Origin: Escherichia virus TH40
Length of the DNA stretch: 64,000 nucleotides
Reading direction: 5' to 3' (one strand)
Sequence record: MT446411.1
Within the stretch, counting starts at the first letter, position 1, and every line of letters starts with the position of its first letter. Both the position numbers and the translations under genes were made by a program. Of this stretch, positions 1-64,000 are shown in pieces. The notes below the pieces were generated by a model that saw nothing but the letters and a program-made list of their open reading frames with translations, made no database searches and was not told the origin of the DNA.

Positions 1-70
1 CATTTTGTACGTTATGTGCAAAACCACCTACTGCACGAGCTTGACTATTAAAAGTTTTAGGACCGTTCAT
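1..70 (-). CDS. hypothetical protein, N-terminal fragment (gene continues beyond window start)
   Basis: ATG at 68-70 on reverse strand preceded by GAGGAAAATATT RBS and an early-type promoter (98-127); reading frame open to position 1. Confidence 0.3.
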   Translation of the reverse strand, partial: MNGPKTFNSQARAVGGFAHNVQN

Positions 71-97
71 AATATTTTCCTCATTGATTGTGGGACC

Positions 98-127
98 ATT
101 ATGTCATAGCCCCATTTGGTTGTACAC
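98..127 (-). promoter_or_regulatory. early sigma70-type promoter (-35 GTGTAC, 18-nt spacer, -10 CATAAT)
   Basis: Reverse-strand reading GTGTAC-N18-CATAAT followed by RBS and ATG at 70. Confidence 0.45.
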
Positions 128-129
128 AC

Positions 130-1089
130 TTATTTTGAAAAAGGACGAATTAAATGTTGGTTAGCCTTGAAACGTTTAACATAGTCTTCGCGACCCAGGG
201 TGTTGTACATATTCACTACTTCCTGGTAATGTTCCCAGGCATACTCACGAAACCATCCAGAAGTAATGGAGGTGCAGACTTTTTCCAGAGCAATATGGAA
301 GCTCACGGATGGAGAGATACTAAACTCGTTAGGAACCTGCGAACGCTCCAGAGCGAGCACACATGCTTCTTCATAAACCCCTGCCAGTTTAATAACATCA
401 GGGAGTGCTTCAAATTTTTCACGCGAGGTCATGACTTCCGAATCATCCTTCATATAGAACTTATATGCAGGCTTATCAGCAAGCGCCACGGCCTCGTGGA
501 TGGAGTCATGGTCAAGGGTATAGATTGTATCATTAAAGAAAGTTTTCTTGCCCACGTCTAGTTTAGGGTGGCTATATGACAGTGTTTCTGCCTGACGTTG
601 TAACATAATTTTCTGCAGTTCATCATTAAGAACAACACCCTTATTACGAAGGTAATTAATATGGCTCATGGTCTTCAGGAAGAATGGATTGTTCTTCAGG
701 TAACGATGAGACAATTTAATTGCCAGACAAATATCAGGGGTCGCCCAATAGAAACCTGTAAGACGGTCTTTCTTAATATGATTTTCAGCGTATTTCAAGA
801 GACGATAACTTGAGGTGAAATCTTCATCTTGAAGCTCACCAGTAATTTCTCGTACGTTGGTCAGGGCACGGACAATATAAGCTTCAAAATAGGTTTCTTT
901 GCCATTGTACATACATTTAAAAGCTTGGACATCAGGGTTATCCACAGGAACATGAGCACCGAACATACGTGCTTTAAAGTGGTTCCATGAGCCCTGGTCA
1001 GCGATGAAGTCCCAATCAGAGTTTTCAATTTTCTGACTTTCAATCAGACCAGCGTTATGTAATGCACGAGAACCAATAACTAACATCAT
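130..1089 (-). CDS. hypothetical protein (320 aa), N-terminal GS...DxD motif reminiscent of Pol-beta-type nucleotidyltransferase
   Basis: Long reverse ORF 130..1140; start moved to internal ATG-ATG at 1089 which has GAGGAAAATATT RBS; N-terminus MMLVIGSRALHNAG...DWDFIAD. Confidence 0.5.
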   Translation of the reverse strand: MMLVIGSRALHNAGLIESQKIENSDWDFIADQGSWNHFKARMFGAHVPVDNPDVQAFKCMYNGKETYFEAYIVRALTNVREITGELQDEDFTSSYRLLKYAENHIKKDRLTGFYWATPDICLAIKLSHRYLKNNPFFLKTMSHINYLRNKGVVLNDELQKIMLQRQAETLSYSHPKLDVGKKTFFNDTIYTLDHDSIHEAVALADKPAYKFYMKDDSEVMTSREKFEALPDVIKLAGVYEEACVLALERSQVPNEFSISPSVSFHIALEKVCTSITSGWFREYAWEHYQEVVNMYNTLGREDYVKRFKANQHLIRPFSK

Positions 1090-1108
1090 AATATTTTCCT
1101 CAGATAAC

Positions 1109-1339
1109 TTAAATTTCAGCAGCAGAGATATTAGATTCATCTATCATCTCGGAGGCGGACCCCTTAACGATAGGAACCAATTTGCCATAGAGGTCTTCAT
1201 TATAAGGGTCGTTGATACAGTGCGCATCTTCAAAACGAACACCGTAATCAGACTTCTTATAAACGAGACCGTAAATCTTTGTAAACTTAGCGCGACTAAT
1301 TTTTACGGGCTCATCAGCCATTGGAGCATAATACCACAT
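1109..1339 (-). CDS. hypothetical small protein (76 aa)
   Basis: Reverse ORF with GAGGAAAATATT RBS, early-type promoter upstream at 1368-1397. Confidence 0.45.
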   Translation of the reverse strand: MWYYAPMADEPVKISRAKFTKIYGLVYKKSDYGVRFEDAHCINDPYNEDLYGKLVPIVKGSASEMIDESNISAAEI

Positions 1340-1367
1340 AATATTTTCCTCATTAGTTGACGAGATA

Positions 1368-1397
1368 ATGATACTACGTTTCTTTAGGCTTGTACAC
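1368..1397 (-). promoter_or_regulatory. early sigma70-type promoter (-35 GTGTAC, -10 TATCAT)
   Basis: GTGTAC-N18-TATCAT on reverse strand upstream of 1109..1339. Confidence 0.4.
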
Positions 1398-1442
1398 TAA
1401 ATTTCTGCGCATAAGTCCTCCTATCACATCCTTGTGATTAAA

Positions 1443-1670
1443 TTATTTTCCTAACGAAATACGAGTAGGTTTTTTACCGAAATATTCTTCATAGGAACCA
1501 TCTAAACGGCCCGCTTTAGACCGACAGTACGAATCATACTTTTTGTAATAAGTCAACTCTGTATTGTAACGTGGATGTCTATCAGCCATAATAATACTTA
1601 ACGGCCAACCTTTGGCGTAATCACGAAGACCATTTATTTTACGAATATATCTTTTCTTTAATTTTAACAT
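1443..1670 (-). CDS. hypothetical basic small protein (75 aa)
   Basis: Reverse ORF in co-oriented array; start overlaps upstream gene stop. Confidence 0.4.
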   Translation of the reverse strand: MLKLKKRYIRKINGLRDYAKGWPLSIIMADRHPRYNTELTYYKKYDSYCRSKAGRLDGSYEEYFGKKPTRISLGK

Positions 1671-1888
1671 GAGCTCGGATACCAGATTTTACCATCCGGG
1701 TGAGCAACAAAGGTGCGTCCAGCTTCTTCACCATAACAAGAGCTATTCAACCAGTCTTCAAGACGAACTTCACCATCATAATCGTCGAGCTCAATACCGA
1801 AATCTTGGGCAGAAGCCATATCTTTAACTTTCTTATACAGCGCAGCCAGTTCAAGAGCTGCTTTTTCTAATTCATTAATATCAGACAT
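1664..1888 (-). CDS. small acidic protein, diverged member of tandem paralogue family (C-terminus ...WYPSSC)
   Basis: Reverse ORF; N-terminal helical segment and C-terminal Ser-rich Cys end resemble the three neighbouring paralogues. Confidence 0.5.
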   Translation of the reverse strand: MSDINELEKAALELAALYKKVKDMASAQDFGIELDDYDGEVRLEDWLNSSCYGEEAGRTFVAHPDGKIWYPSSC

Positions 1889-1897
1889 TTTTATTCC

Positions 1898-2095
1898 TTA
1901 GCATTCGTAAGAGGAGGACACCCAAGAGGTACCACTAATAGTAATACAACCGTTATAAAGCGTGATATGTCGTTCTAGGTCACGAACACCGTCGATATAG
2001 ATATCAGCTTCTTCTCGTTCTTCTTTACAAATCTGGATAACGTTTTCAATAGCTGCGGCTGCAGTACGGATTGCACAATCTAATTCACGAGACAT
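1898..2095 (-). CDS. small protein, tandem paralogue family member (C-terminus SWVSSSYEC)
   Basis: Reverse ORF; 3' end DNA near-identical to 2105 and 2396 genes (plus strand ...AGAGGAGGACACCCA...). Confidence 0.55.
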   Translation of the reverse strand: MSRELDCAIRTAAAAIENVIQICKEEREEADIYIDGVRDLERHITLYNGCITISGTSWVSSSYEC

Positions 2096-2104
2096 AATAA
2101 TTCC

Positions 2105-2386
2105 TTAACATTCAGAAGAGGAGGACACCCAACCACCTTTTTCCAGGTCAGTTGTATAGTCATGTTGGTTAACGATAGCGTATTGGGCTTCACCGTAGTT
2201 TTCCCAATGAGCAAGGTCAGCTTTCAGGGCGCCAGGAGAATAATAGTCACCGCCCATACCGCGAGCAGGGTATATATTAAAATGAGTCTCATATTTGTTT
2301 GCAATTTCCTCGGCACGACGAATAGCTTTATGGATATCATTTACTGCGTTGGCCAGTTCTTTATTTTTACTGTAATCGTTCATCAT
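2105..2386 (-). CDS. small protein, tandem paralogue family member (C-terminus GWVSSSSEC)
   Basis: Reverse ORF; conserved C-terminal motif and conserved 3' DNA. Confidence 0.55.
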   Translation of the reverse strand: MMNDYSKNKELANAVNDIHKAIRRAEEIANKYETHFNIYPARGMGGDYYSPGALKADLAHWENYGEAQYAIVNQHDYTTDLEKGGWVSSSSEC

Positions 2387-2395
2387 ACCATTTCC

Positions 2396-2686
2396 TTAAC
2401 ACATCTCAGAAGAGGAGACCCAAGCACCAACGGTAACAACACCATTTTCAACCCGACCGCCATTGGCTTCAATATGATGGGTAAACCATTCAGAGCATTC
2501 ATAACCAACTGGATGATATGTACGGCCGGTGCCGTAATCACCAGTGCTGAATTCGATACCATATTCATCTGCGATTTCTTCACAGTGTTTTTCAATTTCA
2601 GAGGTCTTATTTAGAAGAGAATAGATAGCTTTTTCTGCAGATTTCTCATCATAATACTTGGGGATAGCAATTTCAATTTTATTCAT
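2396..2686 (-). CDS. small protein, tandem paralogue family member (C-terminus AWVSSSEMC)
   Basis: Reverse ORF; conserved C-terminal motif and conserved 3' DNA. Confidence 0.55.
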   Translation of the reverse strand: MNKIEIAIPKYYDEKSAEKAIYSLLNKTSEIEKHCEEIADEYGIEFSTGDYGTGRTYHPVGYECSEWFTHHIEANGGRVENGVVTVGAWVSSSEMC

Positions 2687-3036
2687 GATTTACATTCCTT
2701 AATAAAGGTTTCAAGGTCATTACGTTTTGTTTTGTCTAGGAACTTATTATACTCAGCCATTGCTGAAGCATATCTCTTATATATGGGAGCATTCAAGGCG
2801 TTTGTATAACAGATATCATACACAACCGGGATAAAATAGGCCACAACAGCCGGAGCAATTATCATAAAGAAGCCCATCTCAATAGGCATGACTCCCTCGA
2901 TTGCAGCCATAACCGTGGTCATTACCAGACCAACCAGACCACCGAGCATGGCAGTGACAATCCCTAATAATAAATTGGCACCAATATCATATTCAGCCAA
3001 TTGATAAACATGTGATGCAAGACTAGGCCGTTCCAT
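2683..3036 (-). CDS. small membrane protein (two predicted TM helices)
   Basis: Reverse ORF; start set at internal ATG 3036 with AAGGAGG RBS; hydrophobic stretches LLLGIVTAMLGGLVGLVMTTVMAAI and FFMIIAPAVVAYFIPVV. Confidence 0.5.
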   Translation of the reverse strand: MERPSLASHVYQLAEYDIGANLLLGIVTAMLGGLVGLVMTTVMAAIEGVMPIEMGFFMIIAPAVVAYFIPVVYDICYTNALNAPIYKRYASAMAEYNKFLDKTKRNDLETFIKECKS

Positions 3037-3400
3037 TACGAACCTCCTTAATAAATTCTTCGGCACATTTAATTTTGTGCTCTTCTTGTAGGGAAACACA
3101 TTTTTGTTCCCACTCTTTAACTCGTCCACGATATCCTTTATTCATATGATTTTGATGCCACACATTTATCAATATCATACACAAGACCGTAATAAAAGGA
3201 GCGGCGATTATTAGTGCCCAGGCAACTCCAACACTAATGATATCCATATCCCCACAAAGCACCATCATTATAACCCCAACAATGCATATAGACAGAGCCC
3301 CAAATGGAGGCATAAGGTCTTTATCAATTTTGTCTGCGTATACAAATTTTTCTGGTTTACTTGGTAGATATAGCGTTCGCATTTTGAGCCCCTTTAGCAT
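3023..3400 (-). CDS. small membrane protein (two predicted TM helices)
   Basis: Reverse ORF; likely start at 3400 or 3382 (AAGGGG RBS); hydrophobic segments ICIVGVIMMVLCG and AWALIIAAPFITVLCMILI. Confidence 0.45.
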   Translation of the reverse strand: MLKGLKMRTLYLPSKPEKFVYADKIDKDLMPPFGALSICIVGVIMMVLCGDMDIISVGVAWALIIAAPFITVLCMILINVWHQNHMNKGYRGRVKEWEQKCVSLQEEHKIKCAEEFIKEVRNGTA

Positions 3401-3911
3401 ATTCACGACATTCAGTAATAAAACGATTAAGCTTCCGTTGTTGTTTACGACTCTCTGATGTGTATTCAGCCGCCAAATCAAGAAGTTCAGCTTTATCATA
3501 ATTTTTAATATCAGCATAAGCTGGACGACGGTCAACCATTCCAAAGTGGTCACCATTTTCTAACATCAAATAACATACCAAATGGTCATCATCATCCGCA
3601 TCAATAAGTCGTTTATAATCGCTTGGGTCGTTTAATGCATACACTGAATAACGTAGTCCAGCGAATTCCACTCGTTGGATACCCAGATTTACGTCAATAA
3701 TTTCCAAGGCATCTGCAAAAGAAAGGTCTTCAGCTAAAGCAAAAATAAAAGGCAATTTTGTAGTATCACCACGGCTAGTTGTTCTTCTTAAGAAATCATT
3801 GGAATAACCTAGGTCACCACGGATTCTATAAAGAACTGTATTAGTTTCAGTGGCAAGACCACTACCGCCAAACCATTCTACATTTGATATAAGATTATCG
3901 TATGAAGTCAT
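3357..3911 (-). CDS. hypothetical protein (184 aa)
   Basis: Reverse ORF; start at 3911 with GGAGAGGAG RBS; hairpin 3921-3949 upstream. Confidence 0.5.
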   Translation of the reverse strand: MTSYDNLISNVEWFGGSGLATETNTVLYRIRGDLGYSNDFLRRTTSRGDTTKLPFIFALAEDLSFADALEIIDVNLGIQRVEFAGLRYSVYALNDPSDYKRLIDADDDDHLVCYLMLENGDHFGMVDRRPAYADIKNYDKAELLDLAAEYTSESRKQQRKLNRFITECREYAKGAQNANAISTK

Positions 3912-3920
3912 AATATTCTC

Positions 3921-3949
3921 CTCTCCCAATTAAGGGGGCAAAGCCCCCT
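3921..3949. terminator. GC hairpin GGGGGC-AAA-GCCCCC with T-run (plus-strand orientation)
   Basis: Stem-loop followed by TTTTAT on plus strand. Confidence 0.4.
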
Positions 3950-3955
3950 TTTATC

Positions 3956-4549
3956 TTACTTAAGTGAATTGATGTATTCTTCAATGTCAGCGGATGTGGT
4001 ATCCACACCGACCTGCGGGCCTTTGAAGGTTTCAACACGCATCAGAGTGTCTTCAATATCAATCTTAGTCAATGCAGCGATTTCAACAACATCATCTGCA
4101 GTCGCAATACCCAGGGCAGATACCTTACGAGTTTCGCGGATGTATTCCAGTTTAACAGCTAGTTCCTGACGAGAATCATCCAGCTCTTTAACTTTCAATT
4201 TAATTTCATTACGCATTTCAACATAATCATCTGCCTTCTTACGAAGTTGTTTAGCAGTGCGACGATACAGAAGACCCAGTTTAGCATGGACTTGCACATC
4301 TGCTCCATCAGCAATCAGTTTACGGATTTCACGCTCTTTTGAAGCAGCGAGCTGGTCTTTTTCATTCGCTAACTCGCGGATGCGTTTTTCTTCATTAACA
4401 GACTTAACGTGGGCAGTCTGGAGCTCAGTAATCTTGTCAATCAGGGTAGAAGCCGCTTTGGTATACTGGTCTTCAATAGACAGGTTTTGTGCCATTGCAG
4501 TACCCAGTTTGGAGCGGATGAATTCAACAAGTTTCTTTAAAGTATTCAT
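3956..4549 (-). CDS. hypothetical coiled-coil protein (197 aa)
   Basis: Reverse ORF rich in heptad-like charged/hydrophobic pattern; early-type promoter at 4592-4621. Confidence 0.55.
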
Positions 4550-4591
4550 GGTATTTCCTTCAGTTGGTTAATGTTTTATTATCCAGGGAAC

Positions 4592-4621
4592 ATACTATCA
4601 TGTTCCCGTTAAAGCGTACAC
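4592..4621 (-). promoter_or_regulatory. early promoter (-35 GTGTAC, -10 TAGTAT) with -10 embedded in palindrome GGGAACAT...ATGTTCCC
   Basis: GTGTAC-N18-TAGTAT on reverse strand; 22-bp inverted repeat 4586-4607. Confidence 0.45.
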
Positions 4622-4625
4622 TGAT

Positions 4626-4931
4626 TTAGATTTTATTTTCCTGCACACCATAATACAGTTCATCAGATACAATATTCAGGATGTGGCGAACATATTCATC
4701 ATGGTATTGACAGTCAAAATCAAATGCAACAGTAGTTTCCGCTTCACGAGTGAATTTAACTTGCACATTCAGGTGATTAGTAACGTGAGTTAATTTATCA
4801 GTAAAGAACTCTTTTGCTACCGCCTGCTGGACTTGCACTTTGAACTTGGTGTTGCGAATCATATTTTCAGCAGATGCGAAATTACCAGTTTTATCAAAGT
4901 CAACAAGCGCCAGGTTGATGATGAATTTCAT
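4626..4931 (-). CDS. hypothetical protein (101 aa)
   Basis: Reverse ORF with GGAGAA RBS and early-type promoter at 4971-5000. Confidence 0.5.
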   Translation of the reverse strand: MKFIINLALVDFDKTGNFASAENMIRNTKFKVQVQQAVAKEFFTDKLTHVTNHLNVQVKFTREAETTVAFDFDCQYHDEYVRHILNIVSDELYYGVQENKI

Positions 4932-4970
4932 TTTATTCTCCAGTTTTATTTGGTAACTCAGTATGGAATC

Positions 4971-5000
4971 ATTATGCCTTAAAGCAGGGGGCTTGTATAC
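4971..5000 (-). promoter_or_regulatory. early promoter (-35 GTATAC, -10 CATAAT) with conserved leader CCATACTGAGTTACC
   Basis: Reverse-strand GTATAC-N18-CATAAT; leader motif shared with 5486, 6003 and 43339 promoters. Confidence 0.5.
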
Positions 5001-5011
5001 CCCCTTTTGAA

Positions 5012-5443
5012 TTAAATTTCAAATTCTTTGCGGAAGTTGGAAGCATAAGATTGAACTGATGCTTTGTTGAATCCAAACTCACGCACAATCATATCAATAA
5101 CAGCTCTGCGAGCAGCACCATTAGACATATTAACAGTTTTGAACATATCATAGCATAAATCTTTGTTGCTCATACCGGAGCGTTTAGGTGCCTTACGCTC
5201 AGCTTTTGGTTCAGCTTTAGGAGTAGGTTTAACCTGTCCATCATTCAGACCTTTAAAAATTTTACCCGCCAGAGTTGCCAGTTTAGCAGCTTCGCCACGA
5301 GTGATACCAAATACTGCCGGGTTAAATGAAATACCTTCAGCTGTTAAACGTTTGAAGAACATACGCGCTGCGGATTGCGCTTCAGCTTCAGAAGAGTTGT
5401 TTAATGCCAGTTTAACGTACTTAATCAGTTTTGAAGTTTTCAT
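5012..5443 (-). CDS. hypothetical protein, paralogue A (C-terminal AARRAxID...VQSYASNFRK domain)
   Basis: Reverse ORF, start at internal ATG 5443; C-terminal 35 aa conserved with 5527..5952 product; promoter 5486-5514. Confidence 0.5.
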   Translation of the reverse strand: MKTSKLIKYVKLALNNSSEAEAQSAARMFFKRLTAEGISFNPAVFGITRGEAAKLATLAGKIFKGLNDGQVKPTPKAEPKAERKAPKRSGMSNKDLCYDMFKTVNMSNGAARRAVIDMIVREFGFNKASVQSYASNFRKEFEI

Positions 5444-5485
5444 TTTATTATCCCGTTTGTTTATTTGGTAACTCAGTATGGGATA

Positions 5486-5514
5486 ATTATACACTATCCC
5501 ACCTGGAAGTAAAA
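5486..5514 (-). promoter_or_regulatory. early promoter (-35 GTTTTAC, -10 TATAAT) with conserved leader
   Basis: Reverse-strand GTTTTAC-N17-TATAAT; -10 inside GGGATA...TATCCC palindrome. Confidence 0.5.
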
Positions 5515-5526
5515 CACTTTTCTCAA

Positions 5527-5952
5527 TTATTTTTGAGCTTTGCGGAAGTTAGAAGCATAAGACTGAACAACAGTCTTTTTGATATCATGGGTAGTAACCA
5601 GAACATCAATCAGAGCGCGGCGAGCTGCATTATCATTCATATCAATTTCTGCAAATGCCTGGAAGCAAATGTCACGGGCGTTACCAGATTTGGACTGGAT
5701 TTTTTCTTCTTTAACTTCTTCAATTGGGAATTCAATCATTTCAGCTTGGATTAATTCAATGATGGACTCTTTTGACTGTTTGGTGTTTACCTTCAGTTCA
5801 GAATTAAGGGACTTAGCGATGGCAACAATCTGGGTTGAAGTCAGATGGATAAGGGCATCTTCACGAATGCAGATTTCACATACTTCGTCAGCAACCATTT
5901 TGTTAGTGATGCGGGTAACAGAAAATGCAGAGGTCAGGGTCAGAAAGTTCAT
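5527..5952 (-). CDS. hypothetical protein, paralogue B (C-terminal AARRAxID...VQSYASNFRK domain)
   Basis: Reverse ORF with GGAGAA RBS; promoter 6003-6032. Confidence 0.5.
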   Translation of the reverse strand: MNFLTLTSAFSVTRITNKMVADEVCEICIREDALIHLTSTQIVAIAKSLNSELKVNTKQSKESIIELIQAEMIEFPIEEVKEEKIQSKSGNARDICFQAFAEIDMNDNAARRALIDVLVTTHDIKKTVVQSYASNFRKAQK

Positions 5953-6002
5953 TTTATTTCTCCAAAGTTTTTGTGATTCAGTGTGTAACTCAGTATGGAA
6001 TC

Positions 6003-6032
6003 ATTATGCACCCGGTCAATTCGGATGTACAC
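6003..6032 (-). promoter_or_regulatory. early promoter (-35 GTGTAC, -10 CATAAT) with conserved leader
   Basis: Reverse-strand GTGTAC-N18-CATAAT upstream of 5527..5952. Confidence 0.5.
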
Positions 6033-6079
6033 TACTTTTTGAAGAAATATTAAAAATAAACCCGCCGGAGCGGGTTTGA

Positions 6080-6634
6080 TTAGTTCTTATAAAAACGGAA
6101 GGGATTGATATGAAAGGCTAACATAGCTTTCGGGATAGGACGGGACAGAAGACTTTTTAGCTTCCAACCACAATACACGCGCAGATAAAAGGTGATTCCA
6201 CCAACTTTAAGATAAGGTACGGAAGCGAACACGCCCCATGCATTATCATTCCACATCCAGAGCCAGCCATGGTGAGCTTTATCCGGGGAGCCCGATTCAA
6301 CATCAGGATTACCTTTATAATGGAATTTAGAATCACAATCGCGGCCCAGCTTATGATAAGCAAAATTGTAGGCTTTGTTTCGCCAGAGCCAGGCCACTCG
6401 CTGGAAGTAAACGCCTAACGGCCATTTTCTGATTTTTTCCCAGCGTTTAACATGACCACGGTCGCCATCAATTGGGTTGTCGTATGTCATCATCCAGTCA
6501 AATCCAAACGGAAGCTTACCAGTCTTTTTGTTATGGAACGGCACTACAAATGGTGTAAGGATAACAGCCAGAATCATGGAGATAAAATCCAGTGGCACTA
6601 ACAGAATCCAGCTTAGATATTTTAAAAGTTTCAT
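6080..6634 (-). CDS. hypothetical protein with N-terminal membrane anchor, Trp-rich (184 aa)
   Basis: Reverse ORF; N-terminal hydrophobic helix; TATAAATA-like element and terminator hairpin upstream. Confidence 0.5.
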   Translation of the reverse strand: MKLLKYLSWILLVPLDFISMILAVILTPFVVPFHNKKTGKLPFGFDWMMTYDNPIDGDRGHVKRWEKIRKWPLGVYFQRVAWLWRNKAYNFAYHKLGRDCDSKFHYKGNPDVESGSPDKAHHGWLWMWNDNAWGVFASVPYLKVGGITFYLRVYCGWKLKSLLSRPIPKAMLAFHINPFRFYKN

Positions 6635-6668
6635 AAATTTCCTTAGTTATGGGTACGTTATATTTATA

Positions 6669-6695
6669 AAAAAGCCCCAACCTTTCGGAAGGGGC
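6669..6695 (-). terminator. hairpin AGCCCC...GGGGCT followed by T-run on reverse strand
   Basis: Stem plus TTTTTT downstream of 6734..7117 gene. Confidence 0.45.
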
Positions 6696-6733
6696 TATAC
6701 CTTGTCGGGGTTCCACCTGCAAGGCAAGTGTTC

Positions 6734-7117
6734 TTATCCGCGGGCGAATGCCATTGCAGCGCGTTCGTTGGCACGGTCAGTGATGTTCAAGAATTTATCA
6801 CGAGCGATTTCGATTGGAGCGCCAACCCAGTCAGCGGCTCCATTACCTGGAGATTGTTTAGGACGAACCATATAAGTTGAAACTTTGGAACCAGCTAGTT
6901 TAGCACCAGGTGCAGCGGCATTCTTAACGTCTTTAGCTTTGATACCAAAACCAGTTACAATGCCCCAAGAAACACCATTAACTGGTTTCTTGAACATAAC
7001 ACGGTCGCCAATTGAAACCCCAGCTTTTTCTGGAGCTACTAAAGAAAATTTACCGGCTTCAGTCAGTACGGATTCGGTGATGGTATTGCGATTTAAAAAT
7101 TCTGCATATGTAAGCAT
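6734..7117 (-). CDS. internal-protein-like protein with capsid targeting sequence-like N-terminus (MLTYAEFLNRNTITE)
   Basis: Reverse ORF; N-terminus resembles T4 IPI/IPII/IPIII capsid targeting sequence MKTYQEFIAE; TATAAATA late promoter at 7149-7156. Confidence 0.45.
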   Translation of the reverse strand: MLTYAEFLNRNTITESVLTEAGKFSLVAPEKAGVSIGDRVMFKKPVNGVSWGIVTGFGIKAKDVKNAAAPGAKLAGSKVSTYMVRPKQSPGNGAADWVGAPIEIARDKFLNITDRANERAAMAFARG

Positions 7118-7148
7118 TTTGTTTTTCCATTATTAGGGTTGTTGTTAA

Positions 7149-7156
7149 TATTTATA
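7149..7156 (-). promoter_or_regulatory. late promoter TATAAATA
   Basis: Exact TATAAATA on reverse strand about 30 nt upstream of 6734..7117 start. Confidence 0.45.
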
Positions 7157-7175
7157 TTCCATAGTACCGGATGCA

Positions 7176-7223
7176 CCACCCGCTCGGATTTCTCATACTA
7201 CCGGGCGCACCGCCCGCTCTGGA
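7176..7223. repeat. tandem direct repeat (about 24 bp x2) TACCGG(A/G)(T/C)GCACC(A/G)CCCGCTC(G/T)GGA, each forming a short GC hairpin
   Basis: Two adjacent near-identical units between the tRNA cluster and the 6734..7117 gene. Confidence 0.5.
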
Positions 7224-7358
7224 AAAACTCCGTAAAAGGTGCGCCGTTTCAGCTGTGATATAAGGGGCCATTAACAAAACATAAAGATTTATTAATGTCA
7301 GTCCTTAAACAGGGAACTTCAGTCCGACGACTTACCGGTAGCGACCCGGTTTCTTGTT

Positions 7359-7434
7359 TGGTCGAGACAGTAGGAATCGAACCTACGACCCAGGACTTAG
7401 AAGGTCCTTGCTCTTCCTTCTGAGCTATGCCTCG
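7359..7434 (-). tRNA. tRNA-Arg (anticodon UCU), CCA encoded
   Basis: Hand-folded cloverleaf: acceptor CGAGGCA/TGTCTCG, D stem GCTC/GAGC, anticodon stem AGGAC/GTCCT with loop CTTCTAA, T arm GTAGG-TTCGATT-CCTAC, discriminator A, CCA. Confidence 0.85.
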
Positions 7435-7442
7435 TGCTTGTT

Positions 7443-7567
7443 CATAGCGGGGTGGACTCGAACCACCAATATTAAGTCACTCATGCTCCAAGCATGCAGG
7501 GCACTTACCCCGGACGGAATCGAACCGCATCTACAATACCTATCGCCATGATAATTTAAAATAAGTT
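7443..7567 (-). ncRNA. tRNA-like stable RNA candidate (contains two T-arm-like hairpins, no canonical acceptor stem); position matches the T4 RNA C/RNA D species between tRNA-Ile and tRNA-Arg
   Basis: GGTGG-TTCGAGT-CCACC and GCGG-TTCGATT-CCGT hairpins on reverse strand; no 7-bp acceptor pairing could be found. Confidence 0.3.
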
Positions 7568-7641
7568 TGGTGGCCCTGGGTGGAATCGAACCACCATCCA
7601 GCGATTATGAGTCGCTCGCTTGACCGTCCAGCTACAGGGCC
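7568..7641 (-). tRNA. tRNA with CAU anticodon (Met, or Ile as in T4 convention), CCA encoded
   Basis: Hand-folded cloverleaf: acceptor GGCCCTG/CAGGGCC, anticodon stem AGCGA/TCGCT with loop CTCATAA, T arm GGTGG-TTCGATT-CCACC, discriminator A, CCA. Confidence 0.8.
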
Positions 7642-7719
7642 TTAATTCTATTATGAAAGGCTCTTTGAGGGAAGAACCTTTGGTAATAGAGGGTACTTAT
7701 TAATAATAACGCGTTTTTA

Positions 7720-8196
7720 TTAAAGCATATCAAGTGCTTTAACGTTCAGGATTTGGATTTCTTCTTCGATGATGTATAATTTCACCCACGAAACTACGCG
7801 TATAAAATCACTATCATATTCCACTGGCTCGCCCAGCAATTCCTGGAGAGAACACAATAATTCAAATTCCTGGTCATTGTCACCTTCAACCAGATTTTCA
7901 ATACAAAGTGTTTTGTTAATGAATTCAGGAGTTAATTGACCAGATTTTACACCAGATTCAATGTGTGCGATAATCAAGTCTTTAACTATGTCCCATTCTG
8001 AATTACCACATTTATTGCGGTTATTACAATGAGAGCCTTGAAAAAGTTCCAGGATATATTTGTACTGCTGGATTTCTTGTTCTTCTACACCAAATATTGT
8101 CTGGGTTTTATAGTTGTCACCATCATTTTCCAAGGTTTCAATTTCAATCACATAACCTTTAGGGATGGTCTGACCAAATTTAATATTCATAATCAA
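7720..8196 (-). CDS. hypothetical protein (158 aa)
   Basis: Reverse ORF, start overlaps upstream stop (ATGA). Confidence 0.5.
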   Translation of the reverse strand: MIMNIKFGQTIPKGYVIEIETLENDGDNYKTQTIFGVEEQEIQQYKYILELFQGSHCNNRNKCGNSEWDIVKDLIIAHIESGVKSGQLTPEFINKTLCIENLVEGDNDQEFELLCSLQELLGEPVEYDSDFIRVVSWVKLYIIEEEIQILNVKALDML

Positions 8197-8573
8197 CCTT
8201 CATCAACAATAGTATGGGTATTAGCATTAACAATCTGCCACCAGTCAAAACGGTTAGAACCATATTGAGGCTTATTCTCGTTTTCTTTAATGATATCACG
8301 CAGTTCATCTTCGGTAGCGGCTTTTGCGATTAGGTCTGCATAACCGCCACGGGGATAATAGTTATCGCCAGCAAAGAGTAAAAAGTTTGTTTTGATATTC
8401 TTGAATTCTTCAAGAGTAATAACCGTTCCAGATGGTTGAACAATATCTACGTAACTATATCCTAATTTCTGGGCATTATCTACCGCTTCAAGCAGGGTGT
8501 CATGTGCCCACCCAATTTGACATTCTGGTTTTTCAGATGGATTTGCCTGATAATCTGCATACACTTTATACAT
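8193..8573 (-). CDS. hypothetical protein (126 aa)
   Basis: Reverse ORF; start placed at internal ATG 8573 with AAAGGTGAG RBS immediately after stop of 8575..8760. Confidence 0.45.
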   Translation of the reverse strand: MYKVYADYQANPSEKPECQIGWAHDTLLEAVDNAQKLGYSYVDIVQPSGTVITLEEFKNIKTNFLLFAGDNYYPRGGYADLIAKAATEDELRDIIKENENKPQYGSNRFDWWQIVNANTHTIVDEG

Positions 8574-8574
8574 T

Positions 8575-8760
8575 TTACTCACCTTTAGAGATTTTATCCA
8601 TAACGAAAGAGATTGAACCAATTAAGAATGCAACTACTAAAGAGATTATATTCTCAGAAGTTGAAAGCATATTCAACATAAAGCCAGCAAACATGCTAAA
8701 ACCAAAAGCGGTAACAGCAACAAGGGCAGTAACATTTCTAATTAATTCGCAACGTTTCAT
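8575..8760 (-). CDS. small hydrophobic/membrane protein (61 aa)
   Basis: Reverse ORF with GAGGAGAA RBS and early-type promoter 8789-8818. Confidence 0.4.
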   Translation of the reverse strand: MKRCELIRNVTALVAVTAFGFSMFAGFMLNMLSTSENIISLVVAFLIGSISFVMDKISKGE

Positions 8761-8788
8761 TTTATTCTCCTCAGTAGTTAATGGGATA

Positions 8789-8818
8789 ATTATGCACTAT
8801 CCCATTCAAAAGTACACT
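8789..8818 (-). promoter_or_regulatory. early promoter (-35 GTGTAC, -10 CATAAT) within GGGATA...TATCCC palindrome
   Basis: Reverse-strand GTGTAC-N18-CATAAT upstream of 8575..8760. Confidence 0.45.
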
Positions 8819-9051
8819 TATTTTTTACGGAAAATTGATTTATACTGTTTAGCCCATTTCTCGATAACTTCTGCCGGACCCTGGATAACAAAATAGTCCC
8901 CAAACTCTTCACCGCCGAGCTGACCGTAATTATCTAAGGCGTCGCGGAGAGTTCCATAAGGCATTTCGCCCATTTTATCTTTCTTGCCGGTGTAAATGAA
9001 TTGCACTTTAACATCAGCAGTTTCATTAATAAATTCTTGATAAGTTTTCAT
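8818..9051 (-). CDS. internal-protein-like protein, N-terminal capsid targeting sequence MKTYQEFINE
   Basis: N-terminal 10 aa match T4 internal protein capsid targeting sequence (MKTYQEFIAE) known to be cleaved by gp21 after Glu; early promoter 9077-9106. Confidence 0.65.
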   Translation of the reverse strand: MKTYQEFINETADVKVQFIYTGKKDKMGEMPYGTLRDALDNYGQLGGEEFGDYFVIQGPAEVIEKWAKQYKSIFRKK

Positions 9052-9076
9052 GTTGTCTCCAGTAGTTGATGGGATA

Positions 9077-9106
9077 ATTATACTGCAGTTATCCCAGCGC
9101 GTATAC
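9077..9106 (-). promoter_or_regulatory. early promoter (-35 GTATAC, -10 TATAAT) within GGGATAA...TTATCCC palindrome
   Basis: Reverse-strand GTATAC-N18-TATAAT upstream of internal-protein-like gene 8818..9051. Confidence 0.5.
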
Positions 9107-9349
9107 TTATTTTAAGTCTTCCAGACGTTTTTTCATCTTGGTACCATTCTTAGCAATTTCGCCTGCATCAGAACAAAGAGCAAGGAGAGCTTTAACTTTA
9201 CCCTGGTCGCCTTTAAAAGATGATGCATCTACAGAATCAGCAAGTTCTTTGATGCGAGCAAACAGACGCTCTGCTTCAGCAAGGGCTTGACCAAGTTTAA
9301 CTTCCATACCATGAGAAGATTCATTAATAAATGTTTGATAAGTTTTCAT
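9107..9349 (-). CDS. internal-protein-like protein, N-terminal capsid targeting sequence MKTYQTFINE
   Basis: Capsid targeting sequence-like N-terminus; tandem with three similar genes. Confidence 0.65.
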   Translation of the reverse strand: MKTYQTFINESSHGMEVKLGQALAEAERLFARIKELADSVDASSFKGDQGKVKALLALCSDAGEIAKNGTKMKKRLEDLK

Positions 9350-9357
9350 TTGAAATC

Positions 9358-9630
9358 CTATTTTAGATAAATTGCGTATTTTTTATACCCAGCTGTCTCA
9401 TGGCGGAGACCCTTGTCATTGGCAAAACGCTCAATGTTATTAATTTGGTTCTGGTCAAGTTCTGAAATGTCAAACGCGAAAAAGTTGCGTTTGTTTCCAA
9501 TTGTTATATGGTCAGTTAAGTCAATGCTATACAGGTGATTGATATTGTCAATCATAGCTTTGACTGCTTTACTAATTTTTACTTCTTCATTCAGTTGGGA
9601 CTCGTTGAAAAGTTCATTAAAAGTTTTCAT
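9358..9630 (-). CDS. internal-protein-like protein, N-terminal capsid targeting sequence MKTFNELFNE
   Basis: Capsid targeting sequence-like N-terminus. Confidence 0.6.
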   Translation of the reverse strand: MKTFNELFNESQLNEEVKISKAVKAMIDNINHLYSIDLTDHITIGNKRNFFAFDISELDQNQINNIERFANDKGLRHETAGYKKYAIYLK

Positions 9631-9638
9631 AAGAAACC

Positions 9639-9971
9639 TTATTTATACAGTTTAGCTAGTTCTTTACGTCCGCGAGCAGACATAATGAATTGTTCATCAC
9701 CAATTTTGAAATAAGCCATGCCGCCGTCAACAGCGATACCAATTTCTTTAGTACCTTCTTTACCTTTCCACTTGCCACCAGATTTTAGGACAGCTTCAAC
9801 TGCAGCTTTGGAATATTTGGATGTTTGAAAACGTTCATTACCAATCTGAAAGAAAACACCATCTGCATTTTTGGATAAACCAAATTTCAGAGAGCCTTCA
9901 CTATCATCAATTGATTTAGTCTCATTGATGGCGGATTCGGCTAAAAACTCATTATAAGTCTTGATGTTCAT
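9639..9971 (-). CDS. internal-protein-like protein, N-terminal capsid targeting sequence M(N)IKTYNEFLAE
   Basis: Start at internal ATG 9971 (GGAG RBS); capsid targeting sequence-like N-terminus; promoter 10003-10033. Confidence 0.6.
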   Translation of the reverse strand: MNIKTYNEFLAESAINETKSIDDSEGSLKFGLSKNADGVFFQIGNERFQTSKYSKAAVEAVLKSGGKWKGKEGTKEIGIAVDGGMAYFKIGDEQFIMSARGRKELAKLYK

Positions 9972-10002
9972 TTTAACTCCGTTTGTTCGTTGGTGTAGGA
10001 AC

Positions 10003-10031
10003 ATAATACTGTGCCTACACTCATTTGTACA

Positions 10032-10033
<2 letters not shown>
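10003..10033 (-). promoter_or_regulatory. early promoter (-35 GTGTAC, -10 TATTAT)
   Basis: Reverse-strand GTGTAC-N18-TATTAT upstream of internal-protein-like gene array. Confidence 0.45.
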
Positions 10034-10722
<689 letters not shown>

Positions 10723-10723
<1 letters not shown>

Positions 10724-11400
10724 TATATTACCTTATTAATTTTATCAAAAAGTTCTTCGAGTGTGCCATCGTTTTTAATAACAATGTCACTAGCTAGTGG
10801 TGGAAGTCCAGCTTCCGTAATGTGTGTATCAGTAGAATGATTTGCTTCATCGCGTTCTACAAAGATTATTGTAGCACCCATCGCCCGAAGCGAATCAAGT
10901 TCGTTCTTTTGGCGAACATCAGGGACAACGTAATATTTATATCCAGAATAGAGGTTGTCAAGATAATCGCACGCAAAAGTTTTAATCCAAAACATGCTGT
11001 CGAACTCTGTACAAACGATGTCAGTTCCAAGGGTCTGCATGAAACGTCTAACTGTCCAGGGCTCAACATTATTTAGTGTGTGAAATTCAATGATTTTACG
11101 AACCATATCTGGATTCGGAAGGTCAAGATTATATTGTTGTTTTAACCATTCAAGAGCATCAACCAGAAGAATATAAGCTTCGGTATTGTTCATTATCAAG
11201 GTTTTTTCACGGTCATAACCTTGTCCATCAAAATTTTCCAGGGTCAAATTGTGTGGCAGGTCTTGACGAACCCACGCTTTATAAAGCGCTTCTTTAATTG
11301 GACCAGCAAGTTGCCACTTTGTTCCGTTTTGACTAATAACATAATCAGCGGTCGTATCTTTACCACTGCGTTTTTTACCCACAATCGCAATTAATTTCAT
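10723..11400 (-). CDS. 1: deoxynucleoside monophosphate kinase gp1
   Basis: P-loop VGKKRSGKDTTAD, ...MGATIIFVER...NDTHITEAGLP, matches T4 gp1. Confidence 0.85.
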
Positions 11401-11996
11401 ACGTTTCTCATAGATGGATGCATTGACTTAGACCTGATTTCCTGTTGCATTGCTGCATTACTATCAATCTGTGGTCTACCTTCTATTATTATACCATCAA
11501 TTTCTACAGCAAAAGACTTAAAGTTAAAAGTTGCTGTTGCGTTGATAGCAGGGTCAGAATCTTCTTTATATGAATACTGAATCTCTGACAGGTCGGACGG
11601 CCATGCTCCATAGTAATGGATTGACATGACAATTTTGTCCTTGTTGTTATCTAAGATATGAAGCGTGACCGCTTCGGGACGACCCTTTGGATGCCATGCC
11701 TTTGATTCGTGTGTGATGTAGTTATTAAGCGAGAGCATCCATTTATAGATATCAAGCCATGCTCTTAAGTCTTTGTCACACAGAAAGTTAACAATCAGCG
11801 GGTCGAATTCTATTGTACTACCAGGAAGGCTGGAGCGATTTATACCTTGCGTTCCGCCGGGGACATCTGTAACAGGAATGTGAACTCCTGGGAGGGTAAC
11901 GTCTTGAACGTTGAGTTTAAAAGTCTGTGTGAGGTTTGAGTCGCTTACCTCTAATATAAAGTTAGTCGTGTTAGTTTGATTATATAAACCTGACAT
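11397..11996 (-). CDS. 3: gp3 tail completion / sheath stabiliser (start uncertain)
   Basis: Position between genes 1 and 2 as in T4; start placed at internal ATG with AAGGTG RBS. Confidence 0.55.
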   Translation of the reverse strand: MSGLYNQTNTTNFILEVSDSNLTQTFKLNVQDVTLPGVHIPVTDVPGGTQGINRSSLPGSTIEFDPLIVNFLCDKDLRAWLDIYKWMLSLNNYITHESKAWHPKGRPEAVTLHILDNNKDKIVMSIHYYGAWPSDLSEIQYSYKEDSDPAINATATFNFKSFAVEIDGIIIEGRPQIDSNAAMQQEIRSKSMHPSMRNV

Positions 11997-12007
11997 AGTG
12001 CACCTTG

Positions 12008-12046
12008 TTTGCTTTAAACCAATCAGTGTTATAATGGTTCTAGACC
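12008..12046 (+). promoter_or_regulatory. MotA-box middle-type promoter (TTTGCTTTA, 13 nt, TATAAT) followed by GGTTCTAGACC, oriented antisense to gene 2
   Basis: Plus-strand TTTGCTTTA-N13-TATAAT-GGTTCTAGACC in the gene 3 / gene 2 intergenic gap. Confidence 0.4.
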
Positions 12047-12081
12047 TTTTGTCCTTACCAATAACACTGACCGATAATAGA

Positions 12082-12906
12082 TTATGAATTTCTCCATACT
12101 TTCTGGGAAGAGAATCTTTTGCCTTTCGACATGAACTGCTGAAGGGGGAGTAATACCACATTTGCCCAGTCGCTGGGCTTGATTTCAGTGATACTACCTT
12201 TTATATTACCAGGTATATATGCTTTAATCATCTGGTCAGCCCCTTTAAATCCCTTCACCTTTGACCAATCAATCTTCAGATGAGTCTTGTTTGTAATCGT
12301 AGGAGTATTAGCATATTGCTTAAGAAGTTCCTCAAGGAACTCTTGACGTGCCTTCGGTGGAATATAGTGCAAGTTCAAACCGTACATCAAATTATGCTTA
12401 CCTAGACCAAGATAAATGATTAACGGATATTTATCCCAGTATGGAAGAGTATCCTTATGCTTTGCATCATAGATATAAGCATAAAGTTTGCCTGGTTGAG
12501 GTTTAGCCGTTACGTGACCGCGAACTGATTTCTTAATTGTCTCTGCGAACCATCTGGCGGATTTGGTGTTGCTTGCAGCGCCTTCGTTAGCAATCTTATC
12601 TCTTATGCTCTTCCTAAAGCTATTCACCATTATCAGCTGGCGTTCCGCCTTCGTAAGTTTACCAGCAGGTTTCTTTTTGAGCTTAGATACTTTATAAGCA
12701 GTCTGAATTCTTGAATGATACCTCGACATGCTTTTGGTAAAGGTCGAATAGTTGATTCCTTTCTCTTCAGCAAACTTCTTCGAGGTCATTCCTTTTTCTT
12801 TTGCTGTATAAAATTCAACCCCTATCTCAACCCATTGTTGTTCGGATTTACTGGGTTTCGGACCTGGTTTATCTGCAGATTCATTGATAAATGTAAAAAT
12901 ACTCAT
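12082..12906 (-). CDS. 2: gp2 DNA end protector protein
   Basis: 274 aa from ATG overlapping gene 4 stop (ATGA coupling); basic; synteny 3-2-4. Confidence 0.65.
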
Positions 12907-13352
12907 CCTTTCCATCCTAATTTTTTCAGTGAGTTTTCAGTGATTATCCTGAACGTTATACCCATCTTATCCGCGGTAGCTTGCGCAGCTTTCCATTTGT
13001 CAGAGTTAACGCTCCAGGTGTACATCTCGTTAATAAATCTCTTTTTACTCGCGGCTGTATTATTAACCGGTTTGGTTGGAGGTCTTGTTTCTTTTAATGG
13101 CTTAACTTCAAAAAAGAACTGTTGTCCTGTATCAAACTTAACCCAGAAATCCATATAATATCTGCGCTTTTTCCCTTCAGCATTGCAGAAGTATGGAATA
13201 ATCACAGTCTCAGAGCCCCATTGAACAACGTTCGGATGGTTGTCGAGCCATCTCATCAACCAAGCCTCCCAGCTTGACCGGTATTGTATTTTCTTCCAGT
13301 CGCCCTTATATTTTTCTATATTAGTGGGCTTAAATTTCCCGGAGTATGCCAT
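12903..13352 (-). CDS. 4: gp4 head completion protein
   Basis: 149 aa, synteny adjacent to divergent gene 53. Confidence 0.7.
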
Positions 13353-13400
13353 ATAGCCTCCTAATAAATATTGATATACTTATTTATAAATGGAGGCTTT

Positions 13401-14003
13401 ATGCTTTTTTCATTTTTTAACCCAATTGATTATGATGCTAAAACAATCAGAAAAAACTCGGCATCATTAACGAAAGAAGATGTCTTAAGCATCCCAATGA
13501 CTGACATCTTCAGAAACTATCGTGCGTATTTTGATAAGGTTGCGGTTAATTATACACCGAAAACATATTACATCGCCGGAGCTCCGAGACCTGAAGAACT
13601 TGCATATCAGCTCTATGGTAATACTCAACTCTATTGGGTTCTCCTTATGCTTAATAATATCTATGACCCGTATTATGGTTGGATATGTTCACAAGAATCA
13701 TCATATCAGGCATCAATTCAACGCTATTCGAATATAGGTGGTAATCAGGTTCTTTATCATGTAAATGAAGATGGTGAAAAATTCTGGAATCTTGTTTCTT
13801 ATCCTGATAATCCATACACATGGTATGATAAAGGTGATAAGAACAAATTATACCCACAGTATGAAGGCCCATTAGCTGCAGTGGATATCTACGAAGATGC
13901 TATTCGCAAAAATGAATATAAACGAGAAATAAAGATAATCGACCCTAATGATATCGAATCATTTATTTCGGCATTAATCCGCGAGATGGAGAAGGCGCTA
14001 TGA
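13401..14003 (+). CDS. 53: gp53 baseplate wedge protein
   Basis: MLFSFFNPIDYDAKT...IPMTDIFRNY...YGWICSQE matches T4 gp53; GGAGG RBS. Confidence 0.85.
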   Translation: MLFSFFNPIDYDAKTIRKNSASLTKEDVLSIPMTDIFRNYRAYFDKVAVNYTPKTYYIAGAPRPEELAYQLYGNTQLYWVLLMLNNIYDPYYGWICSQESSYQASIQRYSNIGGNQVLYHVNEDGEKFWNLVSYPDNPYTWYDKGDKNKLYPQYEGPLAAVDIYEDAIRKNEYKREIKIIDPNDIESFISALIREMEKAL

Positions 14004-15742
14004 TTAATATGTCAGATAGTGTAAGTTGGTTCGTCGGTGTTGTCGAAGACCGAATGGACCCACTTCAACAAGGTCGTGTTCGTGTTCGGGTATGGGGTAT
14101 GCATCCATATGAGAAATCACAAGGGCCTGTAAAAGGTATCAGAACTGAAGACCTACCATGGATGTCCGTACTGATGCCAACATCATCTGCATCGGTTTCC
14201 GGTATTCAAACTGCCATGACTGGTATGGTACCAGGGACTCAGGTATATGGTCACTTTTTGGACAAGTGGAAGCTCAATGGATTAGTCCTTGGTACATATG
14301 GCTCAGCATCAAGACAGAAGGCAAACACAACAGAAGGTTTTAGTGACCCCACAGGGCAATATCCACTTTATGTGGGCAATGATGCTGCTGCGCTTAACCG
14401 AGGCGGTGAGGTCGGTTATGATGACACTTCAAACGTAATACAAGATGCAAACACTGATGTAGGTATTAATCCAGACGGGTTAGATTTAAGCCAAGTTAAG
14501 CCTGATGATAATCCTAATTTCACAATAGAAAACATGCTTCACCGCGATGAAGGTCTTCGTCTGAAAGTATATTGGGACACTGAAGGTTATCCTACTATAG
14601 GTATAGGACACTTAATTACACCACAACCTATTAGAGATATGAATCAGATAAACAAAATATTATCTAATCAAATAGGCCGTGAAGTTAAAGGTAACCCTGG
14701 TGCAATATCAATGGACGAGGCTTCTAAGTTATTCCAAGAAGACCTTAAAAAAGTCCAAAATGATATAGGTAGACATAGTGTTGTAGGTCCGGTTTACAAT
14801 AAAGAAAACCGTTCAAGACAAATGGCTCTTGAAAACATGGCTTTCCAAATGGGATTAGGTGGACTTGCTAAATTCCGTGGAATGCTTAGTGCAATGTTAA
14901 TAGGCGATTATAAAAAGGCATTTGAAGAAGCTCGCAATTCAGTATGGTTTAACCAAACTAAAGGACGTGCATCAAGGGTATCAATGATTATCCTCACCGG
15001 TAATATGGAATCATACGGTATTATGGCCCCAAAAGAAATGGAATTTAATGGGCGTTCTTATAGGATGATTCAAACCTTTGCAGCCCCTACAAATTCCGAC
15101 CCGGCCGACCCGTGGACTCCAGAAGATACGAGGATTCTGTTTAAAGAGCCAGAATCAAGTTACAAGGGCGAATATCCTTATGTGCAGACAATGCAAACTG
15201 AAGGCGGTCATATTCAGGAATTCGATAACACTCCAGGACAAGAACGTTATCGACTGATTCATCCGACCGGTTCCTATGAGGAAGTTGCACCAGATGGTCG
15301 TAAGACTTCGAAGACGGTAGCCGATGGCTATTATATGACCCAGGGCGATTCAAGCACTTATGTTGGTGGGAATAATAAAGTCAACGTTGGTGGTGATGAA
15401 ACCTATTACAATATGGCTAACGTTCGTCGTCAGACCGATGGAAACGAAACCATCCATATTCGTGGTAACGAAGAGAAAACTGTAGAAGGTAATGGAACAC
15501 TCAGAGTTAAAGGCAACGTTACTGTTATTGTTGAAGGAAATGCTGATGTTACTGTTAAGGGTGATGCGACTACCTTAGTAGAAGGTAATGAAACTCGCAC
15601 GACTAATGGTAATTTAAACTGGACTGTAAATGGTACCGTATCTTGGACTTGTGCAGGTGCTTGGTCCGAGACTATGGCTTCAATGAGTTCTATTACATCT
15701 AGTCAATATACTATTGATGGTTCGAGGATTGACATTGGCTAA
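14000..15742 (+). CDS. 5: gp5 baseplate hub / tail lysozyme (cell-puncturing device)
   Basis: 580 aa; lysozyme motif DTEGYPTIGIGHLI; C-terminal VxGxxxxxV beta-helix repeats. Confidence 0.92.
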   Translation: MINMSDSVSWFVGVVEDRMDPLQQGRVRVRVWGMHPYEKSQGPVKGIRTEDLPWMSVLMPTSSASVSGIQTAMTGMVPGTQVYGHFLDKWKLNGLVLGTYGSASRQKANTTEGFSDPTGQYPLYVGNDAAALNRGGEVGYDDTSNVIQDANTDVGINPDGLDLSQVKPDDNPNFTIENMLHRDEGLRLKVYWDTEGYPTIGIGHLITPQPIRDMNQINKILSNQIGREVKGNPGAISMDEASKLFQEDLKKVQNDIGRHSVVGPVYNKENRSRQMALENMAFQMGLGGLAKFRGMLSAMLIGDYKKAFEEARNSVWFNQTKGRASRVSMIILTGNMESYGIMAPKEMEFNGRSYRMIQTFAAPTNSDPADPWTPEDTRILFKEPESSYKGEYPYVQTMQTEGGHIQEFDNTPGQERYRLIHPTGSYEEVAPDGRKTSKTVADGYYMTQGDSSTYVGGNNKVNVGGDETYYNMANVRRQTDGNETIHIRGNEEKTVEGNGTLRVKGNVTVIVEGNADVTVKGDATTLVEGNETRTTNGNLNWTVNGTVSWTCAGAWSETMASMSSITSSQYTIDGSRIDIG

Positions 15743-15776
15743 TATACTTCCGATGAGCACTGACCTAGGAGACTCC

Positions 15777-16274
15777 ATGGAAGGAGCCTCAATCGATGTT
15801 ACGTTTACAGCTCAATTAGAAACAAACGAAACATTAGTCGAAATAAATATAACTGAATATGAGGCCACCCCTGGCGTTAATGTTGAGGGAAATCATCTTT
15901 ATGGTGTTTATGAATCCGTGTTCGGATTTGCAGATGATGCACTTAAATATCGGCTTAATGATGAATTTAAAACTGCTGGTTCATGGGAAGACCTTCCTAC
16001 CGATAAGAGTACTCAATTGTATCTCTGGAGGGCCCCATCGAGCCTCCAGAAGGTCTTTTCATACACGGTAACCCTAACCTATGATTTTCAAGAAGAGAGC
16101 TCTGGTGGAGACACAGGGAACTCTGGTGGCAGTAATAGCCGTACAGGTAATGAGACCGACCCACCTCCTGCTCCAGTAAGAAAGACAATGACAAAAGTTT
16201 ACACAAAAACTATCGTTGGCAACTGGTCAAGATGGGCCGATAAATTGCGTTCATACGTATACGCGAGGGATTAA
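15777..16274 (+). CDS. hypothetical protein in gene 5.1 position
   Basis: ORF between gene 5 and 5.4; start chosen at ATG with AGGAG RBS. Confidence 0.45.
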
Positions 16275-16567
16275 TGGCTGGATTAAGTTTTAATCAATGT
16301 GTTACAGCAGGCCACGAAGCATGGCCGCCGACTGTAATTAATGCAACTCAAGGTAAAGTATTCACCGGGGGAATTCCAGTATTAGTTGCCGGAGACCCTA
16401 TTACCGAGCATACCGAAATTAAAAAACCATATGAAACCCACGGCGGAGTAACACAACCGCGTACATCAAAGGTATTCGTTACCGGTAAGAAAGCTGTTCA
16501 AATGGCAGACCCGATTTCATGTGGTGATACTGTGGCTCAAGCCTCATCAAAAGTCTTTATAAAATAG
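16274..16567 (+). CDS. 5.4: gp5.4 PAAR-repeat spike tip protein
   Basis: 97 aa, MAGLSF...[23 protein letters not shown]... matches remembered T4 gp5.4. Confidence 0.75.
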
Positions 16568-16575
16568 GAAATAAA

Positions 16576-18522
16576 ATGGCTACTCCTACGAATTACCAAT
16601 TAACAAGAACCGTTAACGCTATCCCAAAAGTATTTGTGGGAGCTACGTTTGAAGAAATTAAAAAGAACATCATCGACTGGTTATCAAGCCAGGATGAATT
16701 TAAGGATTATGATTTCGTAGGTTCGCGAATGAATATCCTGATTGACATGCTTGCATATAATACATTGTATATGCAGCAGTTTGCTAATACAGCGGTTTAT
16801 GAATCATTTATCGGAACTGCAAACTTAAGGTCTTCAGTTGTTCAGGCTGCGCAGGATAATGGATATCTTCCATCTTCTCGCTCGGCTGCAAAGACTTCGG
16901 TTATGTTGACATGTTCTCATGCTCTACAACCATCGAATATTGAAATCCCACGAGGAACTAAATTCCTGGCTTATGCTCGTGATACATCAGCTGACCCTTA
17001 TGTTTTTGTTACCACGGAAAACGTTATCGCGGTTAAAGATATTAACAACCAATACCTTCCGATTGTATCTCTGGCACAGGGTCGTATTATTCGTACGGAA
17101 CTTTTATATGACCCGAAACAACCTATTCTTATCCGCGACCCGGATATTGACCGCAAAGAAGTTAAGTTATATGTGAATGGTGTTGAGTGGGATGACTGGA
17201 CGAACAAATCAATGGTTCACGCTGGTTCGACTTCCACCATATTTTATATGCGTGAAACAATTGATGGCTATACCGAATTTTTCTTCGGTGAAGGTGAATC
17301 CACCAAATCTGTGGCCGGTGGCGTTATGGAAGCCAACTATATTGGCGGTCTTAAACCTGTGCAAGATTCAACAATTGTTATTGAGTATCTTCGCACTTCC
17401 GGGGCAGATGCAAACGGCGCTGTTGATTTTAGTTATGCTGATACTTTGTCTTATATTACAGTGGATAAAATTACCGAAAACTATAATAACGACCCTGATT
17501 ATGTCGGTGCTGATGGTGGCGGTGACCCAGAAGATATCGAACGTATCCGTGAACTGGCTGTTGTTAAACGTGAAGCGCAGATGCGTGCTGTCACCGGAAC
17601 AGATTATGATACCTTCGTATCCGAAAGATTTGGGTCAATTGTACAAGCCGTGCAGACGTTTACAGACGCTAATAAACCTGGATATGCGTTTATATCAGTT
17701 AAGCCTAAATCGGGCTTGTATCTCACTGCAGTGCAGCGTGAGGACATCCAGAACTACCTTAGCGAGTTCAACGTATCAACAATTACACCATCGGTAATTT
17801 CTCCGGATTATTTGTTCCTTAAACATAATATCAAAGTGTCTTATGCGCTGAACAAATTGCAAGAATCTGAACAATGGTTGCAAGCACAAATCATTAATCA
17901 GATTGACCGTTATTATATTGATGAAGTTGAAATCTTTAACAGAAGTTTTGCTAAGTCAAAAATGCTTACATACGTGGATAATACCGACCATAGTATTCTT
18001 GGCTCGTCTGCAACCATTTCGATGGTGCGTGAAGTCCTGAACTTCTTTAAGACTCCGGAATCCGGCATTAAATACTATAACCAGTATGGCAACCGTTCAG
18101 TCGAATCAAGCGAATTTGAATTTGTTCCGACTACGGGTGAAGCCTATAACGTTCGCATTGTTGCAACTGATAAAGATTCTCGCGGTGATGGCAAAATGGT
18201 AATTGGTCCATTCCGTCCGGGTGATGTTATCGAAAACGTAAACATCCAGCCTTACCTACAAGATGACTTTAATAAAATGGAAGCTCCGGCTGACCAAACA
18301 GTTTATTACGCAATTGGCGAAATTGACTATTACTCTGACTATATTTTTTGGGATATCGCCGCGATTGGATTGACATCCGAGCGCTTTGAAGTTCAATCAA
18401 TCGAACTTTATGCAAGTCCCAACCAAGATAATATATACACGCAAGATGGTTCACTGATTGTATTTGAGAATGACCTTCGTCCGCAATATACAAAGATTGA
18501 CCTTGAACCGATTACACTATAA
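16576..18522 (+). CDS. 6: gp6 baseplate wedge protein
   Basis: 648 aa, synteny and size (T4 660 aa). Confidence 0.85.
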   Translation: MATPTNYQLTRTVNAIPKVFVGATFEEIKKNIIDWLSSQDEFKDYDFVGSRMNILIDMLAYNTLYMQQFANTAVYESFIGTANLRSSVVQAAQDNGYLPSSRSAAKTSVMLTCSHALQPSNIEIPRGTKFLAYARDTSADPYVFVTTENVIAVKDINNQYLPIVSLAQGRIIRTELLYDPKQPILIRDPDIDRKEVKLYVNGVEWDDWTNKSMVHAGSTSTIFYMRETIDGYTEFFFGEGESTKSVAGGVMEANYIGGLKPVQDSTIVIEYLRTSGADANGAVDFSYADTLSYITVDKITENYNNDPDYVGADGGGDPEDIERIRELAVVKREAQMRAVTGTDYDTFVSERFGSIVQAVQTFTDANKPGYAFISVKPKSGLYLTAVQREDIQNYLSEFNVSTITPSVISPDYLFLKHNIKVSYALNKLQESEQWLQAQIINQIDRYYIDEVEIFNRSFAKSKMLTYVDNTDHSILGSSATISMVREVLNFFKTPESGIKYYNQYGNRSVESSEFEFVPTTGEAYNVRIVATDKDSRGDGKMVIGPFRPGDVIENVNIQPYLQDDFNKMEAPADQTVYYAIGEIDYYSDYIFWDIAAIGLTSERFEVQSIELYASPNQDNIYTQDGSLIVFENDLRPQYTKIDLEPITL

Positions 18523-18541
18523 GCCTCTTCGGAGGCTTTTT
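18521..18541 (+). terminator. hairpin GCCTC-TTCG-GAGGC + TTTTT after gene 6
   Basis: Tetraloop stem-loop with U-run. Confidence 0.55.
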
Positions 18542-18550
18542 AAGGAAACC

Positions 18551-21500
18551 ATGATGAGTGTTAAAGCCCCTTATGTAACCAGCTTACGGATTGATAAACT
18601 ATCTGCTAACCAGGTTAGCATAAAATGGGATAATGTTGGCGCCAACTTTTATTATTTTGTTGAGATTGCTACGACAAAAGAAAATGGTGTTGCTATTCCA
18701 GAAGAAAATCTGTTATGGAGGAATTTAGGTTATACTCCAGACAATGAATGGTTCGAACAAAATTTTATTCGTCCAGTATCATTTTACAAAATGCGTGTTG
18801 CTGTTGCAGCAATGGGTTTTGAACAATCTGATTGGGTTTATACCGAAGAATTTGAAACCTTTGCAACTAACGCATATACATTTGAGCACATGCGTGAATT
18901 TACATTAACAAATAAATTCATCGAAGAAAAATTTACAAACAATAACCAAGCTTATATCAACTTTAATAATGATGCAATTATGGCATCGCTGATGTCTGAA
19001 GATTTTAGCTTTACTCCTGCGTATTCTCATTTGTCTTCAATTTCAAACTATGTATTAAAAGAAGACCAATACCACGAAATCCAGGGTAGCATTCAGCCGG
19101 TGTGTAACGATGTTAATCGTACGATGATTGCTGAACTCGGTGGCGTACTGTATTTGTTTGAACGATTCCAGACAACTGTCAAAGTCTCCAATGATAAAGG
19201 GCAGAACTGGTATTATGTAAAATTGTTTAATGACCGTATCGGTAACCCGGTATCGCGCACAATTTATTATCAATCAGATACGACAACTTATGTACTCGGG
19301 TATGACCGAATTTTTTACGGCCGCAAATCAAGTGACATAAGATGGTCTGCTGATGATATTCGATTCAGTTCCCAGGATATAACATTTGCAAAAATTGGTT
19401 CGGATATCAATCTTGGATTTGATATTGAAATATTTGGCACATACGCAAGACTTCCTGCTTATATCTCGACAATTGCCGAAGCAATCACTACGACCGATTC
19501 CATGATTTACGTTGCCGGGCGCGACCGCGTGTACAAAGCTAAATCTTCTGATGCTCCAATTGATAACGACCCCAACTCCCCAACATTCGGTGAAAAATTA
19601 TTTGAAGCTGGATATAGCACAATAAGTGGTAACCCAAAAGCTGTTTGTTATAAGATGGATGCAATTGATGGTGAAGTATTTGCATTAATCACGGGGGAAG
19701 TAAAAGAAGAGCGACAAGACCCGACTAAACCTGAAAACGTTGTCGATTCGTTATCTAAGGGCGTTTATAAATTAAATGCTGACACCGATACATGGACACG
19801 AGTTTTTGGTAACACAGAGGATGAACGTCGACGTATTGAACATGGTTACACAAGCATGTCAACCGACGGAATTGAACTTTTTATCAGTTCAAGTAACTTC
19901 CGTTATTCCGTAGAGCCGGATACTGAACTCCCTGCTAAGTATCCTGAAGAAGTTAATGAAGCAGTCAAATATGTGTATGACGAACAATGGATACATGACA
20001 AGCATTATTTGATGATGAGTTTTAGGTCGAATAAAGATTCAGGTTGGGAAGAGTTTAAACCTGGCCGTATGTCATATTACGCTGAACCGTTCTTTAACTG
20101 GTCTCGTCGTGATGATACTCGTTGTTGGATTACTACGTCAGACAGAGCTCTGGTTGTATATAATGACATGCTGTATCAAAAGATTATCGATACCTTTGGT
20201 GGTTCATCCCCTGAACGTATTGTACACGAATACTGGAATAAAGGTCAAGTAAAAGTTACTTCTCCTAACATCGAATTCAATGGCTTTAAAAAATACGCCT
20301 CGGGTATTATGTTACACAAAAATACTGGAGAGCTTATTGGCTATTTTGAATTTGACTATCGTAGGCGTGATGAAGTTAGATTAATCTGGAAACCGAAAGA
20401 AGTTATGTTCACTGCAGAATTACAGAACCAGGAACATGATATTCCATGGACACCAGATAATGACGAACAAGAGAAAGACCCAGACTTGCGTCCTCTTTTA
20501 ACAAAGATGGTTCCAGATAGTTATTTGCTCCAGGATAGCAACTTTGAAAAATTCTGTGAATATTATTTGCAGTTTATCAGTGATGGCTCTGGTACATATT
20601 ATAACAACCTTTTGAACTTAATTCGCAACCAGTACCCGCGCGAGGAAGATGCATGGGAATACCTTTGGAGCGAAATGTACAAAAGAAATATATATTTGTC
20701 AAAGACCAAGCGTGACGAAGTAGTTCGTTTCTTTGAAGCAAGACAGTCTGATTTTTGGGCCACTAAGGGTACTGAAGCATCCTATAAATTTTTGTTCAAA
20801 TTGTTATATAATGAAGACGTTGAAATCGATATTGAATCCAAGAACGGAACCGAGTATGACATAATCGTCGAATCTGATAACATCAGCGAAGATATTGTTG
20901 GACAAACAATTTACACACCAACTGGTCGCAGTAACGTTACTTATATGGAACGTGACTACAAACAGGGTAAATTGAGATGGCGTATCACGATTCATAACTT
21001 ACTTGGTCGCTTTATTGTTGGGCAAGAAATTAAATCCGAAAGGACTTCCTTTGAAGGTATGATTGTTCAGGGTGTTCGTGGGAAAGAATTACTTAGCAAC
21101 AACATCGATTATATCAACCGAAATCGTTCTTACTATGTAATGACCATTAAATCAAGTCTCCCAACATCTCGTTATCGTAATGACGTATTGCGATTTGTTC
21201 ATCCGGTTGGATTTGGATTCGTTGGAATTACATTATTGACAATGTTTGTTAATGCTGGTCTGTCATTAAAACATACCGAAACTATTATCAATAAACTGAA
21301 CAACTATCGTTGGTCGTCAGGTATTCCGTCAGAATGGTGCGACCGTATCGCAGTTATTGGGGCCGATGGAAACATTGAGCGTAGTCCTGTTACAGGTGAA
21401 GCGGTATATAATATTGCTCCTAATGCAGGTTTACCATTCCCATTACCAGCAGATTATGATGCCGAAAACGATTTTTCAGATTTTCATGGGACTCTCCCGT

Positions 21501-21649
21501 CTGAACGTCGTAAAAAATACAGTCCATTGTTTGACCAGTCTGCCGTGACTTTTGCTAACTGGCGCAATTTGGTTAATCAACGTCTTAAGGATGATATTGG
21601 TAATCCACGCGACCCGAAAGAACCCACACAGGTAAAGGTAAATGAATAA
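18551..21649 (+). CDS. 7: gp7 baseplate wedge initiator
   Basis: 1032 aa from ATGATG with AAGGAAA RBS, identical length to T4 gp7. Confidence 0.85.
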   Translation: MMSVKAPYVTSLRIDKLSANQVSIKWDNVGANFYYFVEIATTKENGVAIPEENLLWRNLGYTPDNEWFEQNFIRPVSFYKMRVAVAAMGFEQSDWVYTEEFETFATNAYTFEHMREFTLTNKFIEEKFTNNNQAYINFNNDAIMASLMSEDFSFTPAYSHLSSISNYVLKEDQYHEIQGSIQPVCNDVNRTMIAELGGVLYLFERFQTTVKVSNDKGQNWYYVKLFNDRIGNPVSRTIYYQSDTTTYVLGYDRIFYGRKSSDIRWSADDIRFSSQDITFAKIGSDINLGFDIEIFGTYARLPAYISTIAEAITTTDSMIYVAGRDRVYKAKSSDAPIDNDPNSPTFGEKLFEAGYSTISGNPKAVCYKMDAIDGEVFALITGEVKEERQDPTKPENVVDSLSKGVYKLNADTDTWTRVFGNTEDERRRIEHGYTSMSTDGIELFISSSNFRYSVEPDTELPAKYPEEVNEAVKYVYDEQWIHDKHYLMMSFRSNKDSGWEEFKPGRMSYYAEPFFNWSRRDDTRCWITTSDRALVVYNDMLYQKIIDTFGGSSPERIVHEYWNKGQVKVTSPNIEFNGFKKYASGIMLHKNTGELIGYFEFDYRRRDEVRLIWKPKEVMFTAELQNQEHDIPWTPDNDEQEKDPDLRPLLTKMVPDSYLLQDSNFEKFCEYYLQFISDGSGTYYNNLLNLIRNQYPREEDAWEYLWSEMYKRNIYLSKTKRDEVVRFFEARQSDFWATKGTEASYKFLFKLLYNEDVEIDIESKNGTEYDIIVESDNISEDIVGQTIYTPTGRSNVTYMERDYKQGKLRWRITIHNLLGRFIVGQEIKSERTSFEGMIVQGVRGKELLSNNIDYINRNRSYYVMTIKSSLPTSRYRNDVLRFVHPVGFGFVGITLLTMFVNAGLSLKHTETIINKLNNYRWSSGIPSEWCDRIAVIGADGNIERSPVTGEAVYNIAPNAGLPFPLPADYDAENDFSDFHGTLPSERRKKYSPLFDQSAVTFANWRNLVNQRLKDDIGNPRDPKEPTQVKVNE

Positions 21650-22646
21650 TTCATCTGTAGTTTATCGTTCGATAATTACCTCGAAATTTCGAACTGAAAA
21701 AATGTATAACTTTTATAAAATGATTGGTAACGAGCCTGACCAGAATACGATGTATGTAACATTCGGTCGTGCTGAACCCTGGGCTTCGAATGAGAATGAC
21801 CCGGGGTTCGCCCCTCCTTATCCGGTTGATACAGCACAAGGTGTTGAAGATACTTGGACCAATATGATGGGGGCAGTCAAAGTTTATAAATCAATGCTTG
21901 ATTGTGTTGTCCCACGTAAAGACTGGGGCGATATCAGATATCCTAATCCGCTTAACTTCCAGGTAGGGGAAATTGTTGTAGCTAACAGTGCTCCATATAA
22001 CCGAACTGATGTTGGTAAAGGTTGGATGGTTTATCGTTGCGTGGATGTTCCTGATGTTGGGACTTGCTCCATTTATTCCATTATCAATAAAGAAGAGTGC
22101 TTAAAACTCGGTGGTAAATGGACGGCAGAATATAACTCGACGAGAGCTCCAGCAGGGACTGGCGACACTGAAGGACGAGTTGATATGGGCGATGGTTATC
22201 TCTGGGAATATTTGTATGAGATTCCGCCTGATGTATCCATCAACCGTTGTACTAACGAATATATTGTTGTTCCATGGCCTGAAGAAATCGAAGAAGACCC
22301 GTCACGTTGGGGTTACAAAGACAATATCAGCTGGCAACAAGATGATTTCGGTTTAATATATAGAATCAAAGGATATACAATCAGATTTAAAGCATTTATG
22401 GATTCCATTTACTTCCCGGAATTCAGTCTCCCGGGAAACAAAGGCTTCCGACAGCTGTCGATTATATCCAACCCACTTGAAGTTAAAGTACATCCTAATG
22501 ACCCAAATATCAAAGCAATCAAAGAATACTACGATGCAATTGATTTGGACCGTCATTCTGGGGAAATGATTTATATGGAAAACCGCCCACCAATTATTCG
22601 TGCAATGGACCAGACAGAAGAAGTTAACATTATTTTTGAATTCTAA
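21642..22646 (+). CDS. 8: gp8 baseplate wedge protein
   Basis: 334 aa, same as T4 gp8; synteny. Confidence 0.85.
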   Translation: MNNSSVVYRSIITSKFRTEKMYNFYKMIGNEPDQNTMYVTFGRAEPWASNENDPGFAPPYPVDTAQGVEDTWTNMMGAVKVYKSMLDCVVPRKDWGDIRYPNPLNFQVGEIVVANSAPYNRTDVGKGWMVYRCVDVPDVGTCSIYSIINKEECLKLGGKWTAEYNSTRAPAGTGDTEGRVDMGDGYLWEYLYEIPPDVSINRCTNEYIVVPWPEEIEEDPSRWGYKDNISWQQDDFGLIYRIKGYTIRFKAFMDSIYFPEFSLPGNKGFRQLSIISNPLEVKVHPNDPNIKAIKEYYDAIDLDRHSGEMIYMENRPPIIRAMDQTEEVNIIFEF

Positions 22647-22649
22647 CTA

Positions 22650-22671
22650 GGGACCTTCGGGTCCCTTTTTT
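22650..22671 (+). terminator. hairpin GGGACC-TTCG-GGTCCC + TTTTTT after gene 8
   Basis: Perfect 6-bp stem, TTCG loop, T6. Confidence 0.65.
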
Positions 22672-22674
22672 ATT

Positions 22675-22682
22675 CTATAAAT
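22675..22682 (+). promoter_or_regulatory. late promoter TATAAATA (gene 9)
   Basis: Exact T4 late consensus after terminator hairpin, 28 nt upstream of ATG. Confidence 0.6.
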
Positions 22683-22710
22683 ATAGCTATATCAATAACG
22701 AGGCTTACCT

Positions 22711-23580
22711 ATGATTAATCAAACCCCAAAATTATTAGTAGACATCGGCGAGATTGGTAACGCCAGCACCGGTGATATTCTATATGAAGGCGGTCGTAAA
22801 CTGAACGTGGATTTAGACAGTTTGTATAATACATTTGGCGACCAGCGTCTGTACTCTGTGAACAATGGAGAAAACACCCAGGTCCTTCATGCGACTGGGT
22901 ACTATCAAAAAGCTACAAATATCATCGAATGGAACTCAACTGTTGCTCTCGGTTCTATGCGTGATGTCAATACTGCCGAAGGTGTTATCACCGCAAGAAT
23001 TGCAAAAGGTAAAGCAGGCGAAGGTGTTATCTTTATTAACTCCAATGGTTCATTATCTACCTCGATGCCTCTGGAAGTTGAACTACAAGGCACGGATTCA
23101 TTCCTGACCGCTGCAACGAACAAAATGAAATTTACTCAGCCTTATACAAAAATTACATTGTGGTGTATTGACGATGCTAACGGCGTAGGGACCTGGGACT
23201 ACAAAATTGAAAGTATGTTTGGTAACCAATCTGTATTGCTCGACAAAACATACAATATGAGCTCGGTTGTTCGTGATATTCCAATCGCTTACCGCGCAGA
23301 TTATAAAACTATCAAATTGATGCTGACAGCTATTTCAACAGACGAAACTAAATACAAAGCATCAGAAATGTTACTTTACATCGACCTTAAAGCCCGCAAG
23401 GTATATAGCACAGAATACGCTGTAATCAGACGTGGACAAGCTAACGACGATGATGAGATATATGCTATCGATTTTAGAATTGATAACCAGGACATCATAC
23501 AGGCGGCTATAAGCTCACCCACTGCCATGAAGCTCGCTATTAAAGTAATTTCCGCCCAAACAATCGGAGTACCGGTATAA
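22711..23580 (+). CDS. 9: gp9 baseplate wedge / long tail fibre socket
   Basis: 289 aa; late promoter TATAAATA at 22675-22682. Confidence 0.85.
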   Translation: MINQTPKLLVDIGEIGNASTGDILYEGGRKLNVDLDSLYNTFGDQRLYSVNNGENTQVLHATGYYQKATNIIEWNSTVALGSMRDVNTAEGVITARIAKGKAGEGVIFINSNGSLSTSMPLEVELQGTDSFLTAATNKMKFTQPYTKITLWCIDDANGVGTWDYKIESMFGNQSVLLDKTYNMSSVVRDIPIAYRADYKTIKLMLTAISTDETKYKASEMLLYIDLKARKVYSTEYAVIRRGQANDDDEIYAIDFRIDNQDIIQAAISSPTAMKLAIKVISAQTIGVPV

Positions 23581-25391
23581 TGAAACAGAATTTAAAAATT
23601 GGAAATATGGTTGATGATGGTACGGGTGATTACCTTCGTCTCGGCGGTCAAAAAATAAATAATAACTTTGATGACCTTTATTATCAGCTAGGGGACGGTG
23701 AAAATCCCCATGCAGCTGGTGCATGGAAAACTTGGACTACGCAAGAAGGTACCGAGTTGTCCGCTGTTATGGGCCGAAGCTATACCATCGATACATCAGC
23801 GGGTGCCGTTCGAGTCGTCCTTCCGAAAGGAACAACTCAAGAATACAATTATGTAATTCGCTTGCGTGATGTGTTTGCTACCTGGCAAATCAACCCGGTG
23901 ACAATTGTTCCTGCAGTCGGGGATACGATTAAAGGCTCACCGAATCCAGTAGAAATTAAACGCAACTTAGCCGACCTTGAACTTGTATATTGTTCACCAG
24001 GTCGTTGGGAATATATCGATAATAAACAAGTCGATAAAATTTCAAATAACGACGTTGCCACAGTTGCATCCCAACAGTTTATTGCCACCGAAGGACAAAC
24101 TGACTTTATCAATGTGTTTGGTGCTATTCCATATAGCGTATCGAACTTAGAAGTCAAACATCGTGGTAACGACCTGTTTTATGGTAAAGATGATATTTTT
24201 GACCCGGTGAATGCTGAATTTGGTTCCCCTGGTGCAAACCCTGGTGAAATCGTTGCGCTTGATGGTAAAAGCATCCGTCTGAAAATGCCATGTGCTGAAG
24301 GTGATACTGTTATCATCCGAACATTTAATGATGGTATTGCTCAATGGCGTAGTTCGTATAATCGTCGTGATATACTTGTTCGTAGTCAAGACAGGACCAA
24401 AGAAACAACAATTAATGGTTCTTTGATTGTTACAGATTTGGCAACCAAACACACCTTTACAATTGAAGAACTTGGTATTTCTCCGGGTAGCCCAATTAAC
24501 CCAAACGCATGTCAGGTATTCATTAACAGTATTTTACAACATCAGGCTGGTACTGCGGGAACTCCAGTATTTTATTGTGAAGGTGCACAAGGTTCTACTG
24601 CTGCAGAATGTAGTGCAAATGGTGGTAGCTGGTCTGAATCAAACCAGGATTATTTGCTGCAATTTGATGATGATAACCGTATCGAAGGCATTAGCATTTA
24701 CCGTGAATTTGAAGACGGTGATATTCTGTCGGTCATTTGGTACAATAACGATATCGGCACAACTATGACCATGGATGAAATCCGTGATGAGACTGATACT
24801 CTTTATGTTTCTCAGGGCAATACGTTGAGCCTAACCGGTCGTGTGCGTATTACAGATTTTGATAATCCGTTTGCACCAAACGTTGAACCAGTCGGTCTTC
24901 AGGAAGTTGTTCCATCTTCTGTTGGCGCTATCTTTGAATTATTCTATCCGGTCGGTACAATTTACGAAAATACGGTTAACCCAAATAACCCGGTTACTTA
25001 TATGGGATTTGGTTCATGGAAACGTTTGAAAGAACGTGTAATTGTTGCCTGGTCAGACGACCCTGCCTCAAACTTCCATACAAACAATAATGACCTGGAT
25101 TCTGGTGGTAACCCACAAGCGACAGCAGGTGGTACAGGTGGTAGCGTTGAAGTTCATATTAAAGATATAAACGTACCTAAACTTGAAACTGATGAGAAGG
25201 TTTTAGTTGTTGATGATAATGGCCCGATTGTTGTCGGTGGTTGTCAGGTAGACCCGGATGCACAAGGTCCAGCCTATACCAAATACAGAGAAGACAAAGC
25301 CACCATTAACCAGGCGCAAGACCCTCAAGCTCAACCGGTTTATACAATGCCTCCATATTTGATTGCTCATCGCTGGGTAAGGATTGCTTAA
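23580..25391 (+). CDS. 10: gp10 baseplate wedge / short tail fibre attachment
   Basis: 603 aa vs T4 602; synteny. Confidence 0.85.
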   Translation: MKQNLKIGNMVDDGTGDYLRLGGQKINNNFDDLYYQLGDGENPHAAGAWKTWTTQEGTELSAVMGRSYTIDTSAGAVRVVLPKGTTQEYNYVIRLRDVFATWQINPVTIVPAVGDTIKGSPNPVEIKRNLADLELVYCSPGRWEYIDNKQVDKISNNDVATVASQQFIATEGQTDFINVFGAIPYSVSNLEVKHRGNDLFYGKDDIFDPVNAEFGSPGANPGEIVALDGKSIRLKMPCAEGDTVIIRTFNDGIAQWRSSYNRRDILVRSQDRTKETTINGSLIVTDLATKHTFTIEELGISPGSPINPNACQVFINSILQHQAGTAGTPVFYCEGAQGSTAAECSANGGSWSESNQDYLLQFDDDNRIEGISIYREFEDGDILSVIWYNNDIGTTMTMDEIRDETDTLYVSQGNTLSLTGRVRITDFDNPFAPNVEPVGLQEVVPSSVGAIFELFYPVGTIYENTVNPNNPVTYMGFGSWKRLKERVIVAWSDDPASNFHTNNNDLDSGGNPQATAGGTGGSVEVHIKDINVPKLETDEKVLVVDDNGPIVVGGCQVDPDAQGPAYTKYREDKATINQAQDPQAQPVYTMPPYLIAHRWVRIA

Positions 25392-26056
25392 TGAAAACAT
25401 TAACGAATAAAAAGGCTGGAGTAATTTCCCGCCTTGCTAGTTGCTTAGAATTTCAAAATACATCAAAAAATATTACGGCTGTCATGGGTCAACGAGCAAT
25501 CGGCGGCCCATCTGCAACACAAACAACCGAGGGTATTTTTTATCCAACAGTTCAGAGCGCAATAGATGATATTGCGTTTCGATATGAGCTTCCGGTTGGC
25601 AGTGTAATTACTAATACGAATAACCTTTCTCCTGCGGCAATCAGTCAGTCGGATAAAATTAAATTTACCGGGTCTATTTCTGGTGCTGGAGTTGGTGATA
25701 CTGTTTTATTTTTCATTTTTGGTATTCCAGTTGAGGTTATTGTCGGGGATTCGGCTGTATTAGTTGCTTCCAAGGTTAACGATGCTTTGTTAGCGGCTGT
25801 TGCTGATAGTTTAATTGTGTCAAGCTCTGCAATTGATAGTGTAGACCAGTCTATATTAAATATTACATATAACGATTATCAAAACCATAATTTTGCACCT
25901 TTTGCTCAATATGGTTGTACGCTTAGCCAGACTATTATACAACAACCGCGCGGTGGTTATGGTTCCTGGGAATATCTTGGAACTTCAACCCAGACATTAT
26001 CAGGTGGCACAGCAGATGGCGCAATTTCACTTTACCATTATAAGCGAGTATCGTAA
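25391..26056 (+). CDS. 11: gp11 baseplate wedge / short tail fibre connector
   Basis: 221 aa vs T4 219; synteny. Confidence 0.85.
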   Translation: MKTLTNKKAGVISRLASCLEFQNTSKNITAVMGQRAIGGPSATQTTEGIFYPTVQSAIDDIAFRYELPVGSVITNTNNLSPAAISQSDKIKFTGSISGAGVGDTVLFFIFGIPVEVIVGDSAVLVASKVNDALLAAVADSLIVSSSAIDSVDQSILNITYNDYQNHNFAPFAQYGCTLSQTIIQQPRGGYGSWEYLGTSTQTLSGGTADGAISLYHYKRVS

Positions 26057-27606
26057 TGACAACGACTAACACGCTAAAACACATTAGCGATAAATCCGAA
26101 TATAAAACATTCGACCCGACGGGAACAGCTTTCCCGTCGACTGTTACCAACGTACAAGAGGCTTTAGGGTCTCTTAATAAAATTGCGTTAGATGGATATA
26201 TCCCAGCCTCATCCGAAACGACCGCAGGACTCATCAGGCTAGCCACCACACAAGAAGTTATTGATGGTATTAGTCCAGACTCTGCAGTTACTCCAGCGAC
26301 CTTAAAAGCTCGTTTAGACATTCCTACGCAAGCTACAGAAACTTATGTAGGTATTACCCGTTATGCAACCAATGCCGAAGCAATTGCCGGGACAGTAACC
26401 GATGCGGCTATTGTTCCATCTTCATTAAAAGCAACAATTGATGATGTTTTTACTGTTCGTGTTGGTACCGAAAATAATTTGGGTGTTCTTCGTATTAGTA
26501 CCGAGGATGCAGCTTTAGCTGGCACAGATGACACAACCGCTATGTCTCCGTTGAAAGTTGCTCTGGCAATTGGCAAAGCAACAGCGGCGCTTCCAACTTA
26601 TTCAACTGCCACACAAACTGTTTCTGGTTTAGTACGAATTGCTACAAATGCTGAAGTGCAAGCAGGAACCCTGGGTGACGGTGTAGCAATTTCTCCAGCA
26701 GGTTTAAATGCTCGTACAGCAACACAAGACCGCGCTGGGATTATTCGTCTTGGTAATCAGTCAGAGATTAATAACAGTGCTGATGGTGTTGCGGTAACTG
26801 GCGCAACTCTTAATGGTCGTGGAGCCACAACCGATAATCGCGGCGTCGTTAGATTAACTACTCAGGCTGGGGTTGCTCCTGGTGGTGATGGTGCCGGTGC
26901 ACTGGCTTGGAATGCTGATGTAATCAACACTCGTGGTGGTCAACGAATTAATGGAAGTCTTTTTTTAGATTATATTTCCACCGGCAATTTTGATTCCAAT
27001 ACAGCTCATATGGGCGGTCAATTACTTTCTACACAGCGTTATGCTTCTGAACGGGTTCCAGTTGGAACGGTGATGATGTTCGCAGGTGATAGTGCTCCTC
27101 CTGGCTGGATTATGTGTCACGGCGGCACCGTTAATGGTGACCAATTCCCTGACTATCGAAATACTGTTGGAACTCGTTTCGGTGGCGATTGGACCAACGT
27201 CGGTATTCCTGATATGCGTGGTTTGTTTGTTCGTGGTGCTGGTACCGGTGGACATATTCTGAATAACCGCGGTCAAGATGGTTATGGCAAAGACCGTTTG
27301 GGTGTTGGTTGTGATGGTTCATGGGTCGGTGGTGTACAAGCTCAGCAAATGTCATATCATAAACACGCGGGTGGTTGGGGTGAATACCAACGTAACGAAG
27401 CTCCATTTGGTGCATCAGTTTATCAAGGTTATCTAGGTACAAGAAAATATGCAGACTGGGATAACGCTTCATATTTTACTAACGATGGATTTGAACTCGG
27501 TGGCGGCAGAGATGCTTTAGGTACGTTAAACCGTGAAGGTCTTATTGGTTATGAAACTCGCCCATGGAATATGTCTTTAAACTATATTATCAAAATTCAT
27601 TACTAA
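26056..27606 (+). CDS. 12: gp12 short tail fibre
   Basis: 516 aa; repetitive Ala/Thr/Gly-rich fibre repeats; synteny. Confidence 0.85.
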   Translation: MTTTNTLKHISDKSEYKTFDPTGTAFPSTVTNVQEALGSLNKIALDGYIPASSETTAGLIRLATTQEVIDGISPDSAVTPATLKARLDIPTQATETYVGITRYATNAEAIAGTVTDAAIVPSSLKATIDDVFTVRVGTENNLGVLRISTEDAALAGTDDTTAMSPLKVALAIGKATAALPTYSTATQTVSGLVRIATNAEVQAGTLGDGVAISPAGLNARTATQDRAGIIRLGNQSEINNSADGVAVTGATLNGRGATTDNRGVVRLTTQAGVAPGGDGAGALAWNADVINTRGGQRINGSLFLDYISTGNFDSNTAHMGGQLLSTQRYASERVPVGTVMMFAGDSAPPGWIMCHGGTVNGDQFPDYRNTVGTRFGGDWTNVGIPDMRGLFVRGAGTGGHILNNRGQDGYGKDRLGVGCDGSWVGGVQAQQMSYHKHAGGWGEYQRNEAPFGASVYQGYLGTRKYADWDNASYFTNDGFELGGGRDALGTLNREGLIGYETRPWNMSLNYIIKIHY

Positions 27607-27614
27607 GGACCAAA

Positions 27615-29240
27615 ATGATTAATAAACTCAGTCTCAAAGAACTGCCGTATAGCATCGGTATTCCAGACGAAGGTCAACAGAGAATTCGTTGGATACAAAA
27701 CGGCGATTGTATGACTGCGGCCAGTACCAAATATGGTCATGATGGTAATTTGAACGCCGCTGCAGTTGGCGTTCAAACAAACGTAGATACACTCGACGAC
27801 AACTCAAATGCATCTAAAGAAAAAATAAACGAAATTATTGATAACGTCAATAATATTCAGGAAGCTTTGAATATAACAACTAACACGGAAGTTGTTAAAC
27901 AAATTGAAAAAAACCGTACAGATATTCTTGACCTTGATGAACGTCAATTTAATACCGAATTGTTATCAAGCGAAACATCTGAAGACCTTAAAAAGTTAAA
28001 AGAAGATGTTGGTGTTTATGACCCGTTAACCGATTCATATTATCGCACAGTTCGTAATGACCTCGTATGGATTAAAAATGAATTAGGCCAGTATGTTGAC
28101 CAAGATATAAATGGTCTCCAGGTTATCGGCAATCCGTCAAGAGGCATGAAACGTCGCATCATCGATAACAGTTCGGCTATTGTTGCCCATGGAGTTCGTA
28201 TTAAGACTCTTGAGGATAATTACCATGATTCTGATGTTGGTTCTCTTAACGTAAAAGTAATTAAAATTCGCGAAGAATTGGGTGAGTCGACTTTAGCAGT
28301 AGGTAAACCAGCTGTATTTGTTCGACTGAATACTCTTGACGACAAAGTAGTCGAAATTGACGAAGATATTGCCAATATTCAAGAAGATATCGGTTTTGGC
28401 ACCGGGCTTGCAATTACAACTCGCGTTGAAAATCTTGGTGGACGTGTTTCGGTCAATGAAACAGATATTGCGAATATCAAACCAAGACTCACTAAGGTTG
28501 AAGCTGATATCGGCACCGCTCTGGAACCATTAACAATTAATGGTCGAATCAGTGCTTTGCGTTCGGATGTTAATGGCTTACAGGTTGTTGTTGGCCAGGA
28601 TTCAAGCTCTGGTTTACGCGGAACCACTGCATGGCTTTCTCAGAGAATCGGTACAGAGCAATCTCCGGAGCCAAACACTATCACGTATAAGTTGAATGCG
28701 ACCACTACACTGGCTAACGAAACTGCATCAGGCCTTCAGGATGTACAGGCCGAAATCGGTACAAATAACACTGGTATGAAAGGCTCTATTTTGACTTTAA
28801 CTAGCCAGATGAATGGTACAAACCCTAACGGTGCTACCGTGGCTGAACGTGGTGTTCTTCCGGTTGTAATTAACTTGGATATGCTGATGGCGTCCAAGCT
28901 GAACGACGCACCATTGGACAATAAGTTATATGGTCGCAAGCAAGGAAACTGGGCTGAAATTATCGATACCAAAACCGAGATTGATGCAATTAAACTCGAT
29001 ACTGCAAAAATTGCACCATTAACCACTCGCGTGACAACCCTTGAAGGTACAGTAACTCCGCTCCCTGGTCGCCTGGATGTGGCCGAGGCGAAGATAACTA
29101 CTTTAGAAGGTAAAGTATCAGCCTTAGAAACAGAGCTCGCCAAAAGGCCTCCTGTCGCTCCTGCAGCTGATGGTCTCCCTTATGTGCTCGTTGATAATGC
29201 ATGGGTTCTTTTGTCTACATTCGTGACTGTTGGACCATAA
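27615..29240 (+). CDS. wac: fibritin (whisker/neck fibre) with C-terminal foldon-like motif
   Basis: Coiled-coil; SRIRWIQNG N-terminus and C-terminal ...GLPYVLVDNAWVLLSTFV resembling T4 foldon ...YVRKDGEWVLLSTFL. Confidence 0.8.
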   Translation: MINKLSLKELPYSIGIPDEGQQRIRWIQNGDCMTAASTKYGHDGNLNAAAVGVQTNVDTLDDNSNASKEKINEIIDNVNNIQEALNITTNTEVVKQIEKNRTDILDLDERQFNTELLSSETSEDLKKLKEDVGVYDPLTDSYYRTVRNDLVWIKNELGQYVDQDINGLQVIGNPSRGMKRRIIDNSSAIVAHGVRIKTLEDNYHDSDVGSLNVKVIKIREELGESTLAVGKPAVFVRLNTLDDKVVEIDEDIANIQEDIGFGTGLAITTRVENLGGRVSVNETDIANIKPRLTKVEADIGTALEPLTINGRISALRSDVNGLQVVVGQDSSSGLRGTTAWLSQRIGTEQSPEPNTITYKLNATTTLANETASGLQDVQAEIGTNNTGMKGSILTLTSQMNGTNPNGATVAERGVLPVVINLDMLMASKLNDAPLDNKLYGRKQGNWAEIIDTKTEIDAIKLDTAKIAPLTTRVTTLEGTVTPLPGRLDVAEAKITTLEGKVSALETELAKRPPVAPAADGLPYVLVDNAWVLLSTFVTVGP

Positions 29241-29241
29241 C

Positions 29242-29263
29242 AAAAGGGCTTCGGCCCTTTTTT
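29242..29263 (+). terminator. hairpin GGGC-TTCG-GCCC + TTTTTT after wac
   Basis: Stem-loop plus T-run. Confidence 0.6.
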
Positions 29264-29265
29264 CG

Positions 29266-29273
29266 TATAAATA
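29266..29273 (+). promoter_or_regulatory. late promoter TATAAATA (gene 13)
   Basis: Exact consensus directly after terminator hairpin. Confidence 0.6.
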
Positions 29274-29291
29274 CAGTAAAGAGGAAAACAT

Positions 29292-30230
29292 ATGGCAACT
29301 GAATCATACAACCCGAAACAATTAAAAGATGCAATCCTTCGACGTCTTGGTGCTCCAATTACGAATATCGAAGTTACGACCGAACAGGTCTATGATTGCA
29401 TCCAGCGTGCATTAGAATTATATGGTGAATATCATTATAATGGTTATAACAAAGGTTATCAGGCTTTTTATATCGGTCATGATGACGTTTCACAGCAGAA
29501 ATTTCGCGATGGCGTTTTCGATTTAAAAGGCCGTAATATTTTTGCAGTAACGCAGATTATTCGTACTAACGTCGGTTCATTAACTTCGATGGATGGTCAA
29601 GCTACATATCCATGGTTCACAGATTTTGTTCTAGGACTGGCCGGGATTAACGGTGGAATGGGTAGCTCATGTAACAGCTTTGGTCCAAATGCTTTTGGTG
29701 CAGACCTTGGTTATTTTACACAGCTTATGCAATATCGTTCAATGATGCAAGACCTGATGGTTCCGCTTCCGGATTACTGGTATAATGACGATACTGAACA
29801 ACTTAAAATTATGGGTAACTTCCGACAGGGAGATGTGATTGTAATTGAAGTTTATACCAAATCGTATAACGGCGTGGATTCAATGGTAGGCAATACAGCT
29901 GGATATGGTTTTGCTTCGGCCGATTGTGATAATCCGTGGAATGCTGGCGCACAGTGGGATAACCCGGCGCGCAGAATAAGCGGCATGAGAGCAGGTGAGG
30001 ACCTTGGACTTCAAGATGGCGCATACAACAACCGTTGGGTGAAAGACTATGCCACGGCGCTCGTTAAGGAAGTTAACGGCAACGTATTGGCTAAACACCA
30101 GGGGATGATGATGCCAGGTGGTACCACGGTTGATGGTGTTCGTTTAATTGAAGAAGCTCGTATGGAAAAAGAACGTCTTCGTGAGGAACTTGACCTGCTG
30201 GATGCACCGGCTGGAATACTAATTGGGTGA
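29292..30230 (+). CDS. 13: gp13 neck protein
   Basis: 312 aa vs T4 309; late promoter 29266-29273. Confidence 0.85.
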
Positions 30231-30233
30231 TTA

Positions 30234-30869
30234 ATGACTACTTACTATAGACTTTATGTATCAACATTTGAAACATCTAATGGGATAATGGTATATGGCG
30301 GTAAACGCCATTCACATTATGAAGATTCTAAAGCGGATAGTTATTTCGGTTCTGGTACTATTGTCAAGCGAGCTAAACAAAAATACGGAAGGAAATGTTT
30401 AGTCGACATTACATGGTCTAAACCTTTTGAATCGCCTGCCCTATTAAAAGAAGCCGAAGCCTTACTAGTCAGTGAGCTTTTAGAAAGTTTCGATAATTGT
30501 GCAAATTTACATCCAACAGGGGGAGGCGGACCAGAAGGTTATAGTTGTCCAGAAGATTCCCCTGCCTTTGGTAAAAAGAGAACAGCAGAATCAAGAAAAC
30601 GAATGTCAGACGCAGCAAAACAAAGGGAATGGTCAGAAGAAGGATTAAAACGTCGTAAAGAATCAACAGCTCGAATGTGGATTGATTTTAAGGACAGACA
30701 TCCAGATTTTTCTGATGATAAAAATCCGGCCGCGCGTAAAATTATTACCGGCGACCTAGAATTTTGTACCGGAAGAAAATGTGCAGAATATTATTCGATA
30801 ACACCGGCGACGGTCATTTACAGATGTAAAAGTACAGCCGAAAAATGGAAATTATGGAATTATGCGTAA
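30234..30869 (+). CDS. putative free-standing homing endonuclease (GIY-YIG-like N-terminus, NUMOD3-like motif)
   Basis: Extra gene between 13 and 14 (not present in T4); N-terminal YRLYV-x10-MVYGGKR; [18 protein letters not shown] resembles NUMOD3 repeat. Confidence 0.5.
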
Positions 30870-31650
30870 TTCTTATGATGCAAGCTTATTCGCTCGGCTC
30901 GAAGATGGAACCGGGTATGACAATACAAACTCGTCAGAGATACTCAACCAATATGTAAACTTTATGCATCATGAAAATACCCAGACTTTAGCAGATGCTA
31001 TTGTTGCTGAAAGTATTCAGATGCGCGGAATGTCTCTCTATTATATCCCAAGACAATTCGTTAAACCGGATTTATTATTCGGTGAAGACCTCCAGAGTAA
31101 ATTTGATAAAGCATGGAAATTTGCTGGATATCTGGATACGTTCGATGCATATCAGGGTGATGGTTCTATCTTTAGTAAATTCGGTATGACTGTGAACGAT
31201 GAAATTACAATATCGATTAACCCTAATCTGTTTAAACACCAATGTAACGGAACTGAACCTATCGCCGGGGATTTGATTTATTTCCCTCTTGATAACAGCC
31301 TGTTCGAAATTACATGGGTGCAACCTTATGACCCATTCTATCAGGTAGGTCAAAATGCTATCCGTAAAATCACCGCGAGCAAATACATTTACTCCGGGGA
31401 AGAACTTAAACCTGAATTGCAACGGAATGAAGGTATTAATATTTCAGAATTCAGCGAGCTCGATTTACAACCAATCCACAATATTGATGGCCTTACAGAT
31501 ATCAGCGATATCCCTTATGCTGAATCCAATGAGATTAACGCAGAAGCAGCTGAATATGTTAAACCATATTTTGTGCAGAATGGTCGTGGACTTGAGGCTC
31601 CACCTAAGGCAAAACAGGATAGCTTTGACGATAGTTTCTTTGATGAATAA
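30862..31650 (+). CDS. 14: gp14 neck protein
   Basis: 262 aa vs T4 256; synteny. Confidence 0.85.
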
Positions 31651-31693
31651 ATACATTTATTAATGCGCCCGAACTGGGCGCCTGGAGGTTACT

Positions 31694-32565
31694 TTGTTTG
31701 GGCATTTTTATAATTCGTCTCTGCGTCGCTATATCGTTTTAATGGGCGATTTATTTTCCCATGTACAAGTGGCCAGAACCAGAGAAGACACTGGACTTAA
31801 ATATATTAAGGTCCCTATTTCTTATGCTTCAAAAGAAAAATTCATGATGCAGCTTGGAAAATGGACCGCTATTCAGAATACACCGACTCCTGACATGTCA
31901 CCACAAGAACGTGCTGCTCAGAAGGCTAAAATCGAGACCGTATTGCCCCGTATGAACCTGCATATGGTTGACTTGATGTATAACGGGCAATATAAAACGG
32001 CTCTCCAGAATCACACACAGGCGCGATTTGCTAATAACGACCCTCGCAAGCAGATATCTCAATATTCTCCTGTACCGGTCAAAATGATTTTCGAGCTTGG
32101 AATATATACAAGGCATCAAGATGATATGTTCCAGATTATCGAACAAATCATGCCTTACTTCCAACCACATTTTAATACAACTATCACCGAACTTTACACG
32201 AATGAAATTACATTCGAACGTGATATAAGAATCGTATTGCAGTCAATTGCTATGGATGAGCAAATTGAAGGTGATGCAATGACTCGTCGTAGACTCGAAT
32301 GGTCCATTATGTTCGAAGTTAACGGTTGGTTATATCCACCGGTCAAGGAAGTAGCCGGGGAAATCCGTACTATCTATCTTGACTTCTTTGCAAATTCCAG
32401 AGAGCTTGCACCGGAGGGCAATTTCGAATCTGTTGACTCGGAAGCTGTTCCACGAGACGTCGACCAAGAAGACTGGCAAGGTGAATCTGTTCAAACATAT
32501 TCGCAGGATATTCCTGTACCGGTTGACCCAGCGCCGCCAGCCCCAAGAAAAAATAGGGTACCACT

Positions 32566-32569
<4 letters not shown>
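31694..32569 (+). CDS. 15: gp15 tail sheath stabiliser / tail terminator
   Basis: [13 protein letters not shown]...LMGDLFS...[11 protein letters not shown] matches T4 gp15; TTG start with GGAGG RBS. Confidence 0.9.
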
Positions 32570-34876
<2,307 letters not shown>

Positions 34877-34905
34877 AAGTAAAGCAAACTATTAGAGGAC
34901 TCAAA

Positions 34906-36885
34906 ATGGCTTTATTATCCCCGGGCATTGAGCTCAAAGAAACAACGGTACAAAGCACTGTTGTTCGTAACGCGACGGGTCGTGCGGCGCTGGTTGGTAA
35001 ATTCCAGTGGGGCCCAGCTTTCCAGGTAACTCAAATTACAAACGAAGTTGAACTTGTTGATTTGTTTGGTGGTCCGAATAATGAAACAGCAGATTACTTT
35101 ATGAGTGGGATGAACTTCCTGCAATATGGTAACGACCTCCGTACTGTACGTGTTGTTAACCGTGACGAAGCTAAAAACGCATCCCCTATTGCTGGCAATA
35201 TTGAAACTACCATCGTAACTGCTGGTACAAACTATGCTGTCGGTGATGTTATTCAGGTTAAACACAACCAGACTGTTGTTGAACCGGCTGGCCGTGTGAC
35301 CAAGGTCGACGTTGATGGTAAAATTCAGGCAATCTTTATTCCTACCGATAAGATTATTGCATTTGCCAAAACTATTAACCAGTATCCTAATTTAGGTAGT
35401 GCATGGACTGCAGAAGTTACGACCACTTCTTCCGGTGTATCTGGTACCATCACTGTTGGGAAAATTGTTACCGATTCTGGCATTCTGTTGACTGAAGCAG
35501 AAAACAGTGAAGAAGCAATTACTTCTCTGGAATTCCAGGCATCACTGGCAAAATATGCAATGCCGGGTGTTGTTGCTCTTTATCCAGGCGAAATCGGTTC
35601 GACTCTGGAAGTTGAAATCGTATCTAAAGCTGAATTTGAAAAAGGCGCAGCTGCAAATCTGAATATTTTCCCGGGCGGCGGAACGCGTGCTTCTGTGGCT
35701 CGTGCCGTGTTTAACTATGGCCCTCAGTCTGAAAACCAATATGCAATTATCGTTCGCCGCGATGGTGCAATCGTCGAAAACGTTGTTTTGTCTACCAAGC
35801 AGGGCGAAAAAGATGTTTACGGTAATAACATTTATCTGGATGACTACTTTGCAAAAGGTACTTCCAACTACATCTATGCAACATCTCGCAACTGGCCTGT
35901 AGGCTTCAGTGGTATCATCAATCTGTCTGGTGGTATTTCTGCAAACGATAAGATTACCGCTGGTGATTTGATGCAAGGTTGGGACCTGTTTGCTGACCGT
36001 GAAGCACTGCATATTAACCTGCTTATCGCTGGTGCAGTAGCTGGTGAAGGTGATGCGACCGCTTCCACTGTTCAGAAACACGTGGTTTCTATTGCTGACG
36101 AACGTCAGGATTGTCTGGCATTTATTTCCCCGCCGAAAGGTCTGTTGGTTAACGTTCCTCTGACCCGTGCAGTGGATAACCTGATTGACTGGCGTACAGG
36201 TGCTGGCGCATTTGATACTGATAACATGAATATCAGCACGACTTATGCAGCGATTGATGGCAACTATAAATATCAGTATGATAAATATAATGACGTTAAC
36301 CGTTGGGTTCCTCTGGCAGCTGATATGGCTGGTCTGTGTGCTCGTACTGATGATGTTTCTCAGCCTTGGATGTCTCCGGCTGGTTATAACCGCGGTCAGA
36401 TTCTGAACGTTCTGAAATTGGCTGTTGAACCACGTCAGACCCAACGTGACCGCATGTATCAAGAAGCTATCAACCCGGTTGTTGGTTTCGCAGGTGGTGA
36501 TGGTTTTGTTCTGTACGGTGATAAGACTGCAACTAAAGTTCCATCTCCGATGGACCATATTAACGTTCGTCGTCTTACGAATATGCTGAAGAAAAATATC
36601 GGTGATGCATCCAAATATAAACTGTTTGAGCTTAACGATAACTTCACTCGTGCATCATTCCGTATGGAAACTTCTCAATACTTGGATGGTATTCGTGCAC
36701 TTGGTGGCATTTATGAAGGTCGTGTAGTTTGTGATACTACTAACAACACCCCGTCGGTCATAGACCGAAATGAGTTTGTTGCTAGCATTTATTTTAAACC
36801 TGCGCGCAGCATCAACTACATCACTCTTAATTTCGTAGCCACTAGCACTGGTGCTGATTTTGATGAGCTGATTGGGCCACAATAA
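34906..36885 (+). CDS. 18: gp18 tail sheath protein
   Basis: 659 aa identical length to T4 gp18; MALLSPGIELKETTVQS; late promoter 34869-34876. Confidence 0.95.
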   Translation: MALLSPGIELKETTVQSTVVRNATGRAALVGKFQWGPAFQVTQITNEVELVDLFGGPNNETADYFMSGMNFLQYGNDLRTVRVVNRDEAKNASPIAGNIETTIVTAGTNYAVGDVIQVKHNQTVVEPAGRVTKVDVDGKIQAIFIPTDKIIAFAKTINQYPNLGSAWTAEVTTTSSGVSGTITVGKIVTDSGILLTEAENSEEAITSLEFQASLAKYAMPGVVALYPGEIGSTLEVEIVSKAEFEKGAAANLNIFPGGGTRASVARAVFNYGPQSENQYAIIVRRDGAIVENVVLSTKQGEKDVYGNNIYLDDYFAKGTSNYIYATSRNWPVGFSGIINLSGGISANDKITAGDLMQGWDLFADREALHINLLIAGAVAGEGDATASTVQKHVVSIADERQDCLAFISPPKGLLVNVPLTRAVDNLIDWRTGAGAFDTDNMNISTTYAAIDGNYKYQYDKYNDVNRWVPLAADMAGLCARTDDVSQPWMSPAGYNRGQILNVLKLAVEPRQTQRDRMYQEAINPVVGFAGGDGFVLYGDKTATKVPSPMDHINVRRLTNMLKKNIGDASKYKLFELNDNFTRASFRMETSQYLDGIRALGGIYEGRVVCDTTNNTPSVIDRNEFVASIYFKPARSINYITLNFVATSTGADFDELIGPQ

Positions 36886-37029
36886 TTATCATCGCTTAGA
36901 ATGAATTAATCAGTTAGAAACCGTAGAACCATTATACAGTGGTATAAATAAAAGCATAATCGGTTCTACGGGCTCCTGTGGTTGATTCTGGGAAGCCATT
37001 ATCTTGAGATGATGAATCATATTACCTAG

Positions 37030-37037
37030 TATAAATA
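37030..37037 (+). promoter_or_regulatory. late promoter TATAAATA (gene 19)
   Basis: Exact consensus; supports gp19 start at 37090. Confidence 0.6.
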
Positions 37038-37089
37038 CATGCATCAGGGACGCGTTCGCGCGACCTGTGTCTATAAAGAGGATTCCTTA

Positions 37090-37581
37090 ATGGAGTTGAC
37101 CGATATCACACGCGCTTTCGAATCCGGCGACTTTGCTCGCCCTAACCTGTTCGAAGTCGAAATCCCATTCCTGGGTAAAAACTTTGCTTTCCATTGTAAA
37201 GCAGCCCCGATGCCAGCAGGCATTGTAGAAAAAGTTCCTGTCGGCTACATGAACCGTAAAATCAACGTTGCGGGCGACCGTACATTTGATGACTGGACTA
37301 TTACGATTTATAACGACGATGCTCATAAAGTTCGTCAAGCAATTGTTGATTGGCAAAACCTGTGTCACGGTATGACTAACGAAATCACCGGTGCAGCTCC
37401 TGCTGATTATAAGAAAACCGCTACTGTCCGCCAGTTCCATCGTGATGGTAAGACCGTTACGAAAGAAGTTGTTATTACCGGCATGTGGCCAACCAACGTT
37501 GGGGAAGTCCAGATGGATTGGGACTCCAATAATGAGATTGAGACGTTCGAAGCAACGTTCGCAATTGACTGGTGGGAATAA
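37090..37581 (+). CDS. 19: gp19 tail tube protein
   Basis: 163 aa from internal ATG; ...TRAFESGDFARPNLFEVEI... matches T4 gp19; late promoter 37030-37037. Confidence 0.95.
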   Translation: MELTDITRAFESGDFARPNLFEVEIPFLGKNFAFHCKAAPMPAGIVEKVPVGYMNRKINVAGDRTFDDWTITIYNDDAHKVRQAIVDWQNLCHGMTNEITGAAPADYKKTATVRQFHRDGKTVTKEVVITGMWPTNVGEVQMDWDSNNEIETFEATFAIDWWE

Positions 37582-37582
37582 G

Positions 37583-37590
37583 TATAAATA
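37583..37590 (+). promoter_or_regulatory. late promoter TATAAATA (gene 20)
   Basis: Exact consensus followed by GAGGCTTCGGCCTC hairpin in leader. Confidence 0.55.
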
Positions 37591-37638
37591 AAGTTATTAT
37601 GAGGCTTCGGCCTCATTTCCCAAACTTCGGAGACTCTA

Positions 37639-39213
37639 ATGGCAGGTTTTAACACAATACTAAATTTTCTTAAGCCTTGGGCTAAAGAAGATGAACAAGA
37701 ATATAAGCAACAAGAAAAAAATAATTTAGAGTCAATGACCGGGCCGAAGTTTGACGATGGGGCTCGCGAAATTGAGTCACAAGAACAAAACGTCCCGTAT
37801 AATGCATTGATGCAACAGATGTTCGGGAGTAATGAACCTGAAGTAAAAAATACCAGGGAATTAATTGACACTTACCGCAACTTACTAAATAATTATGAAG
37901 TTGATAACGCGGTGCAAGAAATTGTGTCTGATGCTATCGTTTTTGAAGACGGTAAAGATGTTGTATCTCTTAACCTTGATGCTACCGAATTTAGTCAGAA
38001 AATTAAAGACCGAATCCTCGAAGAATTCTCGGAAGTTAATAACCTCCTTAATTTCGAGCGTAAAGGTTCTGACCACTTTAAACGTTGGTATGTGGATTCT
38101 CGAATTTTCTTCCACAAAATTATCAACCCAGCAAAACTTAAAGATGGGGTCCAAGAACTTCGTCGCCTTGACCCAAGACAAATCCAGTTCATCCGTGAAA
38201 TCGTTACACGCATGGAAAATGGTACAAAAATTGTCGACGGTTACAGAGAATATTTTGTATACGATACTGGCCATGAAAGTTATTGTGCCGATGGTCGTAT
38301 ATATGAAGCGGGTACTAAAATAAAAATTCCTCGTGCGGCGATTGTATATGCGCATTCTGGATTACTCGATTGCTGTGGTAAGAATATCATCGGATACTTA
38401 CAACGAGCAATTAAACCTGCAAACCAATTAAAACTATTAGAAGATGCTTTAGTCATTTATCGTATAACTCGTGCACCAGACCGCCGAGTCTTTTATATCG
38501 ATACCGGGAATATGCCGTCTCGTAAAGCAGCAGCACACATGCAACATATTATGAATACGATGAAAAACCGTGTCGTATATGATGCAACCACGGGTAAAAT
38601 CAAAAATCAACAGCACAACATGTCTATGACAGAAGACTATTGGTTGCAACGTCGTGATGGTAAAGCAGTCACCGAAGTTGATACTCTCCCGGGCGCGCAA
38701 GGCATGTCGGATATGGACGATGTTCGCTGGTTTAAGAACAACCTATATCAGGCTCTCCGAATTCCATTATCTCGTATCCCTAATGACCAAAACAGCGGCG
38801 TTATGTTTGATGCGGGCGCGACAATTACTCGCGATGAATTGAATTTCTCTAAATGGATTAGGCAGCTACAGAATAAATTTGAAGAAGTTTTCCTCGACCC
38901 GCTTAAAACCAACCTTATCCTGAAAAAAATTATTTCAGAAGAGGAATGGGAAAAGGAACTAAATAATATTAAAGTTACGTTCAACCGTGATAGCTATTTC
39001 ACTGAAATGAAAGACGCAGAAATCATGGAACGCAGAATCAATATGCTAACGATGGCTGAACCGTTTATCGGTAAATATATTTCGCATCAAACGGCTATGA
39101 AGGACTTCCTCCAGATGTCTGATGAAGAAATTAATCAAGAAGCTAAGCAAATTGAATTGGAGTCCAAAGAGGCTCGTTTCCAAAACCCTGAAGAAGAAGA
39201 AGAGGATTTCTAA
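37639..39213 (+). CDS. 20: gp20 portal vertex protein
   Basis: 524 aa identical length to T4 gp20; late promoter 37583-37590. Confidence 0.9.
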
Positions 39214-39467
39214 TGGATGATTTATTTGAAGCCATTAAATCAAACGACCTCGTAGCCGTTCGCAAATATTTTGCTGAAAACATTGGCCCAGTATGCGGTA
39301 GTTTGATTGAAGAACGTAAGATTGAAATTGCACGTTCCATCATGATTGAAGGCGAAGAGCCTAAAGAAGATGATGAAGACGGTAAAGCAGAAAAGAAAGA
39401 CAAAAAAGAATCTGATGACGCTGACGAAGGCGACGATGACGAAGATGATGATGAGGACGATGAATAA
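39213..39467 (+). CDS. 67: gp67 prohead core protein
   Basis: 84 aa acidic C-terminus, synteny 20-67-68-21. Confidence 0.7.
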
Positions 39468-39895
39468 TGTTTATTATCCCTGATGATTACGAATTAACTC
39501 TTGAAAACATTGAAAGTGTTTCCGAAGAAGCTCAGGGACAATTTGATTCATTATCTGAAGCCTTAGAAAAAGACGATATAAATATTATTGTAGAAAACAT
39601 GTTTGCAGCCGGTGAATATGAAAAAGCAACGGTTATCGGCGCGCTGAATGAAGGTGTTCAGCTTAACGAATTTATCGTTAAACATGTATCGTCTCGCGGC
39701 GAGTTAACCCGCACAAAAGACCTAGCTACTCGTAAGCGTAATGCTTTCCAAACAACTGGTCTTTCTAAAGCTAAACGTCGTCAAATTGCCCGTCTGGCTA
39801 CTAAAACAAAAAGAGCAAACCCATCTACGCAAATCAGAGCAGAGCGCAAGCGCAAAAAAGCTCGAGCTAAGCGTAAAGCATTCGGACTTGATTAA
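39467..39895 (+). CDS. 68: gp68 prohead core protein
   Basis: 142 aa vs T4 141, synteny. Confidence 0.7.
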
Positions 39896-40533
39896 TGGAA
39901 CAGAAACCAGAGTTACTAATTGAACACTGGGGTCAACCGGGCGAAATTAAAGATGGTGTACCGATGTTGGAATCTCATGACGGTTCCAGCAGCGGTTTAA
40001 AGCCAGGACTTTATATTGAAGGTATTTTCCTACAAGCTGAAGTTGTTAACCGTAATAAACGACTTTATCCTAAACATATTTTGGAAAAAGCCGTTGCTGA
40101 TTATATGACAGAACAGGTTGCTACTAAACAAGCTTTAGGAGAATTAAATCATCCGCCCCGTGCTAACGTCGACCCTATGCAAGCCGCTATTATTATTGAA
40201 GATATGTGGTGGAAAGGTAATGATGTATATGGCCGAGCGCGTATTATCGAAGGCGACCATGGCCCAGGTGATAAACTTGCTGCAAATATAAGAGCAGGTT
40301 GGATTCCAGGTGTATCTAGTCGTGGACTTGGTTCCTTGACTAAATCAGCAAAAGGTTATAGCATCGTTAATGAAGGTTTTAAATTGACGGTTGGAGTAGA
40401 TGCAGTATGGGGGCCAAGTGCTCCGGACGCTTGGGTCAAACCAAAGCAGATTACAGAATCACAAACGGCAGTTGCCGATACCAGTGCCGATGACGCCTTT
40501 ATGGCTCTCGCAGAGGCTTTAAAGACGTTATAA
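39895..40533 (+). CDS. 21: gp21 prohead core scaffold / protease
   Basis: 212 aa identical length to T4 gp21; synteny. Confidence 0.9.
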   Translation: MEQKPELLIEHWGQPGEIKDGVPMLESHDGSSSGLKPGLYIEGIFLQAEVVNRNKRLYPKHILEKAVADYMTEQVATKQALGELNHPPRANVDPMQAAIIIEDMWWKGNDVYGRARIIEGDHGPGDKLAANIRAGWIPGVSSRGLGSLTKSAKGYSIVNEGFKLTVGVDAVWGPSAPDAWVKPKQITESQTAVADTSADDAFMALAEALKTL

Positions 40534-40536
40534 ATA
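40529..40536 (+). promoter_or_regulatory. late promoter TATAAATA (gene 22)
   Basis: Exact consensus 30 nt upstream of ATG. Confidence 0.6.
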
Positions 40537-40565
40537 AATGTATATCTTAACAACAGGACTACAAA

Positions 40566-41384
40566 ATGCTTAAAGAACAACTCATTTCTGAAGCTCAGAA
40601 TATCGATGCTTCCGTTGCTCTCGATAGTATTTTCGAATCAGTTAATTTGTCCCCGGAAGCGAAAGCTACCTTCGGCACTGTATTCGAAGCTACCGTCAAG
40701 CAACACGCCATCAAACTGGCAGAATCTCACATTCACGCCATCGCTGAAAAAGCTGAAGAAGAAGTCGAAAAGAATAAAGAAGAAGCCGACGAAAAAGCAG
40801 AGAAAAAACTGAAAGAATCTGCAGCTAAATTCCTGGACCACGTTGCTAAAGAATGGCTCGCTGAAAATAAACTGGCTGTCGACCGTGGCATTAAAGCTGA
40901 CCTGTTCGAATCCATGTTCACCGGCATGAAAGAACTGTTCGTTGAGCACAACGTTGTTGTTCCAGAAGAATCTGTCGATGTTGTTGCAGAAATGCAGGAA
41001 GAACTGGCTGAACAGAAAGAAGAAACCGCTAATCTGTTCGAAGAAGTTGCTAAGCGTGATGCTTATATCAATTATGTCCAACGTGAAGTTGCGTTGACTG
41101 AAGCGACTAAAGACCTGACTGAATCTCAAAAAGAAAAAGTTGGTTCTCTGGTAGAAGGCATGGAATACTCTGATGCATTCGGTACCAAAATTGGCGTTAT
41201 CGTTGAAATGGTTAAAGGTCAGGTAGAACCCACCGACAAACCAATCACCGAAGCCGCTATAAATAAAAATGTAGACGATGCTGCGGCACTGAATTACATT
41301 TCAGAAGCAGTTGAAGAAAAAGGCGCCAAGCCTACCCTGTCCTTCGCGGACTTGTCTGCTCTCGCAGCATCACGAATTTCTTAA
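40566..41384 (+). CDS. 22: gp22 prohead core scaffolding protein
   Basis: 272 aa acidic coiled-coil; late promoter 40529-40536. Confidence 0.85.
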   Translation: MLKEQLISEAQNIDASVALDSIFESVNLSPEAKATFGTVFEATVKQHAIKLAESHIHAIAEKAEEEVEKNKEEADEKAEKKLKESAAKFLDHVAKEWLAENKLAVDRGIKADLFESMFTGMKELFVEHNVVVPEESVDVVAEMQEELAEQKEETANLFEEVAKRDAYINYVQREVALTEATKDLTESQKEKVGSLVEGMEYSDAFGTKIGVIVEMVKGQVEPTDKPITEAAINKNVDDAAALNYISEAVEEKGAKPTLSFADLSALAASRIS

Positions 41385-41405
41385 TTTAATAAGGTTATAC
41401 AACAC

Positions 41406-42965
41406 ATGAAAAAGAATGCATTAGTTCAAAAATGGTCCGCTCTGCTGGAAAACGAAGCTCTTCCGGAAATCGTTGGTGCTTCTAAACAAGCTATCATCGC
41501 TAAAATCTTTGAAAACCAGGAACAAGATATTCTGACCGCTCCTGAATACCGTGACGAAAAAATCTCCGAAGCATTTGGTTCTTTCCTGACCGAAGCTGAA
41601 ATCGGTGGTGACCATGGTTATGATGCTACCAATATCGCTGCTGGCCAGACCTCTGGTGCAGTAACTCAGATTGGGCCGGCAGTTATGGGTATGGTTCGTC
41701 GTGCTATCCCGCATCTGATTGCGTTTGATATTTGTGGCGTACAGCCTCTGAACAACCCGACTGGCCAGGTATTTGCCCTGCGTGCAGTTTACGGTAAAGA
41801 CCCTGTAGCTGCTGGTGCTAAAGAAGCTTTCCACCCGATGTATGCTCCAAATGCTATGTTCTCTGGTCAGGGCGCTGCTGAGGCTTTCGAAGCTCTGGCT
41901 GCAAGCAAAGTTCTTACCGTTGGTAAAATTTATTCTCACTTCTTCGAAGCAACCGGTGCCGCGCACTTCCAGGCTGTTGAAGCTGTAACCGTTGATGCTG
42001 CTGCTACTGATGCCGCTAAACTTGACGCCGAAGTTACCAAACTGCTCGAAGCTGGTAAGCTGGCCGAAATCGCTGAAGGTATGGCTACCTCTATCGCCGA
42101 ATTGCAGGAAGGCTTCAACGGTTCTACTGATAACCCGTGGAACGAAATGGGCTTCCGTATCGATAAACAAGTTATCGAAGCTAAATCCCGTCAGCTGAAA
42201 GCAAGTTACTCCATCGAACTGGCACAGGACCTGCGCGCTGTTCATGGTATGGATGCTGATGCCGAATTGAGTGGTATTCTGGCTACCGAAATTATGCTGG
42301 AAATCAACCGCGAAGTTATCGATTGGATTAACTACTCCGCACAGGTTGGTAAATCTGGTATGACCAACACCGTTGGCGCTAAAGCTGGTGTGTTTGACTT
42401 CCAGGACCCGATTGATATCCGTGGCGCTCGTTGGGCTGGTGAAAGCTTCAAAGCTTTACTGTTCCAGATTGATAAAGAAGCCGCTGAAATCGCTCGTCAG
42501 ACTGGCCGTGGTGCAGGTAACTTCATCATCGCTTCCCGTAACGTAGTTAACGTACTGGCTGCAGTTGATACCTCCGTATCTTATGCTGCTCAGGGTCTGG
42601 GTAAAGGTTTCAACGTTGACACCACTAAAGCTGTGTTCGCTGGTGTTCTGGGTGGCAAATACCGTGTATACATCGACCAGTATGCTCGTGCAGACTATTT
42701 CACCATCGGTTACAAAGGCGCTAACGAAATGGATGCTGGTATCTACTACGCACCATATGTTGCACTGACCCCGCTGCGTGGCTCTGACCCGAAAAACTTC
42801 CAGCCGGTTATGGGCTTCAAAACCCGTTACGGTATCGGTATTAACCCGTTCGCTGACCCGGTAGCTCAGGCTCCAACCAAGCGCATTCAGAACGGCATGC
42901 CGGACATCGTTAACAGCCTCGGCTTGAACGGTTACTTCCGCCGCGTATATGTTAAAGGAATTTAA
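41406..42965 (+). CDS. 23: gp23 major capsid protein
   Basis: 519 aa; strong codon bias; synteny. Confidence 0.95.
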   Translation: MKKNALVQKWSALLENEALPEIVGASKQAIIAKIFENQEQDILTAPEYRDEKISEAFGSFLTEAEIGGDHGYDATNIAAGQTSGAVTQIGPAVMGMVRRAIPHLIAFDICGVQPLNNPTGQVFALRAVYGKDPVAAGAKEAFHPMYAPNAMFSGQGAAEAFEALAASKVLTVGKIYSHFFEATGAAHFQAVEAVTVDAAATDAAKLDAEVTKLLEAGKLAEIAEGMATSIAELQEGFNGSTDNPWNEMGFRIDKQVIEAKSRQLKASYSIELAQDLRAVHGMDADAELSGILATEIMLEINREVIDWINYSAQVGKSGMTNTVGAKAGVFDFQDPIDIRGARWAGESFKALLFQIDKEAAEIARQTGRGAGNFIIASRNVVNVLAAVDTSVSYAAQGLGKGFNVDTTKAVFAGVLGGKYRVYIDQYARADYFTIGYKGANEMDAGIYYAPYVALTPLRGSDPKNFQPVMGFKTRYGIGINPFADPVAQAPTKRIQNGMPDIVNSLGLNGYFRRVYVKGI

Positions 42966-42984
42966 TCCTAGATTAAGTTAAATA

Positions 42985-43012
42985 AAAAGGGACCCTTGAG
43001 GTCCCTTTCTTG
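42985..43012. terminator. bidirectional hairpin GGGACC-CTTGA-GGTCCC flanked by A-run/T-run between gene 23 and reverse ORF
   Basis: Stem-loop with AAAAA upstream and TTTC downstream. Confidence 0.55.
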
Positions 43013-43015
43013 TTT

Positions 43016-43297
43016 TCATACCATACCATTTAAATGAACTTCTACCCGGCGCTTGATGAGGTCTCTGAAGTTAACATTGTTTTCTTGAAGTTTCAACCAG
43101 TTACCATTTTTATCTTTAGTGTGAGTAGAATAATTACCATTCCACCAGAAATCAGTGTCATATGCTAAGTTTTCATATTTTTTAACTAGTTTGTTCAGAG
43201 CATTACCATTAACACCATTTGGGTATTTGTTGACCAATGCAATAACTTCAATTTCCAATTTTTTAAAGGTGTTCAGAAGGAAAGTTGCTTTGTTCAT
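43016..43297 (-). CDS. hypothetical protein (93 aa) on opposite strand between genes 23 and 24
   Basis: Reverse ORF with GGAG RBS and early-type promoter 43339-43368 carrying the conserved leader motif. Confidence 0.45.
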   Translation of the reverse strand: MNKATFLLNTFKKLEIEVIALVNKYPNGVNGNALNKLVKKYENLAYDTDFWWNGNYSTHTKDKNGNWLKLQENNVNFRDLIKRRVEVHLNGMV

Positions 43298-43338
43298 TTT
43301 TAAACTCCAGGTTTTGTTTGTTAACTCAGTATGGAATC

Positions 43339-43368
43339 ATTATGTCTTATCTTAATCTGGTTGTAAAC
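43339..43368 (-). promoter_or_regulatory. early promoter (-35 GTTTAC, -10 CATAAT) with conserved leader, divergent from gene 24 late promoter
   Basis: Reverse-strand GTTTAC-N18-CATAAT followed by GATTCCATACTGAGTTAAC. Confidence 0.5.
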
Positions 43369-43374
43369 AACTTT

Positions 43375-43382
43375 TATAAATA
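43375..43382 (+). promoter_or_regulatory. late promoter TATAAATA (gene 24)
   Basis: Exact consensus 27 nt upstream of ATG. Confidence 0.6.
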
Positions 43383-43408
43383 AAGTATATCACAAAAGGA
43401 AAGCGCAA

Positions 43409-44689
43409 ATGGCAAAGATTAACAAATTACTGCGCGAGTCAACTATTACTACCAGCAACTCCTTGGGCCGCCCGAATCTTGTTGCTTTGACCCGCGCTAC
43501 GACTAAATTGATTTACCGCGATATCATCGCTGAACAACGTACTAACCAACCTGTTGCTGCACTGTATGGTGTTAAATATCTTACTCCTGATAATGAATTC
43601 AGTTTCCAGACGGGCGCTACTTATGGAGGCGAAGTCGGTTCTAAAGACCGCACAACTATTCCAGAATTAACTACAGCCACTCAGCCTGTGGCTAAAGGCG
43701 AATATGTAAAATACCAAAATATCGTTTACAAAGCTCTGGTTGATAATCCATTTGCATCGACCACAGAAACAGTGTTATCTGATGTTCTGCAAGAAGGTCT
43801 TATTGCATCGACTATTCGCCTTGTTCCTGATGCCGCACACACTGAAAAATTCGAAGCCGGTGATGTTGAAATTAGCAATGCTGTATTCCAGGTTAATAAA
43901 TGGAATGCTCCGGTTAAAACACGTAAATTGAAAACTGCATTAACTGTTGAACTTGCTCAGGATATGGAAGCAAATGGTTTTAACGCTCCTGCTTTCTTGG
44001 AAGACCTGCTTGCCACTATTATGGCAGATGAAATTAACAAAGATGTTCTTCAGTCTCTTATTACCGTTTCCAAGCGTTATAAAGTAACTGGCGTTTCTGA
44101 CAATGGCACCATCGATTTAACATATGATGCAGCTCCAGAAGGCGCACGTAAACTGTATGAACTGGTTTGCGAAATGAACTCCGAAATTCAGAAAACTACA
44201 TCTTATTCCGGTACCTTTGTTGTTGCCTCTAGCCGTGTTGCTGCTATGTTGGCCGGTTCTGGTTGGTTGAAACACAGACCAGAAGACGAACAGTGGCTCC
44301 CCGAAACAGCGTACGGTTATTTGATTAATGGCCTCCCTGTATTCTGTGATGTTAACAGTCCATTGGATTATGTAACTGTTGGTGTTAAAGAAAATTACGG
44401 CGGAAACGAAGTCGTAGGCTCAATTTTCTATGCTCCTTATACCGAAGGCCTGGACTTGGATGATGAAGAGCACGTTGGTGCGTTTAAGGTCATTGTGGAC
44501 CCAGACAGCTTGCAGCCATCTATCTCTCTGATGGTTCGTTACGCACTTTCAGCTAACCCGTACACCGTTGCTAAAGACGATAAAGAAGCTCGTATTATCG
44601 ATGCAACCAATATGGATTTAATGGCCGGTCAGAGCAATATGTCTTATCTGCTCGGTGTTAAACTTCCGCCAATCATTTATGAGGCGTAA
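43409..44689 (+). CDS. 24: gp24 head vertex protein
   Basis: 426 aa; MAKINKLLRESTITTSNSLGRPNLVALTRATTKLIY... matches T4 gp24; late promoter 43375-43382. Confidence 0.9.
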   Translation: MAKINKLLRESTITTSNSLGRPNLVALTRATTKLIYRDIIAEQRTNQPVAALYGVKYLTPDNEFSFQTGATYGGEVGSKDRTTIPELTTATQPVAKGEYVKYQNIVYKALVDNPFASTTETVLSDVLQEGLIASTIRLVPDAAHTEKFEAGDVEISNAVFQVNKWNAPVKTRKLKTALTVELAQDMEANGFNAPAFLEDLLATIMADEINKDVLQSLITVSKRYKVTGVSDNGTIDLTYDAAPEGARKLYELVCEMNSEIQKTTSYSGTFVVASSRVAAMLAGSGWLKHRPEDEQWLPETAYGYLINGLPVFCDVNSPLDYVTVGVKENYGGNEVVGSIFYAPYTEGLDLDDEEHVGAFKVIVDPDSLQPSISLMVRYALSANPYTVAKDDKEARIIDATNMDLMAGQSNMSYLLGVKLPPIIYEA

Positions 44690-45973
44690 ATGCAAAAGAT
44701 TAATGCACTAATTCACGAATCAACATTAACGGCGGCCAACCAGGTCGCCCGTCCTAATTTGCTTTCTTATACTCAGGCTACGAATAAACGAATTTTTAAA
44801 GCACTCGTGGCCGAACAGAAAACTACCCAGCCTGTTGCAGCCCTGTATGGTGTTCGTGTTCTGAACCCAGATGATAAAATGACTTATCTCGGTGGAGCAA
44901 CATTTGCAGGTCAGATTGGTATGTTCGAGCGTAAGAATATTCCAGAATTTACAAACAAAGACGAAGCTTATGCAGTCGGCGATATGTTCCAGTTTGAAAG
45001 TGTTGTGTTCAAAGTTTTGGAAGCATCCCCATTCGCCGGTACACTCGAAACTGATTTAGGTGAAGTTATTTCTGAAGCCATTGCTGCTGGGCATATAAGA
45101 ATGATGTCAGATGCTGCTTTCACTGATAAATTTGAAAAGGGGCATCCTGAAATTGCTGAAGCTGGTTTTCGTATCGATAAATGGCAGACTGAAGTTAAAT
45201 CCAGAAAGTTGAAAACTTCTTTAACTGTCGAGCTTGCCCAGGACCTGGAAGCAAACGGTTTTGATGCAACAGACTTCATCGATAATATTCTCGGCATTCA
45301 AATGGCAGAGGAAATTAATAAGGATGTATTGCAATCCCTTATTACTGTTAGTTCCCGCTTCAAGGTGCAAGGTGTTTCGGAAAAAGGTGTATTGAATCTT
45401 ACTGACCCGAAATATGATAATGCCCAGGACCGCGCACGAACCCTGTATTATTATATGTGTGAAATGAATTCTGCAGTTCAACGTCAGACTTCGTTTGCTG
45501 GTACATATGCAGTTGCTTCTTCCCGTTGTGCAGCTATTTTAGCCGCTTCTGGCTGGGTTGAGAAAAAGGAAGACCAGGATGAATTGGCCTATGGTGTTCT
45601 GAAGAACGGTTTGCCTCTTTACGCTGATATGAATAGTCCATGCGATTATGTTATTGTTGGTGTAAATGCGGATATGGGTGAAGGTCAGACGGTCGCATCT
45701 TTATATTATGCGCCTTATACGGAAGGACTTAGCGAAGTTGATGATGAGGGTGATACCTCGGTTGGGGAATTCAAGGTTATTGTTGACCCCGAAAGCTTAC
45801 AACCTACGGTTGCACTGTTAGCTCGTTATGCTTTGACTGCGAACCCTTACACCGTTGCTAAAGATGATAAAGAAGCTCGCCTTATTGATGGAGCTGATAT
45901 GGATAAGATGGCTAACCAAAGTCAATTGAGTTCTTATCTTGGTGTTAAACTTCCACCGCTGGAAAAAGAATAA
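44690..45973 (+). CDS. gp24 paralogue (second vertex-protein-like gene)
   Basis: 427 aa, clearly paralogous to preceding gene along full length but diverged; ATG directly follows stop of first copy. Confidence 0.85.
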   Translation: MQKINALIHESTLTAANQVARPNLLSYTQATNKRIFKALVAEQKTTQPVAALYGVRVLNPDDKMTYLGGATFAGQIGMFERKNIPEFTNKDEAYAVGDMFQFESVVFKVLEASPFAGTLETDLGEVISEAIAAGHIRMMSDAAFTDKFEKGHPEIAEAGFRIDKWQTEVKSRKLKTSLTVELAQDLEANGFDATDFIDNILGIQMAEEINKDVLQSLITVSSRFKVQGVSEKGVLNLTDPKYDNAQDRARTLYYYMCEMNSAVQRQTSFAGTYAVASSRCAAILAASGWVEKKEDQDELAYGVLKNGLPLYADMNSPCDYVIVGVNADMGEGQTVASLYYAPYTEGLSEVDDEGDTSVGEFKVIVDPESLQPTVALLARYALTANPYTVAKDDKEARLIDGADMDKMANQSQLSSYLGVKLPPLEKE

Positions 45974-45993
45974 GGGCCTTGCGGCCCTTTTTT
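45974..45993. terminator. hairpin GGGCC-TTGC-GGCCC + TTTTTT between gene 24 paralogue and rnlB
   Basis: Stem-loop plus T-run. Confidence 0.6.
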
Positions 45994-46999
45994 ATTCACT
46001 AATTAATGCAATCCATACATGTCTTAATGTTTCTTTTACATTTGCGATAAGTTGCTTTTTAACTTCAACAGGATTTTCTGTCTGGGTTAATTCAAGTCCT
46101 TCACGACCCGCTTCTTCCAGGATATCCTGGACAGTCAAACCCATTACCTTTCCAAAATCCTTAGGTGTTACTTCCCCAATCTTACTGATAACATTATTGA
46201 TACGGTTGACAGTCACATAATCAGTAAACTTCCATAAAACATCCAGGTCTTCCTGTGACAACACAACTGCAGCTTTAATAGGCTTATCAGACTTTTTCTT
46301 TTCACTGAATTTAGAGTTCTTGCATTTAATCGCTACGCGCTCACCGTTAGGTAACCATGCAGGAACATCAGGTTTTAATACAAATCCTTCAGCAGTGAAT
46401 ACTTTACCTTCCACCTTTGCATCAAAATCAGTGGTATTTGCTGTAGTCAATCCTGCGTTATCCACTGTAAAATTGTAATCAGGGACCACAGAATCCAGGT
46501 CATTAGGGAGCTTAATCAAGTCTTCAAAGCTACCTGTGGCCAGGCGTGGGGCAACTTTAAACTTATGAATAATACAAAAGGCTTCCATAAGTGTGTCAGT
46601 CAGGACGGATTCAGAGCCATCTTCCTTAGTAACGCGGATATCAAACACATAGAAATCTTTATCGCCGTAATCCACATTCTTCTGAATACCTGTACCAGCA
46701 AACTCGCCATAAATCTGGTAAGCCTGGTAATTAATATCCTGCAAAAGTTTCTGCACAGATTTAATAGAATCTGTGTAGTTCTTTAATACAATTTCATAAC
46801 CATAGAAATCTTCTGCAGGTAGAATAGGTCCAGTGCGTTTCGCGCATGTCACATTGTCTTGTTCAATGATTAATGAAAAGTTGGTACCATGAATTTTCTC
46901 ACGAGCTACCCATTCACCGCTGGTGAAGCCTTGCAGGCGAATCTTTTCAATGAACTTGTTATTATAGTGATTTTCAAGGCTGTTGTATTTCTTAAACAT
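45992..46999 (-). CDS. rnlB: RNA ligase 2 (Rnl2)
   Basis: [19 protein letters not shown]...[16 protein letters not shown] (KxHG nucleotidyl-transferase motif), 335 aa, matches T4 Rnl2. Confidence 0.95.
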
Positions 47000-47082
47000 A
47001 ATCTCTCACTTTTGATGTTATAAATATCATTATAAATTAGACCCGCTATACTTTCTTTCTCTGAAAGGAATTAATAGTCACA

Positions 47083-47124
47083 AAGGGTCTAGAACCATTA
47101 TACCGCATTTTTATTTGAAGCAAA
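47083..47124 (-). promoter_or_regulatory. MotA-box middle-type promoter (TTTGCTTCA, 13 nt, TATAAT) followed by GGTTCTAGACCC, upstream of rnlB
   Basis: Reverse-strand reading TTTGCTTCA-N13-TATAAT-GGTTCTAGACCC. Confidence 0.5.
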
Positions 47125-47129
47125 AAGGG

Positions 47130-47393
47130 TCAGAATTTTACATACAGCATTGGCTTGGATTCTTGCCAATCATAATTCCAGGTAAAAGATGTAAATTTTT
47201 CTGCTCGCAGAAATTCAGATATCTTTGCGCGGTTTCCTTCTTCATACTCTTTTTCAGAAACTGCCATATTAACAGCATCTTTGCCGTTCTCGGCGGCGGC
47301 AATAGCCACTTTGCGAAATATAGAAATAAAGTCATTTGCAACTTTATCTTGTGACTCTTTGTCTATTTGGCGTAGTTCTTCTGCGAATGTCAT
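47130..47393 (-). CDS. hypothetical protein (gene 24.2/24.3 region)
   Basis: Reverse ORF between hoc and rnlB. Confidence 0.45.
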   Translation of the reverse strand: MTFAEELRQIDKESQDKVANDFISIFRKVAIAAAENGKDAVNMAVSEKEYEEGNRAKISEFLRAEKFTSFTWNYDWQESKPMLYVKF

Positions 47394-47593
47394 TTCTTCA
47401 CCTTTTTGTTATTCAAACGTTTACGATAAACAATCTTTTCTTTCGCTTTAAATTTAGCTTTGGCTTGTTCTACATCAACCCAGGCCTTTGCCATCTCTTT
47501 AGCAGTCCCGCCTAATACCTTGGCGATTTCAATAAATGTCATGCCAGATTCATGCAGAAAATGTACTTTAACCTTATCCATAATGATTCTCAT
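47390..47593 (-). CDS. hypothetical small basic protein with HTH-like segment (gene 24.2/24.3 region)
   Basis: Reverse ORF; MTFIEIAKVLGGTAKEMAKAW helix-turn-helix-like. Confidence 0.45.
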   Translation of the reverse strand: MRIIMDKVKVHFLHESGMTFIEIAKVLGGTAKEMAKAWVDVEQAKAKFKAKEKIVYRKRLNNKKVKK

Positions 47594-47734
47594 GTTGAGT
47601 TAGTGAAGCTATCTTAACATGGAATTTTTAACTTGTAAACATGATTTTTATGCCAGATGAACAATTGTTATGGTATGACCACAAGGACTTACCGGAGAAG
47701 GGGCCCAGGCAATGTTTGCTCAGTACCATAAAAA

Positions 47735-47760
47735 TAAAGGGACCGAAGGTCCCTTTTTAA
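47735..47760. terminator. hairpin GGGACC-GAA-GGTCCC with flanking A/T runs after hoc
   Basis: Stem-loop flanked by AAA and TTTTT. Confidence 0.55.
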
Positions 47761-48894
47761 TTAATAAACGTAATCGTATATAATACCAGTTTCTAAAGCG
47801 GTGCGATGAATAACTCGACCATTACGAGATTCTTGTACATCAACCTCTGGATAGTCGGTAATCATTTTTTGAAGTGTGTATCGGTGCAAATAATACGGGC
47901 TATCCGGGTCATCAGTTTTCCAGTCTTGGCCGGCAAGAGTCATTTTCTGAATTTCATCCATAACCCACCAACCACACCAGATATAAGCTGAATTACGTAC
48001 TGGCAATGGGTGAATATATGGTAATTCGCCATCTGGAACTGGTGCGACTTTAGCCGTGACTGTTACATTACCAGTTTTGGTAACGGTTACAGGGTTATAA
48101 TCTGTAGCAGATACAACAACAGAAACTTCAATTAACTGGGAACCTTCGGCGCTTGTATCGATTGCTAAAGTATCCGTGGTACCAGCGACTGGTGAACCAT
48201 CTTTCTTCCAAGAATAGGCAAAAGTAGCACCGGCAGGCGCACCGGCTACAGTAGCTTTAAAAGAAGCCGGAGTTCCTGAAGGAACATTAATAGAGGTCGG
48301 TGCTAAAGTAACAGAAACACCCGACATAGTTTTCTTAACAAAAGTTACCGCAGCTCCTTTAGATGCGGTGCCATTATTATAATCGGGTGCAGAAACAGTA
48401 ACTTCACAGTTCAATGTATAATTTGCTTCTGCTGATTCGGTGACGGTAATAGTTTTACCAGTTTGACCTGCGATTACGCTAGTGTTACGTTTCCAAACGT
48501 AAGCGATTGTTGCACCAGAAGGAGCGCCTGTCACGTTAGCAGTAACAACTTGAGATTGCCCCACTTCTTTAGTAACAGAGGCAGGGTCTAAAGTCAATGT
48601 AATAGCAGGCATTGTTTTATTCTGGATAGTTAAAGTTGTCTCAGCCTCAGCAGTTTCCGGTTCACCGTCTGCCGGAGTGGTAGTTGCAACAACTTTAATA
48701 GTCTTACTGCCTGCTGGGCCAACAGCGACATAAGCCATTGCTGCAGTCACAGAAGATTGAGGAACGCCATCAACGGTCCATACAAATGATTCAACACCTT
48801 CAGCTGCAGCACCAGAGCCGGTTGCAGTGAAATTGGTTGTTGCTCCAATAACGGCCGTAGCCGCCAAAGGAGCAATAGCTACGGTATAAGCCAT
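47761..48894 (-). CDS. hoc: Hoc highly immunogenic outer capsid protein (Ig-like domains)
   Basis: 377 aa; ...TKTGNVTVTAKVAPVPDGELPYIHPLP...YIWCGWWVMDEIQKMT... matches T4 Hoc C-terminus. Confidence 0.9.
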   Translation of the reverse strand: MAYTVAIAPLAATAVIGATTNFTATGSGAAAEGVESFVWTVDGVPQSSVTAAMAYVAVGPAGSKTIKVVATTTPADGEPETAEAETTLTIQNKTMPAITLTLDPASVTKEVGQSQVVTANVTGAPSGATIAYVWKRNTSVIAGQTGKTITVTESAEANYTLNCEVTVSAPDYNNGTASKGAAVTFVKKTMSGVSVTLAPTSINVPSGTPASFKATVAGAPAGATFAYSWKKDGSPVAGTTDTLAIDTSAEGSQLIEVSVVVSATDYNPVTVTKTGNVTVTAKVAPVPDGELPYIHPLPVRNSAYIWCGWWVMDEIQKMTLAGQDWKTDDPDSPYYLHRYTLQKMITDYPEVDVQESRNGRVIHRTALETGIIYDYVY

Positions 48895-48903
48895 AATAAA
48901 CCC

Positions 48904-49569
48904 TTATTTTAAAGTGACAAAAGATGAGTTACGAGTTTCTCGTACTAGAACAGACCCATTACGATTGATGTAATAAATCAAACTGAATAGGGTTTGATGC
49001 GCGGTGGGATGTGGGAAAGCAGTTGGACGTTCTTTCCAATCCGGAGTCTCAGAAATCCACTGATAAATCCACCATGGAACAGTACAGAATCCAGGGTTCT
49101 TGCCAATAAGCATAAGATTTGGACTAAAGTTTTTTGGTAGAGCAAATACAGGTTTTTCAGATTCGATAACCTTAGCAACAGCTGCTTCGAACTTTTCTTC
49201 GATAAAAGGAACATCTTCTTCGACCAAAACAACTGGTTCTTTGATTTCAACAACTTCAACCTTTGCTTCGGTTGGAGCATCAAATAAGAGTTTAGCTTCT
49301 TCTTTAGCTGACTCATCGCCATCAAATTTAGCACCTGACAATTCATCGTCAGCATCAATAAGGTCGGTGATGCTCAGGCCTTCATTATCATCAGGCATAG
49401 GCATGTCAGCAAATGCTTTAAGTCCTGCTTCCAGGTCAGCCAACATATTATCAAAGGTTTTTGTTTTCTTAACATCAACGCCAAGTGATGCTGCATATTC
49501 GGCTAATTTTTCTTTGGCTTCTTTTTTCTCGAGGACACGAATTTCCTCAATGTAGTTCTTGTCAATCAT
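48904..49569 (-). CDS. inh: Inh-like inhibitor of prohead protease
   Basis: 221 aa, position between hoc and uvsW as in T4. Confidence 0.55.
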   Translation of the reverse strand: MIDKNYIEEIRVLEKKEAKEKLAEYAASLGVDVKKTKTFDNMLADLEAGLKAFADMPMPDDNEGLSITDLIDADDELSGAKFDGDESAKEEAKLLFDAPTEAKVEVVEIKEPVVLVEEDVPFIEEKFEAAVAKVIESEKPVFALPKNFSPNLMLIGKNPGFCTVPWWIYQWISETPDWKERPTAFPHPTAHQTLFSLIYYINRNGSVLVRETRNSSFVTLK

Positions 49570-49587
49570 GATGAACCTCGGTTAGTG

Positions 49588-49595
49588 TATAAATA
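49588..49595 (+). promoter_or_regulatory. late promoter TATAAATA (uvsW)
   Basis: Exact consensus 29 nt upstream of uvsW ATG. Confidence 0.55.
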
Positions 49596-49623
49596 TAGAT
49601 ATATTTATTACCTTGGAATCATC

Positions 49624-51123
49624 ATGGATATTAAAATCAACTTTCTAAATTTTAGTCACGTGCATGTTGAATGTGAAGATGGAATCTTCTACGAACTCCG
49701 TGATTACTTCAGCTTCGAAGCTGAAAACTATCGCTTCAATCCAAAATTCAAGCAGGGAGTTTGGGACGGACGAATCCGCCTCCTGGATTACAATCGTAAA
49801 TTACCATACGGTTTGGTTAATCAAATTAAAAAGTTCGCTGACCAGTTTGGCTATTCATTCTGGATTGACCCACAAATCACCGAGAAAGAAGAAATCTCTC
49901 GCGAAGAATTCGACAAATGGGTCGAGTCAAAAGAAATCTATTCAGGCAATACTAAGATAACGCCCCATTGGTATCAATCTGACGCCGTATATGATGGTCT
50001 GGTCAACAGAAGAAAGATTCTGAACTTACCTACGTCTGCAGGTAAAAGTCTCATCCAGGCGCTTCTGGCGCGATATTATCTCGAGAACTATGAAGGCAAG
50101 GTACTTATCCTTGTTCCTACAACCGCGCTTGTTGACCAGATGATTAATGACTTTGTTGATTATCGTCTGTTCCCTCGTGAAGCTTGTCTGGGTATTCGTT
50201 CTGGTACCAAACGCGATTCTGATGCGATGATTTATGTATCGACTTATCAGACGGCTGTAAAACAACCTAAAGAATGGTTTGAACAGTTTGGTCAGTTTAT
50301 GAATGACGAATGTCATATGGCTACAGGTAAATCAATTTCGACGGTTATCGAAGGCCTTACGAATTGTATGTTTAAATTTGGTTTGTCCGGTTCACTCCGT
50401 GACGGCAAAGCCAACCTTATGCAATATATGGGTCTGTTTGGTGATATCTTTAAACCAGTATCAACATCTAAATTGATGGAAGATGGTCAGGTCACTGACC
50501 TTAAAATAAATAGTATTTTCCTTCGTTACCCTGATGAATTTACCGTTAAAATGAAAGGTAAAACTTATCAGGATGAAATTAAGGTAATTACAAAAGCTAC
50601 ACGCCGAAATAAATGGGTAACAAATCTTGCTCTCAAGCTTGCTAAAAAAGATGAAAACGTCTTTTTGATGTTTAAGAATATCGAGCACGGTAAATCGATG
50701 TTTGAAATGCTTAAGGAAGCTGGTCATGAGAAAGTGTATTATGTTTCCGGGGAAGTTGATACCGAAACTCGTAATGCATTAAAGGTCATGGCAGAGAATG
50801 GAAAGGGAATTATCGTTGTAGCTTCATATGGCGTATTCTCGACGGGTATTTCCGTTAAAAACCTCCATCATATTATTTTCGCCCACCCGGTCAAGTCAAA
50901 GGTAATTGTACTCCAGACAATTGGTCGTGTGCTTCGAAAACATGAATCCAAATCACAAGCAAACGTTTTTGATATCGTGGATGATATGGGGGTTAAACCT
51001 AAATCGGTAAATGCTAAAAAGAAATATGTTCATTTGAACTTTGCCCTAAAACATGGTCTTGAACGTATACAACGATATGCTGATGAACGTTTTAACTATG
51101 TAATTAAACAGGTGGAAATTTGA
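49624..51123 (+). CDS. uvsW: UvsW DNA/RNA helicase (SF2)
   Basis: MDIKINFLNFSHVHVECEDG...; Walker A PTSAGKS, DECH box; late promoter 49588-49595. Confidence 0.9.
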   Translation: MDIKINFLNFSHVHVECEDGIFYELRDYFSFEAENYRFNPKFKQGVWDGRIRLLDYNRKLPYGLVNQIKKFADQFGYSFWIDPQITEKEEISREEFDKWVESKEIYSGNTKITPHWYQSDAVYDGLVNRRKILNLPTSAGKSLIQALLARYYLENYEGKVLILVPTTALVDQMINDFVDYRLFPREACLGIRSGTKRDSDAMIYVSTYQTAVKQPKEWFEQFGQFMNDECHMATGKSISTVIEGLTNCMFKFGLSGSLRDGKANLMQYMGLFGDIFKPVSTSKLMEDGQVTDLKINSIFLRYPDEFTVKMKGKTYQDEIKVITKATRRNKWVTNLALKLAKKDENVFLMFKNIEHGKSMFEMLKEAGHEKVYYVSGEVDTETRNALKVMAENGKGIIVVASYGVFSTGISVKNLHHIIFAHPVKSKVIVLQTIGRVLRKHESKSQANVFDIVDDMGVKPKSVNAKKKYVHLNFALKHGLERIQRYADERFNYVIKQVEI

Positions 51124-51815
51124 ATTATCAAAAAATATATGATGATTTAATTGGGAGTCGAAAGGCTTCCAAACCGATTGGATATACAGAATCTCACCAT
51201 ATCATTCCAGAATGTATGGGTGGGCCTGATACACAAGAAAACAGAGTCAACCTTACTCCGGAAGAACATTTCATTGCACATAAATTATTGGCCAAAATTC
51301 ATCCCAATCATTACGGTCTTATAAAGGCCGTCATTGCTATGGGTATGAGCTCTCGGACACACCAACGACAATTTAATAAATCGTATGGATGGGAGCGTAG
51401 ACAAATGTCAGTTCTTCAAACGGGTGAAGGTAATCCTTTTTATGGTAAGCACCATACTGAAGAACATAAAGAATATATGAGTCAATTATTGAAGGGTCGC
51501 AAAATAACTTGGGCTGATAAAATATCCGTGACAAAGAAAGCGAATCCGTATAAATACTCTCAAGCACAATGTCAAGCTATATCAGAAAGAAATAAAGGTG
51601 AAGGCAATTGGATGTATGGTAAATCACATACACCAGAAGCATCGAAGAAAATTTCAGATAAAGCGAAAGAACGTTATAAAGACCCGTCTAAAAATCCGGC
51701 AGCTAAAAAGGTTGTTATAGGTGGAGTTGAATATGGTTCAATGAAACAAGCTTCAGAAGCTACGGGGCTTTCTAAATATAAAATTAGAAATTTAATTAAA
51801 CAGGTGGAAATATAA
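51120..51815 (+). CDS. HNH homing endonuclease (free-standing), NUMOD-like repeats
   Basis: ESHHIIPECMGGPDTQENRVNLTPEEHFIAHK HNH motif; repeated GNxxYGKxHTxE modules; TTG start overlapping uvsW stop; flanked by 19-bp direct repeat. Confidence 0.75.
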   Translation: MNYQKIYDDLIGSRKASKPIGYTESHHIIPECMGGPDTQENRVNLTPEEHFIAHKLLAKIHPNHYGLIKAVIAMGMSSRTHQRQFNKSYGWERRQMSVLQTGEGNPFYGKHHTEEHKEYMSQLLKGRKITWADKISVTKKANPYKYSQAQCQAISERNKGEGNWMYGKSHTPEASKKISDKAKERYKDPSKNPAAKKVVIGGVEYGSMKQASEATGLSKYKIRNLIKQVEI

Positions 51816-52042
51816 TGAAATCCTTCGAAGAAATTATGTACGAAGCATCAATTGAAGGCTTTATGGCTAAGATTGGTTCCTGCCAGACCATAGACGGTCT
51901 GAAGGAGTTGGAAAGCTATTATAAAAAACGCAGTAAAGAAGCTGAACTAAAAGATTCCGATGATATCAGTGTTCGTGATGCTCTTGCCGGTAAACGCGCC
52001 GAGCTTGAGGATATGGACGATGATGAAGACGAAGATTTCTAA
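51815..52042 (+). CDS. uvsW.1: UvsW.1
   Basis: 75 aa acidic C-terminus; position after uvsW. Confidence 0.65.
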   Translation: MKSFEEIMYEASIEGFMAKIGSCQTIDGLKELESYYKKRSKEAELKDSDDISVRDALAGKRAELEDMDDDEDEDF

Positions 52043-52099
52043 ATAAAAAGGCCCCAACCAAAAGGAAGGGGCAAAACCAAAAATGGTTAACAACACTAG

Positions 52100-52267
52100 C
52101 TAAATTAAAAGTTGGGTCTCGTTCAGTTGCTCTTCTGTATTTTCCGTAACTGGCAAACTCTGAACATAATTATAACAGGCGCCCGGATGCACCGGACCTT
52201 GGTCTGTATCCACAACCAATGCAGAATCGATTGGAGTTTTACAGACAACACAAATCTTATCTGACAT
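52100..52267 (-). CDS. small Cys-containing protein (uvsY.-2 position)
   Basis: 55-aa reverse ORF read by eye (MSDKICVVCKTPIDS...); not in supplied ORF track because under 60 aa. Confidence 0.3.
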   Translation of the reverse strand: MSDKICVVCKTPIDSALVVDTDQGPVHPGACYNYVQSLPVTENTEEQLNETQLLI

Positions 52268-52406
52268 GATTGTCTCCTCAGTTAAACTTACATATCTATT
52301 TAGTGCTCTTCATAATAGCAGCACGAGCTTTCATCTCATTAACAATTTCAGTTATTCGGTTTGCAGAGATAACCATCTCGTCGAGAATCTTACTAATATT
52401 TTTCAT

Positions 52407-52640
52407 TTAATTTTCCTTAAAGTATCTCATACCAGTATCTATCCCCATATTGTGAGAATAGAACGCATCATCGATGTATCCTGCAAATTTACCTTTAACA
52501 TAGATAACATCTTCACCGCAAGGGTGGTCAGCGCAGATACGAATATCTGCACGATTCAATTTCCATTCCTTCATCATATACTTAATTTCTTCTTCGAACT
52601 CTTCGTCTTGGTTAAACGCATCGTCGATAGAATATCGCAT
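52407..52640 (-). CDS. UvsY.-1-like protein
   Basis: 77 aa reverse ORF immediately downstream of uvsY. Confidence 0.5.
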   Translation of the reverse strand: MRYSIDDAFNQDEEFEEEIKYMMKEWKLNRADIRICADHPCGEDVIYVKGKFAGYIDDAFYSHNMGIDTGMRYFKEN

Positions 52641-53074
52641 TATTTGCCTGCCTCGAATTGTCTTATTTCTAACATATGTTTAAGTGCGAAACTTCGCGAC
52701 TTAACACCATCTAATGCAGCGCTACAGAAGTCCTGGAGTAGTGCCCAATACTGAATTGAAGTATCAATCTTCAGTATGTTTGAATCTGCTGCCATGACTG
52801 TTTTCAATTCTGACTTCTCGTATACATCCATGCATACTTCTTCCCCAGGGTCACCTCTTCCCGTATAATGGTCTAGTCGTTTTTTCAGTGCAGTTTTCTT
52901 CTGAATCTCAAGACGCATTATTTCTTTCTTGCAGTTGGTATACAATCTCAACCATTTGCTATGCAACAAAACGTTGTTTTGTGTTTCATATTGAAGTTGC
53001 GTACCATCAATTTTTAAATCTGCATCTAACTCATCCTGAAAGACTTCTAACTTATATTCAATCTCTGTTTTCAT
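52640..53074 (-). CDS. uvsY: UvsY recombination mediator
   Basis: ...LQYETQNNVLLHSKWLRLY...LDHYTGRGD...ALKHMLEIRQFEAGK matches T4 UvsY; MotA-box middle promoter upstream. Confidence 0.9.
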   Translation of the reverse strand: MKTEIEYKLEVFQDELDADLKIDGTQLQYETQNNVLLHSKWLRLYTNCKKEIMRLEIQKKTALKKRLDHYTGRGDPGEEVCMDVYEKSELKTVMAADSNILKIDTSIQYWALLQDFCSAALDGVKSRSFALKHMLEIRQFEAGK

Positions 53075-53088
53075 AATGTATCCAATGT

Positions 53089-53129
53089 AAGGGTCTAGAA
53101 CCATTATACAGCCATAAAATTAAAGCATT
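53089..53129 (-). promoter_or_regulatory. MotA-box middle-type promoter (ATGCTTTA, 12 nt, TATAAT) followed by GGTTCTAGACCC, upstream of uvsY
   Basis: Reverse-strand reading ATGCTTTA-N12-TATAAT-GGTTCTAGACCC; T4 uvsY is known to have a middle promoter. Confidence 0.55.
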
Positions 53130-53517
53130 AACCGTTTTGACTTAGCTGAATCCTGATTTGTTCGAGGGTGTCAGGGTCATCAACAATGCTGAACTGAACC
53201 GTTACGATAATGGAGTTATCATCATACATAGGGACAACTGCAACCTGTAGATTGCTTATTCTTGGTTCGAAGTTCCGCACCGCGGAGACGATGTTGCGTT
53301 TAATGGTATCTGTAATTAACGGTGTGATATTCTCAAAAAGCTGATTACTTATATCACATCCAAATTCGGGCATAAAAGGCCGTGACCCTTTTCTTGTGGT
53401 GATTATTCCCAGAAGACTGTTCTTAACAGACCTTGCGCCAGTTACTTTAGCAACGTCTTTATCCCAACTTGTAGATAAGTCGGGAGATACATCGCTATAC
53501 ATTTTGTTTATATTCAT
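53128..53517 (-). CDS. 25: gp25 baseplate wedge protein (lysozyme-like fold)
   Basis: ...NSLLGIITTRKGSRPFMPEFGCDISNQLFEN... matches T4 gp25. Confidence 0.9.
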   Translation of the reverse strand: MNINKMYSDVSPDLSTSWDKDVAKVTGARSVKNSLLGIITTRKGSRPFMPEFGCDISNQLFENITPLITDTIKRNIVSAVRNFEPRISNLQVAVVPMYDDNSIIVTVQFSIVDDPDTLEQIRIQLSQNG

Positions 53518-54174
53518 TTACATAAACTTAAAGAATTCTTTAAGCCCCTTAATTACATGGACAGAATGCGCTCCGCACTCACAAGAGATAGGAATAGCCA
53601 TTTGGACCTGTGGCTTGAGAAGTTCTTCGGTTAGTGCATTTATATCATCGAGGGTAATTGCGTTGTATAGGTCCTCGATTTCGGCTTCATTTAAGTCATC
53701 AACAACGATGCGCTCGCCACCTTCCGTGATAATATATTCGATACAACAAGCAATCATTTTACCTTTATCGCCGTCTTCAAACAACCCAGGATAACGGAAT
53801 TTAATTTTAAATGCCCCGAAATCACGAATAACTTCAGACTCATCCACGATGCTTGCACGACTTATAGTCACAGGAATATCTTGTTCCTTTCCACATTCGC
53901 ATACCCATGTATGCTCGACATTAACAACCCCAAGACTATTTGCCCAGAGATTAATAAGAAGCAGCTCGGCTTCCTGTTTGTTTAACCCTTTAGCATCAGT
54001 GCATTTATTAAGCAGTTCAATTATTGCAGGTTCCATACGCTTTTCTAATTTTGCCTGAAGCAAATCTTTGTATTCGCGCAATGTAAAAGCCCTACAATTT
54101 ATAGTTTTATTTTTAATTTGGACAATAAATTCATAAGTCATAATTTGCTCCTTTACTGTATTTATAAATATCAA
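53518..54174 (-). CDS. 26: gp26 baseplate hub protein
   Basis: 218 aa vs T4 208, synteny 25-26 / 51. Confidence 0.65.
   Translation of the reverse strand: MIFINTVKEQIMTYEFIVQIKNKTINCRAFTLREYKDLLQAKLEKRMEPAIIELLNKCTDAKGLNKQEAELLLINLWANSLGVVNVEHTWVCECGKEQDIPVTISRASIVDESEVIRDFGAFKIKFRYPGLFEDGDKGKMIACCIEYIITEGGERIVVDDLNEAEIEDLYNAITLDDINALTEELLKPQVQMAIPISCECGAHSVHVIKGLKEFFKFM
54163..54170 (+). promoter_or_regulatory. late promoter TATAAATA (gene 51)
   Basis: Exact consensus 25 nt upstream of ATG. Confidence 0.5.
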
Positions 54175-54194
54175 TAAAGATAAAAGGGGATTCT

Positions 54195-54947
54195 ATGGCC
54201 AATATCGTAAGATGTGAAATGCCAGACGGAGTTCATCGTTTCAAACCGTTTACAGTCGCTGATTACCGTGATTTACTGCTTGTGCGAAACGACATGAACA
54301 ACAAACCCGTCGAAGAACAAAAACAATTATTAGACGAACTGTTGGAAGATTATTTTGGAGAGTATCCGAAAGCATGGAGACCATACATATTCTTGAAGGT
54401 ATTCACTTCCTCTATCGGTAAGACAAAAGTCCCGGTAGCGTTCGAATGTCAAAAATGTAAAAAGACAAAGCAGACTTTGTTTAATATGAGCCAAGGTCCA
54501 TTGACAAATCCAACAATGGAAACCGCGGGGATAAAAATACAATTTAAGTTCCCTGAAGTAGAATATAAAGATAAGTCGGAGCTTGTTCTAAACACCATCC
54601 AGACTGTCGAAGACTCAGAACAAAAATACAATTGGGAAGACCTTCCTGAAGAAACGAAGATGCAGGTTATTGATGCAATTGATATAGAGAGTCTCGAAGA
54701 GCTCCTTAAGAAAATGCATTCAGTTTATATTCCATTTACATATGGTTGCTGCGAAAAACACAAAACCGAATATACAGACTTGATTGATGTCTTTAAGCTT
54801 ATCCTTAACCCGGATGAAGTCTTTGTATTTTATCAAATTAACCACTTACTGGTAAAGAATCAATATACACTGGATAGCATCATGCACATGATTCCTATCG
54901 AACGAGGTATTGCTTTATCGTTAGTTGAGAAGGACTTGAAGAAATGA
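54195..54947 (+). CDS. 51: gp51 baseplate hub assembly protein
   Basis: 250 aa vs T4 249; late promoter 54163-54170. Confidence 0.7.
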
Positions 54948-56113
54948 CAGCTAAATCTATGCAGCGTGAAGGCTTTCCTAATATCAGCATACGCCTTTAC
55001 GAAGATTATGATGCCTGGCTCGAACACCGTTTTGTAGAACTGGCTGCAACATTTACAACCATGACCATGCGTGATTCCCTTTACGGAAGAAACGAAGGTC
55101 TATTGCAATTCTACGACACAAAGAACTTACATACAAAAATGAACGGTGAACAAATTATACAAGTCTCCGTTAAGAATGCCAACTCAGACCGAACCCAATC
55201 CAGAATATATGGAAGCAAACACTTTGCAGTTTCTGTGGATTCAAAAGGCGATAATATAATTACAATTCAGCTGGCTCCTATTCACGAAATTGAAGACCTG
55301 AAATTTAGTCGTATGTTTTACCCGAGTGTACAAGAAACATTAGTCGAAATGACCGGGGTAATTTATCAGGATAGACCGTTGCTTTCTCCACCAATAAACG
55401 GCATAAACGTTTATGCTCCTAACGTTCCATGGTGTGATTCGATGAACCGATATATGGAATTCATAAGGGAAGTTGGTCTGGCAGTAGAAACTGATAAATT
55501 TGTTTTTGTATGGGAAGATATTGATGGAATAAGTATCCAGGATTATGAATGGTTAACATCACAAGAGCCAATTAATTTCGTGGTGGGTGAACCTCGATTG
55601 GTCGGCCAGTTTGTACAAAACCTCGAGACTCCATTGGCCTTCGATTTTGAATGGTTAACAAAGGCGAACCAACACACAAGAAAACCATACGAAAACGCAA
55701 CCGTGTATGCGCATTCATTCCTTGACAAGAACGCAACCAGAATAACTTTTGGGGAAGGACAAAACAGCATTCTGGTATCTCGTTCAGGCGGCTATTCGGA
55801 TTATACATACCGAAACGGTTTCGAAGAAGCACAACGATTAATAACCATGTCTCAATATGATGGTTACGCGCATTGCAAAACATACGGGAACTTTGAATTA
55901 ACCCCGGGTGATAAGATAAATTTCTATGACCCGAAGAACCAATTCAAATATGATTTTTACGTAGACGAAGTTATTCATGAAGTGAGTAACAATACATCAA
56001 TTACAAACCTCTATATGTTTACCAATGGTAAGCCTATTGAAGTTGAAGAGCCACCAAAGGTTAAAAATGAACTTAAAACTGATTCTGCCGACGAAGAAAA
56101 TACAGCTGGGTGA
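54944..56113 (+). CDS. 27: gp27 baseplate hub protein
   Basis: 389 aa vs T4 391; synteny. Confidence 0.85.
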
Positions 56114-56585
56114 TAAAGAGATTCACATTCCTAAGCTGGGTCTTAAACATCACAATCTGATTAAAAACGAACCTAACCCATACGCTGCATTAAGAAAGAT
56201 TATGCAATCGATATTCCCTAATCTTACAGCAGCTGAATCCGACTTTGTATCTTTACATCTTCTGGAATTTAATGGTAAGCTAAAAGACAAACGTGTGATT
56301 GATGGGTTTACATATAAGCTGGATGATGTTTATATCTGTCAGTGCCTTGAATTCTCTTATCAAGGAAAAACATTTAAATTCCGCTCTAATAAACCGTATG
56401 AAGAATTCGGACCAGTTGACAATCTTCTGGAGACTCTTTATCTCGGGGAAGACGTTCCAGACTTTCTGGATATGCCTGCTTTTGTTGCTAAGTGGGCAGA
56501 CGATATCACAAGCACATTAGCAATCCCGGGACCGAATGGTCCTGTTAAGGGGTTACTGAAAATAATGGAACTCCTAAATGAATAA
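56067..56585 (+). CDS. 28: gp28 baseplate hub distal subunit
   Basis: 172 aa from internal ATG with AAGGTT RBS, overlaps end of gene 27. Confidence 0.6.
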
Positions 56586-58323
56586 GAACTCCGAACAAAC
56601 AAGCTTCAGACGCGGTGGACCGAATAAAAAGCTTATTGAAGAATTAGCACCACAAAGGAGGGCGGAAGCCCTCTCTGCCGAACAGAATGACGAACTATCG
56701 AATCTGAATACAACTCTTACAAATACTCAGGCCGCAACCGAACTTGTGTCGGAAGCTATTGAGGATAAGGGTAATCAGATTATCGAGAATATCCAAACCA
56801 ATAACGGAGTCCTCCAGGATATCAGTGCTGGGGTCGAACTGACGGCCGAAGCCACCGAGAAGACTCAACAAGGGATTAAAAACCTCACGGATATTCTCTC
56901 AGATAAACTCGACAAACTCAGCGCAATGATAAGTGGTAAACTAGGCGTCACGTCTCCTGTGGCTGGTTCTGAAAGCCTTAAACCTGTAGAGGATGCACTA
57001 CCAGAGCCTGAAGAGAATAAGCCCACGGCGAGCGTTCCAGAGCTCATACCGCCAGAAGAACAAAAGCCCGACGCTGACTTCATTCCAGAACCAGAACAAC
57101 CAAAAAACGATGCAGAAGGTAAAGAGACTAATACCTGGTCACTTGGCGATAAGCTTGACACCCTTTCGAAGATAACCGAAAAAGGATTTAAGGCATCGAT
57201 TTCTGTTGCTGACCGAATCTCCGGGATGCTGTTCAAATACACAATTACGGCCGCTGCTGAAGCAGCCAAGCTTATTGGTGGATTATTGCTGTTGGTATTT
57301 GGTATCGATGCGATACGAGTTTATTTTCAATATTTCATGAAGCAATTCGAAAAAGGATGGGCCGAATTTAATGACAAGTTCAAAGAATGGGGACCGTTAC
57401 TCGAAGGACTAATGACTTGGGCTAAGAATGCTGAAGCGATGTTTAGTGAAAGGAACTGGTTGGGATTAGCTGAAGCTATTATCCGTGGGATGGTCAACTT
57501 AACGAAGAACATGGCTCAACTTCTTATGCTTGGAATTTCGAAACTGATTTCAGCTATCTTAAGCAAAATCCCTGGAATGGGTGATTTAGCAGATAATGTG
57601 GAAGCCTCGGCTTTGATGTCTTATCAGCAAAATACAGGGGCAACTCTGGATGATGAAGACCAAACCAAGATAGCAAAATATCATGACAAACGTTCGGCCG
57701 AAGCAATGGAAGCTGCAGAGAAGATGAATAAGAAGTATAAGGATAAACCTGAACTAATTAATCAAGCCGAAAAATATGGTAACCTTACCAAGGAACAAGC
57801 TGACCAGCTTCGTGCGGGTGGTATTGACACAAGCTTCAGAGACCTTCCAGAAGAAGAACGTCTGGACTATTTCAAGAAGCGTGACAAAGCACAGGCTGAT
57901 ATTATTCGTTTGACCCAAACTGCTGACAACCTAATGAAGCCAGATGCGACCGATAAAAAGAATGCGCTGGAAATGAGAGCTAACATTGAAAAACAATTAG
58001 CTGACCCTGCTATGGCGAAAGGTGGAGCTCCGAAAGACTTGAATATGCGTGCTCTCCTGGAAAAACTTGATAAGTCTCTTGAGAAGTTCAAAGATGAACC
58101 GAAGGTTAAACCACCAGACATTAAGACTTCTCCAGATGCACAACAAGCTGCGAAGGTCGATGAAGGCATGAAGGCCAAAGAAAATAAATACAAGGATGCA
58201 CCGGCTCAGGCCCAAATTAACACAGTCAATAATATTCAGAAGACTTCCAGGACGCAATACAATATGCCTCCCCAAAGTTCAACCCCTGCCCCTGGCATGA
58301 GACAGGCTACGAGAATTAACTAA
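56578..58323 (+). CDS. 29: gp29 tail tape measure / baseplate hub protein
   Basis: 581 aa vs T4 590; coiled-coil rich. Confidence 0.8.
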   Translation: MNKNSEQTSFRRGGPNKKLIEELAPQRRAEALSAEQNDELSNLNTTLTNTQAATELVSEAIEDKGNQIIENIQTNNGVLQDISAGVELTAEATEKTQQGIKNLTDILSDKLDKLSAMISGKLGVTSPVAGSESLKPVEDALPEPEENKPTASVPELIPPEEQKPDADFIPEPEQPKNDAEGKETNTWSLGDKLDTLSKITEKGFKASISVADRISGMLFKYTITAAAEAAKLIGGLLLLVFGIDAIRVYFQYFMKQFEKGWAEFNDKFKEWGPLLEGLMTWAKNAEAMFSERNWLGLAEAIIRGMVNLTKNMAQLLMLGISKLISAILSKIPGMGDLADNVEASALMSYQQNTGATLDDEDQTKIAKYHDKRSAEAMEAAEKMNKKYKDKPELINQAEKYGNLTKEQADQLRAGGIDTSFRDLPEEERLDYFKKRDKAQADIIRLTQTADNLMKPDATDKKNALEMRANIEKQLADPAMAKGGAPKDLNMRALLEKLDKSLEKFKDEPKVKPPDIKTSPDAQQAAKVDEGMKAKENKYKDAPAQAQINTVNNIQKTSRTQYNMPPQSSTPAPGMRQATRIN

Positions 58324-58331
58324 GGAATAAT

Positions 58332-59426
58332 ATGAAAGTAAAAGAACTCGATATTGATATTGCGGGTTTGTTTAACGGAGGTTCTAAGACCTCCGCGGGG
58401 CAGTCAAAAGCTGCCCCGACTCAAGCTACTATTGTGGCGCAATATCCAGCAGAACGAGCTTCCGGTAATGATTCTTCAGATGATATGCGAGTTAATGACC
58501 TTTATAAAAATGGTCTGTTATTCACGGCATACAATTTCAGTTCAAGAACATCTCCGGAATTACGCTCAGATAGGTCAAGCCAATTGACTTCATTAAAGAA
58601 CGTTTCAAATGGTGCTTCATTTAACCCGGTTAAAAGTTTAACATCTTTTGCTAAATCGAAATTAACCGGGGCTGGCTCAACAGGTAAAAGTTTTGATTCA
58701 AATGCTGTTGCAAATATCCTGTTGCCTCGTTCGAAGTCTGATGTAGAATCCGTGTCGCATCGATTCAATGATGTTGGTGAATCTCTTATTACGAAAGGGG
58801 GTGGCTCAGCCACCGGTATTCTTAGTAACATTGCATCGACTGCAGTTTTCGGCGCACTCGAATCAGTTACAAACGGTGTAATGGCCGACCACGGTGAACA
58901 GATTTACACAACGGCAAGAAGCATGTACGCTGGCCCGGATAACAGGACAAAAGTTTACACATGGGAAATGACTCCACGTTCGGCCCAGGACTTAATCCAG
59001 ATAGTGAAGATATACGAGATTTTTAACTATTACTCCTATGGGGAAACTGGTAAAAGTTCGTTTGCTTCCGAGCTGAAAGAAAAAATCGATACATGGTATA
59101 AATCCACCTTCAAAAAGGAAGCAATCGATAACTTTGACGGCAAGTTGCTCGGTGAAGAGATAACAAGCTTCCTAACGAACGTTCTGGTGGTCTCTAACCC
59201 TACTATCTGGTATATCCGCAACTTCGGTGATACAAGCTCGTACGATGGTCGTGGGGAGCTATTTGGGCCATGTCAGATTCAGAGCATAAGATTTGATAAA
59301 TCTCCGGATGGTCATTTCGGCGGATTAGCTATTGCTCCTAACCTGCCATCGACTTTTGTACTTGAAATCACTTTCCGTGAAATCATTACGCTTAACCGTG
59401 GCTCATTATATGCGGAGGGTTTCTAA
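58332..59426 (+). CDS. 48: gp48 baseplate tail tube cap
   Basis: 364 aa identical length to T4 gp48. Confidence 0.85.
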   Translation: MKVKELDIDIAGLFNGGSKTSAGQSKAAPTQATIVAQYPAERASGNDSSDDMRVNDLYKNGLLFTAYNFSSRTSPELRSDRSSQLTSLKNVSNGASFNPVKSLTSFAKSKLTGAGSTGKSFDSNAVANILLPRSKSDVESVSHRFNDVGESLITKGGGSATGILSNIASTAVFGALESVTNGVMADHGEQIYTTARSMYAGPDNRTKVYTWEMTPRSAQDLIQIVKIYEIFNYYSYGETGKSSFASELKEKIDTWYKSTFKKEAIDNFDGKLLGEEITSFLTNVLVVSNPTIWYIRNFGDTSSYDGRGELFGPCQIQSIRFDKSPDGHFGGLAIAPNLPSTFVLEITFREIITLNRGSLYAEGF

Positions 59427-60385
59427 TGTTTACTTTACAAGAATTCCAAACGCAGGCGATTAATATCGACTTACAAAGGAATAACCTTTTTAGTGTGGTC
59501 TTCGCGACCACGCCTTCCTCCAAATCTCAGAATCTTCTGGACCAGTTTGGCGGCGCATTATTCAGCAACCTTCCTGTTAACTCAGATTGGTTTGGTTTAA
59601 CGCAAGGCGACTTAACTCAAGGGATAACAACTCTTGTTACTGCTGGGACACAAAAGCTTATTCGCAAATCAGGGATAAGCAAATATCTTATCGGGGCAAT
59701 GAGTAACCGTGTTGTGCAATCATTATTGGGGGAATTCGAGGTTGGTACTTACCTGCTTGATTTCTTTAATATGGCCTATCCAACGGCTGGTCTATTGGTC
59801 CACTCTGTTAAGCTTCCGGATAACACGTTGAACTACGAAATGGACCTCAACCATAACGCACCAAATATCAAGATAACAGGAAGAGAATATTCTCCATTGG
59901 TATTGAGCTTTAGAATGGATTCAGAGGCAGGGAACTACAGAGCATTTAACGATTGGGTTAACTCTGTGCAAGACCCAGTTACCCAGCTAAGGGCCTTGCC
60001 TGAAGACGTTGAAGCTGATATTCAGGTTAACCTTCACTCACGTAATGGATTGCCACATACGGTTGTTATGCTAACTGGTTGTGTTCCTGTAAGTGTATCA
60101 GCGCCTGAATTGAGTTATGAAGGGGATAATCAGATAGCTACATTTGATGTGACTTTTGCTTATCGCGTTATGTCAACTGGTGCGGTGGGAAGAGCTGCAG
60201 CATTGGAATGGTTGGAAGATAAGGTTATTAAAGGCGTATCTGGTATTAGTTCAGATAACAACTTGAACGCAGAAGTTGCCAAATTGAGTCGCTTGTCTGG
60301 TGCTCAATCTGGATTAACAAGCCTATACAATACGTTTACTGGTTCTGGGAGAACAGTCTCTGGTGGAAGTCAACGTATATTATAA
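59426..60385 (+). CDS. 54: gp54 baseplate tail tube initiator
   Basis: 319 aa vs T4 320. Confidence 0.85.
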   Translation: MFTLQEFQTQAINIDLQRNNLFSVVFATTPSSKSQNLLDQFGGALFSNLPVNSDWFGLTQGDLTQGITTLVTAGTQKLIRKSGISKYLIGAMSNRVVQSLLGEFEVGTYLLDFFNMAYPTAGLLVHSVKLPDNTLNYEMDLNHNAPNIKITGREYSPLVLSFRMDSEAGNYRAFNDWVNSVQDPVTQLRALPEDVEADIQVNLHSRNGLPHTVVMLTGCVPVSVSAPELSYEGDNQIATFDVTFAYRVMSTGAVGRAAALEWLEDKVIKGVSGISSDNNLNAEVAKLSRLSGAQSGLTSLYNTFTGSGRTVSGGSQRIL

Positions 60386-60387
60386 AA

Positions 60388-60412
60388 AGAAAGGGACCCG
60401 AAGGTCCCTTTT
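60388..60412. terminator. bidirectional hairpin GGGACC-CGAA-GGTCCC between gene 54 and reverse ORF
   Basis: Stem-loop flanked by AAAG and TTTTT. Confidence 0.6.
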
Positions 60413-60702
60413 TATTTGCGGAATGAAATGAAACCTGCTGCAGTCATAACAGCTTCTTTCTTAACAAATACTGTAATTGCAATTGGTGCTTCAGATTCAA
60501 GTTGTCCAGTTACTACACCATTAAAAATATTTTCTGTTTGTTCAGAATTTACAAAGTTTTCAACAGGGCGAAGGTCAAACTTCTTATCTTCGCCAAACAC
60601 GCGCCGCAGTTCATTACCCACCGCGCTGTCAAACTCTTCTGAAGCCGGGATAACATTCTCAACTACCAGTTCCTGACCATTAAAGCGAAAAGATGATTTC
60701 AT
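60412..60702 (-). CDS. hypothetical protein (alt-upstream region)
   Basis: Reverse ORF, start at internal ATG with GAGGAAAA RBS. Confidence 0.45.
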   Translation of the reverse strand: MKSSFRFNGQELVVENVIPASEEFDSAVGNELRRVFGEDKKFDLRPVENFVNSEQTENIFNGVVTGQLESEAPIAITVFVKKEAVMTAAGFISFRK

Positions 60703-60765
60703 TTTGTTTTCCTCATGTGCAATTGATATGAACATTGTATCGCACTTCCTTGTGCTTGTAAACCC

Positions 60766-62826
60766 CTACGAAAGGAATTTAGGAGGAATAGCTTCCAAAT
60801 TAATACAACTAGCAAGAATACCAAGACCTTGATTGACTTTCTTCGTTACACCAGAGGATGCAAACGATGCAAAGTCAACAGATTCTACTGGCTCTTCTGT
60901 TTCCTCGCCCTGATAAACGACAAGCTCACCAGTTTCCATCAACACATCACCATCATAGATAACTGCATTTTCATCCAGTTGGTCCGTAGTCTGGATATCA
61001 GCTTCCAGCATTTTGACGTTCGCGTTTCCTTGATACGAAGCATCAGTAATTTTGGTAATCTTAACTACAGTCCCACGAGGAAGAATAACTTCCTGCTCGG
61101 ACGGGTTGCTTGACAATTCCCCAGGAACAATTACGTTAATTAAGTCCGCCCCAGAAATTTTCCAACCAACATGCATCATTACATGGTCGCGGCGTGCATC
61201 CGGCATATCTGGTAAAACAATTTCGTCATCAGCCTGGAAAGATGTCCCATCACGATAGTCCTGATGAACTGCAGCCATAGCAACGTTCGCCACCCAGCCA
61301 CCAAAGATAATCGGTTTAAACGACGTTGATACATAGTTCCTGAAATAAAATAATTTAGATTTCTTAATTTTATCAAATGTAGGAACGTTTAAATATTGAC
61401 CACGCCAAAGAGTTGTATTAGGCGGCAACTTATGTCCAATTTCAAAGGCCGAATCCAATTCCTTAATTGTTTCGACAACTCTGTCTAGATTTAGGAATTC
61501 AGCTTCTTCTTCATAATATTTGCCCATCAAATAATTATTAATATCGGCATAGTTTGCTCCACAATAATCTGCAATTGCTTCTCGCTGGCCATAATGGAAA
61601 CGGTTGTCAGTATACCCTGCTGTAAAATTAAGAGTATTTTCTGATGCTTCTTCGGCAAAGTCTTTAACTGCAACACGAATGGCGCTTGTGTATTCTTTTT
61701 CCCAGAGCGAGGCTGCATAAGTGGCTGCATCCAGGTTGGGAGGAGCATCATTCATTTTTCTTTCGATAAATGCGGCTTTGCGAAGGTTAAGAATCTCTGC
61801 ACATGATTCCGCAAAAATCTGCATCTGCTTCATACTACCAACCGGAGCACGTTTAAGTTCACGGTGCATACGGTTAAAAATTGGGTCAGAGTCTTCAACA
61901 CGAATTTCTTCTTTCCAAACACCATTTGCTCGCATAGCCGTATCTGCTGCGCGCATACGAGCCATAGTATTCGTTTCGGAAGGTCGAACAAAAATTTCCA
62001 GTTCTTCATAATCATCGATAAGTTCTGCTGTAGCTGGTCGACTAAACTTAGCAGCTTCTGCATCAATTTCGTCCCAACCTTCTGGCACGGAATCCATTGG
62101 GGCGTACTGGGCTTGTGCAATAGCTCGGCGGCTGATTTTCGTTTTCTGTGCAACAGCAGCATCGGTCTTTTTGTTTGCTGCGTCAATCAGAATCTCGGCT
62201 GCAATTTCTTGTTTGGATACTTGTGTACCATTATCTTTATTGGTGAATACATCACCAACTTTAGTTTCGACTTTTTTATATTTCTCAGGGACTGGTGGCA
62301 TACCATCAACCGAAAGTAGGTCAACACCCCTTTTGTACATAATTACATAAGCGTTCTTTTTACCAAGGCCAGAAGCATTCGGAAGAACATGATAACGTCC
62401 GCTGGTTTTCATTTGAATCAGTCGATTCATAATACGAATAATAGCTTGGTCTTGTCCTTTCATCTTTTTGGATGGGAAACGGAACAAGACTACATCAGGT
62501 TTGCCTAGTTTAATGCTTTCCCAGACTGTAGTAAAAATCAAGTTAATTGCATCAAGAGGTTTTTCACCTAAACCGCCCTTCAGAGGAACAGCATGGCCAT
62601 GTGAAGTCCCGGATAACAGAAATACCTCGGCAATTGCATCGCCGCGTTTATATTGTTTAACTGTTTCTTTGCCCGTGAATTGCATCAAACGGGCCATAAG
62701 AGAATTGGTCCCAGGAACACCGAATTGCCAAACCTGTGGGACCTTGTATTTTGGATTCATATTAATGACAGGATAACCGAAGGCTTCGATATATTTGTCA
62801 AAGAGTTCATTTAATTGTTCAGACAT
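60766..62826 (-). CDS. alt: Alt ADP-ribosyltransferase (virion-packaged)
   Basis: 686 aa vs T4 682; position between gene 54 and ligase; reverse-strand TATAAATA late promoter at 62852-62859. Confidence 0.8.
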   Translation of the reverse strand: MSEQLNELFDKYIEAFGYPVINMNPKYKVPQVWQFGVPGTNSLMARLMQFTGKETVKQYKRGDAIAEVFLLSGTSHGHAVPLKGGLGEKPLDAINLIFTTVWESIKLGKPDVVLFRFPSKKMKGQDQAIIRIMNRLIQMKTSGRYHVLPNASGLGKKNAYVIMYKRGVDLLSVDGMPPVPEKYKKVETKVGDVFTNKDNGTQVSKQEIAAEILIDAANKKTDAAVAQKTKISRRAIAQAQYAPMDSVPEGWDEIDAEAAKFSRPATAELIDDYEELEIFVRPSETNTMARMRAADTAMRANGVWKEEIRVEDSDPIFNRMHRELKRAPVGSMKQMQIFAESCAEILNLRKAAFIERKMNDAPPNLDAATYAASLWEKEYTSAIRVAVKDFAEEASENTLNFTAGYTDNRFHYGQREAIADYCGANYADINNYLMGKYYEEEAEFLNLDRVVETIKELDSAFEIGHKLPPNTTLWRGQYLNVPTFDKIKKSKLFYFRNYVSTSFKPIIFGGWVANVAMAAVHQDYRDGTSFQADDEIVLPDMPDARRDHVMMHVGWKISGADLINVIVPGELSSNPSEQEVILPRGTVVKITKITDASYQGNANVKMLEADIQTTDQLDENAVIYDGDVLMETGELVVYQGEETEEPVESVDFASFASSGVTKKVNQGLGILASCINLEAIPPKFLS

Positions 62827-62851
62827 AATAGGTTCCTTATAAAATATGATG

Positions 62852-62859
62852 TATTTATA
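62852..62859 (-). promoter_or_regulatory. late promoter TATAAATA (alt)
   Basis: Reverse-strand TATAAATA between ligase terminator and alt start. Confidence 0.55.
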
Positions 62860-62861
62860 CT

Positions 62862-62884
62862 AAAAAAGGGCCGAAGCCCTTTTG
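62862..62884 (-). terminator. hairpin GGGC-CGAA-GCCC with T-run after DNA ligase
   Basis: Stem-loop, followed on reverse strand by late promoter for alt. Confidence 0.5.
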
Positions 62885-64000
62885 TTATTTTAACCCGGTC
62901 TTTGACCAGTCGCCAAATACATCTTCGAATGCGTCTGCATGGTCTTTATCGAAACGGAACCCTTTAATAATCGGCAGGAACAATGCAACCGTATTATCTT
63001 TACGAGTCTCGGAAGTCAACCAACCATTGCATTCACAGTCGGCAATCATTCCAACCAATTCACCTTTACGTGCTTTAACCATCAAGGCTTCACGGTCCAT
63101 TTCATGACGCTCCTCAATCGGAATAGTAACCCATTTTTTGGTTTTCTTATCTTTGACTTGAGTTGTGTCTTTAAAACCAGAACCACAGTTATTTGTAATC
63201 TTACCACAAGAAGAACGAAGCACCACACCGCCAATCTTATTCGGGTCTTTATCGTGCTCGTAATATCCAATGATTTCCATTGCAATGTCAATTACTTCTT
63301 TGAACTTATACAGGTTCTTTGAGCGCTTGTTTTCCCAAATCGATGCCATGTTTTTAAGGATAATACCTTCAAGACCTTCATCCACGTATTTCTTATAGAT
63401 AACTTTCGCTTCATCGAGATTGTTAACAACATGGTTTTCAATCAGAATCATGCGGTCAAAACCATGCAATACCACATTATCTGCAATCATCTTTTCCAGA
63501 ACAGCAAAACGCACATCATATTTCAGTGGATTGAGAATCTTAACATCAGAATAGACTTCAATCAGTGGAACATAATCCCAAACCTGGAATTTCATACAAG
63601 AAGCTTCTGCCGCAGAAATAGTTCCTTTCAATGATTTGTTTGCCATGCCATTTGAAAAGGTTCTTGATTCTGCAAATTCTTTTGCCTTGCTAAGCTCAGG
63701 CATATCGTCAAAAAGGAAGCCCAAACCGTCATTCTGGGGAGCTACTTTCTGCTCATGGTATACTAACTCGCCATCAATTAAAACGCCCTCAGGATGTCTC
63801 TCGCGCGCTTCACGGGTAGCTTCAATCAATTCCTTTTTAAGGAGGTCAAGCTTAAGGTATTCGTTACCAGCTCGGGATAGCAATCGAACATCATCCAACT
63901 CATCGCCACGAACTTCTGCAAAACACCGAGCACCATCGGCTTTCAATTGTGCAAATGCCGGGAACTTAATGTTCTTAGCAATACCGGCTTCATCATAAGA
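62885..64000 (-). CDS. 30: ATP-dependent DNA ligase gp30 (C-terminal 353 aa; N-terminus beyond window)
   Basis: KADGARCFAEVRGDELDDVRLLSRAGNEY (active-site KxDG) and downstream sequence match T4 DNA ligase. Confidence 0.95.
   Translation of the reverse strand, partial: SYDEAGIAKNIKFPAFAQLKADGARCFAEVRGDELDDVRLLSRAGNEYLKLDLLKKELIEATREARERHPEGVLIDGELVYHEQKVAPQNDGLGFLFDDMPELSKAKEFAESRTFSNGMANKSLKGTISAAEASCMKFQVWDYVPLIEVYSDVKILNPLKYDVRFAVLEKMIADNVVLHGFDRMILIENHVVNNLDEAKVIYKKYVDEGLEGIILKNMASIWENKRSKNLYKFKEVIDIAMEIIGYYEHDKDPNKIGGVVLRSSCGKITNNCGSGFKDTTQVKDKKTKKWVTIPIEERHEMDREALMVKARKGELVGMIADCECNGWLTSETRKDNTVALFLPIIKGFRFDKDHADAFEDVFGDWSKTGLK

Follow-up and report, generated by a model that had tools for sequence, protein, structure and literature searches.

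T4-like phages commonly carry homing endonuclease genes. In T4 itself, the GIY-YIG homing endonuclease SegE is encoded between inh and uvsW and has uvsW as its documented target (PMC2988022); thus, uvsW is already known as a homing-endonuclease target. A second point of reference is T4 mobE, where the start-stop overlap with nrdA (UAAUGA) is discussed as translational coupling (PMC2988022). SegH and Hef, which replace mobC and mobE in T4 relatives, set a precedent for different endonucleases at one locus (PMC2988022). Mobile ORFs with a carboxy-terminal duplication are described from fungal mitochondria, including Allomyces macrogynus atp6 and Glomus atp6, atp9, cox2 and nad3 (PMC3630166). In these elements, an endonuclease ORF inserted where the host gene ends brings a replacement C-terminus, with the inserted piece being the more divergent, while the native C-terminus is kept downstream and matches that of element-free relatives (PMC3630166).

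The locus described here is from a 64,000-nt window (the whole stretch of DNA that was analysed) of Escherichia virus TH40, sequence record MT446411.1, a Gaprivervirus of the SP18/VR7-like type. Like T4 mobE, which resides between nrdA and nrdB, the window gene is free-standing, lies between two genes of one operon and has a start that overlaps the upstream stop; the window gene, however, starts with TTG. The presumed target is nrdB for MobE and uvsW for the window endonuclease. MobE is a protein of 141 aa with a different C-terminal DNA-binding region, whereas the window protein carries two NUMOD3 modules and a predicted helix-turn-helix. Unlike anything reported for mobE, the window gene also closes with a duplicated segment of the gene upstream. 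SegE likewise adjoins uvsW, but on the other side and as a member of a different nuclease family; segE is absent from the window, where inh directly adjoins uvsW.

Organization of the uvsW/uvsW.1 locus

The repair genes uvsW and uvsW.1 are separate neighbouring ORFs in T4 and in insert-free relatives. In the window, an ORF of 231 codons is located between the two, as the initial annotation had described, and both neighbours are confirmed by Pfam. The features of the locus are as follows:

49588..49595, + strand: match to the T4 late-promoter consensus (TATAAATA), read in the sequence 29 nt 5' of the uvsW ATG
49624..51123, + strand: uvsW helicase gene, 499 codons plus the stop TGA at 51121-51123
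50900..51099, + strand: divergent uvsW 3' stretch linked to the endonuclease, including haplotype GAACGTTTTAACTAT
51101..51119, + strand: repeat copy 1, the final uvsW codons (V-IKQVEI), with AGGTGG at 51110-51115
51120..51815, + strand: free-standing HNH homing endonuclease gene, 231 codons, assigned from PHROG 655, identity to MobE and dN/dS
51120..51150, + strand: possible A/U-rich 11-bp hairpin over the TTG start, unproven (RNA fold z-score -2.35)
51183..51299, + strand: HNH core (predicted beta-beta-alpha-metal fold), residues ~22-60 (...YTESHHIIPECMGG...N...EEHFIAH)
51399..51656, + strand: two NUMOD3 DNA-binding modules, GEGNPFYGKHHTEEHK and GEGNWMYGKSHTPEASK (Pfam NUMOD3)
51711..51806, + strand: predicted C-terminal beta-beta-helix-turn-helix module, residues 198-229, from the AlphaFold2 model
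51793..51811, + strand: repeat copy 2, the final endonuclease codons (L-IKQVEI), which holds AGGTGG
51815..52042, + strand: uvsW.1, 75 codons (Pfam UvsW-1, 1e-24; PHROG 1143)

The uvsW product has the Pfam domains UvsW_N (1e-39), ResIII and Helicase_C, and its start and length agree with the annotated uvsW of SP18 and VR7. The TATAAATA match is taken here, from established knowledge of T4 late promoters, to be a putative late promoter, and it is the likely source of a transcript that carries uvsW, the endonuclease gene and uvsW.1. A scan for sigma-70 promoters and terminators returned no more sites than shuffled sequence.

The endonuclease protein

By its domain content, the gene belongs with the free-standing homing endonuclease genes of T4 Mob type, with a MobE-like HNH domain, two NUMOD3 modules and a predicted helix-turn-helix similar to that of I-TevI. 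The ORF matches PHROG 655 ('homing endonuclease', 6e-57), and residues 1-72 are 58% identical to T4 MobE, with a shared start (MNYQKIY.DLI). The initial annotation reported an HNH motif and two GNxxYGKxHTxE repeats, and both are present, the former as SHHIIPECMGG...N...EEHFIAH and the latter as two stretches of Pfam NUMOD3 (PF07460; E 7e-19, with 67.9 bits for a cut-off of 20.4). The catalytic residues H27, N41, H50 and H54 are invariant among 47 homologues. The Pfam HNH match is of 13.8 bits, under the 21.4 cut-off, and a PDB search by sequence returned weak HNH matches only (IscB and McrA, E >=0.06). An AlphaFold2 model (mean pLDDT 89.9) predicts a beta-beta-alpha core, composed of strands 24-27 and 42-45 and helix 47-60, together with the C-terminal helix-turn-helix. 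Foldseek matches this model to HNH domains with a probability of 0.84 (E >0.1) and to the I-TevI DNA-binding domain (1i3j_A) with a probability of 0.99 (E 0.15). Residues 92-228 match TIGR01453 at 9e-8, which is below the cut-off of that family, and the last helix (219-229) is encoded partly by repeat copy 2.

The dN/dS of the endonuclease is 0.02-0.11, which indicates strong purifying selection. No paralogue was found in the window. A search of Rfam over 49400-52400 found no family; thus, the interval contains no group I intron in which the gene could be encoded. In three GenBank records, the endonuclease gene is made to start at an internal ATG, by which part of the catalytic motif is lost; the annotation of these starts is to be corrected.

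The 19-nt repeat and overlapping gene ends

The last 19 nt of uvsW, TAATTAAACAGGTGGAAAT, occur in exactly two copies in the window (51101-51119 and 51793-51811) at a spacing of 692. With up to two mismatches allowed, the number of matches in the 64 kb is 2 compared to 0.01 expected, and 0 of 100 shuffles had two or more; a chance origin of the repeat is ruled out by these shuffles. The initial annotation placed the second copy ('about 51794-51812') one base off. Translation of the two ORFs bears out the claim that both proteins end alike, uvsW in ...NYVIKQVEI and the endonuclease in ...IRNLIKQVEI, each followed by its stop. Although uvsW and the endonuclease ORF occupy different genomic frames, both pass through the repeat in the same register.

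Both ends of the endonuclease ORF overlap a neighbouring gene. The TTG start (51120-51122) overlaps the uvsW stop within ATTTGA, as was noticed at the outset, and the stop TAA (51813-51815) overlaps the uvsW.1 ATG within TAATG. Each repeat copy includes the Shine-Dalgarno sequence AGGTGG, which is 4 nt before the endonuclease TTG in copy 1 and 7 nt before the uvsW.1 ATG in copy 2. Read from this arrangement, copy 1 completes uvsW and gives the endonuclease gene its predicted ribosome-binding site and the stop/start overlap. Copy 2 is, on the same reading, the resident uvsW end, and the endonuclease ORF, which is without a stop of its own, runs on through this tail to the old uvsW stop. As a result, uvsW.1 keeps both its ribosome-binding site and the TAATG overlap intact. 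Insertion into a tightly coupled operon would thus harm neither neighbour, as the insert duplicates the last codons of the upstream gene and borrows its stop. Since the two copies are identical in the window, the origin of each is not readable from the window genome alone.

The overlap at the uvsW stop is retained in every lineage. In 9 orthologues the endonuclease starts at the same position, with TTG, ATG or GTG, and the start codon invariably overlaps the uvsW stop as NTGA. For the possible hairpin over the TTG, 81% of cells pair across the 9 orthologues, but covariation was not above that of shuffles.

Endonuclease-free relatives and distribution of the gene

Endonuclease-bearing and endonuclease-free genomes were compared in four genera; Moonvirus and Gualtarvirus had no endonuclease-free genome to compare. 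The endonuclease-free phages VR7, VR20, VR25, VR26, EAWsc9 and TH57 have the repeat only once and are shorter by exactly 692 bp at this site (megablast spans of 909 nt compared to 1601 nt), with the junction sequence GTAATTAAACAGGTGGAAATATAATG. In silico removal of 692 bp from the window restores this junction, and the window sequence from 51793 on is identical to the endonuclease-free uvsW/uvsW.1 junction. The flanks are >=95% identical between endonuclease-bearing and endonuclease-free close relatives. Comparison with insert-free junctions, proposed as a check in the initial annotation, thus finds one repeat copy where the gene is missing, and a tail duplication without an endonuclease was found in no genome compared.

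Seven genera have orthologues at this site, in each case in a minority of genomes. The endonuclease is present in 8 records of Gaprivervirus and Dhakavirus (with a second endonuclease type in 2 more), in 49 of 509 Tequatrovirus records and in 13 of 186 records of Jiaodavirus-like Klebsiella phages, and it is also present at the uvsW/uvsW.1 site in Bragavirus, Gualtarvirus and Moonvirus. The second type (type B), a different HNH endonuclease of 261 aa, is found in P8 and P479 at the identical uvsW/uvsW.1 site. The two types have the first 11 residues and the HNH domain in common, and both end in the resident IKQVEI tail. The view put forward initially, that a mobile endonuclease gene inserted here, is supported by the single-copy junction of gene-free relatives, which is 692 bp shorter, by the patchy occurrence at one site, by the MobE-like domain and by the linked flank haplotype.

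The resident tail and the divergent uvsW 3' tract

The endonucleases of Gaprivervirus (types A and B), Dhakavirus, Tequatrovirus and Jiaodavirus end in the native uvsW tail and stop of their own genus. By contrast, the upstream tail copy departs from the native sequence in Dhakavirus, Tequatrovirus, Jiaodavirus and Gaprivervirus type B (KEVQI, KEVKL and VVKHVEL). The uvsW tail itself is divergent in P8/P479, UP19, ACG-C40 and Wolf_ER13, whereas the 19-nt copies of the window are identical. The duplicated length varies by lineage (19, 18, 16 and ~8 nt), with only ~8 nt of the resident tail common to both sides in Jiaodavirus, and the Moonvirus and Gualtarvirus junctions have no clear repeat. 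The initial suggestion of an insert that 'carried or recreated' the 3' end of its target is refined accordingly: in the four genera compared, the downstream copy is the resident end. The copy that finishes uvsW looks like a sequence that travels or co-converts with the endonuclease.

Divergence is concentrated on the uvsW side of the insert. In four genera, uvsW farther than 300 nt 5' of its stop differs by 0-9% between endonuclease-bearing genomes and the nearest endonuclease-free genomes, while the last 200-300 nt differ by 10-34% in Dhakavirus, Tequatrovirus, Jiaodavirus and type B. The corresponding stretch of the window (50900..51099) is 6-23% divergent from the nearest endonuclease-free relatives compared to 0-5% farther upstream. 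Divergence of uvsW.1 is 0-8% in most pairs of endonuclease-bearing and endonuclease-free genomes, the exceptions being PSD2002 vs NC-G (14-16%) and UP19 vs NC-G (24% in the last 25 nt). The haplotype GAACGTTTTAACTAT is present in 7 of 7 endonuclease-bearing Gaprivervirus genomes compared to 1 of 18 that are endonuclease-free (VR7), a sample that is small and phylogenetically non-independent. When a donor was sought for the divergent uvsW tracts, none of the sampled genomes was a better match than the endonuclease-free allele of the same genus. The flank divergence and the linked haplotype are correlative and would fit either co-conversion or a target allele that is resistant. From the one-sided nature of the divergent tract, the cleavage target is likely to be within the last 200-300 bp of uvsW.

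Proposed mechanism and alternative explanations

The uvsW end and the endonuclease gene are probably a mobile replacement unit, translationally coupled, that has spread by homing into uvsW. Through translational coupling to uvsW, small amounts of the endonuclease would be made from the late transcript that begins ahead of uvsW. During mixed infection, the enzyme would nick or cut the endonuclease-free uvsW allele within its last 200-300 bp, and recombinational repair would then copy the endonuclease gene plus the adjoining stretch of uvsW. The mobile unit would thus consist of a replacement uvsW 3' end and the endonuclease gene, with the right-hand joint inside the resident uvsW tail. Where the 19-bp repeat is perfect, as in the window, it would permit an exact loss of the gene that regenerates the endonuclease-free junction. 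If so, a gain/loss cycle may be observable in the window lineage, with VR7 as a candidate loss product.

An alternative, judged unlikely, is that the gene is an old resident from before the genera split, mostly inherited vertically and perhaps domesticated and non-homing, with the endonuclease-free genomes as deletion products of recombination across the tail duplication. The divergence of the endonuclease between genera parallels that of uvsW and uvsW.1, as seen in amino-acid identities of the endonuclease and uvsW of 86% vs 85% for Dhakavirus and 59-66% vs 62-78% elsewhere; this pattern is no less compatible with long vertical residence and losses than with recent transfer. The strong purifying selection would also suit a domesticated function, a perfect 19-bp repeat predicts the endonuclease-free junction exactly, and VR7 is without the endonuclease yet has the endonuclease-linked left haplotype. 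However, with only ~7-10% of genomes per genus carrying the gene, very many independent losses would be required. The tail copies differ in Tequatrovirus, Dhakavirus and type B, which would not allow precise repeat-mediated loss, and endonuclease-free genomes still dominate. A sharp, one-sided divergent tract is moreover predicted by homing with co-conversion and not by deletion. Long residence is nevertheless partly compatible with the mobile replacement unit, in the form of the gain/loss cycle.

Somewhat less probable again is a reading of the repeat as the neutral scar left by a single illegitimate insertion through microhomology, with no role in expression or stability and with copies that are identical through recency. 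Native endonuclease C-termini (...RKLLK in Rgz1 and ...RKML in PM2) are similar to the uvsW tail (V[IM]K...) and would offer microhomology. The 18-nt duplication of Tequatrovirus is not needed for translation of uvsW.1, which is preceded there by a separate spacer and Shine-Dalgarno sequence. By contrast, the ten repeat copies of the five Gaprivervirus genomes with type A do not differ at all, although synonymous divergence between their endonucleases reaches 0.28; thus, the copies appear to be conserved or homogenised and not merely young. The placement of AGGTGG at a workable distance from the next start in each copy (4 nt and 7 nt) and the retention of the stop/start overlap in all lineages also argue against a scar without function. 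A target-site duplication by a transposase-like mechanism, though consistent with an insert flanked by a direct repeat, is so improbable that it was rejected: the sole ORF is an HNH endonuclease with no transposase or terminal inverted repeats, the repeat length is not fixed between lineages, the upstream copy is divergent and not duplicated outside the window lineage, and one copy lies inside the endonuclease ORF.

Comparison with known systems

The gene is already labelled 'homing endonuclease' in GenBank relatives; its architecture is apparently undescribed. A literature search, with subscription journals outside its coverage, found no paper on an endonuclease at the uvsW/uvsW.1 junction or on the repeat. 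More tentatively, at somewhat under even chances, the locus may represent a design so far described for fungal mitochondrial ORFs and new to phages, a mobile cassette composed of a replacement host-gene 3' end (presumably self-resistant) and an endonuclease that terminates in the resident tail. Such a cassette would recur in five or more Straboviridae genera, would be combined with two DNA-binding regions that are unrelated and would be precisely reversible in the window lineage.

The presence of another endonuclease at the uvsW/uvsW.1 site of P8 and P479 resembles the SegH/Hef precedent. The two NUMOD3 motifs of the window protein likewise recall the modular DNA-binding domains of I-TevI and I-HmuI; however, the nuclease domain of I-TevI is GIY-YIG, while the window endonuclease is HNH and not intron-encoded. 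A parallel to the gene ends is that of the fungal mobile ORFs, as the pattern of replacement and native tail is also seen in four phage genera. The systems differ in that the fungal elements are LAGLIDADG or GIY-YIG and mitochondrial, while the window gene is HNH and from a phage. The native piece of the phages is tiny (<=19 nt, 6-7 codons), and the endonuclease ORF, in place of the host gene, continues through this piece to its stop. In addition, the fungal inserted piece is divergent, whereas the duplicated 19 nt of the window are identical. The fungal mitochondrial parallel nonetheless suggests that very different genomes have reached the same solution.

The uvsW/uvsW.1 junction

The window has the T4-type gene order hoc, inh, uvsW, an extra ORF, uvsW.1, uvsY.-2, uvsY.-1, uvsY, 25 and 26. 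It lies closest to SP18 and VR7, both of Gaprivervirus (92-96% nucleotide identity). The junction includes:

51101-51119: TAATTAAACAGGTGGAAAT, first repeat copy, at the uvsW end
51120-51815: endonuclease ORF, 231 aa
51793-51811: TAATTAAACAGGTGGAAAT, second repeat copy, spacing 692 nt, at the endonuclease end

These copies are the only matches to TAATTAAACAGGTGGAAAT at ≤2 mismatches in 64 kb (0.01 expected by chance). The initial annotation had described a 19-bp repeat at both 3' ends, which is exact and present twice, with the second copy placed one base off. As had also been proposed, the endonuclease TTG overlaps the uvsW stop (ATTTGA, read in the sequence); the endonuclease TAA overlaps the uvsW.1 ATG (TAATG). 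The uvsW gene and the ORF are in different genomic frames, yet read the repeat in identical register, and the two proteins therefore end alike (VIKQVEI in UvsW and LIKQVEI in the endonuclease), as first noticed. A 21-nt imperfect direct repeat (51762-51782 and 52029-52049, 81% identity), found in the endonuclease 3' region and the uvsW.1 end, is probably due to chance in A/T-rich sequence.

Gaprivervirus genomes that are free of the endonuclease (VR7, VR20, VR25, VR26, EAWsc9, TH57 and others) have one repeat copy, with the junction GTAATTAAACAGGTGGAAATATAATG, and are exactly 692 bp shorter; in silico removal of 692 bp from the window restores this junction. The comparison supports the initial view that a mobile endonuclease inserted near the uvsW stop, and tail duplication without an endonuclease, named beforehand as evidence against it, is found in no genome compared. 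The repeat is perfect in 5/5 genomes with the window-type endonuclease (the window, SP18, pEC-M719-6WT.2, UPEC01 and DK-13), though synonymous divergence of these five genes reaches 0.28.

A different HNH endonuclease, of 261 aa, occupies the identical site in Yersinia phage vB_YenM_P8 (comparison locus L003:1921-2706) and Escherichia phage P479 (L004:1921-2706). Only the first ~65 residues (HNH domain; 54% identity) and the final IKQVEI are common to this enzyme and the window protein, and no NUMOD3 motif is found in it. In P8 and P479, uvsW ends VVKHVEL, while the resident IKQVEI tail is retained downstream, ending the endonuclease.

Distribution in other genera

Six further genera have orthologues (57-85% amino-acid identity) at this junction, in a minority of each group counted (49/509 Tequatrovirus-like and 13/186 Klebsiella-phage records). 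Their start codon is TTG, ATG or GTG, at a constant position and always with an NTGA overlap with the uvsW stop. In four genera, including Gaprivervirus, the endonuclease ORF ends in the native uvsW tail of the genus plus stop; in the other three of these genera, the copy that finishes uvsW differs.

Orthologues at uvsW/uvsW.1 by group (examples; native uvsW tail in which the endonuclease ORF ends; uvsW-finishing copy)
Gaprivervirus: tail ...ATTAAACAGGTGGAAATATAA
Dhakavirus: UP19, PSD2002, ESCO10; tail ...ATGAAACAGGTGGATTTATGA; KEVQI
Tequatrovirus: ACG-C40, HY03, others; tail ...AAAACAGTTAATTTATAA; KEVKL
Jiaodavirus-like Klebsiella phages: tail only ...AAyCTATGA; synonymous changes
Moonvirus: orthologue
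Gualtarvirus: orthologue
Bragavirus: orthologue

As a refinement of the initial view, the downstream copy is the resident uvsW tail, and a substitute 3' end for uvsW is probably part of the mobile unit.

The endonuclease protein

The HNH motif and two NUMOD-like repeats first reported are borne out by two Pfam NUMOD3 motifs (7e-19) and by H27, N41, H50 and H54, which are invariant in a 47-sequence alignment; the Pfam HNH model is slightly under threshold. The ORF matches PHROG 655 'homing endonuclease' (6e-57), and a search of ~5.8 billion proteins returns an identical NCBI protein, 13 full-length orthologues and >1000 HNH+NUMOD3 relatives. T4 MobE matches residues 1-72 at 58% identity, including the start MNYQKIY.DLI; the remainder of the protein is unrelated to MobE. 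An AlphaFold2 model (mean pLDDT 89.9) has a beta-beta-alpha core (24-60), helical modules and a C-terminal beta-beta-helix-turn-helix (198-229), the final helix of which is partly encoded by the repeat. With dN/dS of 0.02-0.11 among orthologues, the protein is under selection and not a decaying remnant. No Rfam family is found around the gene, which is therefore free-standing and not part of a group I intron.

The conserved start is the TTG on the uvsW stop, as annotated in DK-13, UP19 and P8. In SP18 (L001:2017-2616, SP18_gp197), pEC-M719-6WT.2 (L035:2017-2616) and UPEC01 (L036:2017-2616), the gene is annotated from an internal ATG (199 aa), which drops the conserved N-terminus and the 'SHH' of the HNH motif. 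An 11-bp A/U-rich hairpin is predicted at 51120-51150, where the TTG start region UUGAAUUAUCA pairs with UGAUGAUUUAA. The hairpin can form in most orthologues and T4 mobE, and shows no significant covariation across orthologues; the conserved codons for NYQKIYDDLI could account for its conservation.

Flanking divergence and proposed mobility

Endonuclease-bearing genomes were compared with their nearest endonuclease-free genomes in four genera. Beyond 300 nt upstream of the stop codon, uvsW is 0-9% divergent, compared to 10-34% over its last 200-300 nt in Dhakavirus, Tequatrovirus, Jiaodavirus and the Gaprivervirus phages with the 261-aa enzyme; the left tract of the window is milder (6-23%). 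Directly after the endonuclease, uvsW.1 is 0-8% divergent in most pairs, the exceptions being PSD2002 vs NC-G (14-16%) and UP19 vs NC-G (up to 24% in the last 25 nt). The left-tract haplotype GAACGTTTTAACTAT is found in 7/7 endonuclease-bearing Gaprivervirus genomes, counting DK-13 and pEC-M719-6WT.2, each one base different, vs 1/18 endonuclease-free ones (Fisher ~2e-5, a figure that ignores kinship of the genomes). The sole endonuclease-free carrier is VR7 (L002, ~locus position 1924), which is 97% identical to the window left of the junction (last 200 nt of uvsW) and 14-16% divergent to the right (uvsW.1); thus, a recombination breakpoint lies at the insertion site. VR7 may have arisen by precise loss between the 19-bp copies, or it may represent the naive allele that was originally invaded. 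In other phages, nuclease genes have been described at the edges of genetic exchange (PMC10448857).

The insertion keeps UvsW full-length and preserves the uvsW.1 Shine-Dalgarno (7-nt spacing) and TAATG overlap. The endonuclease gains a Shine-Dalgarno, AGGTGG, 4 nt before the start in the stop/start overlap. Transcription may proceed from a late-promoter-like site, TATAAATA (49588-49595), and translation would be low-level and coupled to uvsW, as coupling is proposed for T4 nrdA/mobE (PMC2988022). The enzyme is predicted to nick or cleave uvsW alleles of endonuclease-free phages somewhere in their final 200-300 bp, after which recombinational repair would copy the stretch from the cut to the endonuclease gene. 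Such copying would explain both the one-sided divergent tract and the right-hand joint inside the resident tail.

Other nuclease insertions and annotation near uvsW

Proteus phage PM2 has, besides the endonuclease at uvsW/uvsW.1, a second nuclease-type insertion: a 291-aa ORF (L009:46-921) that splits uvsW into two 'DNA helicase' ORFs and matches PHROG 15427 'endonuclease' (1.7e-27) and, weakly, a TnsA-like endonuclease N-terminal domain (Pfam E 2.6e-4). ACG-C40 (L007:1-293) has homing endonuclease genes on both sides of uvsW, an HNH type at uvsW/uvsW.1 and a seg type at inh/uvsW, annotated SegA in the position of T4 segE (L012:2058-2675); no seg gene is found between inh and uvsW in the window. 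In T4 RefSeq NC_000866.4 (L012:2678-4441), uvsW and uvsW.1 are still annotated as a single 587-codon ORF. The fusion is a known sequencing error, noted in 2004-2007: a surplus A within ...AATTTAATAAG masks the stop of uvsW that is present in other Tequatrovirus genomes.

Relation to known systems

GenBank already labels the gene 'homing endonuclease', 'MobE' or 'group I intron endonuclease'; in the literature searched, outside subscription journals, no report of an endonuclease at this junction or of the duplicated tail was found. The gene is of a familiar kind and is itself uncharacterised; its compact architecture seems not to have been described in phages. By nuclease domain and mode of expression, its closest relative is T4 MobE. 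T4 SegE is a precedent for homing targeted to uvsW, from the opposite side (PMC2988022). In the mobile ORFs of fungal mitochondria (Allomyces atp6 and Glomus atp6, atp9, cox2 and nad3), a replacement C-terminal coding piece arrives with an endonuclease and the native terminus is retained downstream (PMC3630166). The phage cassette follows the same logic of replacement end, endonuclease and downstream native end; unlike the fungal elements, its retained piece is ≤19 nt, the endonuclease rather than the host gene reads through this piece, and the nuclease family is HNH.
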